A program made the position numbers and the translations under genes. This document shows, piece by piece, positions 1 through 64,000 of a stretch of DNA of 64,000 bases. This DNA is from Nanobdellota archaeon. GTDB lineage: Archaea; Nanobdellota; Nanobdellia; Woesearchaeales; UBA583. Location of the stretch: contig JBMCRE010000002.1 of assembly GCA_048625195.1 (NCBI GenBank), positions 1,747 through 65,746 on the forward strand, in the 5' to 3' direction. How positions within the stretch are numbered: position 1 is the first letter of the stretch; the number at the start of each line of letters is the position of its first letter. The notes below the pieces were generated by a model, which was given only the letters and a program-made list of their open reading frames with translations, searched no databases and was not told the origin of the DNA.

Positions 1-73
1 TTTACAAAATAAAAAAGTTATATTATCAATCAAACAACCTCTACATTCTGGACAACATAAAATTTTTTTTATC

Positions 74-733
74 TCATTCATTTGTCTGACCTAATGTCAT
101 TTCATAAATAAATTTGTCAGTCAAATCTATCATCTTTTTAGGGTCGTTTGTTAAAAACTCTATACAACCACTTTTTTGATCATAAAACACCCCATTTTTA
201 TCTGAATATGGATTAAAAACTATGATCTTATTTCTTATTGTTGAATCAGAGCAATTTGTGACATTATATTTAACAAAACTATCTTGTGTAAATTTTTGCA
301 AATGAACATACTTTAAAAAACTTGTAAGTTTTGTAGACCCTTTTGAAACTTGACCATTATCTGTATTATTATATTCTAAAAACGACATTTTAAAACTTAA
401 TGTATTTAATAAATTAATTCTTGTAGGTTCAATAATATAATCCATATCTTCTAAGTTTTTAATACTGCTTTCAAAATATAAATTATAAGTTATATTGCCA
501 ACCTTATAAGGAACTTTATGTAACATGCTTTGATTTTCTAAATTATTAGTGTCATCTTCAATAAATAAATAATAACCTAAATATAATATTCCAAATACAC
601 ATAGAAACACCAAAATAACCAATATATAATGGTACCAAGAAGGCTCTTGCTCAATGATATCTTCTACTTGATTGTCTTTATCAATATTTTGTTTTTTATT
701 CAAACTCTGATTTGAATTTGCATTTCTTTTCAT
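74..733 (-). CDS. hypothetical membrane-anchored protein
   Basis: 219-codon ORF, long for AT-rich DNA where stop codons are frequent. Basic N-terminus, then one hydrophobic helix (WYHYILVILVFLCVFGILYLGYYLF). No motif recognised. Confidence 0.55.
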   Translation of the reverse strand: MKRNANSNQSLNKKQNIDKDNQVEDIIEQEPSWYHYILVILVFLCVFGILYLGYYLFIEDDTNNLENQSMLHKVPYKVGNITYNLYFESSIKNLEDMDYIIEPTRINLLNTLSFKMSFLEYNNTDNGQVSKGSTKLTSFLKYVHLQKFTQDSFVKYNVTNCSDSTIRNKIIVFNPYSDKNGVFYDQKSGCIEFLTNDPKKMIDLTDKFIYEMTLGQTNE

Positions 734-848
734 TATAAAAATAACTAGTTATTATTAATATATAAAAGTAACTATAACATTAAATTTCTATTTAATATAT
801 ATTTTATCTTTATATTTTAATTTAAAATTATATTATATTTTAAAAAAG

Positions 849-1232
849 TTAATTAAATAGTATTTCTAATTGATTTGGATCCATCTTTATTTCCTTTACG
901 ATTTTACTTGGACCTATAACAGTAATTCCCATTCTATCTTTTGCTAATAATTTTAATAAAGAATCACGAAATTTGTCAATTATATTTTTTGACTTTACAG
1001 AATTCAAGTATGCAACTTCAATTCCAGTAAATTTAGAAGAATAAATCGACAATGCTTTAGTGATTAATTCTGCCTCTAAAATTGGATTTAATTTCCCTTC
1101 AATCATGACTACGTGGCCTAATTTTACTATATCTAAAATCTTTTTTATCTTTTGAGAATTACTATAATTCTTCAATAATTCATATGACAAGACTTGAACT
1201 CCCATTTTAAAAAAACTCCTTAAATATTGCAT
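849..1232 (-). CDS. small conserved archaeal protein coupled to the GTPase gene (DUF2073-like, recalled from memory)
   Basis: 127-codon ORF immediately downstream of the GTPase. The ORF-track start overlaps the GTPase by 26 nt. An alternative ATG at 1205 lies 1 nt after the GTPase stop. Family assignment is by recollection of gene context only. Confidence 0.55.
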   Translation of the reverse strand: MQYLRSFFKMGVQVLSYELLKNYSNSQKIKKILDIVKLGHVVMIEGKLNPILEAELITKALSIYSSKFTGIEVAYLNSVKSKNIIDKFRDSLLKLLAKDRMGITVIGPSKIVKEIKMDPNQLEILFN

Positions 1233-1842
1233 TATATAATTCCTCTACACCCTCTCCATTTTTTGCAGAAATGCCTACAAGAGGATAATCTGGAAATACT
1301 AGTTTTATCTTTTCTACATTAGAAGACTTTAAATCTATCTTGTTTGCAACAACTATTATTTTTTTATTTTTTGCAATCAAGTTTCCTATTAAAGTTATAT
1401 TAACTTGACTATATGGATTCAATGTAGAGTCCAAGACAACAAGTACAGCATCAACATTGTCAAGCCATTTAATACTTTCAATCACTCCTTGGGTTGCCTC
1501 TTTTGCTCTTATTTTTGCTTCATTTTTTTTAACACCTTTTTTAACAAAATTCTCATAATCAATTTTTGTTGCAATTCCAGGAGTATCAATTAAATTAAAG
1601 TTTAAAGTTTTACCTTTATTTTTTATTTCTAATTTTTCAATTTTTTGGACTTCTCTTGTTTCGTGTTCAAGAGATGATGTTGAAAATTTTTGAGCATCTT
1701 TACCTAAAATATCTTCAATTATCTTATTTGCTAAGGTAGACTTACCTGCATTAGGTGGTCCGTATAATCCTAAACTTAATTTTTTTTTTTTCTTGAAAAA
1801 GTTTAAGAAACCAAATATATTATTTAAAAAAGTTTTTACCAT
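1207..1842 (-). CDS. small GTP-binding protein
   Basis: Ordered GTPase motifs: G1 GPPNAGKST, G3 DTPG, G4 NKID, G5 SAK. Confidence 0.85.
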   Translation of the reverse strand: MVKTFLNNIFGFLNFFKKKKKLSLGLYGPPNAGKSTLANKIIEDILGKDAQKFSTSSLEHETREVQKIEKLEIKNKGKTLNFNLIDTPGIATKIDYENFVKKGVKKNEAKIRAKEATQGVIESIKWLDNVDAVLVVLDSTLNPYSQVNITLIGNLIAKNKKIIVVANKIDLKSSNVEKIKLVFPDYPLVGISAKNGEGVEELYNAIFKEFF

Positions 1843-2207
1843 ATATTATTATAAACTTAATCTTTTTTAAAATTTTGTTTTTACTAATACGAAAACTATA
1901 TGTTTTATCTTAAATTATAGAAAATACTTTTTAGTGAAATAAGATAATAACAATTAAAAATTCTGTTTAAGAAAATTTTAAACATTATACTGTTATAATT
2001 AATTGTTCAGATAACTTTTAAACAATAAAAATTAAAAAAAATTTGGCTAATTGTAAGCATAAAATATATTAGATTATGACAAAACGTTATAAACATATAG
2101 ATAATTTTTATTAACTTTATATCCAAAAAATTGCATTACCATCTAACTTTTAATATATATCAATAATGTTTCTCAATTAGAAGTAAAAATTCTAGCTATG
2201 CGTACTT

Positions 2208-2444
2208 CTATAAGAACCCCTCTATGATTGATAAAATATTGTAAACTTCATTGCGAGTATAAGAATCGATGCTTGGTATATTAGAGAGATATTCCAAATT
2301 ATCTTGTATTTTAATTAAATTGTCTTGTGTCAATTCATTATCAAACATTTTTATAATAATCTCTATTTGCAATTTTGCTTTAAATGGTGCATCTTCAATT
2401 AAATTTGTTAATATTTCTATTATTTCTTTAACTTCTTGTTGCAT
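2208..2444 (-). CDS. UPF0147-family small helical protein
   Basis: 78 aa, all-helical pattern (..LIEDAPF...LEYLSNIPSIDSYTRNEVYNILSIIE) resembling archaeal UPF0147 proteins. Last gene of the rpl37ae-rpoP-pcc1 string. Confidence 0.55.
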   Translation of the reverse strand: MQQEVKEIIEILTNLIEDAPFKAKLQIEIIIKMFDNELTQDNLIKIQDNLEYLSNIPSIDSYTRNEVYNILSIIEGFL

Positions 2445-2445
2445 T

Positions 2446-2676
2446 TTAAATTTTAAGTGTTTTATCTATTACTTCTAAGCTTTTAATAATTGCACTATGA
2501 GCTATTTTAAACTCTATAATAGAATCGCATAACACTTCTACCTCTATTTTATTTTTCATTAAAATATTTATCTTAATATTTTTTGTTCTAAAATTAAAAT
2601 CTTCTTGAGCTAATAAGTTATAATATAACTCATTAGAATCTTCAAAGTCTAAATAAAAATTTGATTTAAATCTCAT
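2446..2676 (-). CDS. pcc1: KEOPS complex subunit Pcc1-like
   Basis: 76 aa. The pattern IEVEVLCDSIIEFKIAHSAIIKSLEVIDKTL resembles Pcc1/CTAG family proteins. Its start overlaps the rpoP stop (ATGA). Its position after rpl37ae-rpoP matches the archaeal exosome/translation superoperon. Confidence 0.55.
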   Translation of the reverse strand: MRFKSNFYLDFEDSNELYYNLLAQEDFNFRTKNIKINILMKNKIEVEVLCDSIIEFKIAHSAIIKSLEVIDKTLKI

Positions 2677-2813
2677 CTGGCTTTTATAGGTTCTAAAATT
2701 CTATCTTGTTTTTTTTCTAATGCTTTTGCTGAGCAAAAAGGACATCTTATCTTTCTCTCTACAAGCACTTTACTTATAGACTTTTTACAATTACTGCATA
2801 TGTATTCTACCAT
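2673..2813 (-). CDS. rpoP: DNA-directed RNA polymerase subunit P (Rpo12)
   Basis: Not in the ORF track. Hand translation of the minus strand gives a 46-aa protein, MVEYICSNCKKSISKVLVERKIRCPFCSAKALEKKQDRILEPIKAR. It has CxxC...CxxC and the RCPxC motif typical of RpoP. It starts 4 nt after the rpl37ae stop, and its TGA overlaps the pcc1 ATG. Confidence 0.75.
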   Translation of the reverse strand: MVEYICSNCKKSISKVLVERKIRCPFCSAKALEKKQDRILEPIKAR

Positions 2814-2817
2814 TTTA

Positions 2818-3033
2818 TCAATAAGGTCTATACGCTTTTCCTACAAAAATTTTGTTACAAGAACCACATTCCCATATTCCATAAGCCTTTCTTCTAACCT
2901 TATGGTCTTTACCACAAAACATACATTTATGTTTTCCTCTAGACATCTTTTCAATATCACTAACTTTTCTTCTAAGGATATTTCCTCCTCTTGCACCAAA
3001 TCTCCCTGCAGTTCCTTGTTTTCTTGTAGCCAT
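2818..3033 (-). CDS. rpl37ae: 50S ribosomal protein L37Ae (eL43)
   Basis: MATRKQGTAGRFGARGG...CMFCGK...WECGSCNKIFVGKAYRP, a typical eL43 zinc ribbon. The ORF-track N-terminal extension (to 3150) is low-complexity and runs into the promoter region. Start placed at the MATRKQG methionine. Confidence 0.9.
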   Translation of the reverse strand: MATRKQGTAGRFGARGGNILRRKVSDIEKMSRGKHKCMFCGKDHKVRRKAYGIWECGSCNKIFVGKAYRPY

Positions 3034-3158
3034 TTTAATATTTTTGATATTATTTAAATAAATAATAATTTGTTTTGTTTTATAAAAATTACTAGTAATA
3101 AGAAATAAAATTTTCTTTATAAATATTTGGAAAATATAGATAATTTCCAAAGATTAAG

Positions 3159-3166
3159 TTTATAAA
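3159..3166 (+). promoter_or_regulatory. TATA box (TTTATAAA) for aIF2-beta
   Basis: The first T lies 29 nt upstream of the ATG at 3188. The same motif and spacing recur across the window. Confidence 0.5.
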
Positions 3167-3187
3167 ACAGGTTTTATTTATTTTATT

Positions 3188-3586
3188 ATGGAAGATAGTG
3201 AATATTTAAAACTTTTAGATAACGGATATGAAAATTTGCCTGATATTTTATATAAAAAAGGTAGATTTGAAATCCCAAAAGTAAAGGGTAAATTAATTAA
3301 AACAAGAACTATAATTGTTAATTTTAGAGAAATTGCAAATACTTTTTTACGAAACGAAAATTTCTTACTAAAATTTTTTCTAAAAGAAGCAGGAGTTAGA
3401 GGTGAAATTGATACTAGAGGGGCTTTAGTATTACATTCAAGATTTCAACCAACAATATTAAATAAAATTGTTGAAAAATTTTATGAATTATATGTAGAAT
3501 GTCCTCACTGTAGAAGTCCTGATACAGAATTAGATAGTACAAATAATTTAACTTGTAAAGCTTGTGGATTTACTCAAAAAATTTAA
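3188..3586 (+). CDS. eif2b: translation initiation factor aIF2 subunit beta
   Basis: eIF2-beta/eIF5 family pattern with C-terminal zinc ribbon CPHCRSPDT...CKACG. Confidence 0.9.
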   Translation: MEDSEYLKLLDNGYENLPDILYKKGRFEIPKVKGKLIKTRTIIVNFREIANTFLRNENFLLKFFLKEAGVRGEIDTRGALVLHSRFQPTILNKIVEKFYELYVECPHCRSPDTELDSTNNLTCKACGFTQKI

Positions 3587-3587
3587 A

Positions 3588-3887
3588 ATGAGTGAAATAA
3601 TAAATATCATTACTTTGGAAAAATTAGAAAAGTATACTAATATAACAAAAAAAGCATTAGATAAAATAAAATTCTGCAATCCTACCAAAACACATCTAGA
3701 TATCATTACAAAAGATTATTATAATATGGCTAAAACTTACTATGAAGACTCAATTCATTTTAAAAAAAATGGTGATTATATAAATGCTTTTGCAGCCTTA
3801 AACTATGCTCATGGATGGTTAGATGCAGGAGCAAGAATAGGATTATTCGATGTAGACCATGACAATGTCTTATTTACAGTAGACTAA
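3588..3887 (+). CDS. DUF357-family protein
   Basis: C-terminal ALNYAHGWLDAGARIGLF motif typical of archaeal DUF357. The ATG at 3588 lies 1 nt after the aIF2-beta stop. The ORF-track start at 3564 overlaps aIF2-beta. Confidence 0.6.
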   Translation: MSEIINIITLEKLEKYTNITKKALDKIKFCNPTKTHLDIITKDYYNMAKTYYEDSIHFKKNGDYINAFAALNYAHGWLDAGARIGLFDVDHDNVLFTVD

Positions 3888-3907
3888 TAATTAAAATTTT
3901 TATCTTT

Positions 3908-5329
3908 TTAATTTAAAGAATTACTTAGAATTTTTGATTTCAACTTTACAAACTCTGATTTATATATTTCAACTGGAAATAACTTATAGAAAGTGTTTTC
4001 TTTAATTTGTGTCATTTTTAAATTATCATGAAATGGGAGACTTCCCTTAGCAGCAGATAACAAATAAGACTTTAAATCTTGAATTTGAACTTCTACAACA
4101 AAATCTTTTGGATTATTGTAAAAATAATTTATTCTTTCATTTAAAAAAGATTTTATAGTCTTATTTTGTGTCAAATCAACAATTTCTTTAATTTTATTGA
4201 TAGATGGATTAGGAACTGCTATATCATAAACAGCTTTCCAAACTGTATATTCACCAGAACTATATTTATTTAAAAGTTTTTTTCCAAATTTTTTAAAAGA
4301 ATTTTTTTCTCTTTTTCTTGTTGAACTTCCACCTAAAAAATTTTCTAATTCATCAATTAGACTTGGAATATCTTCTGAATTATCAGCTACTATTTTTAAT
4401 CCTATTATATCATGAATCTGATTTGGAAATTCTAAATTTTTTCTAATCATTTTTTCAACAACTGAAGTATAAGATATCTGAGTATCTCTTTTTAATTTAT
4501 TTCGCAATGCTATATTTACTATCTTATTATTATGTTTTGTAGAAAAAGATTTTGTTTGAAATATTTGCATATCATAAATTTTAGATGCCAAAGCTTGCCT
4601 TTTTTTACAAGTTTTAACATAATTTTTTATTGCTTGCTTTTCTCTGGTAAATAGATTTAATTTATATGATTCATCTGCCCAAAAAAAATATATTTTATTT
4701 CTATTCTTCTTTTTATATAAATGTGTAACTAAAGCTTTTTTTATTTTTTCCATTGCAAAATCTAAATCTTCAATAGTATATGTTTTATCTATTCTTGCAA
4801 GTAAAATGATTAATCCTAACTTTCTTAATACTGAAAATCGTATAATTGGACTACTATTGTGTTGATACAATAAATATAATTCATAAATGTCTGAACAATC
4901 TTGTAATTCTTTAATTTCATTTAGTATAGACATTAATTCTTGTGAAAATCTTGCTTGATTTAAGATTTCTAATATCACTTTTGATGCTATAGAGGAATAT
5001 ATTTTGAATTTTTTTTGATTTTCATTATATGTTTTTTCATATCCTATATAATTAAATTTGACATTAAGATAATTGTTTAATTCTTCTTTAATTTTACTTT
5101 TAGAATAATGATGATTATTTATTATTTCTAAAAACTTAAGTGTATTTTCAAAATTGTTTATGAATTTAGGATCAAAATATTGGTATTTAGTTTTAAAATT
5201 CTGAACCTCTTTTGGTATTTCAAGATAAATATTATCAATTAATAATAAAGTACCTATGTCTTTATCATTTAGATTTGGGTTTGTTTTCCTATATAGTGGT
5301 ATTTTTTCAAAATAATTATGTGCTCTCAT
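3908..5329 (-). CDS. RelA/SpoT-domain (alarmone synthetase-like) nucleotidyltransferase with unrecognised N-terminal domain
   Basis: The C-terminal ~200 aa carry ordered RelA/SpoT synthetase-fold motifs. They are LKRDTQISYTSVVEKMIRK, HDIIGLKIV (DxxGxR-like), EYTVWKAVYDIAV, VVEVQIQD (EVQIRT-like) and FHDNLK (HxxYK-like). The N-terminal ~270 aa are unrecognised. Confidence 0.5.
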   Translation of the reverse strand: MRAHNYFEKIPLYRKTNPNLNDKDIGTLLLIDNIYLEIPKEVQNFKTKYQYFDPKFINNFENTLKFLEIINNHHYSKSKIKEELNNYLNVKFNYIGYEKTYNENQKKFKIYSSIASKVILEILNQARFSQELMSILNEIKELQDCSDIYELYLLYQHNSSPIIRFSVLRKLGLIILLARIDKTYTIEDLDFAMEKIKKALVTHLYKKKNRNKIYFFWADESYKLNLFTREKQAIKNYVKTCKKRQALASKIYDMQIFQTKSFSTKHNNKIVNIALRNKLKRDTQISYTSVVEKMIRKNLEFPNQIHDIIGLKIVADNSEDIPSLIDELENFLGGSSTRKREKNSFKKFGKKLLNKYSSGEYTVWKAVYDIAVPNPSINKIKEIVDLTQNKTIKSFLNERINYFYNNPKDFVVEVQIQDLKSYLLSAAKGSLPFHDNLKMTQIKENTFYKLFPVEIYKSEFVKLKSKILSNSLN

Positions 5330-5521
5330 TTCTTATTTGTATCTTTGAGTAATAAATATAAAGATATATAATTAATTAAAAACTTTTCTAAAAATATTAA
5401 ATTTTCTTAATGGTAAATATACTCATATATGTAATACGTCTGATTTGTCTTAGATATCTGTTTAAAATTTAAACTATAATAAAACAATAATCTTATTAAT
5501 AAAAGTGTATCTTTAGAAATC

Positions 5522-6388
5522 ATGATAGAAGAATTAAAAAATAAATTAGTATTATGCATTATGAATACTAAAAACTTAAGACATTTAGATTCTTTTTTTG
5601 TAAAGAATCGTTTAGAAAAATATATATTAACATATGCTGATTCCTTTAAAAAACTAAAAATTGAAGTAAATCGCAAAGGTATTGAAAAAATTGAAAAAGA
5701 TAAAGAATTTAAAAAAATAATAAAAAATATAAGAGATGATTTAAGAATACTTTATGGTAGTTTTTTAACAAACGATTTTTTAAAAATTAAGAAGATAAAC
5801 TTAAAAAAATCTAATCTAAATATTAATGAATACTTAAAACTTCATAAATCTACAAAAGAAAGAATAGATTATTATGAACAAATCTATGATGAAATTTTTG
5901 ATTGGTATAAACCTAAAAAAATTGCCGATTTGGCGTGTGGTTTAAATCCTTTAAGTTATAATCTTATAGAAAAAAAATTAAATTATAAACCTTTCTTTTT
6001 AGCAGTTGATTTGAGTAGTCAAGATATGTTATTTTTAAATAATTTTTTTCGAGAAAACAATATCGATGGACTTGCTCAAAATTATGATATAACTGAGTTA
6101 AATTTTTTAGATAATAAAAAATTCAAAAGATGTGATATGGTATTTTTTTTTAAGGCTCTTGATAGTTTTGAATATATAAAGAAAAATATTTCTAAAAAAA
6201 TAATACAAGAAATAAAGATTAATAAAATCGTAGTAAGTTTTGCAACTAAATCTTTGATTGCAAAAAAAGAGTTTAAAAAAGAGCGAAGAAACTGGTTTTT
6301 TAATTTTTTAGAAAAACAAAATTACGATTATAAAGTTTTTGAAGTAGAAAACGAAATGTTTATTTTAATTGATAAAAGTATTAAATAG
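5522..6388 (+). CDS. FmrO/ArmA/Rmt-family 16S rRNA (guanine1405-N7) methyltransferase homolog
   Basis: Five blocks occur in order: LHKSTKERIDYYEQIYDEIF, ADLACGLNPLSY, DMVFFFKALDSFE, IVVSFATKSLIAKK, NEMFILIDK. They line up with blocks I recall from ArmA/RmtB: IHSSTNERV, LDFGCGFNPLAL, DVVFLLKMLPVL, FVISFPIKSLSGK, NELVYI. Confidence 0.7.
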   Translation: MIEELKNKLVLCIMNTKNLRHLDSFFVKNRLEKYILTYADSFKKLKIEVNRKGIEKIEKDKEFKKIIKNIRDDLRILYGSFLTNDFLKIKKINLKKSNLNINEYLKLHKSTKERIDYYEQIYDEIFDWYKPKKIADLACGLNPLSYNLIEKKLNYKPFFLAVDLSSQDMLFLNNFFRENNIDGLAQNYDITELNFLDNKKFKRCDMVFFFKALDSFEYIKKNISKKIIQEIKINKIVVSFATKSLIAKKEFKKERRNWFFNFLEKQNYDYKVFEVENEMFILIDKSIK

Positions 6389-6560
6389 TTTAAGATTTGC
6401 TAATCCGTTTAAATAATCAAATTGTTTATTACTATACTTTCAAAATATTTTGTTTGATTATATATAATTTGAGGTAACTGTGAACATTTATAAGTAATAA
6501 AAAATAATTATAAAATTATGTTTTATTACTTATTACTTATTGTTAGAATGGAATAATTCT

Positions 6561-7691
6561 ATGTTTATAATAAAAATAACAAAAATGGCTCTAAATAATA
6601 TTTACAAATACAAAAAAGCAATTTTTTTTTTTTCAAGGAAACAACTTACTCTACTTTTAATTGTAATGCTCCTTAGTATTATTGGTATGATTTTTATATT
6701 AACAGAGAATAAATTAAATAAAAATATATTAGAAAATACCGATTCTGAATTAATAGAAAAAAAAAATAAAGAAGAAAATAATACAAATATGATAAAATAC
6801 AATGATGAGCTACAATTTAAGGATACCAATGTTTTATGTCCTGAAAATTTTGTTGCTATACCAGGTGGATTTGATGTTGATGGAAATGGAATTAATGAAA
6901 GTTGGTTTTGTGTTATGAAATATGAGGCAAAAAAAGGTAAAAATAATGAGCCTATTTCAATTCCTGAAAAAAGACCTTGGGTTAGTATTTCACAAAACGA
7001 AGCACGTGAAAAATGTCAAAGTCTTGGAAAAGGATACTCTTTAATTACAAATAAACAATGGATACAAATTGCTAAAATTGCAGCACATGTTGATGAAAAC
7101 TGGATTTCAGGTAAAGTAGGCAATGGATCACTTATAAGAGGACATAGTGATAAAAATCCCTATAAAACATTAGAGGCATCTACAGATGATAATGATGGGT
7201 TTTATAAAACTGGCACTAATGCTGATGATTCTCAAAAACGTACCTTTATTATTAAAAATGGAGTTTTAGGATATGATTCAAATTTTTCTTCAAATTATCA
7301 AGGAGTAGTTTGGGATATTGCTGGCAACATTTGGGAGTGGAATAATGATACAATTGATTGTTCTGCAGGGTATCCTTGTATAAACATGCCTCAACCTTCT
7401 AATTCTCAAAATTATGAGTTAAATGAATTTACAGAATCTGGAAAATATTTTAAAACATTTGAGCTTATAAGACCAAATTCTTATTGGAATAGTACAGAGA
7501 ATATTGGTAGAGTATATTCTGCTGGTAATAAACCAGTACCTGAAGGTAACCAACATGGGCTTGCAAGAGGTGGAATTTGGTATGATGAAAATGACGCCGG
7601 TCTTTTTACAGCATATTTTGGTATTGCTCCATCATTTTCAAAATATACTATAGGTTTTAGATGTACCTATGTTCCAAATTTTGAATCTTAA
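6561..7691 (+). CDS. membrane-anchored SUMF1/FGE-sulfatase (C-type lectin fold) domain protein
   Basis: N-terminal TM helix (LTLLLIVMLLSIIGMIFIL). Domain motifs are PWVSISQNEAREKC, WDIAGNIWEWNND, ARGGIWYD and a terminal GFRC. The start is uncertain: TTG 6540 in the ORF track, ATG 6561 or ATG 6585. Confidence 0.7.
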   Translation: MFIIKITKMALNNIYKYKKAIFFFSRKQLTLLLIVMLLSIIGMIFILTENKLNKNILENTDSELIEKKNKEENNTNMIKYNDELQFKDTNVLCPENFVAIPGGFDVDGNGINESWFCVMKYEAKKGKNNEPISIPEKRPWVSISQNEAREKCQSLGKGYSLITNKQWIQIAKIAAHVDENWISGKVGNGSLIRGHSDKNPYKTLEASTDDNDGFYKTGTNADDSQKRTFIIKNGVLGYDSNFSSNYQGVVWDIAGNIWEWNNDTIDCSAGYPCINMPQPSNSQNYELNEFTESGKYFKTFELIRPNSYWNSTENIGRVYSAGNKPVPEGNQHGLARGGIWYDENDAGLFTAYFGIAPSFSKYTIGFRCTYVPNFES

Positions 7692-7783
7692 TAACTACAA
7701 ATACTATCTAAAACTTATTATGTATATTTTTTTAATAAATTTTAAATTAATTAAATTGATAAATATATTTTTAATTAAGAATC

Positions 7784-7815
7784 AAAAAAAGTCAATTCCT
7801 TTTTTGACTTATTTT
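7784..7815. terminator. hairpin with T-runs between convergent genes
   Basis: AAAAAAAGTCAA (7784-7795) pairs with TTGACTTATTTT (7804-7815) with one mismatch, around an 8-nt loop. It lies between the ends of the FGE-domain gene (+) and the HD hydrolase gene (-). Confidence 0.3.
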
Positions 7816-8416
7816 ATTTCAATAATTCATATACATAAAACTTATATAACCACATCTTTTTAGTTTGAGGTATTTTTTTTTTGAAAATTTTATACATTTC
7901 TAAATAGTATAACAAAATTTCTTTTTTATCACAGTGAAAGTTATTACAAAACAAATCTTCAAATTGTTTGTTTTCTTGATAAATAGATTCTAAATTAGAA
8001 AATTTGTCTGCAAATTCTAATAGTATTTCTCGCATTGATGCATTTTTAGTTTTGTATATTTTCTCTATTTTTCTTTTAAAAGACGTATTAATTGTTGTAT
8101 GACATTGACTATTATTTAATGTTTTAAAGTTATTATCTGAAATTATACTTTGATCGGTTGCAAATAAAACTAAATTTACTATGTCATCATTAAAATTATT
8201 TTTTAAATCTTCAATTGTGCAACTAGTATCTTCTAGTAAATCATGTAAAATTCCTGCACAAATTAAATTAATATCTGCATTTTCTTCAATTAAAATTACT
8301 GCAACATTTAAAGGATGACTAATAAAAGGTATTTGGGTAACTTTTCTTAACTGCCCTTTATGATAAAAATTGGCAAATTCAAGTGCTTTAACAATATTTA
8401 CATCTAAACTATACAT
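7814..8416 (-). CDS. HD-domain (p)ppGpp hydrolase-like protein (small alarmone hydrolase type)
   Basis: N-terminal block ALEFANFYHKGQLRKVTQIPFISHPLNVAVILIEENADINLICAGILHDLLEDT matches the SpoT/Mesh1 hydrolase HD signature (H..Q.R, HP..VA, HD..ED). Confidence 0.75.
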   Translation of the reverse strand: MYSLDVNIVKALEFANFYHKGQLRKVTQIPFISHPLNVAVILIEENADINLICAGILHDLLEDTSCTIEDLKNNFNDDIVNLVLFATDQSIISDNNFKTLNNSQCHTTINTSFKRKIEKIYKTKNASMREILLEFADKFSNLESIYQENKQFEDLFCNNFHCDKKEILLYYLEMYKIFKKKIPQTKKMWLYKFYVYELLK

Positions 8417-8556
8417 AATTATATATGATTTCTATATATATAAAGGTTTTTACTTTCATTTGAAAAATTCTACTTTAAATTAAAAAATTATTAAATCAAA
8501 CAATAAATGTTTAATGGTATCTTTTCATATTCTCTACTTAAAAGAAAGGATAAATA

Positions 8557-8564
8557 TTTATAAA
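8557..8564 (+). promoter_or_regulatory. TATA box (TTTATAAA)
   Basis: The first T lies 30 nt upstream of the ATG at 8587. Confidence 0.5.
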
Positions 8565-8586
8565 ATAAATTCTTATTACTTATTTA

Positions 8587-9447
8587 ATGGTATCTTTCTC
8601 GCCAATAACTTTACTTAGTGCTTTAATTTCTGTATTTGCAATAACAATTGTTTTTTCTATCTTTAAAAAAGTATTACAAGAAAAGTATAGAAGACCATGG
8701 TTGTTTATAGGATTATCTACAATATTTATCGGAGTCAATCAACTTTTAAGATTTTTCTATGACTTTTTTAACTTTTATATAATTAATTCTCAAATCACTT
8801 TAGCTATAACATATATTTTAGACTTTATAGCAATTGTAATTTTAACTTATGCCTTATTATTAGAATTTTTAATTTTAAAATTTTATAAAGGTAAATTTAT
8901 TAAAATGAAATTTATCCCTGTTCAAGAAGGAACATTAGGAGGAGAAATTGACTTAAATGTTTCTAATGGTAATAGTTATTTCATATTTAAAAAAAAACGA
9001 GAATATTTTCTTCAACAATTTACACAAGCAACCAAAAAAGGTTTTGAAGGGTTCTTAATTACTGAAGAAAATCCTAAGGAAATTAGAAAAAAATATTTAT
9101 TACAAAAAACTCCTATTGGATGGATAAGCCATATAGATAAAGAAATAAACTCGAATTATTTAAAAGATTCATTGGATGAGAATTCTGATATTATTGATCC
9201 TATACAATTAAATAATTTAATTAATTTTATTGATAATTTCTTAGAACAAGCTGAAAATCCATTTTTACTTTTAGAGTTAAACTTGATTTTAAGAACAAAT
9301 AATTATGCTGTCACTTTGGAATTTTTAAAATATATTTCACAAAGAGTAAAAAATTATAATGGTATATTAATATTGATGTTGAATATTGATGTTTTGAGAA
9401 AGGATCAAATAGAAGAAATTAAACAATTTAATTTAGAAATTGAATAA
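8587..9447 (+). CDS. DUF835-domain membrane protein
   Basis: Three N-terminal TM helices, then a C-terminal domain resembling archaeal DUF835: GFLITEENPKEIRKKY...IGWISH...IDPIQLNNLINFIDNFL...PFLLLELNLIL...LEFLKYI. Confidence 0.6.
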   Translation: MVSFSPITLLSALISVFAITIVFSIFKKVLQEKYRRPWLFIGLSTIFIGVNQLLRFFYDFFNFYIINSQITLAITYILDFIAIVILTYALLLEFLILKFYKGKFIKMKFIPVQEGTLGGEIDLNVSNGNSYFIFKKKREYFLQQFTQATKKGFEGFLITEENPKEIRKKYLLQKTPIGWISHIDKEINSNYLKDSLDENSDIIDPIQLNNLINFIDNFLEQAENPFLLLELNLILRTNNYAVTLEFLKYISQRVKNYNGILILMLNIDVLRKDQIEEIKQFNLEIE

Positions 9448-9460
9448 ATAATTTTGTTTT

Positions 9461-9748
9461 TTATTTGTACCCTTTTATTATTTTAGAGGTATTAATATTT
9501 ATGTCTGTATTATCCCAAACTAATTCATCTTTATAGTAAATTTGTTTTATTCTTAAAAATATTATTTTATGTTTTTTATTATTATCGTCATAAATTGTGC
9601 AAGCAATTGGAGAATGACCAATATTTATATTTTTAATGTTAATCATAATTTGAGAATTTTCTTTATTAATATATATAATCTTATGTCCTTCTATATTGTT
9701 ATTATGATAGAGAGTATATAAGAATTTATGTGTATCAAATTTTTCCAT
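9461..9748 (-). CDS. small protein, possibly DUF504/MJ1316-like
   Basis: 95 aa, starting 4 nt after the dnaJ stop. The C-terminal HKIIFLRIKQIYYKDELVWDN resembles the IPxHRI...vW motif. The match is weak. Confidence 0.35.
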   Translation of the reverse strand: MEKFDTHKFLYTLYHNNNIEGHKIIYINKENSQIMINIKNINIGHSPIACTIYDDNNKKHKIIFLRIKQIYYKDELVWDNTDININTSKIIKGYK

Positions 9749-9752
9749 ATTT

Positions 9753-10883
9753 TTATGTGAAAAGTTTTTTTATTTTATTTAATAAAGATTTATCATTGAG
9801 TGTTTTAACATATTCGTGAAGAATCTTTTTTTGTTCTTTTGTGGTTTTTTTAGGTATTTCTATATTTATTTTTATATATAAATCTCCATAATGATTTTGA
9901 TTCAAGTAAGGAAGTCCTTTATTTCTTAACCTTAAAATTGTTCCTGGCTGTGTTCCTGAAGGAATATTTATACTTAAATCTTTATCAAAAAAATCAATTT
10001 CTACCTCATCACCAATTATTGCTTGAATGAAATTAATATTAATATTTTTGTATAAATCGGCACCTTCAACATCAAATTTGGATGATTCTTTCACAAAAAC
10101 CTTTAAATATAAATCTGCATATGACTTTCTTGATGTATCATAATTGCCTTTTTGGGAAACTCTTATGGTCATACCATTTTCTATACCTTTTGGTATTGTT
10201 ACTTCTATTTCTTCTTTTTGTTTAATAGTTCCTTTACCATTACACTTGTCACATGGATTGATTATTTTTTCTCCTTTACCTTCACAATCTGGACAAGTTC
10301 TTTGAGTTCTAATTTGTCCTAGTATTGATCTTTGAGTTTCTATTATAATACCGCTCCCCTCACAAGTTGTACATTTCTCTACATCAGAAGATGATTTTGC
10401 ACCTATTCCATCACAACTAGAACATTTAATATCTCTGTTTAATTTAATTTCCTTTTTTGTTCCAAAATATACATCCTCTAGACTTATTTCTATTTCATCA
10501 TATAACGTATTGTCTTTCTGCGGTTTTCTTCTTGAGCTAAAACCACCTCTGCTGTCACCAAATCCTCCAAATCCAAATTGTTCAAAAATATCATCTAGAT
10601 TTATACCAAAGTCTGAAGGATCAAAACCTTGTGACCCCCCACCAAATCCTCCAAATCCTGATGGACCATCCGCACTTCCATAAGTATCATACTGTTGTCT
10701 TTTTTGATCGTCCAACAAAACACTTGCTGCATCATTTATTTCTTTAAATTTTTGTTCTGCATCTGATGCTTGTGAAATATCTGGATGATACTTCTTTGCT
10801 AATTTTTTATATGCTTTTTTAATCTCTTCTTTGGATGCACTTTTGCTAACACCTAAAATATCATAATAGTCTTTGTTTGCCAT
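9753..10883 (-). CDS. dnaJ: molecular chaperone DnaJ (Hsp40)
   Basis: J domain with HPD (KKYHPDIS), a G/F-rich linker and four CxxCxGxG zinc-finger repeats. No dnaK or grpE is adjacent. Confidence 0.95.
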   Translation of the reverse strand: MANKDYYDILGVSKSASKEEIKKAYKKLAKKYHPDISQASDAEQKFKEINDAASVLLDDQKRQQYDTYGSADGPSGFGGFGGGSQGFDPSDFGINLDDIFEQFGFGGFGDSRGGFSSRRKPQKDNTLYDEIEISLEDVYFGTKKEIKLNRDIKCSSCDGIGAKSSSDVEKCTTCEGSGIIIETQRSILGQIRTQRTCPDCEGKGEKIINPCDKCNGKGTIKQKEEIEVTIPKGIENGMTIRVSQKGNYDTSRKSYADLYLKVFVKESSKFDVEGADLYKNININFIQAIIGDEVEIDFFDKDLSINIPSGTQPGTILRLRNKGLPYLNQNHYGDLYIKINIEIPKKTTKEQKKILHEYVKTLNDKSLLNKIKKLFT

Positions 10884-10975
10884 TTTTATTTTTATTAATA
10901 CTTAATTAAATATAAACTTATATTTATTTATAAAAGTTTTCTCAAAAAAGGAAAAATGATGATAAAATTAGTATT

Positions 10976-12091
10976 TTATAAATAATCTATATTTAATTCA
11001 AATTGTTCAGAGGATGGATCTTCTTCTATTAATGTAGGAATTAAATCTAATGATTTTAATATTTCACTAAATTGTTCAATGTGTTCTGGGTAAGTAATTA
11101 ATCTAAGTTTTTTTTTATCTATTGTAATATCTAAACCTTCCTTTGTTAAAAAATCTTTTTTTTCTTTTAATTGATTTAAAATTTGAGTTTTATCGTATAT
11201 TTTAGTTTTTAATTCATATGAATTAAAATTTTTTAAATATATTATTCCTCTGTATAATGTACCTTCTTTTGTAATTATATCGTATTTTGTTTTAACATTT
11301 TGAGCTCTAAGTTTTAAACGATTTGTCATTTGAACTTTATCTTTTAATTTTGCACTACAATAATGAACATTAAATGCTTTATTTTTACAATATCTTAATA
11401 TTTTATTTGCTAAGTTTTGAGAACCTTTTATTGCATAACTTATATCTGATTTTGTTATAAATTTTTGTTTATCCATATTCTCAAATGAATATTCTGAAGT
11501 TTCAAATTCATTTAAGTTTAAAAAATTTATTTTTCTATTAAAATAATCACATATTTCTTTGATTTCTTTTTCTTTATTAGGAATACAAGGTATTTCTATT
11601 CCTATATCCCATTTATATTTTTGTGCAAATTCTATTTTTTCCCATAATGATTTATCATCTAAATCTGGATGAAATCTTATTTCATCTAATCCTTGATTAT
11701 ATAGTTTTTTTAAATTATCTTGTGTAACTAAATCAAAACTAGTATATAAGTGGATATGAAAATTTTTAGAAAAGTTTTGTTTTAAAATTTTAATATACTT
11801 AAGAGTTCTATCTAATTTAATTAATGGGTCTCCGCCTGTTATCCCTGCACCTTTAGATTGACAAAGTTTAACTTCTTTTATTAAATCATCTAGACTATCT
11901 GTTTCCCATTCGTTTAAAAATATAATATCCTTGTTTTTTCTTTTTTCAGATAAAGGACAAAACCAACATTTTCTTGGACAAAGTCCTGTTATGTATAAAA
12001 CTAATTTTTCTCCTTTAATACACATTTGACATCCTTTTGCTAATTTACCTAATTTTTTTGAATAAAAAGGAGTTGTTTTAATTTCTCTCAT
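10976..12091 (-). CDS. radical SAM domain protein (PFL-activase-related type)
   Basis: CPRKCWFCP (CxxxCxxC cluster motif) near the N-terminus, preceded by a CxxC, with a GGDP glycine-rich block. Confidence 0.8.
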   Translation of the reverse strand: MREIKTTPFYSKKLGKLAKGCQMCIKGEKLVLYITGLCPRKCWFCPLSEKRKNKDIIFLNEWETDSLDDLIKEVKLCQSKGAGITGGDPLIKLDRTLKYIKILKQNFSKNFHIHLYTSFDLVTQDNLKKLYNQGLDEIRFHPDLDDKSLWEKIEFAQKYKWDIGIEIPCIPNKEKEIKEICDYFNRKINFLNLNEFETSEYSFENMDKQKFITKSDISYAIKGSQNLANKILRYCKNKAFNVHYCSAKLKDKVQMTNRLKLRAQNVKTKYDIITKEGTLYRGIIYLKNFNSYELKTKIYDKTQILNQLKEKKDFLTKEGLDITIDKKKLRLITYPEHIEQFSEILKSLDLIPTLIEEDPSSEQFELNIDYL

Positions 12092-12322
12092 GTTTATTGT
12101 TAATTGATTTTAATTTAAATATTTAGTTAAATTTTTTTGTTTTTTATGCTTAGATAGAATTAATTTGAATATTAATTGTTTTCTATATTTTTAACTTTTA
12201 AAATTAATGTATCAACTATTTTTTGTAAATAATCAATTTCTATAATTAATTTCTAACTAATTATTAAATATTAATTAATATAAAAAAAGTAATATAATAA
12301 TTATTAAAACTGAAACTCTATA

Positions 12323-12330
12323 TTTATAAA
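12323..12330 (+). promoter_or_regulatory. TATA box (TTTATAAA)
   Basis: The first T lies 34 nt upstream of the ATG at 12357. Confidence 0.4.
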
Positions 12331-12356
12331 TAAAAAAATGTTTTATATAATATAAA

Positions 12357-13160
12357 ATGAGTCAGAAAAAAGATGTTATAATAAAAGTTTCAAATTTAAC
12401 TAAAAAATTTAAAGATTTTAAAGCTGTAGATAATATTTCTTTTGAAGTGAAAAAAGGAGAAATATTTGCATTTTTAGGACCAAATGGTGCTGGAAAGTCT
12501 ACAACTATAAAAATATTAACTACTTTATTAAAACAAGATGAAGGAAGCGTGATTATTAATGGTTTTGATAATATTAAAGATCAAGATGATGTAAGAAAAT
12601 CTTTTGGTATTATTTTTCAAGATCCAAGTTTAGATATAGAATTAACTGCATATGAAAATATGAATTTCCACGCTGTATTATATAATATACCTAAAAATGA
12701 TAGGAAAAATCGAATTGAAACATTATTAGATTTTGTAGGCTTAAAAGAATGGGAAAATTCTATAGTAAAAACATTTTCTGGTGGAATGAAAAGAAGACTT
12801 GAAATAGCAAGAGGATTATTACATAAACCTAATATTTTATTTTTAGATGAACCTACTTTAGGATTAGATACACAAACTAGAAGATTTTTATGGAAACATT
12901 TAGAAAAGATAAAATCTGAAGAAAAAATGACTATTTTTATGACTACACATTATTTAGATGAAGCTCAAAATATTGCAGATAAAATTGTTGTAATTGATAG
13001 AGGAAAAATAGTTGCTTATGGAAATGTGAAAGAGATTGAAAAACAAACTAATACTAACTCCTTAGAAGAAGCATATTTGAAATTAACAGGAAGTGAAATA
13101 AGAAAAGAGAATGCTAATAAAAATGATTTTATTAAAATGGTTAAAGGAGGTAGAAGATAA
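12357..13160 (+). CDS. ABC transporter ATP-binding protein (ABC-2/DrrA-like)
   Basis: Walker A GPNGAGKST, signature FSGGMKRRLEIA, Walker B ILFLDEPT. Confidence 0.9.
   Translation: MSQKKDVIIKVSNLTKKFKDFKAVDNISFEVKKGEIFAFLGPNGAGKSTTIKILTTLLKQDEGSVIINGFDNIKDQDDVRKSFGIIFQDPSLDIELTAYENMNFHAVLYNIPKNDRKNRIETLLDFVGLKEWENSIVKTFSGGMKRRLEIARGLLHKPNILFLDEPTLGLDTQTRRFLWKHLEKIKSEEKMTIFMTTHYLDEAQNIADKIVVIDRGKIVAYGNVKEIEKQTNTNSLEEAYLKLTGSEIRKENANKNDFIKMVKGGRR
13146..13150 (+). promoter_or_regulatory. Shine-Dalgarno-like site (GGAGG) for the permease gene
   Basis: The GGAGG ends 9 nt upstream of the ATG at 13160. The upstream stop and this start overlap by 1 nt (TAATG). Confidence 0.5.
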
Positions 13161-13906
13161 TGGGAGCAATTAATATTATGTGGAAAAGACAATTAATTAG
13201 ATTTAGTAGATCTAAACCAAGAATTATTATTTCATTAATACAACCAATGCTTTTTTTAGTAGCTTTTGGATTTGGTTTTGGACCTATTTTTGAAGCTGCT
13301 GGTGGAATTGATTATATTAATTTTTTAGCTCCTGGAATAATTGCAATGACTATATTGTTTGGCTCTGTTATGAATGGAGTAGAAACTATTTTAGATAAAC
13401 AATTTGGATTTTTAAAAGAAACTTTAGTTGCACCTGTTAAAAGATGGAAAATTATGTTAGGAAGAGCATTAGGAGGAGCAACAGTTGGTTTTATACAAGG
13501 TTTTTTTGTTTTTTTAATTACATTATTATTTGGATTTAGACCTGTTAATTATATTAATTTAATTTTTGTTTTTATTGTAATGTTTTTAATTGCATTATTA
13601 TTTTCATCTCTAGGTATTGCTCTTGCTGCAAAATTAGATGATATGCAAGCTTTTCCTTTAATTATGAATTTGTTAGTGATGCCAATATTTTTTTTATCAG
13701 GAGCTTTATTTCCAATTAGTAATTTGCCTGTTTTATTACAAAAAATTATAATAGTTAATCCTTTAGTTTATGGAGTCGATGCATTAAGAGGATTATTAAC
13801 TGGTGTTTATAGTATTGGTTTATTATATAATCTTATAGTGTTGTTAATAGTAATATTTATTATGATTATGATTGGAGCTTGGAATTTTACAAAAATAGAA
13901 ACATAA
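13160..13906 (+). CDS. ABC-2 type transporter permease
   Basis: Six predicted TM segments, translationally coupled to the ABC ATPase. The overall pattern is typical of ABC-2 permeases. Confidence 0.8.
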   Translation: MGAINIMWKRQLIRFSRSKPRIIISLIQPMLFLVAFGFGFGPIFEAAGGIDYINFLAPGIIAMTILFGSVMNGVETILDKQFGFLKETLVAPVKRWKIMLGRALGGATVGFIQGFFVFLITLLFGFRPVNYINLIFVFIVMFLIALLFSSLGIALAAKLDDMQAFPLIMNLLVMPIFFLSGALFPISNLPVLLQKIIIVNPLVYGVDALRGLLTGVYSIGLLYNLIVLLIVIFIMIMIGAWNFTKIET

Positions 13907-14128
13907 TGTTTTTTGTTTTTATTTTTTGTTTTTATTTAATTAATTTATTTTGAATATATTTTTAATGTTTTTTTATGTTTTTTATGTTTTGAAATATTAA
14001 CATTGTTTTAAAAATTTGAAAATAATTTAAGAGCAAAATATTTAAAGAAAAATGAATTATTTATTTTTACTTGAATTAATTAATATATTAGTATTGTTTT
14101 ATTTGAAGTTGATTATTAATAAAATATT

Positions 14129-14211
14129 GGCAAGATCGCATAATCCGGTATTGCGCTACCCTGGAAAGGTAGTCCCTGATGGGATTCTGGGTTCAAATCC
14201 CAGTCTTGCCG
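14129..14211 (+). tRNA. tRNA-Ser (anticodon GGA), class II with long variable arm
   Basis: Acceptor stem GGCAAGA/TCTTGCC with discriminator G. Anticodon stem CTACC/GGTAG around loop CTGGAAA. Variable arm TCCC-TGAT-GGGA. T arm CTGGG-TTCAAAT-CCCAG. No encoded CCA and no intron. Confidence 0.9.
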
Positions 14212-14217
14212 TTTTTT
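14212..14217 (+). terminator. oligo-T tract after tRNA-Ser
   Basis: A T6 run follows the discriminator base directly. Oligo-T is the usual archaeal termination signal. Confidence 0.45.
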
Positions 14218-14340
14218 AAAATTAAATACTTGTTGTATAATCTTAATTCTATTTGATTTTTTATATTATTAATAATGATAAAAAAAATTATCTGATTATC
14301 AATTGTCTTCTCAATGTTACTACTTAAAAAAACAACAACT

Positions 14341-14348
14341 TTTATAAA
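14341..14348 (+). promoter_or_regulatory. orphan TATA box (TTTATAAA) with no annotated gene downstream
   Basis: Same box as the gene promoters. The first T lies 31 nt upstream of an ATG at 14372, which opens only a 22-codon ORF (see findings). Confidence 0.4.
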
Positions 14349-14587
14349 TTAATTAATCTTCTTTAAATGTTATGGTACAGGGAAATATCATTAAATATAG
14401 AAAAGTGACTCAAAATAGAGAGCTTATTATTTTTAATTAAATTGTAATGAGTTCCCTGTTTTAAATTCATTTTTTTTAAGGCTTTATTAAAGACTAACTT
14501 ATGGTTATTATTTTTAATAGAGAAAATTTAAGTAATAAACTTATGAGAAGAACTCAAAAAGTTCTTTAAAGTTAAAAGATACTTATC

Positions 14588-14592
14588 AGGAG
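14588..14592 (+). promoter_or_regulatory. Shine-Dalgarno-like site (AGGAG)
   Basis: The AGGAG ends 11 nt upstream of the ATG at 14604. Confidence 0.35.
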
Positions 14593-14603
14593 ACAAAATA
14601 AAA

Positions 14604-16415
14604 ATGACAAAAGATAGTAGAAAAAATAATCTACTCTTGTTATTTGTAAGAAAATTAAAACATAATCCTTTTGTGTTTCTTACTAGTCAAACTTGGAAGT
14701 ATTCTGCAGGCAATAGAGCAATATTTTTGCTTTTTGTTATACTACAAATCGGTACTAATGTTACTGTTTTCCTTGAACCATTAGTGTTAGCAAAATTATT
14801 AAATACAATTCAAGAACAAGGTGTTGTAAGAGATAATATAGTAAATTTATTGATGATCTTAAGTATTTATTTCATACTTGAGTTTGTAGCTTGGCTATTT
14901 CATGGACCTGCAAGAATACTTGAAGAAAAAAATGCATTTTATGTTGGTGTTGAATTTAGAAAAAAAATGTTAAAAGGTATTTTACATTTACCTATGATGT
15001 GGCATCAAGAACAACATAGTGGAGATTTAATAGATAAACTTTCAAAATCATATAATGCAATTAGAGAATATTCACAAGATATCTCTGAATTGCAAAGAAT
15101 TTTTATAAGATTTATATCAGCATTTATTGCACTTGTTTTCTTTAATTTAAATGCTGCATATATTATTATATTTGCAATGATAATGGCAGTTATTATTGTC
15201 TCACAATTTGATAGAAAAATTATGAAAAGATATGATAAAATAAATAAGTTTGAAAATAGTATTGCTGCAAAAGTTCATGACACTCTTACAAATATTTCAA
15301 GTGTAATTATATTACATATAGAAAAGTTAATGTTCAGGAACTTATATCATAAAATGAATGAACCACTAAAAATTACTATTTCAACTCAAAAACTTGAAGA
15401 ATTTAAATGGTTCTTTGTATCAATGGTTGTTGTTTTGATGAAAATAGTAGTTATTGGTTCATATATTGTTATAATTTACCTGTCAGATGAAGCTCTTTTA
15501 ATTGGAACTTTAACTGCTTTGTACTTATATGTTGACCAAATTACTCATGTCTTTTATGAAATGACTTGGAGATATGGTTATTTAGTTAAAAAAAAAGTAC
15601 AACTTGAAAACATTGTACCTGTTACTAATGAATTTAATAAACATAAAATTAAAAAAGAGTTTCAAATACAAAATGATTGGAAAAAAATTGATATTAAAGG
15701 ATTAACATTTGATTATGAAAATAATTATAAGAATCCTGTTTTAAATGATATTAATTTGACAATTAAAAAAGGTGAAAAAATTGCTTTAATTGGTGAGAGT
15801 GGTTGTGGTAAAACTACAATACTTAAATTAATCAGAGGACTTTATGAACCAATGAAACTTGAATTATGCGTAAATAATAAATTCAAAGGTAATGACTTTA
15901 GTAAAATATCAGATAGTGTTATGCTTATTCCTCAAGATCCTGAGGTGTTTGCAACAACAATTAGAGAAAATGTTACTATGGGAATTTCATTTCCAAAAGG
16001 AAGTGTTGAGAAATATACTAATATGGCTAGATTTATACATGTAGTTGATAGATTGCCTAAAGGTTTCGAATCAGAAGTTAATGAAAAAGGAGTAAACCTT
16101 AGTGGTGGTGAGAGACAAAGACTTGCTTTATCAAGAGCACTTCTTGCTGCAAACGGTAAACAAATACTATTAATGGATGAATCTACAAGTTCAGTAGATC
16201 CACATAATGAAATGTTGATTTATGAGCAAGTATTTGAAGATTTCCAAGATAGAACAGTTATTGCAACAATTCATAAGTTTAATTTATTGAAATATTTCGA
16301 TAGAATTATAATGTTTGAAAAAGGACAAATTGTTGCAAATGGTACATTTGAAGAATTAATACAAAATAATAAAAGTTTTGCTAAAAAATGGAAAAAATAT
16401 GAAAATTCCATTTAA
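14604..16415 (+). CDS. ABC exporter, fused permease/ATPase (MsbA/MdlB-like)
   Basis: N-terminal six-TM domain. C-terminal NBD with Walker A GESGCGKTT, signature LSGGERQRLALSRAL and Walker B LLMDESTSSVD. Confidence 0.9.
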   Translation: MTKDSRKNNLLLLFVRKLKHNPFVFLTSQTWKYSAGNRAIFLLFVILQIGTNVTVFLEPLVLAKLLNTIQEQGVVRDNIVNLLMILSIYFILEFVAWLFHGPARILEEKNAFYVGVEFRKKMLKGILHLPMMWHQEQHSGDLIDKLSKSYNAIREYSQDISELQRIFIRFISAFIALVFFNLNAAYIIIFAMIMAVIIVSQFDRKIMKRYDKINKFENSIAAKVHDTLTNISSVIILHIEKLMFRNLYHKMNEPLKITISTQKLEEFKWFFVSMVVVLMKIVVIGSYIVIIYLSDEALLIGTLTALYLYVDQITHVFYEMTWRYGYLVKKKVQLENIVPVTNEFNKHKIKKEFQIQNDWKKIDIKGLTFDYENNYKNPVLNDINLTIKKGEKIALIGESGCGKTTILKLIRGLYEPMKLELCVNNKFKGNDFSKISDSVMLIPQDPEVFATTIRENVTMGISFPKGSVEKYTNMARFIHVVDRLPKGFESEVNEKGVNLSGGERQRLALSRALLAANGKQILLMDESTSSVDPHNEMLIYEQVFEDFQDRTVIATIHKFNLLKYFDRIIMFEKGQIVANGTFEELIQNNKSFAKKWKKYENSI

Positions 16416-16683
16416 AAACTTTGAAAAAGTAATACTTTCATAAGGTAAAGTTTGTAAAGATTTAAAACTTAAATTTTAAAAACATCTTATGAAAAAATTA
16501 CTGATTTTTTCAAAGTTTTTATTTTAATTTATTGTTTATAATTTTGTTATATCAAATCTATTTATAAATACAATATCATCAAATATATATTTTTTAAATC
16601 CACTAAACTATCATCTAGCATATTTGAAATAGTTTTTAATTTTAATAAATTATATAAATAGACTAAACTTATTTTTATATAAA

Positions 16684-17940
16684 ATGTTTAATAAAATAAA
16701 AGGAAAATTAAAAAATGTGTTTTCTAAAAGCCAAAAAGAAATCTTTGATGAGGATGAAATTAAAGATGATGGAACACAAGATGTTGAAGATAATATTGAA
16801 AAAAAAATTGAAGATAATGAAAAAGAAAATATTGATGTTGACAATAAAAGTGATTTAGAAAAAGATGATATTGAAGATGATGATATTAAAAATTCTAAAA
16901 TAAATAAAAATAATGAAGAAAAAAAAGAAAAAAATGATAAAACTCAAAAAGAAGATATTGATGTTAAAGATAAAAATAATTTAGAAGAAGATGGTATTGA
17001 AGATGATAAGAATGATATTGAAGAAATAGAGAAACCTAAAAAACAAGGATTTTTTTCTAGTACATTTTCTAAAGTTACTTCTAAAACATTAAGCGAAGAT
17101 GATTTTGATAAAATATGGTTAGAACTTGAAATATTTTTGTTAGAAATTAATATTGCATATGAAATAGTAGAAGAAATAGAAAAAACTTTAAGAGATAGTA
17201 TCTTAGGAGAAAAATTTGATAGATTTTCTTTATCTAAAAAAATTAGAGAAGTATTAATTGAAAAGGTAAGTGAAGTTTTAAAATCAAAAGAATCTAATTT
17301 TTTAGAGAAAATAAAAGAAGTTAAAAAAACTGATAATGTAGTTAAAATTATTGTAATTGGTGTGAACGGTACAGGTAAAACTACAACGATTGCAAAGATG
17401 GTACAATATTTAAGAGATAATGATTTATCTTGTGTTGTTGCTGCAAGTGATACATTTAGAGCTGCGGCAATAGAACAATTAGAGGAACATTCTAAAGCGT
17501 TAAATTTTAAATTAATTAAACATAAAGGTGGTTCTGATCCTGCTGCTGTTGCTTATGACACAATAGAACATGCAAAAGCTAAAGGTTTAGATGTTGCTAT
17601 TATAGATACTGCTGGGAGAATGCCAAATAATTCTAATTTAATGCAAGAATTATCTAAGATTGAAAGAGTAACTAAGTCTCATTTAAATATTTTTATAGGA
17701 GATAGTGTTTCAGGAAATGATTTAATTGAACAAATAGAATTATTTGGTAAAATTTTAAAAATTGATGGATTAATTTTAACAAAAACTGATACTGATGAAA
17801 GACCTGGGTCTGTAGTTACTGCTGCTTATTCTATTGATAAACCTATTTACTTTTTAGGTATTGGACAAAAATATGATGATTTAGTAGTATTTGATTCTAA
17901 ACAAGTTGCTCAAAAACTTTTTGAATTAGAAGAAGAATAA
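16684..17940 (+). CDS. ftsY: signal recognition particle receptor FtsY
   Basis: Long acidic low-complexity N-terminus, then an NG domain: GVNGTGKTTT, DTFRAAA, DTAGR, TKTD. Confidence 0.9.
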   Translation: MFNKIKGKLKNVFSKSQKEIFDEDEIKDDGTQDVEDNIEKKIEDNEKENIDVDNKSDLEKDDIEDDDIKNSKINKNNEEKKEKNDKTQKEDIDVKDKNNLEEDGIEDDKNDIEEIEKPKKQGFFSSTFSKVTSKTLSEDDFDKIWLELEIFLLEINIAYEIVEEIEKTLRDSILGEKFDRFSLSKKIREVLIEKVSEVLKSKESNFLEKIKEVKKTDNVVKIIVIGVNGTGKTTTIAKMVQYLRDNDLSCVVAASDTFRAAAIEQLEEHSKALNFKLIKHKGGSDPAAVAYDTIEHAKAKGLDVAIIDTAGRMPNNSNLMQELSKIERVTKSHLNIFIGDSVSGNDLIEQIELFGKILKIDGLILTKTDTDERPGSVVTAAYSIDKPIYFLGIGQKYDDLVVFDSKQVAQKLFELEEE

Positions 17941-18035
17941 TTGTTTTTTATCTAATTTATTTTTTAATATTATTTGTGTTTATTTTTCAAGTTTGAAACA
18001 CATATTTTTTTAAATAAATTAGTTTTTTAATATTT

Positions 18036-18614
18036 ATGAGAAGATTTATAGTTTATTCTAAAAATGCATCTACCTCACCTATAATTAGAGATTTGAAATC
18101 TGCTGGTAGAATAGATGTTTTATTACATTCTATTATCTCTGCTTTGTTTTGCTCTAATACTTTTAGAAATGATGTAGAATTGCATTTAATATTGATGGGT
18201 CCCCCTAGTTCACCAAGACATATAACTATCAAATATGATGTTGATAATACTATTTCTAAAAAAAATTTGAAAAAATTGATTGAAATTGCTCTAAAAAAAG
18301 CAAGAAAAAATGAAGTAAGAAAAGTTCATCCTGGTGTGTTTGTTGATGATAAAAATATTGTTGAAATTGTTGAAGGTATACAAGAAGAAACTAAAAATAT
18401 TTATTTATTAGATACTTTTGGAGAACATATTTTTAATATAAATAAACAAAAAGATTTTGAAAATCCCGTATTTATTTTAGGTGACCATGAAGGATTAGAT
18501 AAACAAATTAAAAAATATCTGAAAAAAAATGTTAAAAGATTATCATTAGGATCAAAAATATATTTTACATCACAATCTATAACTATTTTAAATTATGAAT
18601 TAGATAATCTTTAA
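18036..18614 (+). CDS. trmY: tRNA (pseudouridine54-N1)-methyltransferase TrmY (SPOUT, DUF358)
   Basis: MRRFIV...LKSAGRIDVLLHSIISALFCSNTFRNDVELHLILMGPP matches the TrmY N-terminal signature (GR.D...R...S...R.D). Confidence 0.7.
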   Translation: MRRFIVYSKNASTSPIIRDLKSAGRIDVLLHSIISALFCSNTFRNDVELHLILMGPPSSPRHITIKYDVDNTISKKNLKKLIEIALKKARKNEVRKVHPGVFVDDKNIVEIVEGIQEETKNIYLLDTFGEHIFNINKQKDFENPVFILGDHEGLDKQIKKYLKKNVKRLSLGSKIYFTSQSITILNYELDNL

Positions 18615-18675
18615 TCTATTATTAAATAGACTTTATGATTAAATTTGATTTACGAGTTAAATATTAAATAAATGA

Positions 18676-20643
18676 TTATTTGAAATATTTTTTTATTTTA
18701 TCTTTAATACTTTTATTGCTCTCTTTCCAATCAAGTACATGTTCTAAAACTTCACTAAATTGTTTAACAGGTATAATTTTAATCAGTCCTATTTTATCAT
18801 CTGGAATAACAATATCTTTCATATTTGATTCAGGGACAACAACGGTTTTTATTCCACTTAAAATTGCTCCTTCTATTTTTGCAGACACTCCTCCAATAGG
18901 TAAAACTTCTCCTCTAATTGATAAAGATCCCGTTAATGCATAATCTTGCTTAATAGATATATTTTTTAGTGCACTAACTATTGCAGTTGCAACTGCAATA
19001 GATGCACTATCTCCTTCAACACCACTATGAGTTTGTATAAATTGAATAAATACGCTATAATCTTTTTGTAAGTCAGTATTAAAAATTTTTTGGATTAGTG
19101 CTGAGATGTTAGTAACACTTTCTTTTGCAATTTCTCCTAGTCTTCCTGTAGCTATAAATTGAGACCCTTTTCCTCCTTTGACCACTTCTGCTTCAATAGG
19201 CATCACCATTCCTGTATAAGGAGGCACATGACCAATTACTGCCAACCCATTAACTTTACCTATAATGGATCCTTTTGTAGTTATTAATGAATAGTTTTTC
19301 TTGATTTGAGTATATCTGAAAATCATTTGTTGTTCAACTGATTTAACCTTTTGTAATGCTAATAAAACGTCCTTTTCGTGAGTAAGTTTTCCACCTCTTT
19401 CAACTGCTATATCTCCAGCGGCTCTAACTATACCTCCTAAATCTCTAAATCTAGTAGTTAATTTGTTACCTTTATCTCCTCTTTTTTTTGCTTCAAATAC
19501 TATTATATCACATGCTTGTGGAGTAAAGTGTGGAATTTTAGTGTCTTTTTTTACTTCTTGTGCAATAAACTGAATGATTTTCTTTCTATTTGAAATATTG
19601 TCTTGCATATAATCATTCATGTAAATCTCGTATCCATATCCTCTAATCCTTGACCTTAATGCTGGATGCATATGCTTTAAAGTTTCTAAATTACCAGCTG
19701 CAACTAAAACAAAATCAGTTGGAACTGGTGTGGTTCTAACCATTGCTCCTGCTGATCTTTCAGATCTTCCAGTTATTGGCATTTGTTTTTCTTGAATAGC
19801 GGTTAATAACTCTTGTTGCATCTCGGGTTTTAATGTTGCAATTTCATCAATAAATAATACACCACCATTAGCTTTGTGAATCATACCAGCTACAACTCTT
19901 TGATGAGCAGGAGTACCCATACCGCCACTTTGAAAAGGATCATGGAGTACATCACCTAGTAGTGCTCCTTCATGAGCTCCAGATGCATCTTCAAAAATCA
20001 TTTTTTTGCCTAAGTTATCCACTATTAATTTTGGAACGCTAGCATCATTTCCTCCTCCCATAGCCTTTCTAGAGACAGCTGTTGATAGAATAATTGCAAA
20101 TATTAAAAATCCTATAATAAATATATCAGCTATTATCCAGGCTGCATAGATTATGTCAGTAAATGCAGGGTCTGTTTTCCATTTCCACCAATGGTACCAA
20201 GAAATTCCCAAACCAAGAACTAAAAAAAGAATTAAAAACAATCCTTGTCCTCTCATCGATTTTAGTTGAGTAACTTTATCTTTGTCAACTATTTTTTGTC
20301 CATCTCCACCTTTTGTAACTTTTATAATAGGATTATTCTCATCTTTTGGATTAGGATAAGATAAAATATCTAGAGCATTTTTTGTAGATAAAGTTTCTGC
20401 TAATGCTTTTCCAAGCATAGATTTTCCAGTTCCAGGTTCTCCTAGGAGTAATACATGTCTTCCTTGTGCAGCAGCTTTTTTAATTATCTCTAACGCCTCT
20501 TCTTGGCCTATTACATTATCATAAATAATTTGTGAAGTTTTAATATCTTTAGTACTATGAAAATTAAGATATTTATTTTTATCAATATTGTTATTGTTAT
20601 TATTATTTAAAGACTTTTTTTTAATAGTTTGTTCTTTGCTCAT
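18676..20643 (-). CDS. lonB: archaeal membrane-bound Lon protease (LonB)
   Basis: AAA+ Walker A GEPGTGKS and Walker B LFIDE. Two TM helices are inserted in the ATPase domain. The C-terminal Lon protease domain has GDSAS. Confidence 0.9.
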   Translation of the reverse strand: MSKEQTIKKKSLNNNNNNNIDKNKYLNFHSTKDIKTSQIIYDNVIGQEEALEIIKKAAAQGRHVLLLGEPGTGKSMLGKALAETLSTKNALDILSYPNPKDENNPIIKVTKGGDGQKIVDKDKVTQLKSMRGQGLFLILFLVLGLGISWYHWWKWKTDPAFTDIIYAAWIIADIFIIGFLIFAIILSTAVSRKAMGGGNDASVPKLIVDNLGKKMIFEDASGAHEGALLGDVLHDPFQSGGMGTPAHQRVVAGMIHKANGGVLFIDEIATLKPEMQQELLTAIQEKQMPITGRSERSAGAMVRTTPVPTDFVLVAAGNLETLKHMHPALRSRIRGYGYEIYMNDYMQDNISNRKKIIQFIAQEVKKDTKIPHFTPQACDIIVFEAKKRGDKGNKLTTRFRDLGGIVRAAGDIAVERGGKLTHEKDVLLALQKVKSVEQQMIFRYTQIKKNYSLITTKGSIIGKVNGLAVIGHVPPYTGMVMPIEAEVVKGGKGSQFIATGRLGEIAKESVTNISALIQKIFNTDLQKDYSVFIQFIQTHSGVEGDSASIAVATAIVSALKNISIKQDYALTGSLSIRGEVLPIGGVSAKIEGAILSGIKTVVVPESNMKDIVIPDDKIGLIKIIPVKQFSEVLEHVLDWKESNKSIKDKIKKYFK

Positions 20644-20765
20644 TTTTTATTATAATTTATAAGTATAACAATACATTTAAAAACATTTTCTTTAATATTA
20701 TAGTAAAAATAAATTTTATAAAAAATAATGAATAAAAAATACATGTAATAAGATGGATAAATAAG

Positions 20766-21371
20766 ATGGATAAGAATAAAAAATTAAAGGAATTAAAGTT
20801 AAAAATTATTAATGAATTGGAGTGTTCTTTAAAGGTAAATTCAAATAATATAGTTTTTGGAAAAGGGAATATTGATGCTAAAATAATGCTTATAGGAGAA
20901 GCTCCTGGAGTTCAAGAAGATTTGCAAGGGATTCCTTTTTGTGGTAGATCAGGAAAAGAATTAAATAAATTATTAAATCATATAAATTTAAATATTGACG
21001 ATGTTTATATTACAAATATTCTAAAATATAGACCTCAAAAAAATCAAAATCCAACAATTGAACAAATAAAAAATCATACTCCTTACTTAATTGAACAAAT
21101 AAAAATTATTAAACCAAAAATTATTGTAACATTAGGAAATTATTCTACGAAATTTGTATTATCTGGGTTTGAAATCGAGAAGATGATAGAAGTAGATGGT
21201 ATTTCAAAAATACATGGTATACTTAAAAATATTAAATTTAATAATTCTGAATTTATAGTAATGCCTATATATCATCCTGCAGCAATGTTATATAAACCAC
21301 AATTAAAAGAAGATTTTCAAAATGATTTTGAAAAGATAAAAAAAATAATTGATGAAGATTTAAAGAATTAG
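20766..21371 (+). CDS. udg: uracil-DNA glycosylase, family 4-like
   Basis: GEAPGVQEDLQGIPFCGRSGKELNKLL and HPAAMLY motifs. Confidence 0.8.
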   Translation: MDKNKKLKELKLKIINELECSLKVNSNNIVFGKGNIDAKIMLIGEAPGVQEDLQGIPFCGRSGKELNKLLNHINLNIDDVYITNILKYRPQKNQNPTIEQIKNHTPYLIEQIKIIKPKIIVTLGNYSTKFVLSGFEIEKMIEVDGISKIHGILKNIKFNNSEFIVMPIYHPAAMLYKPQLKEDFQNDFEKIKKIIDEDLKN

Positions 21372-21405
21372 AGAATCTAAAGTTTCTTGTTAATTTCTTT
21401 AACTC

Positions 21406-22257
21406 TTAATCTCTAAAGTTATTTTTAATCATTTCAATTTGTTTGGAATATGATAAATTTCGTGTAGGGGTTTCTAAAATTAGTGGGATGTTTTTATTTT
21501 TTGCAAAATTAACAATTTCTATCAATCCGATTTTACCGATTTTACCAAAAGTTAAATCTTCATGTCTATCTATTTTTGAACCTGCATCTCTTTGTGAATC
21601 GTTTAGATGAATACAATCAATTTTCTCAATTCCTATATTATTTTCAAAATCTCTTATCCAATTTAATACGCCTGATTTAGTAGATAAATCATATCCTGCA
21701 GCATGTGAGTGGCATGTGTCTATGCAGAAAGTAATTCTTTTTTTTTGTTCATTATTAAATAAGTTATAAATTTCTTTTAGTTCACTAAATTTATATCCTA
21801 TCTCTGTTCCTTGACCTGCTGTATTTTCAAATATAACTTTTGTGTTTTTTGGAGTCCTTGCAAGAACTAGATTAACTGAATCTACGATATTTTTGTAGGC
21901 GATTTGTTTAGTCATGTCAAGATATTTACCAATATGTAAAACAACTCCTCTTCCACCTAATTGGTCAATTCTTTTCAAATCGTCAATTAAGGATTCAATT
22001 GACCATGAATATTCTTTAGGATTTTTTGCAAAATTCAATAGATAAGAACAATGTCCCACTAAAAACATTTTTTTTTCTTTTAAAAAACTTAATGCTTCTT
22101 TGGCATCTTTTTGGTTGACTGGTTTGCCTGATCTTCCTCTTGGATTTTTTAAAAATATCTGAACACTATTTCCACCTATAGAATCAATATTTTTTAAAGC
22201 CATCAAATATCCCATACTAATAGAAGAATGTGCTCCTATATATAATTTCTTTTCCAT
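21406..22257 (-). CDS. nfo: endonuclease IV (AP endonuclease family 2)
   Basis: TIM-barrel Nfo pattern: GAHSSI, VLHIG, FENTAGQG, CIDTCHSHAAGYD, IHLNDS, DRHE. Confidence 0.9.
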   Translation of the reverse strand: MEKKLYIGAHSSISMGYLMALKNIDSIGGNSVQIFLKNPRGRSGKPVNQKDAKEALSFLKEKKMFLVGHCSYLLNFAKNPKEYSWSIESLIDDLKRIDQLGGRGVVLHIGKYLDMTKQIAYKNIVDSVNLVLARTPKNTKVIFENTAGQGTEIGYKFSELKEIYNLFNNEQKKRITFCIDTCHSHAAGYDLSTKSGVLNWIRDFENNIGIEKIDCIHLNDSQRDAGSKIDRHEDLTFGKIGKIGLIEIVNFAKNKNIPLILETPTRNLSYSKQIEMIKNNFRD

Positions 22258-22545
22258 AATATAAGTATAAATTTATTTGTTTATAAATTTTAATATATAG
22301 TATATGCTAAATGATTAGAATAACTGAAATGAACACTATGTTTTGAAAATAAATAATATTAAACTTTTAATTAAAAGTAAAAAAATAAATTCTGATTAAT
22401 AAATATTTTACTATATAGTTGATTTTAAACTATAAAGTCATATTATAATAATTATTATAATAATAAGTCATAATTAATTAAGATTTTACTCAATAACATT
22501 ATAAATACAAATATAAAATTTAAAAATATATTAATAAAAAACTTA

Positions 22546-23826
22546 TTAATATTCTTCTCTAAATACCTTATCGATGATATCATTTGGTATGTGGGCAGAT
22601 TGTAATGCTCTATATATTTGGTCTTTTCTGTAACTATCTTTATTTTCTTTTACATATTTTGATGTTCTATTATATGTTTCTTGATATGTTGTTAAAACCT
22701 CTTTATGTTCTGTTGGAATTTCCTTTTTTTTGTTCGTTTTTGTATGTTTTAAACCTATTAATATTACTAAAAAAATACTGCCTACAGCTATGATTAGAAT
22801 TAGAATTGTTTTATCTGAATCATTATTTACATTTGTTCGATTATTATTTTGAACTATGTTTTCCTGATTACTTTTTGTTTGTTTTTCCTGATTATTTTCT
22901 TCTTCTAATGACTCATTTAATTCTTTGGAATTGTCTTCTTCGAGTAATACCTCACTTTGTTTTGTAACTTCTTCAACAACTGAGAACATACCCATATCTT
23001 CACTTGTGAATTTTATTTGTGAGTTTTCTTTTGTGAATTCTTTTTCTACCCATTGATTATTTGTAAAATTAAATTGATATAATTTTAATTTTTTATCTGT
23101 AATGTTTTCAATTGTTTTTATAATATTTATGTTCTCATAATTTGAATTGTAAGATGTTAACTCAAATATATTGATAGTATTATTTAATTTGTTTACAAAA
23201 TCGGATTTATCACTTATGATGATATCTGTTTTATTATTAATGGTTGTTTGTTTTAGTTGAATTGTAACACCCATTTCATCGTAGATGAACTCAATATCTT
23301 TTTCTATTGGTGAATTGTTTTGAAGTTCTATTGTGTCTTGTGCATGTACACATGGATTTGTCTGAAAAATTGTATACAAACTATTATAATTTTCTTCTTT
23401 GGGATTTATTTTAATTAAAAACTGAGATACCTCTGTAAATCTATAATTAAATTCTCCATTGTCGTTTGTTGTTGTTTCTGTTAGCACTGAAGATGATTCA
23501 AATGGTCCATCATAAATTGTTACATCTGCATCTTTTATCTTATGAAATTTTAAACAACCACTTTTACATTCTGTGCAATTCTCAACATCCCACTCACATT
23601 CATCTTCACAACCCTCTTGACATAAATTGTTCTCAATTTCTCTTTTGTTTTCATAATCAGTTTGATTATAAACTCTAAAATCAATGTCTATATTAACACA
23701 CCAACCATCATTATGTAGAGATAAATTTGTATAACTATCGTTATAGATGTCTGAAAAGGCCAAATTGGTATTATTAATAAATAATATTATTATTAACATT
23801 AATAAAAAAATTTTTTTCATAATCAA
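22546..23826 (-). CDS. secreted, C-terminally anchored surface protein
   Basis: Signal-peptide-like N-terminus and a Cys-rich block (CQEGCEDECEWDVENCTECKSGC). A carboxypeptidase-regulatory-like strand pattern follows (VTIYDG...TTNDNGEFNYRF). A late TM helix and a cytoplasmic tail complete it. Confidence 0.55.
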   Translation of the reverse strand: MIMKKIFLLMLIIILFINNTNLAFSDIYNDSYTNLSLHNDGWCVNIDIDFRVYNQTDYENKREIENNLCQEGCEDECEWDVENCTECKSGCLKFHKIKDADVTIYDGPFESSSVLTETTTNDNGEFNYRFTEVSQFLIKINPKEENYNSLYTIFQTNPCVHAQDTIELQNNSPIEKDIEFIYDEMGVTIQLKQTTINNKTDIIISDKSDFVNKLNNTINIFELTSYNSNYENINIIKTIENITDKKLKLYQFNFTNNQWVEKEFTKENSQIKFTSEDMGMFSVVEEVTKQSEVLLEEDNSKELNESLEEENNQEKQTKSNQENIVQNNNRTNVNNDSDKTILILIIAVGSIFLVILIGLKHTKTNKKKEIPTEHKEVLTTYQETYNRTSKYVKENKDSYRKDQIYRALQSAHIPNDIIDKVFREEY

Positions 23827-23881
23827 TATATTATTTCTCTTTTTATATTATCTCATTTTATTGATACAGTAAGAACAAATA

Positions 23882-23889
23882 TTTATAAA
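23882..23889 (+). promoter_or_regulatory. TATA box (TTTATAAA)
   Basis: The first T lies 30 nt upstream of the ATG at 23912. Confidence 0.5.
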
Positions 23890-23911
23890 GAGAAAATTAA
23901 ATTGATATATT

Positions 23912-24697
23912 ATGCCTTCAGAAAGTAATGGTTTAACTTATATAAAACCAGAAGAGAAGATATACGATATTGCAGTTAATAAAGAAATTATTGATTGGAA
24001 AAGTTTTTTGTATGACTTAATTTATACTCAAAATTTAGATCCTTGGAATATTGATTTATCTATTCTAACAAAAAAGTATATTGAATCTTTAAAAAAACTA
24101 AAAGAAATTGATTTTGATGTTTCTGGAAAATTTTTAACAATTGCAGTTTTTTTATTAAAAACAAAAACTCAAGCACTATTAGAAAAAGATATAAGAGGTA
24201 TGGATAATGCAATTGCAAGTGTTGAGGCAGATCAAGATGGTATAGAAGAATTAGATTCATTAGAAGAATTGGACAATATGATTGATCAAGAGAGTAGTAA
24301 AAAAAAAACTTATAAAATAACATATAGAAATCCTATTGCAAGAAAAAGAAAAGTTACTATTTTTGACTTAATTCAAACTTTGGAAAAAACAATAGAGCAA
24401 AGTAATAGAAGAAGAGAAAATTTTTTTCAAAGACATGGAAGTTCAAAATATGATGGTCCAATGTATCAAAAGAAACCAAAAGATTTAAAACAATTAATTA
24501 ATGAACTTTTAGATTTAATAGTTCAAAATATTAATGATAAAAAAGCACATGTGACTTTTTCACATATTACAAATGGAATTGAACACAAAATGGGAATTAT
24601 TGAAAAATTTATGCCTTTACTACATTTACATAATCAAAGTAGAGTAGAAGTTAAACAGAATTATCATTTTGGAGATATTGAAATTTATAAAAAATAA
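23912..24697 (+). CDS. scpA: segregation and condensation protein A (kleisin ScpA)
   Basis: The N-terminal block WKSFLYDLIYTQNLDPWNIDLSILTKKYIESLKKLKEIDFDVSGKFLTIAVFLLKTKTQALL fits the ScpA signature. Confidence 0.7.
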   Translation: MPSESNGLTYIKPEEKIYDIAVNKEIIDWKSFLYDLIYTQNLDPWNIDLSILTKKYIESLKKLKEIDFDVSGKFLTIAVFLLKTKTQALLEKDIRGMDNAIASVEADQDGIEELDSLEELDNMIDQESSKKKTYKITYRNPIARKRKVTIFDLIQTLEKTIEQSNRRRENFFQRHGSSKYDGPMYQKKPKDLKQLINELLDLIVQNINDKKAHVTFSHITNGIEHKMGIIEKFMPLLHLHNQSRVEVKQNYHFGDIEIYKK

Positions 24698-24769
24698 ATA
24701 TGTGTTATTAAACAATTAATAGTTAGATTTAAAAATATAAATGAATGCAATAATGTTATATATAAAAAA

Positions 24770-25231
24770 ATGGCAAGTGAATTAGGATTTACAATAGCAT
24801 TACCTTTAGTGGTAGGATTAATCGTAGGAATGATTGAAGCATTTTTTGTCTATGAAGATGAAAATATGACTAGTGGTAGAGATTTTTTAAAAGATATGTG
24901 GCATGGTCTTTTATTTGCAGTCATTGGAGTAATTGTTGCATCTAATGTTCCTTGGATAATGAACCATTTTATACCTGAGAATTTTCATGGATTTTTATTA
25001 GTTGATGGTAATGGAAATAGTATTGTTGTATCTAGTTTCATTGCTATATTTATGTTTCTAAAAATGGTTGCATCTCATAAAATTAGAGGAGTTGCAAGTA
25101 GAGGTTTTTCAGAAAAGCCAATACATAAATTAATTGTTGCTTTGTTAATTGGTTTTGCTCCTTATTATATATTATTGATAGCACCAATGCTAACACCAAT
25201 AACTGATAATTTACCTGATTGGATTGTATAA
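24770..25231 (+). CDS. hypothetical integral membrane protein
   Basis: 153 aa with about four hydrophobic helices. No motif recognised. Confidence 0.5.
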   Translation: MASELGFTIALPLVVGLIVGMIEAFFVYEDENMTSGRDFLKDMWHGLLFAVIGVIVASNVPWIMNHFIPENFHGFLLVDGNGNSIVVSSFIAIFMFLKMVASHKIRGVASRGFSEKPIHKLIVALLIGFAPYYILLIAPMLTPITDNLPDWIV

Positions 25232-25261
25232 AATTTATTTTTTGTTTTTTAATATATAAAT

Positions 25262-25948
25262 ATGGTTATAAATACAAAGATTAAATTAGTTAAAATAGTC
25301 AAAGAAATTTCTGATATGTATACTTTTATTTTTGAATTGCCTAAAAATATTTTATGGAATTCTGGTCAATATGCAATTTTTTATTTTGATGATTTGGATG
25401 TTAATGAGAAAAAAGATAAATTTAAAGTTTTTTCTATTAGTTCTTCGGTTAAAGAAGGTAAGGTTATGTTTTCTACAAGAATAAATCCTAATTGTTCCAA
25501 ATTCAAAAAAAAATTATTATCTATGAAAAAAAATGATCAAATTGGTATTAAAATCCCTTTTGGAAGTTTTAATATAACTAGAAATGAAAATGAAATTATT
25601 GGAATCACACAAGGAATTGGAATTACTCCTTTTAGAGCAATTATATATGATTTATTTAATGATGATAATTTAAAAAATATAAGTTTTAATTTAATATATT
25701 ATGATGAATTAAATAATTATTTGTATTATGATGAATTAGAAGAGTTTTCTAAAAGTAAGAATATTAATATTATTTTTATATCTAATTTAAAATTATATGA
25801 TGAAACTATAAAAAAATATTCATTGTTGTATAAAAACAATGCGTCCTATTTTATTTCTGGTTCACCATTAATTGTTGAAAATATTAAAAATAAATTAAAT
25901 AATATTGAAAATAATAAAATAAAATATGATGCTTTTTATGGTTATTGA
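25262..25948 (+). CDS. ferredoxin-NADP reductase-like FAD/NAD(P)-binding oxidoreductase
   Basis: FNR-fold pattern: GQYAIFYF, FSISS (RxYS-like), GITQGIGITPFRAI (NAD(P) GxGxxP). It converges on fprA and overlaps it by 7 nt. Confidence 0.6.
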   Translation: MVINTKIKLVKIVKEISDMYTFIFELPKNILWNSGQYAIFYFDDLDVNEKKDKFKVFSISSSVKEGKVMFSTRINPNCSKFKKKLLSMKKNDQIGIKIPFGSFNITRNENEIIGITQGIGITPFRAIIYDLFNDDNLKNISFNLIYYDELNNYLYYDELEEFSKSKNINIIFISNLKLYDETIKKYSLLYKNNASYFISGSPLIVENIKNKLNNIENNKIKYDAFYGY

Positions 25949-27099
25949 TTTTTTATTTTACTTTCTATTTGAATGGATAATTCATCTAATTCATTAAAGT
26001 TTTTTGGTTTTCCCTTAATTAATACGCTATCTAAATATTCACATTTGAATCTTTTTGTCATTTCTTTGATTTGTTTTTCAATTATTTGTCCCCAACCGTA
26101 TGAACCTATAATTCCTATTAATTGTGTTTTAGGTCTTAGTGTATTTAATAAAAAAATAATGTTTGCCATTTTAGGGTGAATAGATGTTAAAAATGCTGGT
26201 GTTGCAAATATTATACATTTAGCTGACATTGATTCTAAAACTAAATTGCTTACATCTTCTTTTGATATATTTAATAGTTTTACTTCTATATTTTTTTCTT
26301 GTAATTTATCATTTAGATATTGTGACATTAGTTTTGTACTATTATGCATTGAAACATAATATATTAATACTTTGTTTTCGCATTCATCACTTATCCATTT
26401 TTTATATTTGTTTATTATGAATTGAGGATTATTATGCAATTGTCCATGTGAAGGAGCAATTATATTCATTTGATAATGTGATAATTTTTCAATGTTTGAT
26501 TTTATCTGTCCTCTAAAAGGCATCATTATTTCTACAAAATATCTTTTTAAATAATCTAATATTTCTTTTTGATTTTGTATATATAATTGTTCACTTGCAA
26601 TGTGAGACCCAAAAAAATCACATGAAAATAATATTTTTTCTTCAATTAAATATGTACACATTGTTTCTGGCCAATGCACCCATGGAGTAAATATGAATTT
26701 TAAATTTTTATATCCTAAATCTAATGTGTCGTTATCTTCAATTATGTAAAATTTATCTATTGGAATATCTAACAGATTTATTAATAATTCTTGACATTTT
26801 AAATTACATATTATTTTTATATTTGGATATATTTTTAATACATCTTCTATTGAACCACTATGATCTTGTTCTGCATGATTTATAATAAGATAATCAATAT
26901 TAAATTCTTTTATATTGTTTAAAAATTCTTCTTTAAATGTCGGATCTACTGTATCAATTAAAGCAGTTTTATTAAATCCTTGAACAATATATGAATTATA
27001 ACTTGTTCCATTTGGTAAGTCCATTATTTCATCAAATGTTTTTCTATTATAATCTCTGACACCTACTTCAAAAACTCCTGGAATTATTTCTCGTTTCAT
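25942..27099 (-). CDS. fprA: flavodiiron protein (FprA family, metallo-beta-lactamase + flavodoxin domains)
   Basis: Diiron motif [10 protein letters not shown] (HxExDH) in an N-terminal beta-lactamase-like domain, followed by a C-terminal flavodoxin-like domain. Confidence 0.85.
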
Positions 27100-27233
27100 T
27101 CAACTATCTCAAAAGCATCTTTGCCTGCTCCACAATCTGGACAAACCCAATCTTGAGGTAAATCTGAAAATTTTACATCTTCAGTTTCTTCATCATATAT
27201 ATAATCACAAACTGTGCATCTATACTTTGCCAT
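27096..27233 (-). CDS. rub: rubredoxin
   Basis: Not in the ORF track. Base-by-base reverse complement gives a 45-aa protein, [45 protein letters not shown]. It has CxxC...W.CPxCG. Its TGA overlaps the fprA ATG (ATGA). Confidence 0.85.
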
Positions 27234-27254
27234 AAAAAAGTGTAAAAAAGATTT

Positions 27255-27262
27255 ATTATAAA
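27255..27262 (-). promoter_or_regulatory. TATA box (TTTATAAT on minus strand) for the rub-fprA operon
   Basis: The first T of the box lies 29 nt upstream of the rubredoxin ATG at 27233. Confidence 0.45.
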
Positions 27263-27432
27263 TGTTATTTACAACTATATGTTAGATAATTTTTTTAAAA
27301 GAATAAAAAGAATAAAATCAATAATCTCAATTAAAAAATAAAAAATAAAAGCAAAAAAAGTATAAGTGTAGGAATAACAAAACAAATATTATTTTGAAAT
27401 AATTAGTTAAATTATATCCTGAGAATTTTTTA

Positions 27433-27843
27433 TTAATTATCTATAATTGAGAATGAACCTCTTAAGACATTATTCTCTAAAGCTACTAATATATCTACAA
27501 TTCCATCCTCTTGAGTATTGCAATCTGAAATATTAATCTTATTTATGCCTGGTATTAATATCTCATTATTAGTTATGTTGCAATTAATATTTTTGATTTC
27601 TAATCTTAATATTGTTTGATTGTATTTTAAATTATTGAGTAAGTATATCTCATCTTTAGTAATACCTTCCACTTTTAAACCTTGAGAGTTTAAGTTTTCT
27701 TCTCTTGAATTTTCAATTAAATTAGAAGTGTAATATATATAACTATTTTTAATTAAAATAAATCCTATAACTGTAACTCCTAATAGTAATGTTATTGCAA
27801 CAATTGAATGCATTGCTTTTTTTTCTTTAAAAATACTATTCAT
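27433..27843 (-). CDS. archaeal type IV pilin-like protein (class III signal peptide)
   Basis: N-terminus KEKKAMHSIVAITLLLGVTVIGFILI is a short basic leader followed by a hydrophobic helix, as in archaeal pilins. Confidence 0.5.
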   Translation of the reverse strand: MNSIFKEKKAMHSIVAITLLLGVTVIGFILIKNSYIYYTSNLIENSREENLNSQGLKVEGITKDEIYLLNNLKYNQTILRLEIKNINCNITNNEILIPGINKINISDCNTQEDGIVDILVALENNVLRGSFSIIDN

Positions 27844-28442
27844 AATATTACTTTAAGAAATATTCTTTTATTAATTTATTGTAACTCTTTAGTGTTTTGA
27901 GTATTTTTTCAAAAACAATAAGATTTTTATACACAATTATATACATTAATTAAAAACATAAAAAGTAAATTTTATATATTCATTAAAATAATTATTTCTA
28001 TGATAAATATATTATTCAACCAAAGTGTTTGTGAATATACACTAAAAGACAAAATTAACAATGTGAAATCCATAAGAAATGTGCCTATAAGATTTAAACT
28101 TAATGATAAAACTGCAAAATTTAGAAAAGAAATTTTAATTAAAGAAATTTTTAATAAATAATTGTTTTTATTGTTTTTTTATTTTGATCAAGTTTGAGAT
28201 TATAAAATAAAGAATTAATTACTAAAATAAACTCATAATGAAATTTAACTTGCAAAAATATGTAATTAATTTTCTAGAAATAATTTATAACGTAATAAAA
28301 AAACAATGACTCAAACTACTCCATCAAAAACCGATAAAGGACTTATTGTGCCTGACTTGATTTTTTTGCTCATCTGTTGAATTTAAACCCACTGCAAGCT
28401 GATGAGTTAATCTTAAAAAAATAAAAAAAATTATTAATTTAT

Positions 28443-29030
28443 TTATGGATATAAATAAGTAATAACTGATGTCATTGCTGAAGGTGTTGTTAATTGAACT
28501 GGTTTTACAGCACCATTTTTAGTTAATAATCTTAGAGTTGCTGTTTCTCCTTCTTCAATATCATCAACAGAATTATAAGTAAAAGTAATTTCTGCTAAAT
28601 CTCCAACATTTAAGTATCCGTCTAAATGATTGGAACCATTAATTTTATATGTTATACCATATTCTGTAGTATCAAATCCATCATCTCCACTATATGTAGT
28701 AGATTGTGTTCCTGTCATAGTATCGAATCTTAATAATAAGTCTTCTAATTTAACAGGAGCACTTCCTGATCCTAGTCTTACAACTAGCGTTACATTATCA
28801 TCACCAACAGTAATACTTCCATCACTTGTTGATTTTGCAAGTACTTGGATTACTTCAATATCTGTTGTAATTTTCTCTTGTGATTGTCTTCCTACATCTA
28901 ATGATTTAGATTGTAAAGAAGATGCCGTTTGTATTAATACGCCTGCAGCTACTGCAGCTACTAATATCATTGCTATAAATATAATTAGCGTCCCAATTCC
29001 TTGAGCTGCTTTTTTTTCTTTCATTACCAT
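28443..29030 (-). CDS. arlB: archaellin (archaeal flagellin FlaB/ArlB)
   Basis: N-terminus KKAAQGIGTLIIFIAMILVAAVAAGVLIQTASSLQSKSLDVGRQSQEKI is the highly conserved archaellin signal and N-terminal helix. Confidence 0.85.
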   Translation of the reverse strand: MVMKEKKAAQGIGTLIIFIAMILVAAVAAGVLIQTASSLQSKSLDVGRQSQEKITTDIEVIQVLAKSTSDGSITVGDDNVTLVVRLGSGSAPVKLEDLLLRFDTMTGTQSTTYSGDDGFDTTEYGITYKINGSNHLDGYLNVGDLAEITFTYNSVDDIEEGETATLRLLTKNGAVKPVQLTTPSAMTSVITYLYP

Positions 29031-29281
29031 TTTAAACTTTGAAATTATAATTTAAAAGATGTTTTTATTCATCTTTGTAATAATACCTTTATTCATTGAA
29101 ATTATATTTATTTGTAATCTCTATATAGTAAAATACTATTTTTGTATTTTTATAGTAAATAATAAAAAAATATCTGCTTTTTACAAATCCTTAAAAAAAG
29201 GTGTTAAATTAGGTTCTGTTAAAAAACAAAAGCTTTATAAATTTTAAAATACTATTGTATAGATATATAAATAATAATAAA

Positions 29282-31456
29282 ATGGTAGAAAAACAAATAA
29301 AATTAAATGTTGCTGAAACTTATCATAATGATATAGGAAAAGGTATTGCAAGAATTGATCAAAATACTTTAGGTTCTCTTTTGTTGAATCAAGGAGATTA
29401 TGTGTTATTAGAGGGAAAATCGGAGGCAATTGTTAGGGTATATCCTGCCAATAGAGAAGATGAAAATTTAAATATAATTAGAATAGATTCTTCAATTAGG
29501 AGTAATACTGGAGTTAGTTTAGGAGATGAGATAAATGTAAAAAAAATTAATGTTGTCGAGGCAAAATCTATAGAAATTGCACCAACACAAGAAGTTAAAT
29601 TTTCTGGTGATCCTACTCATATTTTTGCAGAAAAGTTATTGGGTCAATCTTTGTTGAAAGGAAATGTTGTGAATTTTAATATAATGGGGACTACTTTACA
29701 TTATATTGTAACTAAAACTGCACCTAAAAAATATGTAAGATTTAGTTCAAACACTAAACTAAAAGTTTCAGATAAAGTAACTTCTCCAGGTGAATTAAAA
29801 TTACCTTCAATCACTTATGATGATATAGGTGGATTACAAGAAGAAGTGAGTTCTATTAGAGAAATGATAGAGATACCTATGAAACATCCAGAAGTTTTTG
29901 AAAGAATTGGTATCTCTCCACCAAAAGGTGTCTTGTTACATGGTCCTCCTGGAACAGGAAAAACTTTACTTGCAAAAGCTTTAGCAAATGAATTAGATGC
30001 TCAATTTAAAGTTATTAATGGTCCTGAAATTATGAGTAAATATTATGGAGAGAGTGAAAAACAATTAAGAGATATTTTTGATGATGCACAAAAAAATGCC
30101 CCAGCTATTATATTCATAGATGAAATAGATAGTATTGCTCCAAGCAGAGAAAACACACAAGGAGAAGCTGAAAGAAGAGTTGTATCACAAATGTTAACTT
30201 TAATGGATGGTCTAAAGGGAAGAGGAAATGTGGTTGTGATTGCAGCAACTAATAGGCCTAATTCTATTGATCCTGCACTAAGAAGACCTGGAAGATTTGA
30301 TAGAGAAATTCCTATTAACCCTCCAAATAGAGATGGAAGAAAAGAAATTTTAGATGTACATACAAGAGGAATGCCTTTATTTAAGAAAGAAGATTTATCT
30401 AATTTTTCCAATACAAAAAAAAGTGATATCGTGTATCTAGATAAGATTGCTGATATAACCCATGGTTTTACAGGTGCTGACTTAGAAGTTTTATCTAAAG
30501 AAGCTGCAATGAAAGCATTGAAGGGATGGATTCCTAAATTAATAGAAACTGAGCATACTATCCCAACTAGTGCTCTTGAAAAAATAAGAATAAAGATGTC
30601 TCATTTTGAAGAGGCACTAAACAAAGTTGAACCTTCTGCGATGCGAGAAGTTTTAATTAGAAAACCTAATGTCAAATGGAACGAAATAGGTGGATTAGAT
30701 GATGCAAAATCTAAATTACAAGAAATTGTTGAATTACCACTTAGAGAACCACAAATTTTTAAAGAAGCGGGGATAAAAGCTCCTAAAGGAATATTATTAA
30801 CTGGTCCACCTGGAACGGGAAAAACACTTCTTGCAAAAGCTATTGCAACTCATAGTGAAGCTAATTTTATTTCCATAAAGGGGCCTGAATTGGTTTCTAA
30901 ATGGGTAGGTGAGAGTGAAAAAGCAATTAGAGAAATTTTTAAAAAAGCAAAACAAGTGTCTCCAACTGTCATATTTTTTGATGAATTCGATAGTATTGCA
31001 CAAGTTAGAGGTTCAAATACTGGTAGTAATACAAATGATAAAATAGTAAATCAATTATTAACTGAATTAGACGGACTCGAAGAATTAACAGGAGTTAGTA
31101 TTATTGCTGCAACTAATAGAGTAGATTTAATTGATGATGCTTTAAAAAGACCTGGAAGATTAGATAGTATTGTTGAAATTCCTATGCCTGATGCTAAAAC
31201 AAGAGAAGAAATATTTAAAATACATATAAAAAATATGCCAACATCTAAAAACATAGATATTAAAAGGTTAGCTAAAATGACTAATAAATTTAGTGGTGCT
31301 CAAATTGAAGGTGTTTGTCAAAGAGTTGGTTTAGATGCTATTAAAAATCGTAAAGATAAAAATAATAAATTAATTGTTACACAAAAAATGTTTGAAGATA
31401 ATATTGAGATAATTAATAATAAATTATTTGGAATATCAAAAAATAAAAATAAATAA
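29282..31456 (+). CDS. cdc48: CDC48/VCP-like AAA+ ATPase
   Basis: CDC48 N-domain ([19 protein letters not shown]) followed by two AAA modules. Each module has [13 protein letters not shown] and a DEID/DEFD Walker B. The ORF-track start at 29255 adds 9 residues; the [10 protein letters not shown] start is preferred. Confidence 0.9.
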
Positions 31457-31506
31457 AGAAATAAATGTAAAAATAATAAAAATTTCTTAAAATTATTTTG
31501 ATTTAT

Positions 31507-31809
31507 TTATTTTTTCTTTGTTTTTGTTTTTTTTTCAATAATTTCTAGTTGTTCTTTTTTAGATTCCTCTATTAAAATTTTAAAAAAATCTCTAACAAAT
31601 TCATTTCTTAAATCCATCATACCTGCTTGATTTAATACATTTTTAAATACTTCTTCTTCTCTTGATGTATCTTCTATAGATATTTCATTATCTATTTTAT
31701 ATTTTACAATTTTTTTTACTAAATTAAATCTTCGTTTAATTAAAAATAAAAGTTCTTCATCAATTCTATCTATTTGTTTTCTAAAGCTTTTTAGATAATC
31801 AAAATCCAT
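31507..31809 (-). CDS. chorismate mutase (AroQ class, CM_2 domain)
   Basis: FRKQIDRIDEELLFLIKRRFNLVKKIVKYKIDNEISIEDTSREEEVFKNV fits the AroQ signature R..ID.ID..L..L...R......K......D..RE..V. Confidence 0.7.
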   Translation of the reverse strand: MDFDYLKSFRKQIDRIDEELLFLIKRRFNLVKKIVKYKIDNEISIEDTSREEEVFKNVLNQAGMMDLRNEFVRDFFKILIEESKKEQLEIIEKKTKTKKK

Positions 31810-31934
31810 AAATAGTTAGAGGCAACTCTATTTTTAAACATTATGGTGAAATGTTTAGTAGTGACATTTGAAAAAATTATAAAAAATAACTTATAAAAAC
31901 AAAATTATATAAAAAAATAATCTTTATTAAGATT

Positions 31935-32897
31935 ATGAATATAACAAATCAAATTTGGGTAGACAAGTATAGACCTAAAACTTTTAACGAAATAATTGGT
32001 CAAAAGTTTTTTATATCAAGGATTAAAGCTTTTATAGAGTCTAAAAATCTTCCTCACCTTCTTTTTGCAGGAGCACCAGGGACAGGAAAAACAACAACTG
32101 CTTTAGTAATTGCAAGAGAATTATATGGAGAGGATGGAGTGAGAGGAAACTTTTTAGAACTAAATGCATCTGATGATAGAGGTATTGATATTATCAGGAA
32201 TCAAATCAAAGAATTTGCAAAGTTAAAAAGTTTAACGAATTTGCCATACAAAATCGTCTGCTTAGACGAAGCAGATTCTTTAACGAAAGAAGCTCAACAA
32301 GCTCTTAGAAGAACTATGGAGCGATATTCAAGTAGTTGTAGATTTGTACTTGCATGTAATGAAATTTCTAAATTGATAGACCCTATTCAAAGTCGTTGTG
32401 TTGTTTTTAAATTCAAACCTTTGGAAAAAGAAGATTTATATGAGTTATTAAATAGAATTGAAAGGGAAGAAAATTTAAAAATTGAAAAAAATGCAAAAGA
32501 ATTATTAGTTAGAATAAGTAAAGGAGATACTAGAAAAATCATAAATACTCTCCAAGCAGGATCTTCTATTGATAAAAAAGTTACAACTAAATTAATTGAA
32601 GAAATTTTAGATTTTATAGATCCAAAAGAAGTAAAATTAATGTTAAATAGTGCAATTGATGGAGATTTTTTTAAAGCCAGAGATTATATGGTAAAATTGA
32701 AAGCTAAAAGAGGTTTAACTGGATTAGAAATTTTAAAAGAGATATATAAACAAATAATTGATATGGATATTGATCCTAAAGTTAAAATTAAAACTATTGA
32801 TAGAATTGCAACTATTGAATTTAGAATAGTTGAAGGTTCTGATGAAGAATTACAACTAGAATCTTTACTTGCAATGATGAGTTTAATTAAAATTTAA
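31935..32897 (+). CDS. rfcS: replication factor C small subunit
   Basis: WVDKYRPKTFNEIIGQ, Walker A GAPGTGKTT, DEADSLT, SRC motif. Confidence 0.9.
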   Translation: MNITNQIWVDKYRPKTFNEIIGQKFFISRIKAFIESKNLPHLLFAGAPGTGKTTTALVIARELYGEDGVRGNFLELNASDDRGIDIIRNQIKEFAKLKSLTNLPYKIVCLDEADSLTKEAQQALRRTMERYSSSCRFVLACNEISKLIDPIQSRCVVFKFKPLEKEDLYELLNRIEREENLKIEKNAKELLVRISKGDTRKIINTLQAGSSIDKKVTTKLIEEILDFIDPKEVKLMLNSAIDGDFFKARDYMVKLKAKRGLTGLEILKEIYKQIIDMDIDPKVKIKTIDRIATIEFRIVEGSDEELQLESLLAMMSLIKI

Positions 32898-32925
32898 ATC
32901 TTTATCTTATATAATAATTACTTTT

Positions 32926-33897
32926 TTATTCTAACTTTTTGTCATGATTTTTATATATTTTGATAAATTCTATTAATTTTTTTACATTATTTATTTGGTT
33001 AATTTTTTGTCGTAAGTTTGAACCATTTATTATATTTTTTGTTAAGTATGATAAATTTGATTTTATAGTTGATATATTTAAATCATACAAATGAGCATAT
33101 TTGAGATATTCTAAAATTATTGCTTTCTTTTCTAAAAATGTTATTCCTGATTTGTTTTGATTTTTAATATCAATATTATTTTTTAATATATTAAAAATTT
33201 GAGGATTTTCCAATGCAGCTCTTCCTATCATTATCCCATCTGGTTTTGTTTTATTGATATTATTAAATGAATTAATATCACATACATCCCCATTTGCAAT
33301 AATTTGTATATTTGGAAAATATGTTTTTAGCTCTTTAATTTCTTTATAAGTTGCTGGTTTATTATAAGATTCTCTTAAAACTCTACCATGGATATATATT
33401 TTATTTATTCCTATTTTTTCTAATATTGAAACTACTTTTTTTATGATTATTTTATCTCTATCAATTCCTATTCTAGTTTTAATAGATGGAATTAAGTTAT
33501 ACTTATCACAACTTTTTTTTAATAATGTTGCAATTATTTCTATTTTTGATAAATCTTTCAATATTCCTGCACCATTATTATTTTTGCATAAACTTGATTG
33601 TGGACATCCCATATTATAGTTAATTTCTTTTATTTTGGGATTAATTTTTATTATTAATTGTATTGCTTCTTCTATATCATTTATGTTTTCTTGAGAAATT
33701 ATTTGAATAATTGTTTTGTCTTCAAGAAAGTATTGAATGTTTGATTTTTTTATCTCACAAATTGATCCTTTTAGTAATTTTTCAGTTCTTATCATTTCAG
33801 AAAATACAAAATCTGCTCCATGATTAAAACATAATTCTCTAAATGCTAAATTTCCTAGAGTATTTAGAGGAGCTAAATATAATTTTGGGTGTTGCAT
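32926..33897 (-). CDS. dus: tRNA-dihydrouridine synthase
   Basis: LAPLNTLGNLAFRELCFNHGADFVFSEMI, NYNMGCPQ, IHGR and GRAAL motifs of the Dus family. Confidence 0.85.
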   Translation of the reverse strand: MQHPKLYLAPLNTLGNLAFRELCFNHGADFVFSEMIRTEKLLKGSICEIKKSNIQYFLEDKTIIQIISQENINDIEEAIQLIIKINPKIKEINYNMGCPQSSLCKNNNGAGILKDLSKIEIIATLLKKSCDKYNLIPSIKTRIGIDRDKIIIKKVVSILEKIGINKIYIHGRVLRESYNKPATYKEIKELKTYFPNIQIIANGDVCDINSFNNINKTKPDGIMIGRAALENPQIFNILKNNIDIKNQNKSGITFLEKKAIILEYLKYAHLYDLNISTIKSNLSYLTKNIINGSNLRQKINQINNVKKLIEFIKIYKNHDKKLE

Positions 33898-33992
33898 ATA
33901 TATAATAAAACATGATTGATTTAATAAATTATTTTATTTCATAATAATATTTTTTGTTCTAATCAAAAATCTTAAATTGTTACGACATAAGC

Positions 33993-34000
33993 TTTATAAA
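33993..34000 (+). promoter_or_regulatory. TATA box (TTTATAAA) for the ligase gene
   Basis: The first T lies 32 nt upstream of the ATG at 34025. The box lies inside the TTG-initiated ORF-track extension (33977), which argues for 34025 as the true start. Confidence 0.5.
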
Positions 34001-34024
34001 AAAGGATATTTTTTAAATAATAAA

Positions 34025-35446
34025 ATGAAATTTATTGATGTTTGTCAGATTTTAGAAAAATTAGAAAAGAATAGTCAAAGATTAAAAAAGATATTAATTT
34101 TAAGAGACTTCTTAATTACAAACAAAAGAGAGAGTAAAATTATTTTTGATATGATTGCTGGAAATTATCAAAGGAAAATTGATAAAAAAACTCTTGGAAT
34201 TTCTATCAAAACTATTTTTAGTTCTGTAACTTTAATTAGTCGAGTTTCACAATTAGAGATTGAAAAGAGATTTAATAAAACTGGTGATATCGGAGAAGTC
34301 ATTGCACAAATATTAGAGAAAAATAAACAAAACTATTTATTTACAAAAGATTTAATGATAGAGGATATTGAAAAAAGTTTTCAAAGTATATCTAAAAATA
34401 TAGGAAGTAATTCAAATAAGAAAAAAAAAGAGATAATAAGTAATTTATTTTTACTTGCAAAATCTAAATTAGAATATAAGTTTATTACTAGATTATTAAT
34501 AGATGATTTAAGAGTTGGTGTTTCTGAAGGTTCATTAAAAGAATCTGTTGTAAATTCTTATTTTCCAAATATTGTAGGAATTCATTTAATGTGTGAGAAT
34601 TGTAATTATATTAATTTGAATTTAAAAAAATGTTTTAATTGTAATAAAGATATAGATTTGAAAAGACAAGAAGAAATTATTTCAAAAAAATATAATATTG
34701 TTGAATTAGAAACTCCTAACTATCAGACTAGTTTGCTTGATTATGATATTAAATATTTTGTTAATCAATTAGAATATGCAATTAGAAGAGATAGAGAAAA
34801 GTATTTTATAAAAACACAAAATCCTAGAGAATTATATAATAAATTTTTAGAACTATTTGAAAAAAAATATAATTTAATTAATTCTTTTGAAAAAATTTTA
34901 ACTCAATTAGATGAAAATTTAAATAATGTTTTAAATTTTGAAATAAAATTAGGATTACCTATAAAATCAATGCTTGGTAGTAGATCTGATTCTATAGAAG
35001 ATAGTTTTAAAACAACATTAAAACCATCTATTGTTGATTTTAAATATGATGGATTAAGAACACAAATACATAATAAAAAAGGAGAAGTAAATATTTTTAC
35101 AAGAAATTTAGAAGATATTACTAAACAATTTCCTGAAATTATTGATTTTATAAAGAATAATTTTAGTGATATCGAATTTGTAATTGATGCTGAATGTGTT
35201 GGATATGATTTTAAAAATAATACTTTTTTACCTTTTCAGACACTATCAAAAAGAATTTTAACTAAAAATTTAAGTGATGTGAGTCATATAAATGTTGTAG
35301 TTAAATGTTTTGATTTATTATATTTAAATGGTAAAACACTAATAGATGAAAATTATAAAAATAGAAGAGAAATTTTAGAAGAATTATTTTTAAATAGAAC
35401 AATTATTGAGAATAATAATTTTAATGTTGAAGAGCTTGAGAGATGA
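34025..35446 (+). CDS. lig: ATP-dependent DNA ligase, N-terminal fragment (DNA-binding domain plus partial adenylation domain; truncated or split)
   Basis: Motif I VDFKYDGLRTQIH and motif III FVIDAECVGYD, then FDLLYLNGKTLIDENYKNRREIL. The ORF ends before motifs IV-VI and the OB fold. The stop codon lies inside the 67-bp repeat. A CxxC-x9-CxxC insertion (CENCNYINLNLKKCFNC) sits between the DBD and the adenylation domain. Confidence 0.8.
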   Translation: MKFIDVCQILEKLEKNSQRLKKILILRDFLITNKRESKIIFDMIAGNYQRKIDKKTLGISIKTIFSSVTLISRVSQLEIEKRFNKTGDIGEVIAQILEKNKQNYLFTKDLMIEDIEKSFQSISKNIGSNSNKKKKEIISNLFLLAKSKLEYKFITRLLIDDLRVGVSEGSLKESVVNSYFPNIVGIHLMCENCNYINLNLKKCFNCNKDIDLKRQEEIISKKYNIVELETPNYQTSLLDYDIKYFVNQLEYAIRRDREKYFIKTQNPRELYNKFLELFEKKYNLINSFEKILTQLDENLNNVLNFEIKLGLPIKSMLGSRSDSIEDSFKTTLKPSIVDFKYDGLRTQIHNKKGEVNIFTRNLEDITKQFPEIIDFIKNNFSDIEFVIDAECVGYDFKNNTFLPFQTLSKRILTKNLSDVSHINVVVKCFDLLYLNGKTLIDENYKNRREILEELFLNRTIIENNNFNVEELER

Positions 35447-35505
35447 AGGGATTAAGAGCTCAAGAGATTAAGGGCTCAAGAGATTAAGGGCTCAAGGGAT
35501 TAAGA
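35439..35505 (+). repeat. 67-bp direct repeat, left copy
   Basis: Identical to 37491-37557 except for one position (35481 a versus 37533 g). Aligned by hand. Confidence 0.9.
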
Positions 35506-35535
35506 GCTCTGGCTCTTTAGCACTTTGGCTCTCAA
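35448..35535 (+). repeat. GC-rich tandem array with 16-nt (8+8) period, left
   Basis: Units in register: gggattaagagctcaa, gagattaagggctcaa, gagattaagggctcaa, gggattaagagctctg, gctctttagcactttg, then a partial gctctcaa. Confidence 0.8.
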
Positions 35536-35586
35536 TTATTTTTGATTTTTTAGAATTTATTTTGTATAAATAATAAAAAATTAGTT

Positions 35587-37428
35587 TTATGGACAATTAC
35601 CCCAATCGGGTTGTAATGCTGTTTGTCCTTCAAAACCTGAATCAGTATCAAAACTAGAAGGCTTTGAACTAATATGAGGAACACACCAGAAACTTATATC
35701 CTGATTAAAAGAAGTAGCATAATAAAACATTCCCTCCATATCTGTTACACTACTTGTATCTGTAAAGTTTAAAGACTGATTAAAAGACTCAGCAAAAAAA
35801 AACATATAACTCATATCTGTTACGCTACTTGTATTAAAATTTAAAGGTTGATTAAAAGAACTAGTATAAGGATCCTCATTACTAAACATATAACTCATAT
35901 CTGTTACACTACTTGTATCAAAATTTAAAGATTGATTAAAAGAAGTAGCATAATAAAACATCTCACTCATATCTGTTACACTACTTGTATCAAAATTTAA
36001 AGGTTGATTAAAAGAATAAGCTTGTTGAAACATCGTACTCATATCTGTTACACTACTTGTATCAAAATTTAAAGATTGATTAAAAGAAGTAGCAATATAA
36101 AACATCTCACTCATATCTGTTACACTACTTGTATCAAAATTATCCAAAGGTTGATTAAAAGAATAAGCAGAGTAAAACATTCCACTCATATCTGTTACAC
36201 TACTTGTGTCAAAATTTAAAGGTTGATTAAAAGAATTAGCATCTCCAAATATATAACTCATATTTGTCACACTACTTGTATCAAAATTTAAAGATTGATT
36301 AAAAGAAGTAGCCAAAAAGAACATATAACTCATATCTGTTACACTACTTGTATCAAAATTATCCAAAGGTTGATTAAAAGAATTAGCACCTGAAAACATA
36401 GTCCTCATATTTGTTACACTACTTGTATCCCAATGTAAAATATTAGGGTTTATATTCGAATTGTAGAATACTCCACCATACCAACTATCATCTAAATTCA
36501 TTGTTGTTACAAGCGAAGTACAAGCAGTTTCATAAAAGTTAACATCATCTGATTCAATCTTATCAGATAAATCTTGGTTAGAAACAGCTGTATAGGTTAC
36601 ACCATCTAAAGTTCCAGTATCACCAAAACTTGCTGAACTACAATTAACAACTCCATTAGATAGTAATTCGAAATTTCCATCTGTTTCAATCACAGTAGGT
36701 GTTGAAACTTCTTCTTCTTTTGTCTTAACACTCCATATAGTTGAGTAATCTCCTAAAGTTAGAGTTGCTTGCTTTGTAGTATTATAATTACTTGAAGAAT
36801 TTAATTTTATTGTTAAATTGTCTCCTGAATTCATAGTAGCACTTGTTTTCCAACTACTACTATTAACATTTAATTGCGGATTTCCATCTCCTGTTATTGA
36901 AACACTTAATGGACCTTCGTAATTTGTTGGTGTTAAAGTGTTTGATTCAATTAATGTATCTAATTCTACATCTATTTCATTATTAAAATTAAAATTATCT
37001 GGCATAGTGTCTTGGCCTTCTTCACTACTACTTCCATCATTATAAATAGATATAGTTTTTGTAAATAAGCCTTTATTTGTAACAACAATAACTTCTGCTG
37101 TTGATTGATGTGTTTCTACGCACCCAGATATATTAATTGTTTGCATTCCTTTACCATAACTTTTATCAATAAGACAAGAAACATCGTTTAATTTTATTTC
37201 TGTAATAGTTAAATTATTATAACCATTTTTAAAATATAAATTATTGTCTAAAACTGTATCGATTCTAGTATTCATAACATCTATTGAACTGTCTTGCTCA
37301 ACTTTAGAAAATAAACCACTAGAATATGTTTGAAACCAACCCTGAAATCCTACTACTGCTACAACTAATAATAAAGCAGTTGCAACTACTGGAGATATAG
37401 TTTTTTTGTTTATTAAATATTTTAACAT
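35587..37428 (-). CDS. pilin-signal surface protein with BspA-like/DUF285 repeats
   Basis: Class III signal-like N-terminus (KKTISPVVATALLLVVAVVGF). Ten tandem ~23-25-aa repeats FDTSSVTDMSxMFxxAxSFNQxLN follow. The C-terminal ...FNQDISFWCV...PDWGNCP is typical of DUF285-type proteins. Confidence 0.8.
   Translation of the reverse strand: MLKYLINKKTISPVVATALLLVVAVVGFQGWFQTYSSGLFSKVEQDSSIDVMNTRIDTVLDNNLYFKNGYNNLTITEIKLNDVSCLIDKSYGKGMQTINISGCVETHQSTAEVIVVTNKGLFTKTISIYNDGSSSEEGQDTMPDNFNFNNEIDVELDTLIESNTLTPTNYEGPLSVSITGDGNPQLNVNSSSWKTSATMNSGDNLTIKLNSSSNYNTTKQATLTLGDYSTIWSVKTKEEEVSTPTVIETDGNFELLSNGVVNCSSASFGDTGTLDGVTYTAVSNQDLSDKIESDDVNFYETACTSLVTTMNLDDSWYGGVFYNSNINPNILHWDTSSVTNMRTMFSGANSFNQPLDNFDTSSVTDMSYMFFLATSFNQSLNFDTSSVTNMSYIFGDANSFNQPLNFDTSSVTDMSGMFYSAYSFNQPLDNFDTSSVTDMSEMFYIATSFNQSLNFDTSSVTDMSTMFQQAYSFNQPLNFDTSSVTDMSEMFYYATSFNQSLNFDTSSVTDMSYMFSNEDPYTSSFNQPLNFNTSSVTDMSYMFFFAESFNQSLNFTDTSSVTDMEGMFYYATSFNQDISFWCVPHISSKPSSFDTDSGFEGQTALQPDWGNCP
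35686..36435 (-). repeat. intragenic tandem repeats (~69-75 nt units, ten copies) encoding the DUF285-type repeats
   Basis: Near-identical DNA blocks are visible, for example atatctgttacactacttgtatcaaaatttaaag recurring. They correspond to aa 332-581 of the protein. Confidence 0.85.
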
Positions 37429-37490
37429 AATAATTATATGATTAAAACTCTTTTTTGTTTATGTTTTAACTTGAAAGTGGTTAGTACTGT

Positions 37491-37557
37491 AGAGATGAAG
37501 GGATTAAGAGCTCAAGAGATTAAGGGCTCAAGGGATTAAGGGCTCAAGGGATTAAGA
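37491..37557 (+). repeat. 67-bp direct repeat, right copy
   Basis: See the left copy at 35439-35505. Confidence 0.9.
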
Positions 37558-37633
37558 ACCAAAGAAGATTAGGCACTTCAGCACTTAGGCACTTCAGCAC
37601 TTAGGCACTTCAGCACTTAGGCACTTCAGCTCT
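37500..37633 (+). repeat. GC-rich tandem array with 16-nt (8+8) period, right
   Basis: Four gRgattaagRgctcaa-type units are followed, without loss of register, by gaagattaggcacttc and three perfect agcacttaggcacttc units. The array ends 4 nt from the rps27ae stop codon. Confidence 0.85.
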
Positions 37634-37636
37634 AAA

Positions 37637-37828
37637 TTAATTTTTATTAGTTATATATTCAACATAACTGCATTTTCCACAATGGTAACGATCAGGTTTT
37701 GAGTATAAACCTAAAAATATTCCTTTTCCACATTGAGGACATTCTTTTCTTGTTTTTTTACCATCTTTATAAAATTGATATTTTTTTGATGGTGTAGATG
37801 ATTTTGCTTTTTCTTTACTTTTTCCCAT
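37637..37828 (-). CDS. rps27ae: 30S ribosomal protein S27ae (eS31)
   Basis: Zinc ribbon CPQCGKG...HCGKCSYVEY. Starts 2 nt after the rpl11 stop. Confidence 0.85.
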   Translation of the reverse strand: MGKSKEKAKSSTPSKKYQFYKDGKKTRKECPQCGKGIFLGLYSKPDRYHCGKCSYVEYITNKN

Positions 37829-37830
37829 TT

Positions 37831-38313
37831 TTATTCTTGTAATTGTGAGTCATATTTTCCAGATTTTACATCTGCAATAAATACTCTTGGCAGTTTTCCA
37901 TCAACTTTTATACCTAGAGAATAACATGTTCCTGCTATTTCTCTTACTGCTGTTTTTAAATCGTTTGCAAGTAAAGCATCAAACTTCATTCTTGCAATTT
38001 TTTTAATTTGTTCTACAGTTAAGTCTCCAACATAAGTTTGATTTGGAGTTGCACTTCCTTTTTTTATATTTAATTCAGATTTAATTAATTGTGATGCAGG
38101 AGGTGTTCCTATTTTAATTTCGTAGTCTTTAGTTTTTGTATCCACTGTTACAACTACAGGAACTTTCATTCCTTTAAAATCTGCTGTTTTCTTATTTATG
38201 TCTGCTACAACTTGTCCTATATTTACTTTTAGAGGACCCAATGCAGGACCTAAAGGTGGTGCTGCTGTTGCTTTTCCACCTTCAATTAAAATTTCTATTT
38301 TTTCTTTTGCCAT
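37831..38313 (-). CDS. rpl11: 50S ribosomal protein L11 (uL11)
   Basis: GGKATAAPPLGPALGP and the overall uL11 pattern. Confidence 0.95.
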   Translation of the reverse strand: MAKEKIEILIEGGKATAAPPLGPALGPLKVNIGQVVADINKKTADFKGMKVPVVVTVDTKTKDYEIKIGTPPASQLIKSELNIKKGSATPNQTYVGDLTVEQIKKIARMKFDALLANDLKTAVREIAGTCYSLGIKVDGKLPRVFIADVKSGKYDSQLQE

Positions 38314-38502
38314 TTGTCAAACATTTTGTATGCAACCTTTTTTAAAAGGATAAATGGAGTTATTAATATAACGCCTAACTTATATGAATTATATTGTATT
38401 TATAAGTTTTGCAGTTTATTTTAATAAAAAAAAATCATTTTATACTTAACAAACTAAAATAAATTTTTTAAAAATTTAAAAAAAATTCAAATAATTATAA
38501 TT

Positions 38503-39288
38503 TTATTGAATTCTAAATGCATTTAATAGACTTCTTAAAAAAGAATTTTCTTTTTCTAATTCTTCAAGTTTTCTTTTATATTCACCAGTATGAACTCTTT
38601 TTGCTAAATGATGATATTGTTGAGCTGTCTTTGATTTTGGCCTTATATGCATTATAGGCTTTTTATTGTACAGAGATAATCTCATATATTTGTCATCTTC
38701 AATAACTGAAGTAATTGGAGTTTCTAATAGACCTTCAATTGCTCTAAATCCTAAATCAAAATTGTCTCTTCTAACTCTATTTAAAATAACCCCTTTAACT
38801 GGAATACCTATTTCTTTTGCAAGAGTAACAATTTTAAAAGCATCTGTTACTGCAGGTAATTCTGGATTTGTAACTACTAAAATTTCATCTGCATTTTTTA
38901 AAATAGAAATTGATTCATTTCCTAATCCTGCTGCACTGTCTACAATAACATAATCACATAATTCTTTTAGATCATCAAAGATCTTTTTTAATGTTCTTGA
39001 ATTAATATGTGCAAAGCTTCTAATTGATAATGAACCAGGTACTAATTTAAACCCTAATGGATGTAAATATATTGAATCAGTCAATACTGCTTCTCCTTGT
39101 AATACATCATTTAATGTAGTTGGAAACTTTGTAAGTCCTAAATGCAATCCCACATTTGGAGTAGTCAAGTTCCCATCAACAAGTATTACGTTTTTTCCAT
39201 GCTTTGATAAAGCAGTTGCTAAATTTACGCTTGTGGTGGTTTTACCAACACCACCTTTCCCAGAAGATATAACTATTAATTTTCCCAT
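38503..39288 (-). CDS. minD: MinD/ParA-family P-loop ATPase
   Basis: Deviant Walker A SGKGGVGKTT and a DSAAG Walker B region. Confidence 0.85.
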   Translation of the reverse strand: MGKLIVISSGKGGVGKTTTSVNLATALSKHGKNVILVDGNLTTPNVGLHLGLTKFPTTLNDVLQGEAVLTDSIYLHPLGFKLVPGSLSIRSFAHINSRTLKKIFDDLKELCDYVIVDSAAGLGNESISILKNADEILVVTNPELPAVTDAFKIVTLAKEIGIPVKGVILNRVRRDNFDLGFRAIEGLLETPITSVIEDDKYMRLSLYNKKPIMHIRPKSKTAQQYHHLAKRVHTGEYKRKLEELEKENSFLRSLLNAFRIQ

Positions 39289-39343
39289 ATTTTATTTAAT
39301 ATTATTGCTTATTTAAATTATCTTATCACCACGGATAAGTAAT

Positions 39344-39799
39344 TTATGTTAATTGAATTGTATTTAATCTGTCAATTACATCTTTTAAAACTGAATAAAA
39401 ATCTAATAATTTCATTATATTTACAATGTATTCTTCGCCATCAATATATGATACCATACATAAGTTTTTTCTATACTCTCCAATACATTCAAATTCAGAT
39501 AATAATAGTCTTTTTAATAAAAAATAATCTGATAAATCAATACTAATTCCTCTACTTAAAAATCCATCTTTTAAGATCTGAATTTTATCATGTACAGTTA
39601 TTGGTATATCATTATCTTCTACAAATGCTCGATATGCTACTCCAAAAAATTGCTCATAACCACTAACAATAGTTTCCATAACTCTTCTTAACATTTCAGT
39701 TGTTTTTGTAAATTTACATGATACATATATCATATGTTCAATTGAGTATAATTGTCTTTTTAAATCTCTAATGTCATTTATTGTTAAGTCGTCCATCAT
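39344..39799 (-). CDS. hypothetical protein
   Basis: 151-codon ORF packed between nac and minD on the same strand. No motif recognised. Confidence 0.5.
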   Translation of the reverse strand: MMDDLTINDIRDLKRQLYSIEHMIYVSCKFTKTTEMLRRVMETIVSGYEQFFGVAYRAFVEDNDIPITVHDKIQILKDGFLSRGISIDLSDYFLLKRLLLSEFECIGEYRKNLCMVSYIDGEEYIVNIMKLLDFYSVLKDVIDRLNTIQLT

Positions 39800-39801
39800 T
39801 T

Positions 39802-40146
39802 TTATTCGTTTTGTGTTAATTCTATAATTGCTTGTGCTATATCACCTTGAGATTTTTCCAAAGCTAATTTTGCAGTACTGGCATCTACTTTTGCTTGAGT
39901 AGAAACTAAATCTATATCATCTTGAGAAATTTTTATATTAGGCTTGTTCTCTTTTTCTTCATATTGTCCAGAAATTTGAAATGTTGTTTGCCCCTGCATT
40001 GTTATTTTTTGAACTTCTGGATTGTTGAAAATAATTTTTGCATCTTTAGTCTCTATAATAACTTTAGTTGCATCAATGTCCACCTGAGACATCCCCATTT
40101 GTCTCATCATAGCTTTCATTTGTCGAGGATTTACTCCCGGCATCAT
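39802..40146 (-). CDS. nac: nascent polypeptide-associated complex protein (NAC + UBA domains)
   Basis: MMPGVNPRQMKAMMRQMGM..., a NAC beta-barrel, and a C-terminal UBA-like segment (AKLALEKSQGDIAQAIIEL). The start is set at the ATG overlapping the Sec61-beta stop (ATGA). The ORF track extends 10 codons further. Confidence 0.85.
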   Translation of the reverse strand: MMPGVNPRQMKAMMRQMGMSQVDIDATKVIIETKDAKIIFNNPEVQKITMQGQTTFQISGQYEEKENKPNIKISQDDIDLVSTQAKVDASTAKLALEKSQGDIAQAIIELTQNE

Positions 40147-40313
40147 TTTATAGGTATTGTGTAGGTTAGTAACCATACAAAGAAAACAACTGCAAGTGAA
40201 AAATAAATCACCACTTTTGGTCCAAATTCATATTTGGTCTTTAAAGAACTTGAGAAACCCCCTATTAATCCACCTTGACCAGAAGGTAAACTAACACCAT
40301 TACGCTTTGCCAT
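40143..40313 (-). CDS. secG: preprotein translocase subunit Sec61-beta (archaeal SecG)
   Basis: Not in the ORF track. Base-by-base reverse complement gives a 56-aa protein, MAKRNGVSLPSGQGGLIGGFSSSLKTKYEFGPKVVIYFSLAVVFFVWLLTYTIPIK. It has the tail-anchored Sec61-beta layout (GL..F...P..V plus a C-terminal TM helix). Confidence 0.7.
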   Translation of the reverse strand: MAKRNGVSLPSGQGGLIGGFSSSLKTKYEFGPKVVIYFSLAVVFFVWLLTYTIPIK

Positions 40314-40541
40314 TAAATATACTAATACAAACTACTATATAAATATTTCGCGATTTTTAGATAAATTCATGTTATTTTTGGATGTATTTTTATTTTTATT
40401 TTTATTTTTTAATTAAAATTTGTAACCAAATAAGATAATTGCTATGTCAAGTTTTAAAACTATTATTTTTGATTGCGGAACTAACTTTCATTGTTTAACT
40501 AAGAACAAGCATCTTAGTATTTTTGATTTTCATTAGGCAAT

Positions 40542-40549
40542 TTTATAAA
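40542..40549 (+). promoter_or_regulatory. TATA box (TTTATAAA)
   Basis: The first T lies 32 nt upstream of the ATG at 40574. Confidence 0.5.
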
Positions 40550-40573
40550 TAAAAATATTTTTTTATATGTTAA

Positions 40574-41299
40574 ATGAAGATTGATAAAAGTTTAAAAAAT
40601 AAAGTGTTTTTTGTTATTCCTGCCTATAATGAAGAAAGATCTATAGGAAAAGTCATTGATTTATTAATTAGTAATAATTATGAAAATTTAATTATAATAA
40701 ATGATGGTTCTTATGATTTTACTTCTAAAATAGTTGCAGATAAGATTCAGAAAATTCAAAATAATAATATTGTTTTATTAGAACATGTTATTAATAGAGG
40801 ACAAGGAGCTTCATTAAAAACCGGAATTGATTTTGCAAGAAGTATAGAAAGTTGTAAATATATAGTTACTTTTGATAGTGATGGGCAACATAGAATATCA
40901 GATCTTCCCAAATTTTTAAAAGCTCTTGAAAATGATGAATGTGATATTGCAATTGGTTCTAGATTTTTAAATAAAGAAACAAAACAACTAGTTCCTTTGA
41001 AAAAAAGAATATTATTAAAAGGAGCATTACTTATAACTTTGTTTTTATCTAATATTAATTTAACTGATACTCATAACGGATATAGGGTTATAAAAAAATC
41101 TATTGCAAATGAATTGAATATTACTTTAGATGGGTTTGAGCATGCATCTGAAATATTAGATGACATTTCGAAAAAAGGAATTAGATACAAAGAAATACCT
41201 GTTTTTATAGACTATACTAATTATTCACAAGCAAAAGGACAAAAGATGTCTAATTCGGTTAAAATTTTATTAAAAATGTTGTTTAAATCAAACAAATGA
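40574..41299 (+). CDS. family 2 glycosyltransferase (dolichyl-phosphate sugar synthase-like)
   Basis: VIPAYNEE, NDGSYD and FDSDGQH (DxD region) motifs. Confidence 0.85.
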   Translation: MKIDKSLKNKVFFVIPAYNEERSIGKVIDLLISNNYENLIIINDGSYDFTSKIVADKIQKIQNNNIVLLEHVINRGQGASLKTGIDFARSIESCKYIVTFDSDGQHRISDLPKFLKALENDECDIAIGSRFLNKETKQLVPLKKRILLKGALLITLFLSNINLTDTHNGYRVIKKSIANELNITLDGFEHASEILDDISKKGIRYKEIPVFIDYTNYSQAKGQKMSNSVKILLKMLFKSNK

Positions 41300-41304
41300 T
41301 AAAA

Positions 41305-41312
41305 TTTATAAA
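41305..41312 (+). promoter_or_regulatory. TATA box (TTTATAAA)
   Basis: The first T lies 30 nt upstream of the ATG at 41335. Confidence 0.45.
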
Positions 41313-41334
41313 TCTTTTATTTTAATTTATAATC

Positions 41335-41670
41335 ATGGATACTTTTTCAGTTTTTTTTGTAGGAATGAGTTTAATTGTTTTGGGGTATTTGATATATGGA
41401 TTTAAAACATCAAGTAGGGTTCATGTTTTAATTGAACTATTTTATTTAACAATTTATACTTTTATTTTGTCAGTGGTTATATATCCTGATTTATTAAAAG
41501 TATTTGAAACTATATTTGGAATACAGTCTGCTATTAATTTTTTAATATATACAAGTATATTTATTTCGTATTTGATTATTTATTTTTTATATAAAAAAAG
41601 TGAAAATCAAAGAGAAGAAATTACTAAATTAGTAAGAGAGATTGCTTATTTGAAAAATAAGAAAAAGTAA
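41335..41670 (+). CDS. small membrane protein, DUF2304-like GT2 partner
   Basis: Three TM helices and a C-terminal charged coil (REEITKLVREIAYLKNKKK), directly after a GT2 gene. This is the usual DUF2304 layout. Confidence 0.5.
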   Translation: MDTFSVFFVGMSLIVLGYLIYGFKTSSRVHVLIELFYLTIYTFILSVVIYPDLLKVFETIFGIQSAINFLIYTSIFISYLIIYFLYKKSENQREEITKLVREIAYLKNKKK

Positions 41671-41881
41671 ATTGATTGTTTTTGTATTTGATAATATTGT
41701 GATTAATTTAAAATGAAAATTTGATTTGAATGATGGATTAATTAAGTAAGTAATAAAATTATATTAAATTGTTTTTATATTATTTTAATTAATATGTTTT
41801 AAAAAAAATTAATATATTTAATATATAAAAAGTTAATTTTTACTTTTTATATTTATATGGATAAGTAATTCTTTTATTATA

Positions 41882-41915
41882 ATAAATTGTATAACAAGTT
41901 AAATTGTATAACAAG
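41882..41915 (+). repeat. perfect tandem duplication of a 17-nt unit (taaattgtataacaagt x2)
   Basis: 41882-41898 equals 41899-41915. The repeat ends 16 nt upstream of the TATA box at 41931. Confidence 0.85.
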
Positions 41916-41930
41916 TAATTTATACAAAAC

Positions 41931-41938
41931 CTTTATAA
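41931..41938 (+). promoter_or_regulatory. TATA box (TTTATAAA)
   Basis: The first T lies 31 nt upstream of the ATG at 41962. Confidence 0.5.
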
Positions 41939-41961
41939 AATAATTTTTATTTTTTTACTTT

Positions 41962-42129
41962 ATGGTAAAAATTAATCATGATGAATATGGAAATAAAATT
42001 ATTAATGAAAAAGGTAGTGTGACTTTTAAGTGCCCTGCTTGTGGTGAGACAGAAGTTTCAAGAAGTAAAAAGGCAAGAGAGTTATCTAAGGAATACACTT
42101 GTACTAAATGTGGTTTTATAGGTCCATAG
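41962..42129 (+). CDS. Zn-ribbon protein (COG2888-like, predicted RNA-binding)
   Basis: Not in the ORF track. The 55-aa product is MVKINHDEYGNKIINEKGSVTFKCPACGETEVSRSKKARELSKEYTCTKCGFIGP. The CPxCG...Y.C.KCGF.GP ending matches this archaeal family. A canonical promoter sits at the expected spacing. Confidence 0.6.
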   Translation: MVKINHDEYGNKIINEKGSVTFKCPACGETEVSRSKKARELSKEYTCTKCGFIGP

Positions 42130-42156
42130 TCTTTTTATTACTTTTATTTAATAAAA

Positions 42157-42882
42157 ATGAAGATAAATAAATCTGAAGAATTTTTTAAGTTATTAAGTGT
42201 GAGTTTCTTATTTATAATATTTATTTTGGTTATAGTATTGTTTTTATTGATGATTAGTGGCAATGATAATAGTTTTAATAATCAAATAATGAATATACAA
42301 AATAATGATGTTAATAATAAAACAACCAATGATAAAAACAATAAAATGAATAATGATAAAAATACACAAACTGAAAATCCTATTGTAATTTTTGATACAA
42401 ATCATGGAAATTTTGAAGTTGAAATTTTTTTAAATGAAATGCCTATTACTGCAAATAATTTTTTAAAGTTAGTAAATGAAGAATTTTATGATAAGGTTAA
42501 ATTCCACAGGGTAATAAAGAATTTTATGATTCAAGCAGGCGATCCATTATCCAAGTCTGATGACTATAAAAATAGATGGGGAACAGGAGGTCCCGGATAC
42601 ACAATAAAGGATGAATTTGTTGAGAATATCTCAAATATTCGTGGAACTATTTCTATGGCTAACTCTGGTCCTAATAGTGGTGGTTCGCAGTTTTTTATAA
42701 ATGTTAAAAATAATAGTTTTTTAGATTTTGATAAAGAACCTCTACAAAGCAAACATCCAGTTTTTGGTAAAGTTATAAAAGGAATTGATATTGTTGATAA
42801 TATATCCAATACGAAAACTGGAGCAAATGATATTCCTGTTAAGGATGTTATTATAAATAAGATATATATCAAGGAATCATAA
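42157..42882 (+). CDS. ppiB: cyclophilin-type peptidyl-prolyl isomerase with N-terminal membrane anchor
   Basis: TM helix and an N-rich linker, then FHRVIKNFMIQAGDP and SMANSGPNSGGSQFFI. Confidence 0.9.
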   Translation: MKINKSEEFFKLLSVSFLFIIFILVIVLFLLMISGNDNSFNNQIMNIQNNDVNNKTTNDKNNKMNNDKNTQTENPIVIFDTNHGNFEVEIFLNEMPITANNFLKLVNEEFYDKVKFHRVIKNFMIQAGDPLSKSDDYKNRWGTGGPGYTIKDEFVENISNIRGTISMANSGPNSGGSQFFINVKNNSFLDFDKEPLQSKHPVFGKVIKGIDIVDNISNTKTGANDIPVKDVIINKIYIKES

Positions 42883-42968
42883 TAGCTTTTTTTCTTTTTG
42901 TTATTAATTTTGAATTTAAAATTCTTTTATCATATAGTTTTTAAATAAAGTTCTTTTTATATATTATA

Positions 42969-43682
42969 ATGGATGAGTTTAGAGTTCAAAAATTAATTTC
43001 ACAATCAGGATTTTGTTCAAGAAGAAATGCTGAAAAATTAATTGAACAAAGAAGGGTTAAAGTAAATAATAATATTGTATCTTTGGGTGATAAGTGTGGT
43101 TTTGAAGATGAAATTAAAATAGATAATAAAATTATATGCTTAAATGTTCATAAAAGATATATCATCATGAATAAACAAAAAGGCTATGTTTCTAGTAAAA
43201 AAGATGAATTTAATAGAAAAACAATCTTTGATTTATTAAATTTGAAAGATAATCATTCTTCACTTTTTAGTGTTGGTAGATTAGATAAAGACACAACTGG
43301 ACTTATAATAATTACTAATGATGGAGATTTTGCTCAAAAAATTATCCACCCTTCATCTAAAATTGCAAAAGAATATATAGTTCAAATAGATAGAAGTTTA
43401 AAAAATGAAGATAAAAATTATTTAGAATCAGGCATTAAATTATATAATAAAAAACTAGCTCCTTGCAAGATAAAAAGGCTGTCTCAAAAAAAATATTTGG
43501 TAAAAATTTTTGAAGGAAAAAAAAGGCAAATTAGAGAAATGTTTTTAAAATTTAATTATAATATTATTTCTTTACATAGAATTAAAATTGGTGGCTTGGA
43601 TATAGAAAGGTATCATTTAAAATATGGTGAATATAAAATTATTAAAAAAGAAGAATTAAAAAATCAAATTTTTAATTTTTAA
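42969..43682 (+). CDS. pseudouridine synthase, RsuA/RluB family (S4 domain + catalytic domain)
   Basis: S4 domain (RVQKLISQSGFCSRRNAEKLIEQRRVKVNN) and catalytic motif GRLDKDTTGLIIITNDG. Confidence 0.85.
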   Translation: MDEFRVQKLISQSGFCSRRNAEKLIEQRRVKVNNNIVSLGDKCGFEDEIKIDNKIICLNVHKRYIIMNKQKGYVSSKKDEFNRKTIFDLLNLKDNHSSLFSVGRLDKDTTGLIIITNDGDFAQKIIHPSSKIAKEYIVQIDRSLKNEDKNYLESGIKLYNKKLAPCKIKRLSQKKYLVKIFEGKKRQIREMFLKFNYNIISLHRIKIGGLDIERYHLKYGEYKIIKKEELKNQIFNF

Positions 43683-43845
43683 TTCTACGTTTATATTCGA
43701 ATTAAGTATTTATATGTATATAATTTAATATATTTAAAACTTGATACAAACTTTAATTTTGTTTATTATGTAGTTATTATTAAAAATATTAAATTAATTT
43801 AATTGCGACTGAAATAAAATTAATTCTTTTTTTAAAAAACAAAAT

Positions 43846-43853
43846 TTTATAAA
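43846..43853 (+). promoter_or_regulatory. TATA box (TTTATAAA)
   Basis: The first T lies 31 nt upstream of the ATG at 43877. Confidence 0.5.
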
Positions 43854-43876
43854 ATTTAAAGATGTTTTAAATATTT

Positions 43877-45541
43877 ATGAAGGATAAGAAATATATTATT
43901 ATTACCGGCGGTGTACTCTCTGGAATAGGAAAAGGAGTTACAACTGCTAGTTTGGCATCTTTTTTTTCATCAAATTATAAAGTCATACCAATTAAATTGG
44001 ATGGATATTTGAATGTAGATCCAGGAACTATGAACCCTATTGAACATGGAGAAGTTTTTGTTTTAGATGATGGAGCAGAAGTAGATATGGATTTTGGACA
44101 TTATGAAAGATTTTCAAATATAACTGCAAAACATAATCAAAGTCAAAGTATGGGGAAAATATATGATTATGTAAAAAAAAAAGAAAGAAAAGGAGATTAT
44201 CTTGGACAAACAGTTCAATTGATTCCACATGTAACTAATGCAATTTTAGAAAAAATACTAAATATTGCAAATGATAATCAAGGAGATATTGTTTTAATTG
44301 AAGTTGGTGGAACGGTTGGAGATATTGAAAATGAATTATTTATTGAGGCAATGAGACAGTTAAAATCAAAAGTTGGAGATGACAATATTGTGTATATGCA
44401 TCTAAGTTATATACCTATCCCTTATGGTGTGAAAGAACAAAAAACAAAACCAACTCAACAAAGTATACAATTATTAAATCAAAGAGGTATTTGGCCAGAC
44501 TTCATATTATGTAGATGTAGTGAGTATTTAACAGAAAATGTTAAAAATAAAATATCTATGTTTTGCAATGTCTCAAAAAGTTGTGTTGTATCTCTTCCGG
44601 ATATTAAAGAGATTTATGAATTACCAAATATTTTATTAGAGCAAGATTTTATTAGAGAAGTATTTAAAAAATTTAATTTAGAATATCAAGAAAATAAAAA
44701 AATAGAAAAGTGGAATAAATTATTAAACACAAAAAAAGATAAAAAGATAAAAATAGGATTGGCAGGAAAATATACAGGATTAGAAGATTCTTATGCAAGT
44801 ATTGTTGAGAGTATTAGACATTGCTCTTATTATTTAGATACTAATATTGATATTGAATGGATTGAAACTTCTAATTCTATTGATGAAAATTATATTAAAT
44901 CTATGGATGCAATTATTGTTCCAGGTGGTTTTGGTAATCGGGGTGTTACTGGTAAAATAGAAGTTATTAAAATTGCAAGAGAAAATAATATTCCTTTCTT
45001 AGGTATTTGTTATGGATTACAATTATCAGTTATAGAATTTTTAAGAAATGTATGTAATGTTAAAAATGCTAGTTCTTTAGAGTTAGGATGTGATTTAAAA
45101 GATGCAGTAATTACAATTTTAGACGAACAAAAAAATGTTACTAATAAAGGTGGAACTATGCGATTAGGTTCATATAAAGCAATTTTAATTGATAGTAAAA
45201 TTAAAGAATTATATAAAGAATTAGATTTGTATACACAAGAAAACAATAATTTTTGTATAACAGAAAGACATAGACATAGGTACGAAGTAAATCCAAATTT
45301 TATTGATATTTTTGAAAAAAAAGGATTAAAAGTAGTTGGTAAAAGTTTTGAGAGAGATTTAGTAGAATTTATTGAATTAGATGAAAAATTACATTCTTAT
45401 TTTGTTGCAACTCAAGGACATCCAGAATTAAAATCTAAACTTGAAAAACCTGCACCATTATTTAAAGGATTAGTTCAAAGTGCAATCAATAAAAAATATA
45501 AAGAAGAAGTAAAGAAAGAAACAATAAAAATACAAAAATAA
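43877..45541 (+). CDS. pyrG: CTP synthase
   Basis: KYIIITGGVLSGIGKG, a synthetase domain, and a C-terminal glutamine amidotransferase domain (GICYGLQ, QGHPE). Confidence 0.95.
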   Translation: MKDKKYIIITGGVLSGIGKGVTTASLASFFSSNYKVIPIKLDGYLNVDPGTMNPIEHGEVFVLDDGAEVDMDFGHYERFSNITAKHNQSQSMGKIYDYVKKKERKGDYLGQTVQLIPHVTNAILEKILNIANDNQGDIVLIEVGGTVGDIENELFIEAMRQLKSKVGDDNIVYMHLSYIPIPYGVKEQKTKPTQQSIQLLNQRGIWPDFILCRCSEYLTENVKNKISMFCNVSKSCVVSLPDIKEIYELPNILLEQDFIREVFKKFNLEYQENKKIEKWNKLLNTKKDKKIKIGLAGKYTGLEDSYASIVESIRHCSYYLDTNIDIEWIETSNSIDENYIKSMDAIIVPGGFGNRGVTGKIEVIKIARENNIPFLGICYGLQLSVIEFLRNVCNVKNASSLELGCDLKDAVITILDEQKNVTNKGGTMRLGSYKAILIDSKIKELYKELDLYTQENNNFCITERHRHRYEVNPNFIDIFEKKGLKVVGKSFERDLVEFIELDEKLHSYFVATQGHPELKSKLEKPAPLFKGLVQSAINKKYKEEVKKETIKIQK

Positions 45542-45711
45542 GATACAACAATAAAATATAGCAATAAAATATATAGTAAAATTATAACAAAAGAGACAAA
45601 ATTAAAATTAAAATTTGAAAATATATTCTATATAACCATATAATTATATTTCTATATCGTTATATCACATATCTTAAATATTTTTTTACTCCTTAGATTT
45701 TCTCATAAAGT

Positions 45712-45719
45712 TTTATAAA
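45712..45719 (+). promoter_or_regulatory. TATA box (TTTATAAA)
   Basis: The first T lies 32 nt upstream of the ATG at 45744. Confidence 0.5.
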
Positions 45720-45743
45720 TAAATTTATTTGTTATATTTATAG

Positions 45744-47060
45744 ATGTTTGATATTGTTTTAGGTAGGAGTAAAGCAGATAGTGAAAAATATGGTAAAAAA
45801 GGTGCAGTTTTTATTGGAAAACAATATGTAGAGATGGGACAGACTTCATCTTTGTCTAATCCTATTTATTTGGATGTAGCAAGAGCACATGCTATGCTTA
45901 TTTGCGGAAAAAGAGGTGGTGGTAAATCTTATACTATGGGTTCTATTGCAGAAGGATTAGCAGATATGGAGCCAGAAATTGCACAAAATTTATGTTTTAT
46001 TTTATTGGATACTATGGGAGTTTATTGGTCTATGAAATATTCTAACGACAAAGAATATAGCTTACTTAGAAAGTGGGGATTAGAAGGAAAAGGATTAAAT
46101 GTTGATATTTTTGTTCCTGGAGATTTTTATAATAAATATCAAAAGGATGGTATCCCTGTAGATTTTCCTTTTTATATAAGGCCAAATGAGTTATCAATTG
46201 AAGATTGGCTTAATGTTTTTAAATTAGATGTAGATAATAGAGTTGCAGTTTTAATTCAGAGAGTCATTGGTATATTGTTAAAAAAGGAAGAAAATTTTTC
46301 AATAGATTATATTATTAATTTAGTTGAAAATGATGAGAGAGCAGATGAAAAAACTAAGTATGCAGTTATTACTAGATTTGAAAATTGTAAAAATTGGGGA
46401 ATTTTTTCAACAAAAGGGACTCCTGTTAGAAATATTTTGAAAGGGGGAAAAGTTATTATTATGGACCTCTCACCTTATGTTGCAATGCCTGGTGGCTGGG
46501 AAGTTAAAGCATTGGCTTTAGGAATTTTGTCAAAAAAAATTTTTATTGAAAGAATGTTAACAAGAAAAAGGGAAGAGCTTTTTGATATTATTAACAAAAC
46601 TCAAGTTGTAAAAAAAGAAGAAATTGAAGATGATATTCCAATGCCTTGGTTAATTATTGATGAATGTCATGAATTTTTACCAGAAACTGGAGAGACTCCT
46701 GCAACAAAAGCTTTAATGACAATATTAAGAGAAGGTAGACAACCAGGTGTATCTTTAATTATGGCAACACAGCAACCTGGAAAAATACACACTGATGCAA
46801 TAACTCAAAGTGATATAGTTTTATCTCATAGAATTACTGCAAGTTTTGACTTAGTGGCATTAGATAAAATATTTTTATCTTATGATTCAAAGGGAAGTAG
46901 AAATCTATTTAACTCTATGCCAAGAGTTAAAGGATGTGCTATTATTATGGATGATAAAAATGAGAGATTACACACAATGCAAGTAAAACCTCGTATTACT
47001 TGGCATGGAGGAGAAGATCCTAATGCTATACGAGAAATGGAAGATAAATTTGACTTCTAA
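45744..47060 (+). CDS. HerA/FtsK-superfamily P-loop ATPase (DUF87-like)
   Basis: Walker A CGKRGGGKSYTMG, Walker B WLIIDECHEF, and REGRQPGVSLIMATQQP. Confidence 0.65.
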   Translation: MFDIVLGRSKADSEKYGKKGAVFIGKQYVEMGQTSSLSNPIYLDVARAHAMLICGKRGGGKSYTMGSIAEGLADMEPEIAQNLCFILLDTMGVYWSMKYSNDKEYSLLRKWGLEGKGLNVDIFVPGDFYNKYQKDGIPVDFPFYIRPNELSIEDWLNVFKLDVDNRVAVLIQRVIGILLKKEENFSIDYIINLVENDERADEKTKYAVITRFENCKNWGIFSTKGTPVRNILKGGKVIIMDLSPYVAMPGGWEVKALALGILSKKIFIERMLTRKREELFDIINKTQVVKKEEIEDDIPMPWLIIDECHEFLPETGETPATKALMTILREGRQPGVSLIMATQQPGKIHTDAITQSDIVLSHRITASFDLVALDKIFLSYDSKGSRNLFNSMPRVKGCAIIMDDKNERLHTMQVKPRITWHGGEDPNAIREMEDKFDF

Positions 47061-47127
47061 TATTTAAGAATATTAAAAAAAATAATTCATAATATATTTA
47101 AAAGAAAAAAGATTTTTTATTTTTATT

Positions 47128-47394
47128 ATGACAAATCAAAATGTTGAAGTATTAAAAATTTTAATTAGAAAAGTTAATGATAGAAATACTCTTTTAGATG
47201 ATAAATTATTAAATGAAATTGTTAATAACTTAAATAATATTTTTAAAATAATTGGAGAAGATAAAAATTATAGAGAATTAATGCAGTTTATTAATGCTGC
47301 AAAAGGTTATAAAAATATTAAAGAGAGAGAAAAATTTAAAATGAGTATCTTGAACGGGTTACAAAATTCATTTGATAGAATTCTTATAACATAA
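47128..47394 (+). CDS. hypothetical small helical protein
   Basis: 88-codon ORF downstream of the ATPase on the same strand. No motif recognised. Confidence 0.4.
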   Translation: MTNQNVEVLKILIRKVNDRNTLLDDKLLNEIVNNLNNIFKIIGEDKNYRELMQFINAAKGYKNIKEREKFKMSILNGLQNSFDRILIT

Positions 47395-47411
47395 AATTAA
47401 TTTTAATTCAC

Positions 47412-48914
47412 CTATAAAGAATTAAGATATTCTTGTTTTTTTATTTTTTGTTGTTTTGCAAGTTTAAATAATAATCTATCGGATTTTGTTCCATATTGAG
47501 CAGCTTTTTTAGGTCTTTCAGCCATGTTGTTAGATAAATTCATATCTTTTAATATATCTCTTAATATTATCTTATTTCTATTAAGAGATTTATCTATCTT
47601 ATGTTTGGGACTTACTTTAGTTGCATAATTAATTAATTCATTATCTAAAAAAGGAACTCTTAATTCTATATTATTATACATAGATATCACATCATCTCTG
47701 TATAAATCCCTTAAGTATAATGATTTTAAACCTTCTAAACAAATTTTATTTATATCTTCTGCTTGTCTATACCTTTGATAGTCTGCAAATAATTCTTCAC
47801 TTCCAATTCCTGAAAAAATAACTTTAACATTATCTTTTTTTGCACTTTCTAATGCTATAAAAAGAGGGATTGCAACACTTACTTTTACATATTCCTTGCT
47901 TTGAATAATCTTCATTACTTTTTTTGTATAAATAGGCATATCATCTATTTTAAGTTGAGCAATTTTTAAATTCAAATCTTGTTCTTTTGCTATTTGTTTT
48001 GCAGCTTTTAAATCTTCACCATCAGTAATATTGCCCCCTATAAAATTTGCAGTATAACAAGTAAAATCTATATTTAATTCTTTTAAAGTTAAAGCAATTA
48101 ATGTAGAATCTACACCTCCTGAAAATAACACACCTACTTTTTTGTCTTTAGGAATTCTTTTTTTTATTGAATTAATAAATAATTTTTTAATCTCTTTTTT
48201 AATATTTTCATATTCTCCATTAATCTGTGGAGTAGTTGTAAAATATTTTTTTTTAACAAATTTTGTTTTATTTACTTTAACATCATAAATAAGATATTCT
48301 CTAGGATTTAATTCAAAAGAATTTTTAGGTAATACTTCAAATTGTGATGCAAAGGCAAATTTTTTTTCATCATTATATATACAAAGTGGTTTAATTCCAA
48401 TATTATCTCTAACTAAAAGTAATTTATTATTATTTAAGTAAGCAAATGCATAAGGCCCATCTAATTCTTTTAATAAATTTTCTACTTGTGTTTTATCTTC
48501 AATATTAATTTTATCTAATAATTTTAGTAATAAATCAGAATCAGAATTTGTTTTTAAATTATATTTATTTGATAAATATTCCCAATTATATATTTCACAA
48601 TTAGCAACAAGTGTTCCTTTATTTTTTAATGGTTGAGGTGCAAAATTAACAATAGAAAAAAGATTATGACCTAAACAAAAACTATAGTTATTATTATTAT
48701 ATTTATTATTAGTTTTATTATTGTTAAATGTATTACTTATATTGTTATTATTTTTTACTATATTTTCTAATTCTGATATATTATTTTTTATTATAATATT
48801 TTTTCCATCATAAATACCAAAAGCATCATCTCCTCTGCATGAAAATTTTTTTAATGCTTTAGTAGTATTTTGAATATTATCATCAAAATTAAAAAATCCA
48901 ATTATAGAACACAT
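47412..48914 (-). CDS. asnB: asparagine synthase (glutamine-hydrolysing)-like amidotransferase
   Basis: N-terminal MCSIIGF (Ntn Cys2) and PP-loop SGGVDS. Confidence 0.8.
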   Translation of the reverse strand: MCSIIGFFNFDDNIQNTTKALKKFSCRGDDAFGIYDGKNIIIKNNISELENIVKNNNNISNTFNNNKTNNKYNNNNYSFCLGHNLFSIVNFAPQPLKNKGTLVANCEIYNWEYLSNKYNLKTNSDSDLLLKLLDKINIEDKTQVENLLKELDGPYAFAYLNNNKLLLVRDNIGIKPLCIYNDEKKFAFASQFEVLPKNSFELNPREYLIYDVKVNKTKFVKKKYFTTTPQINGEYENIKKEIKKLFINSIKKRIPKDKKVGVLFSGGVDSTLIALTLKELNIDFTCYTANFIGGNITDGEDLKAAKQIAKEQDLNLKIAQLKIDDMPIYTKKVMKIIQSKEYVKVSVAIPLFIALESAKKDNVKVIFSGIGSEELFADYQRYRQAEDINKICLEGLKSLYLRDLYRDDVISMYNNIELRVPFLDNELINYATKVSPKHKIDKSLNRNKIILRDILKDMNLSNNMAERPKKAAQYGTKSDRLLFKLAKQQKIKKQEYLNSL

Positions 48915-49001
48915 CTTAATTAATAATAAATTAATTATATTTTATAAATATATAGTGATATTTTTTATTTTTTAATATTATTTTGATTTATTTGATTTTT
49001 G

Positions 49002-49688
49002 CTATTTTTTTATCTTGTTATCTTTTTTGTTTTGATAATTTTTATATATTAAGTACTGTATTAATTGAGTTGGTAGCGCTAATACAAAAAAAACAATTAA
49101 AGGCCATGAATTAGTATATAAAGAATGTGTATAGTTGATAGTTCCGCCAATATTAAAAATCCAATTAATATTTGATTGAGGGTTTGTAAATATTAATGTT
49201 AGTGTATATAAAAATAAAATATATATTAAGGAATAAAATAAAGTATATTTATTAGGTTTTTTATCATAAGTAAATAATAATGCAATATTCGTTGCAAAAA
49301 TATGTATTCCAATAGGAAGTAATACCCATAATCCATTTTGATTCTCGAAAACATAAGCAGTCATATTAAAAATGGAATAATTAAAAAGAAAAATTCCTAA
49401 AAAATCTATTGTCCAAATAAATTGACCTAAAAATCCTATATTAATTAATCCTTTAATAAAATTTATTTTTTTTAATAAAAAAGCAAATCCAAAAAATAAA
49501 GGTATATTATTACAAAGCCAAAAAAAAACATCATATTCACCTGATTTATAATTTCCTAAAAAAATAAAAAATTGCATAAATAAAAAGAAAAAAGCAATTA
49601 ATAAAAATTGATTATTTTGATTTTTTAACCATTTTTTTATCTTTTTTTTTAATAAATTTAACTGTTTTCTATCAAAAAAGTTGTTCAT
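49002..49688 (-). CDS. hypothetical polytopic membrane protein
   Basis: 228 aa with about six hydrophobic helices. No motif recognised. Confidence 0.5.
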   Translation of the reverse strand: MNNFFDRKQLNLLKKKIKKWLKNQNNQFLLIAFFFLFMQFFIFLGNYKSGEYDVFFWLCNNIPLFFGFAFLLKKINFIKGLINIGFLGQFIWTIDFLGIFLFNYSIFNMTAYVFENQNGLWVLLPIGIHIFATNIALLFTYDKKPNKYTLFYSLIYILFLYTLTLIFTNPQSNINWIFNIGGTINYTHSLYTNSWPLIVFFVLALPTQLIQYLIYKNYQNKKDNKIKK

Positions 49689-49763
49689 TAGGGTAAATAT
49701 ATATTTTATAATTTATAAATAAACCTAAAAATTGGGTTGTTATTTTGTTTTTTCATTTAAACT

Positions 49764-50888
49764 TCATTTTAAATAAATTTCTATAATATCTTGATCTTCA
49801 ACTATATGTTCAAAACCTACTTGTTGCCATTCAAATTTTACAGATTTTCCTTTTATTTTTGCAAATTTAAATTTATCTAAAAAATCTTTATGTATTTTTT
49901 CACAAACTCTTCTCATATTATCATTAAATTTTAAAACCAATGGTTTTTCAAAATCTGGTTCTTTTTTTTGTTCTTTTAGATAAACCCATATAAAACCTAA
50001 TTCTCTCCAGATATATTCTTTAAATCCTTCTAAATTAACATCCTTTTCTGCACTTATTCCATACAAAGGAAAACTAGGATATAATTCTTTAACCTTTTTT
50101 ATTGTACTTTTTAATTCTTCTTTTGAGCACATATCAATCTTATTTAAACAAATTATTCCTTTTGTATATACTAAATTATCATATATTGCATCAAGAAAAT
50201 CTTCAATAGTCAAATTATTTTCATGAATTAAAACTTCACCATTAACAATTTTATTATCATGTAATGTTTGTTTTATAATATCATAAGGAATATTTTCATA
50301 ACTTTGATTAATTGGAACACTTATTCCTCCTTTATATTTTCTTTTAATTTGTATAAATGGTTTAGATTTATTAATTCTAATACCTGAATGTTTTGTTTCA
50401 TGTAACAACATATTCATATCATTTATTGCCATTCTTGCATCTATGACAAACACTACTAAATCACATGATCTAACTACAGAGAGAACTTTTTTCCCAAAAC
50501 CTCTATTATCTGATGCTTTATCTATAATTCCAGGTAAATCTAATATTTGCAAATTAGTATGTTTATAATTTAACAATCCTGGAACTACCTCTAATGTGGT
50601 GAATTCATATGCTCCAATTTTAGATTCTTTATTTGTAATTTTACTTAAAAGAGTTGATTTTCCAACTGATGGTTTCCCAAGTAGTCCAACTGTAGCATCT
50701 CCTTCTTTTTTTACAGCATATCCACTGCCAGTTGTACTTTTAGAAGATTTAATTTCTAATTCTTTTTTGAGTTTTGCAATTTTTGCTTTTAGAAGACCTA
50801 CAGAACCTTCAGTTCTCTTATTAACCTTAGTATTTTTTAATTCATCTTCTAATTCTTTAATTCTATCTTCTAATTCATCAAAAGCCAT
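49764..50888 (-). CDS. DRG/Obg-family GTPase with C-terminal TGS domain
   Basis: GKPSVGKSTLL, DLPG, NKID, and a C-terminal TGS-like segment (HIVEDQDIIEIY). Confidence 0.85.
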   Translation of the reverse strand: MAFDELEDRIKELEDELKNTKVNKRTEGSVGLLKAKIAKLKKELEIKSSKSTTGSGYAVKKEGDATVGLLGKPSVGKSTLLSKITNKESKIGAYEFTTLEVVPGLLNYKHTNLQILDLPGIIDKASDNRGFGKKVLSVVRSCDLVVFVIDARMAINDMNMLLHETKHSGIRINKSKPFIQIKRKYKGGISVPINQSYENIPYDIIKQTLHDNKIVNGEVLIHENNLTIEDFLDAIYDNLVYTKGIICLNKIDMCSKEELKSTIKKVKELYPSFPLYGISAEKDVNLEGFKEYIWRELGFIWVYLKEQKKEPDFEKPLVLKFNDNMRRVCEKIHKDFLDKFKFAKIKGKSVKFEWQQVGFEHIVEDQDIIEIYLK

Positions 50889-50991
50889 TATATATAATAA
50901 ATTAATATTTGTTTTTAAAAATTTGTTGTTATATTTAAAATTCTAATCAATAATAACATTAATAATTTTGAAAAACTCTAAAAATCATGAA

Positions 50992-51019
50992 AACACTCTA
51001 AAGTAAGTTTTAGAGTGTT
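50992..51019. promoter_or_regulatory. perfect 11-bp palindrome (AACACTCTAAA-gtaagt-TTTAGAGTGTT) in a divergent intergenic region
   Basis: Arms at 50992-51002 and 51009-51019 are exact reverse complements. A related half-site, aaactctaaaa, lies at about 50972-50982. Confidence 0.3.
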
Positions 51020-51158
51020 GCTAAGCGAAAAAAAATATAGTGAATAGAGGTGAATTATAAAATTAGGGATATTCATAATAATTTAGTAAATGTGAAAAAA
51101 TCTCTTTATATATCATATTTCAAACATGTTTTTAAATAAAATCATATATAATATTATT

Positions 51159-51473
51159 ATGCAGAACGATATTAATTCATTAAAAAAAATAATAGAAAAT
51201 AATAAAAAAAATCCTGACTTTATAATAATAGATGTAAGAGAGAGTTTTGAATATAAAAATAAAAAAATACCTAATTCAAAATCATTGCCATTAAGTCAAA
51301 TTGAAAGTTGGTTCTATCAATTAAAAAAAAATAAAAAATATATCATATATTGTAAAAGTGGTAATAGGTCTGAAATGGTAGTGAGTATGATGTTGAAAAA
51401 AGGTTTTAAGGATGTGAAAAATATGGATGGAGGTATTCTTGCATGGAATAAGATGGGATTTGAAACTATATAA
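51159..51473 (+). CDS. rhodanese-domain protein (single domain)
   Basis: IIDVRESFEY and active-site loop CKSGNRS. The ORF-track start at 51126 is only ~20 nt from the TTTATATA box at 51105, so the ATG at 51159 is preferred. Confidence 0.75.
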   Translation: MQNDINSLKKIIENNKKNPDFIIIDVRESFEYKNKKIPNSKSLPLSQIESWFYQLKKNKKYIIYCKSGNRSEMVVSMMLKKGFKDVKNMDGGILAWNKMGFETI

Positions 51474-51549
51474 AAAAATAAATTAATAAAATTAGATAAG
51501 GAATCTTAGAATAAAAATATTTGATTACTATTAGAACTTAATTTTTAAA

Positions 51550-53247
51550 TTAAAAATAATCTGTTAGATTCATGTTTTTGTCTTTGTTTTCTTCTTCAAA
51601 CTGTTTGTAAGTGTCAACTAGCTTATCAACTTCATCATCACTTACTTCCCTGATTTTAATTTCTTTTGGTTTACCTAAAGATTGAGGTTTTTCAATTCTT
51701 TGACTTGTTAAAACTGTGTTTTCATTATTTGTATTGTAATTGATATGTGCAATTTGTTCTTTAATTTTTATTGCTATTTTTTCTCCTACAATTCTTGACA
51801 ATTGAGAAAATTCTACTCTTTTTAAATCAAACATTTTTTTTAAACCTGCAGAATATAGTTTTCTTGCTCTTACCCTACCTATAAATTTTAGATTTACTAA
51901 AGGAATTAATTCCGATTTTATCCCAAATTTAAATCTAATTCTTAATTTACTTATAAGGTTCTTAAAATATACATGTTTTTTTATATAAGATAACTCCTCT
52001 AAACAATATAATAACCAATCTATAACTTCTACCTTATAGTTGAGTTCTCCTGGTGTTATATTATATTTGTCGCAAAGGAAGTCTTCTGGTATTTCTTCAA
52101 TCCAATCCATTAATATATCAGTTGTTTTTAAAGAATGCATAAAATTTTCATAATCTATTTCAAATGGGTCATATTTAATTACCATTGAATCTGCAATATC
52201 TTCTATTTTAGAGATATATTTTTCTTCTTCATTTTTATATACTCGAAATAGTGGACGCATTTCTATTGTATTAGTAATAAAGTTAATTAATGAATAGTAT
52301 ATCTGTTTATGATTAGGATCATTTTCAAATATATTTACAAATTTTTCAATATTTTCTAAAAAGTAATAAGCAGTATCAGGATTTAAATATAACTCTGATA
52401 CTTTTTTACCTAATTGAGTTGCAATATAATAATCATCATCTTGGACAACAAAACTATATTCTTTCAATAATTCTATAATTCTGAATATATTATAATTTAA
52501 TGATTCAATATCTTTATATTGATGAGCATAGAAAGTTGATGCAAAAAATTTTTTTATTTCTTCTTTAGAATTAATCATATCCATTGCAATTAGAGATAAT
52601 AAGTACATTTTTAATGTGGGTTCTACTGCTAGTTTTGATAATACTTCTTCATATTTTCCAAAAACATATTTTGAAACAATTTCATCTATTTGTGTTTTAC
52701 TGTTTAGACATAAAACTGATTTTCCTACTTTCTCACAACCAGGCCTACCAGCTCTTCCAGCCATTTGATGATATTCTAATATTGGGATATCTCTCATCCC
52801 TCTTTGAGAATATCTTTTATAATCTTTAATGATAACTTGATATGCTGGTAAATTTAATCCTGCTGCAAGTGTTGGGGTAGAGGATATTGCCTTGATGATT
52901 CCTTTTTTAAAAGCATCTTCAATTAAATATCTTTGTTTTGTAACTAATCCGCTATGGTGAAATGCCACACCTTTTTGAACACATCTAGATAGTTTTTTGC
53001 ATTGTGTTGTTGGATTTGATAACGAATTTAATATTTTGTTTGATAAAGTTTTAAGTTCTTCTTGATTTATACTATTTTTTAAAAATCTTGCTATTTTTTC
53101 TGCTGTAGCCTCAGATGATCTTTTTGAATTATTGAAAATTAGAACTTGTTTGTTTTTATCAAGTGTATCTAATACTAAATTTATTACATTATCTTGTGTT
53201 TTAGGCTCTATTTTTTGAGTATCTATGATGCAGAGTTTAGAAGTCAT
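51550..53247 (-). CDS. hel308: Hel308/Ski2-like helicase, C-terminal portion (RecA2, winged helix, ratchet, HhH domains); RecA1 domain absent
   Basis: QVLIFNNSKRSSE (motif IV region), TPTLAAGLNLPA (V), QMAGRAGRPG (VI), and a C-terminal HhH (FIGRVRARKLYSAGL). No Walker A or DEAH motifs. The upstream neighbour is an unrelated membrane protein. Confidence 0.8.
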   Translation of the reverse strand: MTSKLCIIDTQKIEPKTQDNVINLVLDTLDKNKQVLIFNNSKRSSEATAEKIARFLKNSINQEELKTLSNKILNSLSNPTTQCKKLSRCVQKGVAFHHSGLVTKQRYLIEDAFKKGIIKAISSTPTLAAGLNLPAYQVIIKDYKRYSQRGMRDIPILEYHQMAGRAGRPGCEKVGKSVLCLNSKTQIDEIVSKYVFGKYEEVLSKLAVEPTLKMYLLSLIAMDMINSKEEIKKFFASTFYAHQYKDIESLNYNIFRIIELLKEYSFVVQDDDYYIATQLGKKVSELYLNPDTAYYFLENIEKFVNIFENDPNHKQIYYSLINFITNTIEMRPLFRVYKNEEEKYISKIEDIADSMVIKYDPFEIDYENFMHSLKTTDILMDWIEEIPEDFLCDKYNITPGELNYKVEVIDWLLYCLEELSYIKKHVYFKNLISKLRIRFKFGIKSELIPLVNLKFIGRVRARKLYSAGLKKMFDLKRVEFSQLSRIVGEKIAIKIKEQIAHINYNTNNENTVLTSQRIEKPQSLGKPKEIKIREVSDDEVDKLVDTYKQFEEENKDKNMNLTDYF

Positions 53248-53278
53248 AATAAAACATATATATCCTTAATTATAAATC

Positions 53279-53896
53279 TTATGAATCTTTTTGAGTAACT
53301 TTATTTTTAAATATGTAATAAATTACCATGGACAAGCATGCGCCTACTCCTGCAAAAAACATATCTTTTTGTGCGTCCCAGACATCTCCTTGAGAACCTA
53401 AAAATGCTTCACTTGCGTTAGGATTTGATAAAACTGCAAACATACACTCTATTATTTCATAAATTGCTCCTGTTGTAAATATGATTAATATTGGAACCAA
53501 AAATATCCAAAAGTTTGACTTGATTTTAGATGTCTTTTGAAATATTTCACTAAATGGAATTGCAAGTAAAAAACCATATGAAAAGTGAACTATTCTATCA
53601 AAATGATTTCTTTGCCAATCAAATAAGTTTACTAAAAAGTGTATAGGAACTTCTGCATAGGTGTAATGTGCGCCTATTTCTACTATGATTGCATATATAA
53701 AAAAAAGTGTATAAGATAAATTAGTAAATCTAAATTTTTTATATGTACAAATTAAGATTAAAATTGTAATTATAATTATTATATTTTCTATAAACCACAT
53801 ATATCTATATTTAGGAGATATTGCTAAAACTATGAATACTAAAAAAAATGTTATTAAATAAAAAATTGGTAAATTTTGATTTATATTAATTTTCAT
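53279..53896 (-). CDS. YjdF/DUF2238-family membrane protein
   Basis: LSYTLFFIYAIIVEIGAHYTYAEVP...RNHFDRIVHFSYGFLLAIPFSE matches the YjdF signature as I recall it. Confidence 0.65.
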   Translation of the reverse strand: MKININQNLPIFYLITFFLVFIVLAISPKYRYMWFIENIIIIITILILICTYKKFRFTNLSYTLFFIYAIIVEIGAHYTYAEVPIHFLVNLFDWQRNHFDRIVHFSYGFLLAIPFSEIFQKTSKIKSNFWIFLVPILIIFTTGAIYEIIECMFAVLSNPNASEAFLGSQGDVWDAQKDMFFAGVGACLSMVIYYIFKNKVTQKDS

Positions 53897-53956
53897 ATAA
53901 ATAGATTATTTCAATTGTTTTTAAAAGTTACTATTATTATTTTAAGAAAATAATAA

Positions 53957-55033
53957 TTATAAATTCTCACTATTAGCATTTGATTTATTTAACTTTTCAC
54001 CTAAGTATATATGATTTACCTTTCCAACTTTTATTCTTTTTAATATTCTTTTTGAATGAAGTTTTGAAATAATTTTACTTAAGTTTGATTTTGTCAATTT
54101 AGGTATGTGATTTAGTATATCGTATTGGGAAATACCTTCTTGATTTTTTATTAATAAAACAACCTCTTTTTCGTTTTTAGTTAAATGTTTATTAATAATT
54201 TCATCAAAAATGTTTTTTGTTTTTTCTTCTTTTGTTTCTTCTTTTGTAATTTCTTCACCATCTTGTATATGATGTTTCATATCATAAACTTGATTACTTA
54301 AATCTTGATTTATAGAATTTTCATGAGTAGAATCTTGTGTTTTATCTTCTTTTTCTCTAAATCCCTTTTTATCAAAAATTAATTTGTTTGTTTTTTCTAA
54401 ATGTCTATATTTTTTAAATAATATTATTAATCCAATGCTTATTACTATTATAGGTATAATTATTGACACAATTAAAAGATAGTTTACTGGTTCTTTTGAA
54501 GAGCCTCCAACAGATGCATCTTTAAAATTAACTATGTAAAGTAAATCTCCTGTAATGTTATTTGTTACCCATTTTATATTTCCTTGGGGAAACATTTGAT
54601 AGTTTGAAGGGTATATATTTATAATTTCTCCAAAATTATCTCCCAATAGTAATTCAAAAGTTAATTCTTCTAATTCAAAATTAAAATTAAAATATGTTTT
54701 AAAAGAATCTGTACTTAAAATCTCCTTTGAAATGCTTTGGCTTTTTAACCTAATTCTAAAAGTATTTTGTTCTATGTCTTTTGATTCTATAATAATGTAA
54801 TCTCCTGCTGTAGAGTATGGAACATCTCCATTATTATCTAAGACATAACTTACTTGTGAATTAGATGGTTTCACAAAAGAAAATTTATTAATAGAATCAT
54901 TTTGATTAAAATGAATAATATAATTGAAAATTGTGTAATCTTTATAGATATTGCTTGTAACTTCAACATTTGCACTAAATGCATAAGTAGAGAGAAAAAT
55001 AATCATCAAGCCAAAAATTATTTTTTTTAACAT
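53957..55033 (-). CDS. membrane-tethered winged-helix (MarR/TrmB-like) protein with extracytoplasmic N-terminal domain
   Basis: Signal-like N-terminus, a ~170-aa external domain and one TM helix (LLIVSIIIPIIVISIGLIILF). A C-terminal wHTH follows (LTKNEKEVVLLIKNQEGISQYDILNHIPKLTKSNLSKIISKLHSKRILKRI). Confidence 0.5.
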   Translation of the reverse strand: MLKKIIFGLMIIFLSTYAFSANVEVTSNIYKDYTIFNYIIHFNQNDSINKFSFVKPSNSQVSYVLDNNGDVPYSTAGDYIIIESKDIEQNTFRIRLKSQSISKEILSTDSFKTYFNFNFELEELTFELLLGDNFGEIINIYPSNYQMFPQGNIKWVTNNITGDLLYIVNFKDASVGGSSKEPVNYLLIVSIIIPIIVISIGLIILFKKYRHLEKTNKLIFDKKGFREKEDKTQDSTHENSINQDLSNQVYDMKHHIQDGEEITKEETKEEKTKNIFDEIINKHLTKNEKEVVLLIKNQEGISQYDILNHIPKLTKSNLSKIISKLHSKRILKRIKVGKVNHIYLGEKLNKSNANSENL

Positions 55034-55085
55034 ATTTATATTGAGATAAACCTATTTATAAAATTTATTATTTTATTGAACAAAA

Positions 55086-55394
55086 TTATAAGTATTTTTT
55101 GAGATATTGTTCTGCATTAACTTCACTAATTCCTGAATTCATTAAACCTTGTTTTATAGATTCTCTTGAATATTGATATTTGTAATTTGTTATATAGTTT
55201 TTAGCAGTTTCATTCTCTTGTGAAATATCTTTTTGATTTTGACTTGAATAGTTGTTGTTACTATATTCTAATGACCCTTTTTTTGATTTTTGTTTTTTAT
55301 TTTTAATAATAAGATATTGACCTATACCTCCTATCAACAATCCTCCTACTAATATAACAATTAGCTTTATTAGATCACTAGTAAATGTTACCAT
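55086..55394 (-). CDS. hypothetical small membrane protein
   Basis: 102 aa with one N-terminal TM helix. Starts 8 nt after the gap stop. Confidence 0.45.
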   Translation of the reverse strand: MVTFTSDLIKLIVILVGGLLIGGIGQYLIIKNKKQKSKKGSLEYSNNNYSSQNQKDISQENETAKNYITNYKYQYSRESIKQGLMNSGISEVNAEQYLKKYL

Positions 55395-55402
55395 TGTATT
55401 TT

Positions 55403-56461
55403 TTATTTATGAATTAATTTTATAACTTCTATCATTCTATTTGAAAATCCAAATTCATTATCATACCATATAACTAATTTTAATAAGTTACCTGATATTA
55501 CTTTTGTACTCTTTGCGTCAATGATCCCTGAATGAGTATTTCCTATAATATCTGAAGAGACTAATTCATCTTCATTGTATTCCATTATACCATATAATTG
55601 TTTAGAGCATATTTCTTTTAAAAAATCATTTATTTCTTGAGTAGTAGTTTCTCTTTCTAATTCAATATTGATATCTGTAACACTTCCTGTTATAGTTGGT
55701 ACTCTATATGCTATACCATGAAGTTTTCCTTCTAGTTGAGGAATTAATTTAATTACTGCTTTTGCTGCCCCTGTAGATGTTGGAATTATGTTTTGAGCTG
55801 CTGCCCTTCCTCTTCTTAAATTAGAATGACCTGTATCTACAACTCTTTGATCTCCTGTATAAGAATGAATTGTTGCAAACATCCCTTTTTTTATACCAAA
55901 TTTATTATTAACTTCATTTATAATTGAACTCATTGAGTTAGTTGTACATGAGCCATTTGAAACTACCTTATATTCATCTTTATATTGATAATCGTTCACG
56001 CCTCTTACTAAATAAAAAACATCTCCTGATCCTGGTGCTGAAATAACTACTTTTTTTGCACCATTTTTTAAATGTATATCAACTTGTTCTCTATCTTTGA
56101 ATTTACCAGTACATTCGGCAACTACATCAATGTTTAATTCATACCATGGTAGATTGTTAATATCTTTTTCTTGTAAAATTTTAATTTGCTTGTCTCCGAC
56201 CAATAAATAATCATCTTTGGTTGAAACCTTATGTGGGAATGAACCTTGAGCAGAATCATATTGTAACATATATCTTGCAGTTTCTACACCTGATAAATCA
56301 TTTATTGCTACAAACTCTATGTTAGGATCATTAAAACCTGCCCTGAAAATTAATCTACCTATCCTACCAAAACCATTAATTGCAACTCTTACTTTTTTAG
56401 TATTACTTACTTCTTTTTTTATATCTTCTATTATTTGTTCTGTCATATATTTATTCTGCAT
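55403..56461 (-). CDS. gap: glyceraldehyde-3-phosphate dehydrogenase, class I (bacterial/eukaryotic type)
   Basis: NGFGRIGR NAD-binding motif, active site SNGSCTTNS, WYDNEFGFS. Confidence 0.9.
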   Translation of the reverse strand: MQNKYMTEQIIEDIKKEVSNTKKVRVAINGFGRIGRLIFRAGFNDPNIEFVAINDLSGVETARYMLQYDSAQGSFPHKVSTKDDYLLVGDKQIKILQEKDINNLPWYELNIDVVAECTGKFKDREQVDIHLKNGAKKVVISAPGSGDVFYLVRGVNDYQYKDEYKVVSNGSCTTNSMSSIINEVNNKFGIKKGMFATIHSYTGDQRVVDTGHSNLRRGRAAAQNIIPTSTGAAKAVIKLIPQLEGKLHGIAYRVPTITGSVTDINIELERETTTQEINDFLKEICSKQLYGIMEYNEDELVSSDIIGNTHSGIIDAKSTKVISGNLLKLVIWYDNEFGFSNRMIEVIKLIHK

Positions 56462-56576
56462 TATACTTTTATTAAAACTTTATTATCCTTTCTTAGTGAT
56501 TATTAAATTACTCAGGTAAAATTACTTTAATAATACTATATAATAATTATTAAATAAATTCTTTTTCAAAGAAAAA

Positions 56577-56584
56577 TTTATAAA
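56577..56584 (+). promoter_or_regulatory. TATA box (TTTATAAA)
   Basis: The first T lies 30 nt upstream of the ATG at 56607. Confidence 0.5.
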
Positions 56585-56606
56585 TTTGTATTAATTCAGA
56601 GTTAAA

Positions 56607-57575
56607 ATGGAAAAATATTATTCTCCAAAGGGAATGTTGTTATGGGATTCATGGTTTATTAAAAAAAATGATAAATATCATGCGTTTTATTTACAAGCAT
56701 TACCATCAAAAAATCCTGAAAATCGTCATAATAATAAAGTTTCAATTGGACATGCAATATCAACAGACTTATTTAATTGGAAAGAATTTCCAACTGTACT
56801 TACACCTGGTAATAAAAATGACTGGGATAGTTTAGCTTTATGGACAGGAAGTATTATAGAAAAAGATGGAAAATACTTTATGTTTTATACCGGACGACGA
56901 GATAAACCTAATGAGAAACAAATTCAAAGAATTGGTCTTGCAACTTCAAATGATTTATTTAATTGGAAAAAGTATGAAAATAATCCTATTATTGAGGCAG
57001 ATAATTGTATTTATGATATGAATAATAATAAAAATGCAATTGGAAAAATGAGTATCTGGCGTGATCCATATGTTTTTCAAGATCCAAAAACAAACAAGTA
57101 TTATATGATTATTGCGGCACGAAAAAAAGGGGTTGAAACCGAATATAATGGATGTATTGCAATTGCTCAATCTGACAATCTGTTTGATTGGAAATTATTA
57201 CCACCATTACTTGAACCAAACATTTATGATGAAATGGAAGTACCCCAGATGATTATTCATAAGGGTATCTATTACCTATTCTTTTCAACTCATGCATCTA
57301 ATTATAAACCCGATTATGCAAAAAAAATGGGATCTTTTGGGGGCAAACATTGTTATTATTCAAGTGAACTTTTTGGAACATATAAACCTATTAATACAAA
57401 TGGTATTGTATATAATTATGAGAATAAAATTTATGGATTAAACATAATTGCTTCTCAAGGTAATGTTTTCAAGGCTTTGGGTTGGTTAAATGAGGATATT
57501 CATGGAAAATTTGTTGGGAAATTATCTCATCCAATTGAGATGGAAATCAATGATGATAAAATTATAATTAAATAG
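56607..57575 (+). CDS. GH68/GH32-clan (beta-fructofuranosidase/levansucrase-like) five-bladed propeller hydrolase
   Basis: LWDSWF (nucleophile Asp motif, as in WDSW of levansucrases), WTGSII...FMFYTG, WRDPYVF (RDP) and MEVPQM (acid/base Glu). No signal peptide. Confidence 0.65.
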   Translation: MEKYYSPKGMLLWDSWFIKKNDKYHAFYLQALPSKNPENRHNNKVSIGHAISTDLFNWKEFPTVLTPGNKNDWDSLALWTGSIIEKDGKYFMFYTGRRDKPNEKQIQRIGLATSNDLFNWKKYENNPIIEADNCIYDMNNNKNAIGKMSIWRDPYVFQDPKTNKYYMIIAARKKGVETEYNGCIAIAQSDNLFDWKLLPPLLEPNIYDEMEVPQMIIHKGIYYLFFSTHASNYKPDYAKKMGSFGGKHCYYSSELFGTYKPINTNGIVYNYENKIYGLNIIASQGNVFKALGWLNEDIHGKFVGKLSHPIEMEINDDKIIIK

Positions 57576-57647
57576 TTACGATATACATTTTAATTGTCAA
57601 TGTTTGTTTAGTGATGTTATGTTTGTATCATATTAAAAATGTATGAT

Positions 57648-59654
57648 TTATAATATATCAAATATATTTTTTTTTATATAAAACAAAACAAAAGCAAAGC
57701 TACCAATAATATAAAATAAGCTAGTAAATATTAATCGTATGTTTTCAATGATATAAGTCATTTGATGAGACACTATATCATATTTATCATAAAAAGTAAA
57801 AATATTATCAATTATATCTTTAGATAGCATGGTGGTTACCCTATAACTATTATCGTTAATTTTTTCTAATTCATAATAGTTATTACCAATATAGTATATT
57901 AAATCAAATTGAGATTTTATGAATTCTTGTTTTTTATTATCATAGAATTCTTCTTTTATATAAACTTTAGATAAATTATTAAATTTTATCTTTACTTGAT
58001 TTGAGTCATAGTCTAGAACTTTAATATATAAATAATCAGAATGATTAGATCTTGCAACAAGACTTGAAGATTGACTTGTTTTTAAATTAGAAAATGGTAT
58101 TATCTCTAATTCTAATGCATCTTTATAGTTATATTTAATTTTTGATCTTAAGTCTTTATATAACGATTCGTTCTGATATATTTTTATTGCTTGATGATAT
58201 TTGTGAATATTGATATTATCGCTATTTTTATTTAAATTTAAATTTTGATATTCGTTTTCAATAGTGCTTGTATAAAAAATACCTATATAGGCAATAAAAA
58301 ATATTATTATTATTGTATACACTATTTTTAAAGATATTAATTTGATTTTATTAAATGTAACAGATAGAATAATCAAGGATAGAAAGAATATTATAGTACC
58401 AATTAATAAGTTGAATTGTAAATTTTGAGTAGAGTAAATGACTGAATTGGTATAAATATCTACTCCTTTTATGTGTTGTACTAAAGGTTTAGATATGTTG
58501 ATTGGGAGCCTAAACCCCTTCATCAAAAATATATAACTCATCAACATAAATGAAGATAAAAATAGAATTATTATATTTTTGTTAATATGTAATTTTTTCT
58601 CTTTAATATTATTAAAGAAAATAAAAAAAGGTAATATCATTAAAAAAACTATTACATACATTGATGCAATGTATACTATAAAAACACTAAGAGTCAAAAA
58701 AATATCATAATTGAATATTGCAATATCCTTGTAGAACAAACTTTCCTTGAAGTTATAGAAGTTAAAGATTGGAGTATGTTCTCTTAATTGGTTTAATTGA
58801 GGATTAAATGCATCTAATTGACTAATGTATAAAGTGTCTTGGGTACCAAAAGTATAAGGAACCATAAAAACCCCTAAGTCAACTAATAGATGCAAAGTTA
58901 AAATAAATGATATACCTATAAAAATTGTTTTTTTGTTTGAAAAAAATAAAATTAAATTTTGATAGAATTGATTACCTGAATTTGAGATAGATTGTAATAA
59001 ATTAGATATTTGATTTTCTGTATGATTGTGTATATATAGTATTATATAGTATAATAAACCTATTATCAATATTAAAGCATCTACTGCAAGTGCAAACCAT
59101 TCCATAAAAAATGTGAAAATGATTAACCCGAAAAATATTAACATAAAAGTTAACATTGTTTGTTGAAAAATATATTTAAAATATGTTTCTTTGAATTTGA
59201 AACTACCTATAAATGAATTAGAATAAACTTTATTATTTAATAATAAAGTTAAAGATAATATTATAGTTGATAACAATCCTATTAAAAATGTAATCTCTAA
59301 GTATAAATTCGAATTTTCATATATCAAAATATCTAACAACCAGTTTAAATAAGTAATATCTTGACTTATTGGAAGATTTATATAATGAATTAAAGATTTT
59401 GGAATTGCAAAAAAACAAAATGCAATAATAAAACCAATATCGTATGATTTTATTCTTTGACCAATAAAAATTTTACTCAAACTAACTTTATAAAAAATAT
59501 ACCCAATTAAACACCATGAAAGTATTTTTTTAAAAAAATCTAAATCTCCTTGTAACTTATTGAAAAAATCCAAAATATTTAAAATTATAAAAAATATAAA
59601 GTAAGCTGTTAATAACTTTTTTCTAGTAAAAAAAGTTCTATTGATTAAACCCAT
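57648..59654 (-). CDS. hypothetical large polytopic membrane protein
   Basis: 668 aa with more than 12 hydrophobic helices interrupted by a ~190-aa soluble region. No motif recognised. Confidence 0.55.
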   Translation of the reverse strand: MGLINRTFFTRKKLLTAYFIFFIILNILDFFNKLQGDLDFFKKILSWCLIGYIFYKVSLSKIFIGQRIKSYDIGFIIAFCFFAIPKSLIHYINLPISQDITYLNWLLDILIYENSNLYLEITFLIGLLSTIILSLTLLLNNKVYSNSFIGSFKFKETYFKYIFQQTMLTFMLIFFGLIIFTFFMEWFALAVDALILIIGLLYYIILYIHNHTENQISNLLQSISNSGNQFYQNLILFFSNKKTIFIGISFILTLHLLVDLGVFMVPYTFGTQDTLYISQLDAFNPQLNQLREHTPIFNFYNFKESLFYKDIAIFNYDIFLTLSVFIVYIASMYVIVFLMILPFFIFFNNIKEKKLHINKNIIILFLSSFMLMSYIFLMKGFRLPINISKPLVQHIKGVDIYTNSVIYSTQNLQFNLLIGTIIFFLSLIILSVTFNKIKLISLKIVYTIIIIFFIAYIGIFYTSTIENEYQNLNLNKNSDNINIHKYHQAIKIYQNESLYKDLRSKIKYNYKDALELEIIPFSNLKTSQSSSLVARSNHSDYLYIKVLDYDSNQVKIKFNNLSKVYIKEEFYDNKKQEFIKSQFDLIYYIGNNYYELEKINDNSYRVTTMLSKDIIDNIFTFYDKYDIVSHQMTYIIENIRLIFTSLFYIIGSFAFVLFYIKKNIFDIL

Positions 59655-59677
59655 GTATATTATAAAAATTAAAAAAC

Positions 59678-59685
59678 TTTATAAA
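59678..59685 (+). promoter_or_regulatory. TATA box (TTTATAAA)
   Basis: The first T lies 31 nt upstream of the ATG at 59709. Confidence 0.5.
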
Positions 59686-59708
59686 CTTTATTTATTAATA
59701 AAATTATT

Positions 59709-60560
59709 ATGAATTTTAATTTATCGTTGCATTTAGAAAAAAAATTAATCTTTTATATAAATTCTATACTTATTTTATTAATGATTATATTGTTTCTTTT
59801 TAATATTGAAATAAAATATTTTTTCTATATTAATGTTTTGTTAACATTGGTTTTATCTTTTATTTTTTTTCAAAAATCAAAAAGAGTATCTAAATATTTA
59901 ATTTTAACCAATCTTTTTATCTTTTTTTATTTTTTATATCCAATTATTGCAGAATATTTATACAATTTATTAGGCAATGAGAGTTATATTTTTATTTTGT
60001 TTTATAATGTACTTATTGCATACTTGTTTTTAACATTTTCAGGCATGCATAAAACTTTTTTAGGAGATATAAAAAAAACTAATTTAAAGGTTATTTTATT
60101 AACTATATTAATAGGGTCTGTTCTTGGTTTTTTTTTCTTTCTAGTAAGAGAACCTGTACCAAATACTCTTTTGAGTAGTTCTTTTGATGTTTTAATATTT
60201 TATACTTTACTTTTAGCATTATCTGAACAAATTATCTTTAGTGGATTTTTGTATAATATTTATAAAAAATTGAATAATCAACATGAAGCATATTTTCAAG
60301 TTGCAACTATTTTTGTATTGTTTCATTTATTAAGATTTGAAAATTTAATTATTACCTATTTTAGAAATTTTGATGTATTATATTTATATTTAATTACTAT
60401 GTATTATATATTATTATTTATTTTTATGATAACTGCATTATATCTTTATAACTTTAAATATAAACATTATAGAGGAAACTTTGTATATCCTGTATTATTA
60501 CATTTTGTAACTGATTTAATTTTATTTTTGTTTTTAATTTATAGCGTTGGATATGTTTAG
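59709..60560 (+). CDS. CPBP (CAAX/Abi)-family intramembrane protease-like protein, motifs partly degenerate
   Basis: SEQIIFSGFLYN replaces EExxxR. FVLFHLLRF is FxxxH-like and LLHFVTD is HxxxN/D-like. The protein is polytopic. Confidence 0.5.
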   Translation: MNFNLSLHLEKKLIFYINSILILLMIILFLFNIEIKYFFYINVLLTLVLSFIFFQKSKRVSKYLILTNLFIFFYFLYPIIAEYLYNLLGNESYIFILFYNVLIAYLFLTFSGMHKTFLGDIKKTNLKVILLTILIGSVLGFFFFLVREPVPNTLLSSSFDVLIFYTLLLALSEQIIFSGFLYNIYKKLNNQHEAYFQVATIFVLFHLLRFENLIITYFRNFDVLYLYLITMYYILLFIFMITALYLYNFKYKHYRGNFVYPVLLHFVTDLILFLFLIYSVGYV

Positions 60561-60598
60561 AAAATTAATTAAATAGTATGTAATTATTGTTTTAGTAG

Positions 60599-61810
60599 AT
60601 GAAAATTGAAGATAAAATTTTTAAGTTTCAACAAAGTATTGAAAAATCTAAATATCCTGTTATGTTTTTTGATAGAGATAGTGATGGATTGTTATCTTAT
60701 TTAATCTTAAAAAGAAAGTATAAAAAAATAAAAGGGTTTCCTTTTGAAAAAGAATTAGATAAACAAAAGGATATAGCAATTGAGCATGCTACTAATTGTG
60801 ATTTGATTATTATTTTTGATATTCCTGTTATTTCAAATGAGTTTTTTGATATTTTAAATGATGTTCCTATTTTATGGATGGATCATCATAAAAGTAATGC
60901 TAAAAAGCAGATTGATTTAATCAATAAAAATATTGATAATAATAATCAAAATTCTTCTAATAAATATATTACTTATTTGAATCCTTTGGATTTTAATAGT
61001 AATGACAATAGACCTGCTTGTTATTTTTCATATCTTGTTTGTAATGATAAAAATAATTTAGACTTGGTTGTTTTGGGCAGTATTTGTGATTTTTTTTTAC
61101 TTGATGTTATTGAAAAACTATATTATTATGATAAAAAAAAATTTAAGCAAATTATTTCTTTGAAAAATGATGAAATAAAAACATTGTTGTGCTTTTTAGA
61201 GAAGAACATGAATCATGAAAATAAACAAGTTGAAAGCTCTGATCAAAGAGACGAATGGATTAGATATTTATTATATAATACAAATATTAGAAAATTAAAT
61301 AATTTTTTTAATTTTTTATTTAAACTAAGAACAAAAGACGAAATTTTAAAAGGCATTAATATGATTGAGAGTTGTTCAATTTATGAATTAAATGAAAAAA
61401 TTGAATTTCAAAAAAGTGAGTTATTTGATAAGTATAATAATATGGAATTAAAATATAAAGATATTTTTAGTAAAGCAACTAAAAAAAAACAAAATGAAAT
61501 TATTTTTTTTTATGATTATATTGGAGAAATTGGTTTTTCTAAAACCTTGTCTGAAGAGTTGAATTACTTATTTAAAGATATCTTAGTTGTTTGTGTTTGT
61601 TTTAAACATGTAAATAAAAAAAATTATAATTGCTCTATAAGAGGTAGAAATTTCAATGTTAGATTGTTATTGGAAGATGTTATAAATGGATTGAAAGCTC
61701 AAGGAGGTGGTCATCAATTTGCTGTTGGTGCAAGTATTGATCAAGATGATTTTCCTATTTTTAAAAAACGAATTTTTGAATTTGCTAAAAACAAAAAATA
61801 TATGATCTAA
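60599..61810 (+). CDS. DHH/DHHA1 phosphoesterase (RecJ/GAN-like)
   Basis: DRDSDGLLS (motif I), MDHHKSN (DHH), and GGGHQFAVGAS (the GGGH motif of DHHA1). Confidence 0.7.
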   Translation: MKIEDKIFKFQQSIEKSKYPVMFFDRDSDGLLSYLILKRKYKKIKGFPFEKELDKQKDIAIEHATNCDLIIIFDIPVISNEFFDILNDVPILWMDHHKSNAKKQIDLINKNIDNNNQNSSNKYITYLNPLDFNSNDNRPACYFSYLVCNDKNNLDLVVLGSICDFFLLDVIEKLYYYDKKKFKQIISLKNDEIKTLLCFLEKNMNHENKQVESSDQRDEWIRYLLYNTNIRKLNNFFNFLFKLRTKDEILKGINMIESCSIYELNEKIEFQKSELFDKYNNMELKYKDIFSKATKKKQNEIIFFYDYIGEIGFSKTLSEELNYLFKDILVVCVCFKHVNKKNYNCSIRGRNFNVRLLLEDVINGLKAQGGGHQFAVGASIDQDDFPIFKKRIFEFAKNKKYMI

Positions 61811-61873
61811 AAAATAGTATCTTTTTATTTTGATGAATTTTTAATAATCACTAGCTATAAGGAAATAAAAAAT

Positions 61874-61881
61874 TTTATAAT
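61874..61881 (+). promoter_or_regulatory. TATA box (TTTATAAT)
   Basis: The first T lies 29 nt upstream of the ATG at 61903. Confidence 0.4.
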
Positions 61882-61902
61882 AAAATAAAATATATTTTAT
61901 TT

Positions 61903-62379
61903 ATGAATTATAAAAAATCCAATATTGATCCAATAAAATACATAATAATTTTATTAATGACATCTTTTATTTTTATTATATTTATTTTAGCTTTATTTCA
62001 AATGTCTGATTTGTATATTGATGAAAGAAAGATTAAATCTCAACTAGTTTTATCTAAAATATTTAATGGAGAATGTTTTGGAAATGATTTTGCAACTATC
62101 AATGAAAATAAATTTAATCAAAAAAATTTAGATAATTGTTTTAAAAATATAGATAAAACTATACTCTTTAGAGTCAGTATAGAAGATAGTGAGAAAAACA
62201 AACTCTCTAAATATTTATATGCAGGAGATCATTATGATGAATTTGCATTAAGAAGAAACTATTGTAACTTAAAAAAAAGCAACATATTGTGTTCTAAAAT
62301 GACTTATCCAATAACTTATATTAATAAAAATAATGATTATTCAACTAATATTTTAGTTGTTGAAATTATTTCAATGTGA
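61903..62379 (+). CDS. hypothetical membrane-anchored protein
   Basis: 158 aa with an N-terminal TM helix (IIILLMTSFIFIIFILALF). No motif recognised. Confidence 0.45.
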   Translation: MNYKKSNIDPIKYIIILLMTSFIFIIFILALFQMSDLYIDERKIKSQLVLSKIFNGECFGNDFATINENKFNQKNLDNCFKNIDKTILFRVSIEDSEKNKLSKYLYAGDHYDEFALRRNYCNLKKSNILCSKMTYPITYINKNNDYSTNILVVEIISM

Positions 62380-62544
62380 CTACTTCTTAGTACTTACTGA
62401 GTGTTAGTACTTCTTAATTGTGCTATATACATATATAAAAGTTGTTTTATAATATTATTATCATCTATGTTTAGTAGTTAAGATTATTAATTTTGACTCA
62501 ATAATAAACAAAAGGTGTAATTGAAAAGTCAAAAAACAATAACC

Positions 62545-62552
62545 TTTATAAA
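62545..62552 (+). promoter_or_regulatory. TATA box (TTTATAAA)
   Basis: The first T lies 39 nt upstream of the ATG at 62584, a longer spacing than the others. Confidence 0.35.
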
Positions 62553-62583
62553 TGACAAAAGATTGGATTAAATTAAATATAAA

Positions 62584-63387
62584 ATGGTAGTAAAGGAAGA
62601 ATTTCTAAACACTCTAAGACAGTACTTCAGTTTGAACTTATATGAAGTTAAAATATGGACAGCACTACTCTCTAGAAAGGTTGCAACAGCAGGTGAACTA
62701 AGCGATTTAGCAATAGTTCCAAGATCTAGAACATATGATGTTCTAGAGTCTCTTGAAAAAAAAGGATTTGTAATGGTAAAGCTAGGCAAGCCTATAAAAT
62801 ATATTGCGATATCTCCTGCAGATGTAATAGATAGAGTCAAAAAAAGAGTTGCTGAAAAGTCAGAAGAAAAACTTGACAAATTAGAATCTCTTAGAACAAG
62901 TAATATTTTAAAAGATTTAGAACAATTACATGAGCAGGGAATACAATTAGTTGAACCTAGCGATTTAAGTGGAGCATTGAAAGGAAGGTATAATTTATAT
63001 AATCATCTGGAAGCTATGGTAAAAGGAGCAGAGGATGAAGTGATTTTAATGACTACCTCTACTGGATTTTTAAGAAAAGTTGAAGCATTAAAAGGTGTTT
63101 TTGAAGAATTACAAGAAAGAGGAGTATCAATAAAAATAGCATGTCCTCAAACTGACAAAACCGAAGCACTAGTAAAACATATTAAAGAATTTGCTGAAGT
63201 TAGATTTACAGATGAAATTGAAGCAAGATTTTGTGTTATAGATGGAGAAGAAGTTATGTTTATGACATTACACGATAAAGATATTTACCCAGCATACGAT
63301 ATTGGAGTTTGGGTTAATACACCTTTTTTTTCAAAAGCACTCCAACAGTTATTTGACATTTCTTGGAAAACTTTTAAAAAACAATAA
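62584..63387 (+). CDS. trmB: TrmB-family transcriptional regulator
   Basis: N-terminal wHTH LNLYEVKIWTALLSRKVATAGELSDLAIVPRSRTYDVLESLEKKGFV is the TrmB signature. A C-terminal effector-type domain is present. Confidence 0.8.
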   Translation: MVVKEEFLNTLRQYFSLNLYEVKIWTALLSRKVATAGELSDLAIVPRSRTYDVLESLEKKGFVMVKLGKPIKYIAISPADVIDRVKKRVAEKSEEKLDKLESLRTSNILKDLEQLHEQGIQLVEPSDLSGALKGRYNLYNHLEAMVKGAEDEVILMTTSTGFLRKVEALKGVFEELQERGVSIKIACPQTDKTEALVKHIKEFAEVRFTDEIEARFCVIDGEEVMFMTLHDKDIYPAYDIGVWVNTPFFSKALQQLFDISWKTFKKQ

Positions 63388-63583
63388 TTTAAATTATTTT
63401 AATAATATTTTAATAATTATATCTTAAATATTTATTTTTGAATAAATGTTTTTTATATCAATTAACTTTAATAAAAAAAAATCTTTGAGAAATTAAGAAC
63501 TATTTCTCAAAATTTGATTATTACTATTAAAAACAGAAATAACATTGATTAACTAATTTCATACTAATTATTTATTTTAATAG

Positions 63584-64000
63584 TTATTTGGTTTCTTTCT
63601 CTTTAAGTTTATTATTTAACATATGTACATATGCATTTAAATGTCTAATTTTATTTTGAGAATCAAGTATTTTAATTGAAAAATCATTAAGAACTCCAGT
63701 TAATTCATTTGAGGTGAAACTGATTTTTTCTGGGTCTTCTATTTCGACAGAAGTAGGAGTGTAGTCCATTATAAAATTTAAAATGTCGTTAGTTGTTTTA
63801 AATTTTATCATAACTTCCATGAATCCTGAATAAAGACTTGTTTTTTTATCGTACTCTGGAGGTTCAATCATATCTTCTTTTAAAGAAATGTTTTTATCAG
63901 TTTTTATTTTGTCTAATACTAAATTTAAAGCTTTCTCAACATTTTCTACAGGCTTTCCTGCTATTTCAATTATAAATCTTGCACTTATTTTATTTCCCAT
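63584..64000 (-). CDS. hypothetical protein (start codon at the window edge; could extend beyond)
   Basis: 138-codon ORF whose ATG occupies 63998-64000. No motif recognised. Confidence 0.45.
   Translation of the reverse strand: MGNKISARFIIEIAGKPVENVEKALNLVLDKIKTDKNISLKEDMIEPPEYDKKTSLYSGFMEVMIKFKTTNDILNFIMDYTPTSVEIEDPEKISFTSNELTGVLNDFSIKILDSQNKIRHLNAYVHMLNNKLKEKETK

What the first reader, a model, noticed from the sequence alone, without database searches (positions are those of the whole stretch)
35439..37557. One-gene cassette bounded by 67-bp direct repeats, carrying a pilin-signal BspA-like adhesin and cutting off the DNA ligase ORF
Seen: 35439-35505 and 37491-37557 are direct repeats, 66 of 67 positions identical. 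They bracket a single minus-strand gene (35587-37428). The left copy supplies the stop codon of the ligase ORF, whose last residues (..EELER*) run into the repeat. The ligase therefore ends inside its adenylation domain. The right copy abuts the 3' end of rps27ae. The enclosed protein joins an archaeal class III (type IV pilin) signal to ten DUF285/BspA-type repeats. It lacks the TTTATAAA promoter seen at most other genes. Inference: this may be a recombination-prone or mobile surface-adhesin cassette; in an episymbiotic DPANN cell such a protein would be a host-attachment candidate. Alternatively, the assembly may have joined contigs falsely at a repeat.
Basis: partly seen in the sequence, partly recalled or inferred. 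Interest (0 to 1): 0.7.

Follow-up and report, generated by a model that had tools for sequence, protein, structure and literature searches.

The report
Adhesin gene nested in duplicated tandem arrays
In a tiny-genome (DPANN) archaeon, a pilus-type surface adhesin gene lies between two near-identical copies of a short tandem-repeat array, probably a strain-variable add-on behind a ribosomal-protein operon; the neighbouring "cut-off" DNA ligase is naturally short and was not cut by it.

Summary
The repeats are real: 35439-35505 and 37491-37557 match at 66 of 67 positions. Each is about four units of a 16-nt tandem array (GATTAAGRGCTCAAGR) found nowhere else in the window. They bracket one minus-strand gene for a protein with a pilin-like N-terminus and ten PARCEL/DUF285 repeats.

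The claim that the ligase is cut off does not hold. At least 82 Woesearchaeota/Nanoarchaeota homologues (43-64% identity) end at the same point, all without an OB domain, and relatives that lack any repeat do too. The array appears to have grown out of the ligase's last 16 nt.

The ligase to rps27ae-L11 adjacency also occurs in the closest relative found. A 92%-identical strain carries a much longer, differently composed array beside rps27ae. Independent k=31 assemblies break exactly where the two-copy structure predicts. A second sample reads through that point, which is what an allele with a single repeat context would give.

The adhesin gene has no TATA box. No oligo-T terminator separates it from rps27ae, and a T6 run follows its own stop codon, so read-through expression is likely. 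I found no integrase, attC core sites, tRNA or viral link.

Most likely this is an accessory gene gained by duplication of the spacer and lost by repeat recombination. Mobility is unproven and interest is modest.

The parts
34025..35446 (+). Short ligase-like gene (473 aa): DNA-binding domain, Zn-ribbon insert, and nucleotidyltransferase motifs I-IIIa. It natively lacks motifs IV-VI and the OB fold.
   Evidence: Pfam PF04675 plus PF01068 positions 2-147 of 204. 82 homologous clusters have the same C-terminal end point. The identical protein occurs in two Logan assemblies.
35430..35509 (.). Array A, left copy. Unit 0 is the last 16 nt of the ligase ORF, stop codon included. The 67-nt direct repeat is 35439-35505.
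   Evidence: TRF period 16, 5.0 copies. 66 of 67 identical to the right copy. The ligase's last 16 nt match the array unit AAGAGCTCAAGAGATT at 13 of 16 positions (read).
35510..35547 (.). Degenerate B-like unit plus T-rich tail. It resembles the last B unit and the rps27ae stop region of the right side.
   Evidence: 27 of 36 identical without gaps; 1 of 500 shuffles scores as well. It pairs with the start of array A in the predicted fold (z -2.0).
35575..35580 (-). T6 run 6 nt after the adhesin stop codon; candidate archaeal terminator.
   Evidence: and the sequence.
35587..37428 (-). Adhesin gene (613 aa): pilin-like N-terminus, a roughly 100-aa lineage-specific insert, and ten PARCEL/DUF285 repeats (72-nt DNA period, 35884-36429).
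   Evidence: The NCBI record names it a BspA family LRR surface protein.
37429..37490 (-). Unique 62-nt stretch upstream of the adhesin gene, with no TTTAWA (TATA-like) box.
37491..37557 (.). Array A, right copy. It begins with AGAGATGA, a copy of the ligase's last codon and stop codon.
37558..37568 (.). 11-nt linker between arrays A and B; it forms the loop of the predicted hairpin.
37569..37632 (.). Array B: TTAGGCACTTCAGCAC x4, an inverted and diverged (about 69% identical) relative of array A. It pairs with A unit for unit.
   Evidence: TRF 100% matches. ssDNA fold -25.5 kcal/mol, z -5.05. RNA fold -42.8 kcal/mol, z -3.4.
37637..38313 (-). The rps27ae (37637-37828) and L11 (37831-38313) operon, on the same strand as the adhesin gene and upstream of it. 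No T5+ run occurs within 300 nt downstream of rps27ae.

Best explanation
The locus is an accessory-gene slot in the spacer between a naturally short ligase-like gene and the L11-rps27ae operon of a Nanoarchaeota/Woesearchaeota-type genome.

The spacer itself. It is a hypervariable tandem array. Array A appears to have been seeded by tandem duplication of the ligase's last 16 nt. Array B is an inverted, diverged relative of A, so A and B together can form a long imperfect hairpin.

The insertion. In this strain a promoterless gene for a type-IV-pilin-signal PARCEL (DUF285/BspA-like) surface protein sits inside the spacer, and spacer sequence lies on both sides of it. Hence the 66/67 direct repeats. 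The right copy even carries a copy of the ligase's last codon and stop codon.

How it arose (inferred). The simplest origin is a single-crossover, Campbell-type integration of DNA that carried a spacer-like segment. A duplication through template switching at the hairpin is the alternative.

What follows (inferred). (1) The gene is transcribed by read-through from the ribosomal-protein operon and stops at its own T6 run. The array hairpin may modulate how much read-through occurs. (2) The flanking repeats allow loss of the gene by homologous recombination or replication slippage, giving presence/absence variation between strains. (3) The protein is processed by a prepilin peptidase and displayed on a pilus or at the cell surface as an adhesin.

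The ligase plays no part. Its end predates the repeats.
For: Shown directly.
- Repeat identity and array structure.
- The arrays are unique to this locus in the window.
- The ligase's short form is ancestral.
- The ligase to rps27ae-L11 adjacency also occurs in the closest relative found, L005, which has a different 109-aa ORF in the slot and no arrays.
- A 92%-identical strain (L004) has B x2 followed by more than 290 nt of A-like array beside rps27ae, so the spacer is hypervariable.
- In the Logan k=31 assembly of SRR21542054, the ligase-side and rps27ae-side contigs (L001, L003) are 100% identical to the window. They stop at 35468 and 37601, exactly the branch nodes computed for the two-copy structure.
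- The contig from SRR29060565 (L002) runs through node 35439-35468 and carries the right-copy variant G at 35481. An allele with a single repeat context, such as an empty site, would give this.
- The adhesin gene has no TATA-like box. No T5+ run lies between rps27ae and the adhesin gene, and a T6 run lies 6 nt after the adhesin stop.
- A and B pair in register.
- The sequence after the left copy resembles the B unit plus the rps27ae end.
- Relatives share the pilin-like N-terminus plus PARCEL architecture, and one of them sits next to a Peptidase_A24 prepilin peptidase.
- The adhesin's GC (0.286) and GC3 (0.135) are within the window's range.
Against: - No read-level data, so neither inner junction (35506-35586 and 37429-37490) is confirmed independently.
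- L002 is a short, probably low-coverage contig. Logan contigs are simplified graphs, so reading through a node is only suggestive.
- L004 ends inside the array, so whether that strain lacks the adhesin gene is unknown.
- The A copies are 98.5% identical but the B-like flank is only about 75% identical. That does not fit a single recent duplication of the whole spacer unless the A copies are kept alike by gene conversion.
- No donor, circular form or second copy of the cassette was found.
- Read-through is inferred from missing motifs only. The hairpin could instead terminate or process the transcript.
- The A/B hairpin is not significant in L004 (z -1.25).
Confidence: 0.55

Rival explanations
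1. Assembly artefact. The adhesin segment belongs elsewhere, or to another strain, and was threaded between two occurrences of a repeat.
For: The repeats are low-complexity and longer than small k-mers. Logan contigs break in them. The adhesin protein appears only in the NCBI MAG record.
Against: The outer flanks are also neighbours in the relative L005. The k=31 contigs of SRR21542054 stop exactly where two left contexts of the repeat merge, so both contexts exist in those reads. 67 nt is shorter than the largest k-mers that current metagenome assemblers usually use (own knowledge). Any misplacement would still need the adhesin segment to be flanked by array A at both ends, because both inner junctions run from unique sequence into the array.
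Confidence: 0.12
2. Contingency (phase-variation) locus. The arrays are simple-sequence repeats whose unit number changes by slippage and so tunes or switches adhesin expression. On this view the two copies need not reflect insertion or mobility.
For: The arrays lie 63-204 nt upstream of a surface-protein gene. Unit number and composition differ between samples and strains. L002 ends where heterogeneity in unit number would create a branch (inference).
Against: The arrays lie outside the ORF and upstream of any plausible promoter position. The same array type sits beside rps27ae in L004, where no adhesin gene is visible within 350 nt. This model does not explain why an ordered 67-nt block, including the ligase stop codon, is present on both sides of the gene.
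Confidence: 0.2
3. Integron-like gene cassette. The A/B hairpin-forming repeats act as attC-type recombination sites, forming a cluster of attC sites lacking an integrase (CALIN), and are serviced by a recombinase encoded elsewhere.
For: A single promoterless ORF is bounded by roughly 100-140-nt direct repeats that can fold as imperfect hairpins. Integrons and CALINs have been reported in archaeal MAGs, Nanoarchaeota included (PMC9668308).
Against: No tyrosine recombinase or any recombinase domain was found in ORFs of 190 aa or more across the 64 kb. No RYYYAAC...GTTRRRY core pair occurs in either repeat on either strand. The stems are built from tandem 16-mers. There is only one cassette. The array is absent from IMG/VR.
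Confidence: 0.04

Closest known systems
PARCEL (DUF285 / BspA-like) repeat surface proteins, described in Mollicutes and other bacteria (Roske et al. 2010, PMC2996958)
   Same: The same repeat family: PF03382 at 311.7 bits and TIGR02167 with 10 repeat stretches. The intragenic 72-nt tandem repeats are highly similar at the DNA level. Like other members it is a strain-specific accessory surface protein. That paper links PARCEL ORFs with horizontal transfer and intragenomic shuffling.
   Different: This one is archaeal; the 2010 survey found none in Archaea. Its export signal is a type-IV-pilin-like N-terminus rather than a lipoprotein signal. No ICE, IS element or plasmid context was found. It is flanked by short-unit arrays rather than by mobile-element ends.
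Integron gene cassettes and CALINs, including those reported in Archaea (Ghaly et al. 2022, PMC9668308)
   Same: A promoterless single-gene unit, bounded by similar direct repeats that can form hairpins, and expressed from an upstream external promoter.
   Different: No IntI and no R''/R' core sites. The repeats are tandem 16-mers. There is a single cassette. The putative external promoter belongs to a ribosomal-protein operon.
Simple-sequence contingency loci of host-adapted bacteria such as Neisseria, Haemophilus, Campylobacter and Mycoplasma (own knowledge)
   Same: Hypervariable short tandem repeats next to a surface-adhesin gene in a small-genome, probably host-dependent organism.
   Different: The units are 8/16 nt and lie outside both the ORF and the core promoter. 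The arrays occur on both sides of the gene, and one arm is paired with an inverted array. No expression switch has been shown.
Archaeal type IV pilins and adhesion pili such as UpsA, and type IV pili in episymbiotic Saccharibacteria (PMC12206443)
   Same: An N-terminal hydrophobic helix followed by a beta-sandwich head. A weak UpsA match covers residues 8-118. A homologue lies beside a prepilin peptidase gene. An attachment role is plausible.
   Different: A 480-aa C-terminal extension carries the PARCEL repeats. Scores are below the curated cut-offs. The residue at position -1 is T rather than G or A. No pilus assembly genes lie next to it in the window.
Canonical archaeal/eukaryotic ATP-dependent DNA ligase (Lig1 type)
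   Same: The neighbouring gene has the DNA-binding domain and nucleotidyltransferase motifs I (KYDG), III and IIIa.
   Different: Motifs IV-VI and the OB domain are absent across the whole family of 82 or more clusters. A CxxC...CxxC insert is present. The TIGR00574 score (194.6) is below its cut-off (217.8).

Membership tests
Integron gene cassette / attC site (CALIN) | Integron integrase (IntI, a tyrosine recombinase) adjacent to or near the array | tested here: not met
   No Phage_integrase or other recombinase hit in any ORF of 190 aa or more across the 64-kb window. Nine ORFs had no Pfam hit at all.
Integron gene cassette / attC site (CALIN) | Inverse core sites R'' (RYYYAAC) and R' (GTTRRRY) bounding each site | tested here: not met
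   A regex scan of both repeats with their flanks, on both strands, found no R''/R' pair 40-160 nt apart.
Integron gene cassette / attC site (CALIN) | Imperfect hairpin-forming site of about 57-141 nt downstream of a promoterless ORF | tested here: inconclusive
   Right A+B: ssDNA fold z -5.05, RNA fold z -3.4. Left: z -2.0. The stems are tandem 16-mers with periodic mismatches, not an attC-like layout. The attC covariance model is not available here.
Type IV pilin-like protein (archaeal class III signal peptide) | Short charged N-terminus followed by a hydrophobic helix, then a beta-rich head | tested here: met
   MLKYLINKKTISPVVATALLLVVAVVGF. The AF2 model has a helix at 13-39 and strands at 55-129, although pLDDT over residues 1-52 is below 50.
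Type IV pilin-like protein (archaeal class III signal peptide) | Match to curated pilin or archaellin N-terminal models above their cut-offs | tested here: inconclusive
   NF046073 UpsA: E 7.5e-6, 26.1 bits against a cut-off of 130. TIGR02537: 13 bits against a cut-off of 20. A weak paralogue, ORF 27433-27843, matches at E 1.6e-6.
Type IV pilin-like protein (archaeal class III signal peptide) | Processing by a prepilin peptidase (PibD/FlaK type) or genomic linkage to one | tested here: inconclusive
   The homologue P0179 lies immediately downstream of a Peptidase_A24 gene (L239). No such gene was seen in this window. Cleavage cannot be tested here.
PARCEL / DUF285 / BspA-like repeat surface protein | Tandem repeats of about 24-25 aa matching PF03382 / TIGR02167 above their cut-offs | tested here: met
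   PF03382: 311.7 bits against a cut-off of 25. TIGR02167: 104.2 bits against a cut-off of 30, with 10 stretches.
Canonical ATP-dependent DNA ligase | Complete nucleotidyltransferase domain (motifs I-V) plus OB domain with motif VI (PF04679) | tested here: not met
   PF01068 matched only positions 2-147 of 204, and PF04679 is absent. This holds for the whole 82-cluster family. tblastn found no C-terminal half in the window.
Simple-sequence contingency locus | Short-unit tandem repeat associated with a surface-protein gene, with unit number varying between strains | tested here: met
   TRF arrays. Differences between the window, L002 and L004.
Simple-sequence contingency locus | A change in repeat length switches or tunes expression | not testable with these tools
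   Needs transcript or protein data across array-length variants.
Integrative element (attL/attR, often in a tRNA gene) or transposon with target-site duplication | An integrase or transposase inside the element, with a tRNA or short target-site duplication at the ends | tested here: not met
   The only gene between the repeats is the adhesin gene. The only tRNA in the window is at 14128-14212. No inverted terminal repeats were reported inside the repeats.
Diversity-generating retroelement (template and variable repeats) | Reverse transcriptase nearby, a variable repeat inside the 3' end of the target ORF, and adenine-specific differences | tested here: not met
   No reverse transcriptase domain in the window ORFs scanned. 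Both repeats are non-coding for the adhesin gene. There is a single A/G difference.

The most novel reading that the evidence does not exclude
The paired inverted tandem arrays (A/B) are folded-DNA recombination sites, working like integron attC sites. An unlinked or unknown recombinase uses them to move promoterless single-gene surface-protein cassettes into a slot directly behind a ribosomal-protein operon. That would give DPANN archaea a swappable and strongly expressed adhesin position.
Probability: 0.05. Interest if true: 0.8.

Novelty: new member of a known kind. Interest (0 to 1): 0.35.

Why it matters
If the model holds, it shows how an ultra-small, probably host-dependent archaeon gains and loses a pilus-type adhesin. 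The gene is parked in a repeat-rich spacer behind a strongly transcribed ribosomal operon, and the flanking repeats allow easy loss. Such strain-level variation in attachment proteins could bear on host range in DPANN archaea.

The check also removes a false lead: no essential ligase has been disrupted. In its place it points to a conserved DPANN ligase-like family without an OB domain, whose function or missing partner is unknown. That family may be the more interesting question.

Tried and rejected
1. Scan of GTDB species genomes with the ligase protein: no relative confirmed.
2. A generic 8-nt periodic pattern, (AAGRGNNN)x5, searched in the genome and viral collections. The one DPANN hit (L036) is an unrelated (TACCTCTT)x5 array.
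3. The specific 23-mer of array A in IMG/VR: 0 hits.
4. The adhesin's N-terminal half in IMG/VR: none. In JGI metagenomes: only two partial hits at 42-52% identity, covering the pilin-like domain.
5. Exact look-up of the adhesin protein: not on record. The homology search found no close full-length orthologue; the best relatives are 58-64% identical over 38-60% of the query.
6. Relatives' loci (L238, L239) have no flanking short-unit arrays, so the arrays are not a general feature of this adhesin family.
7. Rfam scan of 35300-37800: no match.
8. Foldseek of the AF2 model against PDB: nothing at E <= 0.001, only weak Ig-like hits.
9. attC core-site scan: negative. DGR, tRNA-integration and transposon readings rejected.
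10. TGA read-through or recoding of the ligase stop rejected: a TAA follows two codons later in frame, and the family ends at this point anyway.
11. Search for the ligase's C-terminal half in the window: none.
12. Literature searches for a DPANN ligase lacking the OB domain, or split, and for DUF285 in DPANN: nothing relevant.


Full report
**1. Observation**

The two 67-nt stretches, 35439-35505 and 37491-37557, match at 66 of 67 positions. The single difference is A at 35481 against G at 37533. They are not arbitrary sequence. Each is about four units of a 16-nt tandem repeat, GATTAAGRGCTCAAGR, with an 8-nt sub-period (TRF 35430-35509 and 37494-37557). Perfect units occur only at these two places in the 64-kb window; at up to 2 mismatches there are 8 matches against 0.14 expected.

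The right copy is followed by an 11-nt linker and a second perfect array, TTAGGCACTTCAGCAC x4 (37569-37632). This array ends 4 nt before the rps27ae stop codon. The left copy is followed by a degenerate B-like unit and a T-rich tail. Together these resemble the last B unit plus the rps27ae stop region: 27 of 36 positions, with 1 of 500 shuffles scoring as well.

One minus-strand ORF, 35587-37428, lies between the repeats.

**2. The ligase is not cut off by the cassette**

The 473-aa ORF has the DNA-binding domain and positions 2-147 of the 204-position adenylation-domain model, and it has no OB domain. That form is the rule for a large family. The homology search returned about 90 clusters of 420-498 aa at 43-64% identity, all with PF04675 plus PF01068 and none with PF04679. 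They come from Woesearchaeota and Nanoarchaeota MAGs and metagenomes. Canonical 560-660-aa ligases appear only at about 30% identity.

I measured the length from the FD of motif IIIa to the C-terminus. 82 short-family members end 34-54 residues later (median 47; the window protein ends at 45). 29 canonical ligases end 217-227 residues later. The terminal peptide is conserved in type: HFDLEELKKI, HFNTDKLKD, and NFNVEELER in the window.

Relatives with this same C-terminus have no tandem arrays downstream (L005-L007). tblastn found no C-terminal ligase half in the window. The ORF end therefore predates the repeat, and removing the cassette would not lengthen the protein.

The dependence in fact runs the other way. 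The ligase's last 16 nt, AAGAGCTTGAGAGATG (stop codon included), match the array unit AAGAGCTCAAGAGATT at 13 of 16 positions and lie in phase with it. TRF starts the array at 35430. Array A looks as if it was seeded by tandem duplication of the gene's 3' end.

**3. Context and comparison**

The window is ordinary chromosomal DNA of an AT-rich (23.9% GC) DPANN archaeon. The NCBI record calls it Nanoarchaeota archaeon, on a contig of 84,763 nt. Nearby genes include CDC48, RFC, Dus, L11, rps27ae, a ParA/MinD-like ATPase, NAC and CTP synthase. No integrase, transposase or reverse transcriptase domain was found in any ORF of 190 aa or more. The only tRNA is 21 kb away.

In the closest relative found (L005; ligase 64% identical) the order is ligase, then a 109-aa unknown ORF on the minus strand, then rps27ae and L11. 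There are no arrays. So the two outer flanks are also neighbours there, and the content of the slot between them differs.

A strain about 92% identical at the DNA level (L004, JGI 3300077746) has, downstream of an identical rps27ae protein, two B units, a different linker and more than 290 nt of heterogeneous A-like 8-mers (CYCTNNNN). This array runs to the end of the contig with no sign of the adhesin's upstream sequence. The spacer is therefore hypervariable between close relatives. The last 17 nt of L004 equal the ligase/array junction, but similar 8-mers also occur inside the array. I cannot say whether that strain lacks the adhesin gene.

**4. Is the assembly right?**

Independent k=31 assemblies (Logan) give indirect evidence. 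The ligase-side and rps27ae-side contigs from SRR21542054 (L001, L003) are 100% identical to the window. They stop at 35468 and 37601.

A de Bruijn simulation of the window shows what to expect. The first branching node reached from the ligase side is the 30-mer 35439-35468, which has two predecessors. The first reached from the rps27ae side is 37601-37630. The contigs stop at exactly these nodes. So both left-hand contexts of the repeat...CTTG|AGAGATG and ...ACTGT|AGAGATG, are present in those reads.

In contrast, the contig from SRR29060565 (L002) differs from the window at only one position in 1,610 nt. It runs through that node, carries G at 35481 (the right-copy variant), and ends at 35488. 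This does not fit the two-copy structure. It fits an allele in which the repeat has a single left context, such as an empty site or a deletion product. The point where it ends is where heterogeneity in unit number would create a branch.

This evidence is suggestive only. L002 is short and probably low-coverage, and Logan contigs are simplified graphs. I put a false join at about 0.12.

**5. The enclosed gene**

- *Architecture.* The 613-aa protein has a charged N-terminus and a hydrophobic helix (KKTISPVVATALLLVVAVVGF). Residues 8-118 match the UpsA pilin model weakly (E 7.5e-6, below its cut-off). ORF 27433-27843 is a weak paralogue, next to an archaellin-like gene.
- *Predicted structure.* The AF2 model shows a helix at 13-39 and a beta sandwich at 55-129. 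A low-confidence insert at 132-241 is absent from relatives. Residues 245-613, which hold the PARCEL repeats, are modelled confidently. No PDB fold matched significantly.
- *Repeat family.* PF03382 scores 311.7 bits and TIGR02167 finds 10 repeats.
- *Relatives.* Four relatives (P0124, P0131, P0137, P0179; 58-64% identity over 38-60% of the query) share the pilin-like N-terminus, a conserved NF.LLSNG...YTAVSNQ.LSD..ES...FYE.ACTSLV module, the PARCEL repeats and a W..CP C-terminus. P0179 lies directly downstream of a Peptidase_A24 prepilin peptidase gene, which supports the pilin-type export route. None of these relatives has flanking short-unit arrays.
- *Origin.* No close orthologue, viral copy or plasmid-like context was found. 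GC (0.286) and GC3 (0.135) are within the window's range, so nothing in the composition points to recent foreign origin.

**6. Expression (inferred)**

About 43 of 58 window genes have a TTTAWA box within 60 nt upstream, and for most of them it lies 26-34 nt upstream of the start codon, which fits leaderless transcripts. The genes that lack it are mostly internal to operons. The adhesin gene lacks it.

The adhesin gene lies on the same strand as L11-rps27ae, 208 nt downstream. There is no T5+ run within 300 nt after rps27ae, whereas the median distance to the first T5+ run across window genes is 52 nt. A T6 run starts 6 nt after the adhesin stop codon. Read-through from the ribosomal-protein operon is the simplest reading.

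Arrays A and B are inverted relatives. By inspection of the sequence, the reverse complement of a B unit matches an A unit at 11 of 16 positions. They pair unit for unit (ssDNA -25.5 kcal/mol, z -5.05; RNA -42.8 kcal/mol, z -3.4). This hairpin could modulate read-through. The property is not significant in L004 (z -1.25), so it may not be selected for.

**7. Mechanism of origin and loss (inferred)**

The right copy begins with AGAGATGA, which is the ligase's last codon and stop codon. The left copy ends in a B-like unit and a tail like the rps27ae end. The likely ancestral state is therefore ligase stop, A, linker, B, rps27ae stop. The present state is that spacer duplicated around the inserted gene.

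A single-crossover integration of DNA carrying a spacer-like segment, or template switching at the hairpin, would produce this layout. Recombination or slippage between the 67-nt repeats would delete the gene and restore a single spacer. L002 has the sequence expected of such an allele as far as it extends.

One weakness remains. The A copies are 98.5% identical, but the B-like flank is only about 75% identical. Either gene conversion keeps the A copies alike or the history is more complex.

**8. Comparison with known systems**

- *PARCEL/DUF285 family.* The protein is a clear member. This family is known for patchy, mobile-element-associated distribution, and the 2010 survey did not find it in Archaea (PMC2996958).
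- *Integron cassette.* The locus resembles one: a promoterless single ORF between hairpin-forming direct repeats, with an external promoter. Integrons and CALINs have been reported in Nanoarchaeota MAGs (PMC9668308). But the tests I could run failed: no IntI and no R''/R' core sites.
- *Contingency loci.* It shares hypervariable short repeats next to an adhesin gene with bacterial contingency loci. No expression switch has been shown.
- *Other readings.* DGR, tRNA-integrating element and transposon are excluded.

**9. Verdict**

The adhesin gene flanked by array copies is most likely real and an accessory, losable insertion. It is not shown to be mobile, and it did not truncate the ligase. Interest is 0.35.

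The more intriguing by-product is the conserved ligase-like family without an OB domain. I found no description of it in the searchable literature.

Noticed in passing
window 34025-35446 (+); relatives P0002-P0090, loci L005-L007: A conserved DPANN family of ligase-like proteins, about 450-495 aa (82 or more clusters). They have the DNA-binding domain, a CxxC...CxxC Zn-ribbon-like insert and motifs I-IIIa, but lack motifs IV-VI and the OB fold. All end 34-54 aa after motif IIIa. This could be one half of a split ligase or a protein with a new function. No C-terminal half is in the window, and I found no paper describing it.
   Followed up: partly
window 51550-53247 (-): A Hel308-like helicase (Helicase_C at aa 83-170, archaeal helicase domain 4, HHH) with no DEAD/ResIII N-terminal domain detected. 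It may be a second split or shortened gene in this genome.
   Followed up: no
window 27433-27843 (-) and 28443-29030 (-): A 136-aa ORF with no Pfam hit is a weak paralogue of the adhesin's pilin-like N-terminal domain (24% identity, E 1.6e-6). It lies near an Arch_flagellin-family gene, so this may be a small pilin/archaellin locus 8 kb from the adhesin gene.
   Followed up: partly
window-wide, upstream of ORF starts: A TTTATAWA or TTTAWA box sits 26-34 nt upstream of the start codon of most genes, which implies mostly leaderless transcripts. Genes that lack it are mostly internal to operons.
   Followed up: partly
L004 1825-2172 (JGI 3300077746, Ga0643558_0088546): A strain about 92% identical carries more than 290 nt of heterogeneous 8-mers, with CYCT constant and four variable bases, downstream of rps27ae. 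A gene caller read a 49-aa charged-repeat ORF through it, which is probably spurious.
   Followed up: partly
L239 598-3252 (Logan SRR17161165): A 416-aa homologue of the adhesin (P0179) lies 45 nt downstream of a 452-aa Peptidase_A24 (prepilin peptidase) gene on the same strand. This is the best contextual support for pilin-type processing of this protein family.
   Followed up: partly
L036 1354-1390 (Candidatus Pacearchaeota RIFCSPHIGHO2_01_FULL_29_23): Five perfect copies of the octamer TACCTCTT lie directly upstream of a gene start; on the coding strand this reads as repeated AAGAGGTA, which resembles a Shine-Dalgarno sequence. It is unrelated to the window's arrays but is another octamer array at a gene boundary in a DPANN genome.
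   Followed up: no
window 35884-36429 (-): The PARCEL repeats are 84-87% identical at the DNA level over 7.5 copies of 72 nt, with higher-order periods of 147 and 219 nt. The adhesin ORF is therefore itself prone to in-frame expansion and contraction, and it breaks short-k assemblies.
   Followed up: no

What the first reader, a model, noticed from the sequence alone, without database searches (positions are those of the whole stretch)
37500..37633. Phase-locked 16-nt (8+8) GC-rich tandem arrays in otherwise AT-rich DNA
Seen: the array has 8.4 consecutive 16-nt units in unbroken register. The motif changes mid-array from gRgattaagRgctcaa to agcacttaggcacttc, and each unit is two 8-mers of the form gNNNttNa or gcacttNN. 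A second array at 35448-35535 has the same period and related units (gctctttagcactttg). A period of 16 is not a multiple of 3 and every frame hits stops, so the arrays are not coding. There are no unique spacers, so they are not CRISPR arrays. On the minus strand the right array lies between rps27ae and the adhesin gene. That position would suit an iterated protein-binding platform, an insulator or terminator, or a slippage-prone contingency tract. I do not recognise the motif.
Basis: seen in the sequence. Interest (0 to 1): 0.55.

Follow-up and report, generated by a model that had tools for sequence, protein, structure and literature searches.

The report
Stop-codon-anchored octamer repeat arrays, archaeal
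The two GC-rich arrays are real and belong to a genome-wide family of 8-base tandem repeats that start exactly at the stop codons of genes in a tiny AT-rich Woesearchaeota archaeon; this is an archaeal case of a little-understood repeat class known from bacteria, and its function is still unproven.

Summary
The basic period is 8 nt (unit AAGNGMTN); the 16-nt unit is a local higher-order period. The "motif change" in the right array is a switch to the inverted complement, so the element is an imperfect foldback.

The two arrays belong to a family of at least 22 loci (30 arms, 340 units) in this 838-kb genome. The five-unit pattern was found in none of the roughly 420 other genomes of the phylum that I searched.

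Nineteen of 29 arms begin within 25 nt of a gene end. All 19 are stop codons on the arm's own strand (random placement gives 2.4), and the stop is usually the TAA or TGA of the first unit. Arms facing gene starts stay at least 38 nt away (most 60-70 nt).

Arms of one locus fit each other no better than arms of other loci, so the hairpin is not a tuned structure. I tested and rejected a classical terminator, Shine-Dalgarno mimicry, CRISPR, coding sequence, REP/RAYT elements and truncation of the DNA ligase.

This is a new archaeal member of the gene-end hepta/octamer repeat class (Xanthomonas, Nostoc, Geobacter). This scan has met the same design before in many bacteria and in one other Woesearchaeote. 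Its most likely role is a transcribed boundary element at gene ends, with a neutral satellite a close rival.

The parts
35430..35509 (+). Left array, purine-rich arm: 10 octamer units of the AAGRG type. The first units overlap the last codons and the TGA stop of the DNA ligase gene.
35510..35537 (-). Left array, short inverted arm of about 3 degenerate units read on the minus strand. It lies 42-50 nt beyond the stop of the DUF285 gene.
35444..35446 (+). TGA stop codon of the DNA ligase gene, in phase as the T-G-A of an array unit.
37490..37569 (+). Right array, arm of AAGRG-type units: 8 good units plus 2 degenerate linker units. It points away from the DUF285 start codon, about 61 nt away.
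37571..37634 (-). Right array, arm of 8 AAGTGC-type units read on the minus strand. It begins 2 nt after the rps27ae stop codon, on that gene's sense strand.
37637..37639 (-). TAA stop codon of rps27ae, the end of the rpl11-rps27ae gene pair.
35587..37428 (-). Gene for a DUF285-repeat surface protein with a pilin-type signal, bracketed by the two arrays. It is context, not part of the repeat family.
34025..35446 (+). ATP-dependent DNA ligase gene, short 473-aa form that is normal for this clade. Its native C-terminus abuts the left array.

Best explanation
The two arrays belong to a lineage-specific, genome-wide family of tandem octamer repeats. The unit is AAGNGMTN, with consensus AAGAGCTT.

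Shown:
- Each arm starts at, or a few bases after, the stop codon of a gene, with its purine-rich strand on that gene's sense strand.
- Where two arms meet head to head in one spacer they make an imperfect foldback. The right array of the window is such a pair.
- Arms grow and shrink in blocks of whole units. Each locus has its own higher-order period, arm lengths run from 4 to 48 units, and contigs break inside arrays.

Inferred mechanism of change: replication slippage and unequal exchange, with occasional exchange between loci.

Inferred function: the arrays are transcribed as the start of the 3' untranslated region. There the GC-rich, purine-rich, self-pairing tract marks the end of a transcription unit in a 24%-GC genome. 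It would slow or stop read-through RNA polymerase, or shield the 3' end of the mRNA from decay. The hairpin would be a consequence of a nearly palindromic unit, not a tuned structure.

I put membership of the repeat class at about 0.9 and the boundary function at about 0.4. The confidence given is for the whole statement.
For: - Family: at least 22 loci; 30 arms and 340 units, against 0 arms in the reversed-genome control; 131 five-unit pattern matches against 0 for the reversed pattern.
- Anchoring: 19 of 29 arms begin within 25 nt of a gene end, and all 19 are stop codons on the arm's strand. Random intergenic placement gives a mean of 2.4 and a maximum of 9 in 2000 trials. A twentieth arm overlaps its ORF by 49 nt and encodes a 16-aa tail.
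- Phase: in most junctions the stop codon is the T[A/G]A of the first unit. G directly after a stop occurs in only 4% of ordinary genes.
- Distance from starts: arms that face gene starts lie 38-237 nt away, most of them 60-70 nt, on the antisense strand.
- Orientation: all 8 two-armed loci are purine arm first on both strands, and all 6 internal one-armed arrays are in sense orientation after a stop.
- Strand bias: arms exaggerate that of sense strands, with purine 0.67 against 0.57 and GC skew 0.45 against 0.19.
- Structure potential: two-armed loci fold with z from -0.6 to -7.0, and one-armed arrays with z from -1.7 to -8.8. The right array folds at -40.5 and -42.5 kcal/mol.
- Dynamics: higher-order periods of 16 to 104 nt, and 6 of 46 contig ends lie inside arrays.
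- Same positional rule in bacteria: Xanthomonas and Nostoc heptamer repeats (PMC4692102) and paired opposite-strand octamer sites in Geobacter (PMC2700814).
Against: - There are no expression data, so neither transcription of the arrays nor any effect on read-through is shown.
- Only about 20 of roughly 800 genes carry an array. None of the roughly 420 other genomes of the phylum that I searched has the pattern. The element is therefore dispensable and recent, which suits a neutral or selfish satellite equally well.
- Arms of one locus fit each other no better than arms of other loci, and tend to fit worse. By folding energy the figures are -0.485 against -0.708 kcal/nt, and the own partner ranks 7th or 8th of 8 in five loci. 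By ungapped pairing they are 0.68 against 0.72, P = 0.04, or P = 0.07 with G-U pairs allowed.
- T5 tracts are not enriched after arrays (14 of 38 exits, against 39% within 30 nt of ordinary stops), and no consensus terminator was found.
- One locus lies between divergent genes, where no stop codon is nearby.
Confidence: 0.45

Rival explanations
1. Neutral or selfish satellite. The octamer arrays are a recent burst of slippage-prone repeat DNA with no cellular role. They abut stop codons, and stop short of promoters, only because that is the one stretch of a compact genome where expansion is tolerated. Their fixed orientation would come from how they arise, for example transcription-associated slippage that favours a purine-rich non-template strand.
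For: The pattern is absent from about 420 other genomes of the phylum. Only about 2.5% of genes carry an array. Lengths range from 4 to 48 units, each locus has its own higher-order repeat, and contigs break inside arrays. The arms are not co-adapted. No terminator features accompany the arrays. The distances fit a picture of filling free space: 0 nt at stops, and 38 nt or more before starts.
Against: Filling free space does not by itself explain the strict sense-strand polarity (19 of 19 anchored arms, 6 of 6 internal one-armed arrays) or the in-phase stop codons. Nor does it explain why the same rule holds in bacteria with unrelated units. Ordinary 3' flanks carry no seed motif.
Confidence: 0.32
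2. Iterated protein-binding platform on double-stranded DNA. Each octamer, or the CTTAAG and AGCT palindromes it creates, would be a binding site for a DNA-binding protein, for example a nucleoid or boundary protein, and the arrays would load many copies.
For: Five positions of the unit (1, 2, 3, 5 and 7) are strongly conserved across 340 units, while positions 4, 6 and 8 vary. The Geobacter paired octamer sites were annotated as putative global-regulator binding sites. Arrays occur in both orientations around a dyad.
Against: No candidate protein was identified. An 8-bp spacing places successive sites on different faces of the helix. Anchoring to stop codons on the sense strand is not expected of a protein that reads duplex DNA. 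The family is absent from all relatives searched.
Confidence: 0.1
3. Recombination or cassette boundary. The arrays would be sites at which genes are inserted or exchanged, and the DUF285 surface-protein gene would be a cassette inserted between two copies.
For: The first 67 nt of the two window arrays are 66/67 identical, whereas other loci are at most about 84% alike. They bracket a single gene. At C3:15357 a fragment of the 3' end of an ATPase gene is nested between array pieces.
Against: No other gene flanked by two arrays was seen. The only other DUF285 gene (at a contig end) has no array detected beside it. No Y1 (RAYT-type) transposase is present, and no integrase was sought. Relatives are too distant to show an empty site. 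Exchange between repeats is expected of any dispersed repeat.
Confidence: 0.08
4. Contingency (phase-variation) tract, in which changes in unit number switch the neighbouring surface-protein gene on or off.
For: The right array lies about 57-61 nt upstream of a surface-protein gene, and tandem repeats are prone to slippage.
Against: The family sits after the stop codons of housekeeping genes, and all six frames are closed. The arm lies upstream of the likely core promoter, so changes in copy number would not alter promoter spacing. The analogous bacterial repeats show no link to surface genes.
Confidence: 0.02
5. Assembly or sequencing artefact.
For: Six contigs end inside arrays, so unit counts in long arrays may be wrong.
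Against: Sixteen loci are internal, with unique flanks on both sides. Unit sequences and higher-order periods are specific to each locus, and arrays are in phase with native stop codons. The C-terminus of the ligase aligns with its homologues right up to the array.
Confidence: 0.02

Closest known systems
G-rich heptamer repeats of Xanthomonas (GGGAATC) and Nostoc PCC 7120 (GGGGAYT); Rehm et al. 2015, PMC4692102
   Same: Both are short tandem units of 7-8 nt, dispersed and mainly intergenic. [quoted passage not shown] Copy number varies, some occur as inverted pairs, there is no link to a gene class, and the function is unknown.
   Different: Here the host is an archaeon with 24% GC, and the arrays are GC-rich islands. 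The unit is 8 nt. Units are mixed within an array and form higher-order periods. Arms are much longer, up to 48 units instead of a preferred 4. Four consecutive G3 tracts, the quadruplex hallmark of that class, occur in only a few arms, because position 4 is G in only 20% of units.
Geobacter metallireducens 'putative global regulator binding sites', classes 1-3; Aklujkar et al. 2009, PMC2700814
   Same: Both consist of tandem octa- or heptanucleotide repeats, mostly found as pairs on opposite strands at variable distance. The layout is the same head-to-head arrangement as in the right array.
   Different: The Geobacter sites have 3-5 units and unrelated sequences. They are bacterial, and their position relative to stop codons was not analysed in the text I read.
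REP / BIME elements of enterobacteria (from my own knowledge of the field, and as listed in the introduction of PMC4692102)
   Same: Both are dispersed, extragenic, able to form hairpins, placed at gene ends and between convergent genes, and thought to stabilise upstream mRNA or punctuate operons.
   Different: REPs are single imperfect palindromes of 20-40 nt with a conserved head, mobilised by RAYT transposases. Here the arms are tandem octamers of variable number, and no Y1 transposase is present.
TAACTGA direct repeats of marine Beggiatoaceae (PMC4679880; abstract only, seen), and the tandem heptanucleotides of the cyanobacterium Calothrix PCC 7601 (cited in PMC4692102)
   Same: Both are abundant intergenic tandem heptamers specific to a lineage, with a suspected but unproven regulatory role.
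   Different: The units are different, the hosts are bacteria, and the Beggiatoaceae repeats lie mostly upstream of genes.

Membership tests
Gene-end long simple-sequence repeats (hepta/octamer arrays of the Xanthomonas, Nostoc and Geobacter type) | Head-to-tail units of 7-8 nt, at least 3-4 copies | tested here: met
   30 arms of 4-48 octamer units; period 8
Gene-end long simple-sequence repeats (hepta/octamer arrays of the Xanthomonas, Nostoc and Geobacter type) | Many copies dispersed over the genome, in non-coding DNA | tested here: met
   At least 22 loci on 13 contigs, and all six frames closed in both window arrays. Only the first units overlap ORF ends.
Gene-end long simple-sequence repeats (hepta/octamer arrays of the Xanthomonas, Nostoc and Geobacter type) | [quoted passage not shown] | tested here: met
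   19 of 29 arms lie within 25 nt of a sense-strand stop, against 2.4 expected. Arms near starts are antisense (rule stated in PMC4692102).
Gene-end long simple-sequence repeats (hepta/octamer arrays of the Xanthomonas, Nostoc and Geobacter type) | Under-represented between divergent genes | tested here: inconclusive
   1 of 15 classifiable loci is divergent, against 19% of all spacers. The numbers are too small to decide.
Gene-end long simple-sequence repeats (hepta/octamer arrays of the Xanthomonas, Nostoc and Geobacter type) | Copy number varies between loci and between strains | tested here: inconclusive
   Variation between loci is clear (4-48 units).
Gene-end long simple-sequence repeats (hepta/octamer arrays of the Xanthomonas, Nostoc and Geobacter type) | Often paired on opposite strands (Geobacter classes 1-3) | tested here: met
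   8 two-armed loci, all with the purine arm first
Quadruplex-forming G-rich repeats (the subclass of Rehm et al.) | Four or more consecutive G3 tracts with short loops, and a preference for four units | tested here: not met
   Position 4 is G in only 69 of 340 units. A few arms, the right array among them, have four consecutive GGG tracts, but this is not a property of the family.
REP / BIME | Single 20-40 nt imperfect palindrome with a conserved head, plus a RAYT (Y1) transposase in the genome | tested here: not met
   The arms are tandem octamers of variable number, and PF01797 is absent from the genome, which is 87% complete.
CRISPR array | Identical repeats of 24-48 nt separated by unique spacers of similar length | tested here: not met
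   The units are contiguous with no spacers. I did not search for cas genes.
Intrinsic (hairpin plus T-run) terminator | Short GC-rich stem followed at once by a T-run | tested here: not met
   0 sites in the scan of 35300-37900, and T5 follows 14 of 38 array exits against a 39% background.
MITE | Copies of uniform length with terminal inverted repeats and target-site duplications | tested here: not met
   Lengths run from 70 to 471 nt and there are no conserved termini. I did not look for target-site duplications formally.
Known RNA families (Rfam 15) | Match to a curated covariance model | tested here: not met
   No match with E up to 1 in 33000-40000. ARAGORN found no tRNA in the region.

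The most novel reading that the evidence does not exclude
The arrays are true cis-acting boundaries of transcription units. In a 24%-GC genome, T-runs are too common to carry information (39% of ordinary genes have T5 within 30 nt of the stop). A GC-rich array whose purine-rich strand is always the non-template strand for polymerases leaving a gene would make a very stable RNA-DNA hybrid or a structured nascent RNA. That would pause the Pol II-like archaeal RNA polymerase and hand it to factor-dependent termination of the aCPSF1/FttA type. The same 'arrays point away from genes' rule in bacteria and archaea would then reflect a shared, undescribed way of ending or insulating transcription.
Probability: 0.15. 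Interest if true: 0.7.

Novelty: new member of a known kind. Interest (0 to 1): 0.4.

Why it matters
Tandem 7-8-base repeats at gene ends have been seen in several bacterial groups for decades without a known function. I found no published description of them in archaea. [quoted passage not shown] That argues that the rule does not depend on bacterial terminators or ribosome-binding signals. It narrows the possible causes to something the two domains share, such as the direction of transcription, RNA-DNA hybrid stability or slippage during replication.

In practice, these arrays break assemblies of this genome (6 of 46 contig ends), add short repeat-encoded tails to some proteins, and can make neighbouring genes look truncated when they are not.

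Tried and rejected
1. Ligase truncated by the array. This was my own early reading and that of a sibling note. I rejected it: about 90 Woesearchaeota and Nanoarchaeota homologues are 420-498 aa long with the same two Pfam domains, and their C-termini align with this one.
2. Shine-Dalgarno mimicry. The units pair with the 16S 3' tail worse than shuffled units do (-3.76 against -4.88 kcal/mol), and the genome shows no Shine-Dalgarno signal.
3. Hairpin-plus-T terminator. No consensus site was found and T5 tracts are not enriched.
4. Tuned hairpin with co-adapted arms. Own arms are no better matched than arms of other loci, and tend to be worse.
5. Amplification of a general post-stop motif. Ordinary stops are followed by A or T, and AAGNG is not enriched after them.
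6. REP/RAYT elements. No Y1 transposase is present.
7. Known RNA family or tRNA. None found.
8. Coding sequence or CRISPR. All frames are closed and there are no spacers.
9. G-quadruplex as the property of the family. It applies to only a minority of arms.
10. Link to DUF285 surface genes. There are only two such genes, and the second is at a contig end.
11. Orthologous or empty sites in relatives. The pattern was found in none of 40 relatives or 400 further genomes of the phylum, the ligase neighbourhood is not syntenic, and no array follows the ligase elsewhere.
The exact 35-mer is absent from the metagenome contigs.
13. Public hits to the degenerate motifs. These are short, homogeneous octamer arrays in unrelated and mostly GC-rich organisms and two viral contigs. 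They share the design but are not the same family.

Full report
**What is there**

The window is about 24% GC. It comes from contig C2 of an 838-kb, 23-contig genome that is 87% complete. Its ligase homologues are labelled Woesearchaeota or Nanoarchaeota, that is, DPANN archaea.

At 35430-35537 and 37490-37634 lie two islands of 44-45% GC. Tandem Repeats Finder reports period 16, and also period 8, for both. The degenerate A-type 16-mer occurs 14 times in the window against 0.09 expected by chance, and the B-type motif 8 times against 0.6. All six frames are closed. There is no Rfam match and no tRNA in the region.

The right array sits between the stop codon of rps27ae (37637-37639, minus strand) and the start of a gene for a DUF285-repeat surface protein with a pilin-type signal (35587-37428, minus strand). 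The left array begins at the stop codon of an ATP-dependent DNA ligase gene.

The basic unit is 8 nt, not 16. Written from its conserved core it is A-A-G-[A>T~G]-G-[C>A]-T-[T>G>A>C], with consensus AAGAGCTT. The 16-nt unit of the window arrays is a local higher-order period. Other loci have 24, 32, 40, 48, 56, 96 or 104 nt.

The "change of motif" half-way through the right array is a switch to the inverted complement. Read on the minus strand, the second half is again AAGNG-type, specifically AAGTGC. The two halves share one 8-nt frame. As a single strand the element folds into a long hairpin interrupted periodically: -40.5 kcal/mol with z = -2.8 on the plus strand, and -42.5 kcal/mol with z = -4.9 on the minus strand.

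**A genome-wide family**

BLAST of the right array against the whole genome gives 40 matches. Merged, these make at least 22 loci on 13 contigs. A motif-based census finds 30 arms and 340 units, against no arms in the reversed genome. The five-unit pattern occurs 131 times, against 0 for the reversed pattern. The arrays total 3151 nt, or 0.38% of the genome, and 6 of the 46 contig ends lie inside them.

The family is specific to this lineage. I found no BLAST match and no five-unit pattern in 19 species of the same genus or 21 of the same order. I found no pattern match in 400 further genomes of the phylum, all at least 90% complete.

**The positional rule**

For each arm I asked what lies behind its 5' end on its own strand.
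- Nineteen of 29 arms begin within 25 nt of a gene end, and all 19 ends are stop codons of a gene on the same strand as the arm.
- Random placement in intergenic DNA gives a mean of 2.4 and never more than 9 in 2000 trials.
- A twentieth arm overlaps its ORF by 49 nt and encodes a 16-residue tail.
- In most junctions the stop codon is the TAA or TGA that precedes AG-N-G, so it is in phase with the array. In ordinary genes G follows the stop in only 4% of cases, and AAGNG is not enriched in 3' flanks. The arrays therefore do not amplify a general signal.
- Arms that face a gene start lie 38-237 nt from it, most of them 60-70 nt, on the antisense strand.
- All eight two-armed loci have the purine-rich arm first on both strands. 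All six internal one-armed arrays are in the sense orientation after a stop.

Every arm thus points away from its nearest gene. In the window, the AAGTGC arm of the right array starts 2 nt after the rps27ae stop, and the left array starts on the ligase stop.

**A reading I had to drop**

The ligase ORF lacks the OB domain and the last quarter of the adenylation domain, and no OB domain is found anywhere in the genome. At first I thought the array had cut the gene, as a sibling note on this window also proposed.

That is wrong. About 90 homologues from Woesearchaeota and Nanoarchaeota are 420-498 aa long with the same two domains, and their C-termini align with this one to the last residues. 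The array abuts a native stop codon.

**Is the hairpin the point?**

Two-armed loci fold better than shuffled sequence, with z from -0.6 to -7.0. One-armed arrays do so as well, with z from -1.7 to -8.8, because the consensus unit is nearly its own reverse complement.

I then joined each left arm to each right arm. Arms of the same locus pair worse than arms of different loci: -0.485 against -0.708 kcal per nt, with the own partner ranked 7th or 8th of 8 in five loci. A plain ungapped pair count points the same way but more weakly: 0.68 against 0.72 with P = 0.04, and P = 0.07 with G-U pairs allowed.

In six of eight loci one arm is the AAGTG type and the other the AAGRG type. With only eight loci, I conclude no more than this: the arms are not co-adapted, and the foldback is a by-product of two inward-pointing arrays built from a near-palindromic unit.

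**Other mechanisms tested**

- The units do not mimic a Shine-Dalgarno sequence, and the genome does not use one.
- T5 tracts follow 14 of 38 array exits, no more than the 39% found within 30 nt of ordinary stops. The consensus scan finds no terminator.
- There is no RAYT-type transposase.
- Position 4 is G in only 20% of units, so quadruplex potential is confined to a few arms, the right array among them.
- Arms exaggerate the strand bias of coding strands: purine 0.67 against 0.57, and GC skew 0.45 against 0.19.

**Signs of turnover and exchange**

- Each locus has its own higher-order period.
- Arm lengths run from 4 to 48 units.
- The first 67 nt of the two window arrays are 66/67 identical, while other loci are at most about 84% alike.
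- At C3:15357 a fragment of the 3' end of an ATPase gene is nested between array pieces.

**Comparison with what is known**

Rehm et al. (PMC4692102) describe GGGAATC and GGGGAYT heptamer arrays in Xanthomonas and Nostoc. [quoted passage not shown] Some overlap the stop, some occur as inverted pairs, they vary in number, most are transcribed, and their function is unknown.

Aklujkar et al. (PMC2700814) list paired, opposite-strand sites of 3-5 tandem octa- or heptanucleotides in Geobacter metallireducens.

My scans with degenerate versions of the two arm motifs also returned more than 200 public contigs from very diverse bacteria, and two viral contigs. They carry short homogeneous octamer arrays, and at least ten of those are followed by the inverted array.

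Earlier notes of this scan report the same design in many bacterial phyla and once, with 7-nt units, in another Woesearchaeote. Those are unchecked AI notes. I used them as leads to the two papers, which I then read. I found no published description for archaea.

**Verdict**

The finding is real and far from chance. It is a new archaeal member of a known but unexplained class of gene-end repeats.

My preferred mechanism is that the arrays are transcribed as the start of the 3' untranslated region and act as a GC-rich, purine-rich, self-pairing boundary of the transcription unit. That rests only on position and polarity, and I give it about 0.4. A neutral, recently expanded satellite is nearly as likely. 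A protein-binding platform, a cassette boundary and a phase-variation tract follow in that order.

Noticed in passing
window 34025-35446 (+): The ATP-dependent DNA ligase is a short form of about 473 aa. It lacks the OB-fold domain (PF04679) and the end of the adenylation domain, and carries four invariant cysteines (C-x2-C ... C-x2-C) in an insert. About 90 Woesearchaeota and Nanoarchaeota homologues share this form, and no OB-domain match exists anywhere in this genome. It is either an OB-less ligase clade or a split gene whose second part is unrecognisable.
   Followed up: partly
window 35439-35505 and 37491-37557: The 67-nt direct repeats (66/67 identical) that bracket the DUF285 surface-protein gene are the purine-rich arms of the two arrays. 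They are far more alike than any other pair of loci, which suggests a recent duplication or gene conversion, possibly linked to insertion of that gene into a single ancestral array between the convergent ligase and rps27ae genes.
   Followed up: partly
G000:C3:15357-15560 compared with G000:C10:1440-1612: After the array that follows a glycosyltransferase gene on C3 comes a fragment about 46 nt long and 83% identical to the 3' end of an AAA-type ATPase gene on C10. That gene itself ends in an array. More degenerate array units follow the fragment, which looks like a trace of exchange between arrays at different loci.
   Followed up: partly
G000:C7:41024-41494: This is the longest array, 471 nt, with arms of 48 and 10 units and a 104-nt higher-order period. 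The upstream ORF (C7:40033-41073) runs six units into it and so gains a 16-residue repeat-encoded tail. Several other ORFs end with 2-6 repeat-encoded residues.
   Followed up: partly
loci L033-L152 and L165-L274 (public genome, metagenome and viral contigs): Short homogeneous arrays of octamers beginning AAG-N-G occur in more than 200 contigs of very diverse bacteria. Several start right after a stop codon and are followed by the inverted array. The design is widespread well beyond this archaeon.
   Followed up: partly
whole genome G000: Genes show no Shine-Dalgarno enrichment upstream of start codons, although the 16S tail has the usual sequence ending CACCUCCU. TGA is the stop of 7 of 19 array-abutted genes, against 16% of other genes, as expected if array units supply the stop.
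   Followed up: partly
G000:C8:39560-39692 and G000:C21:6900-7018: Two arrays at contig ends lie next to sequences that look like tRNA genes, so the arrays are not confined to the ends of protein-coding genes. I read this by eye from the flanks and did not run ARAGORN on those contigs.
   Followed up: no
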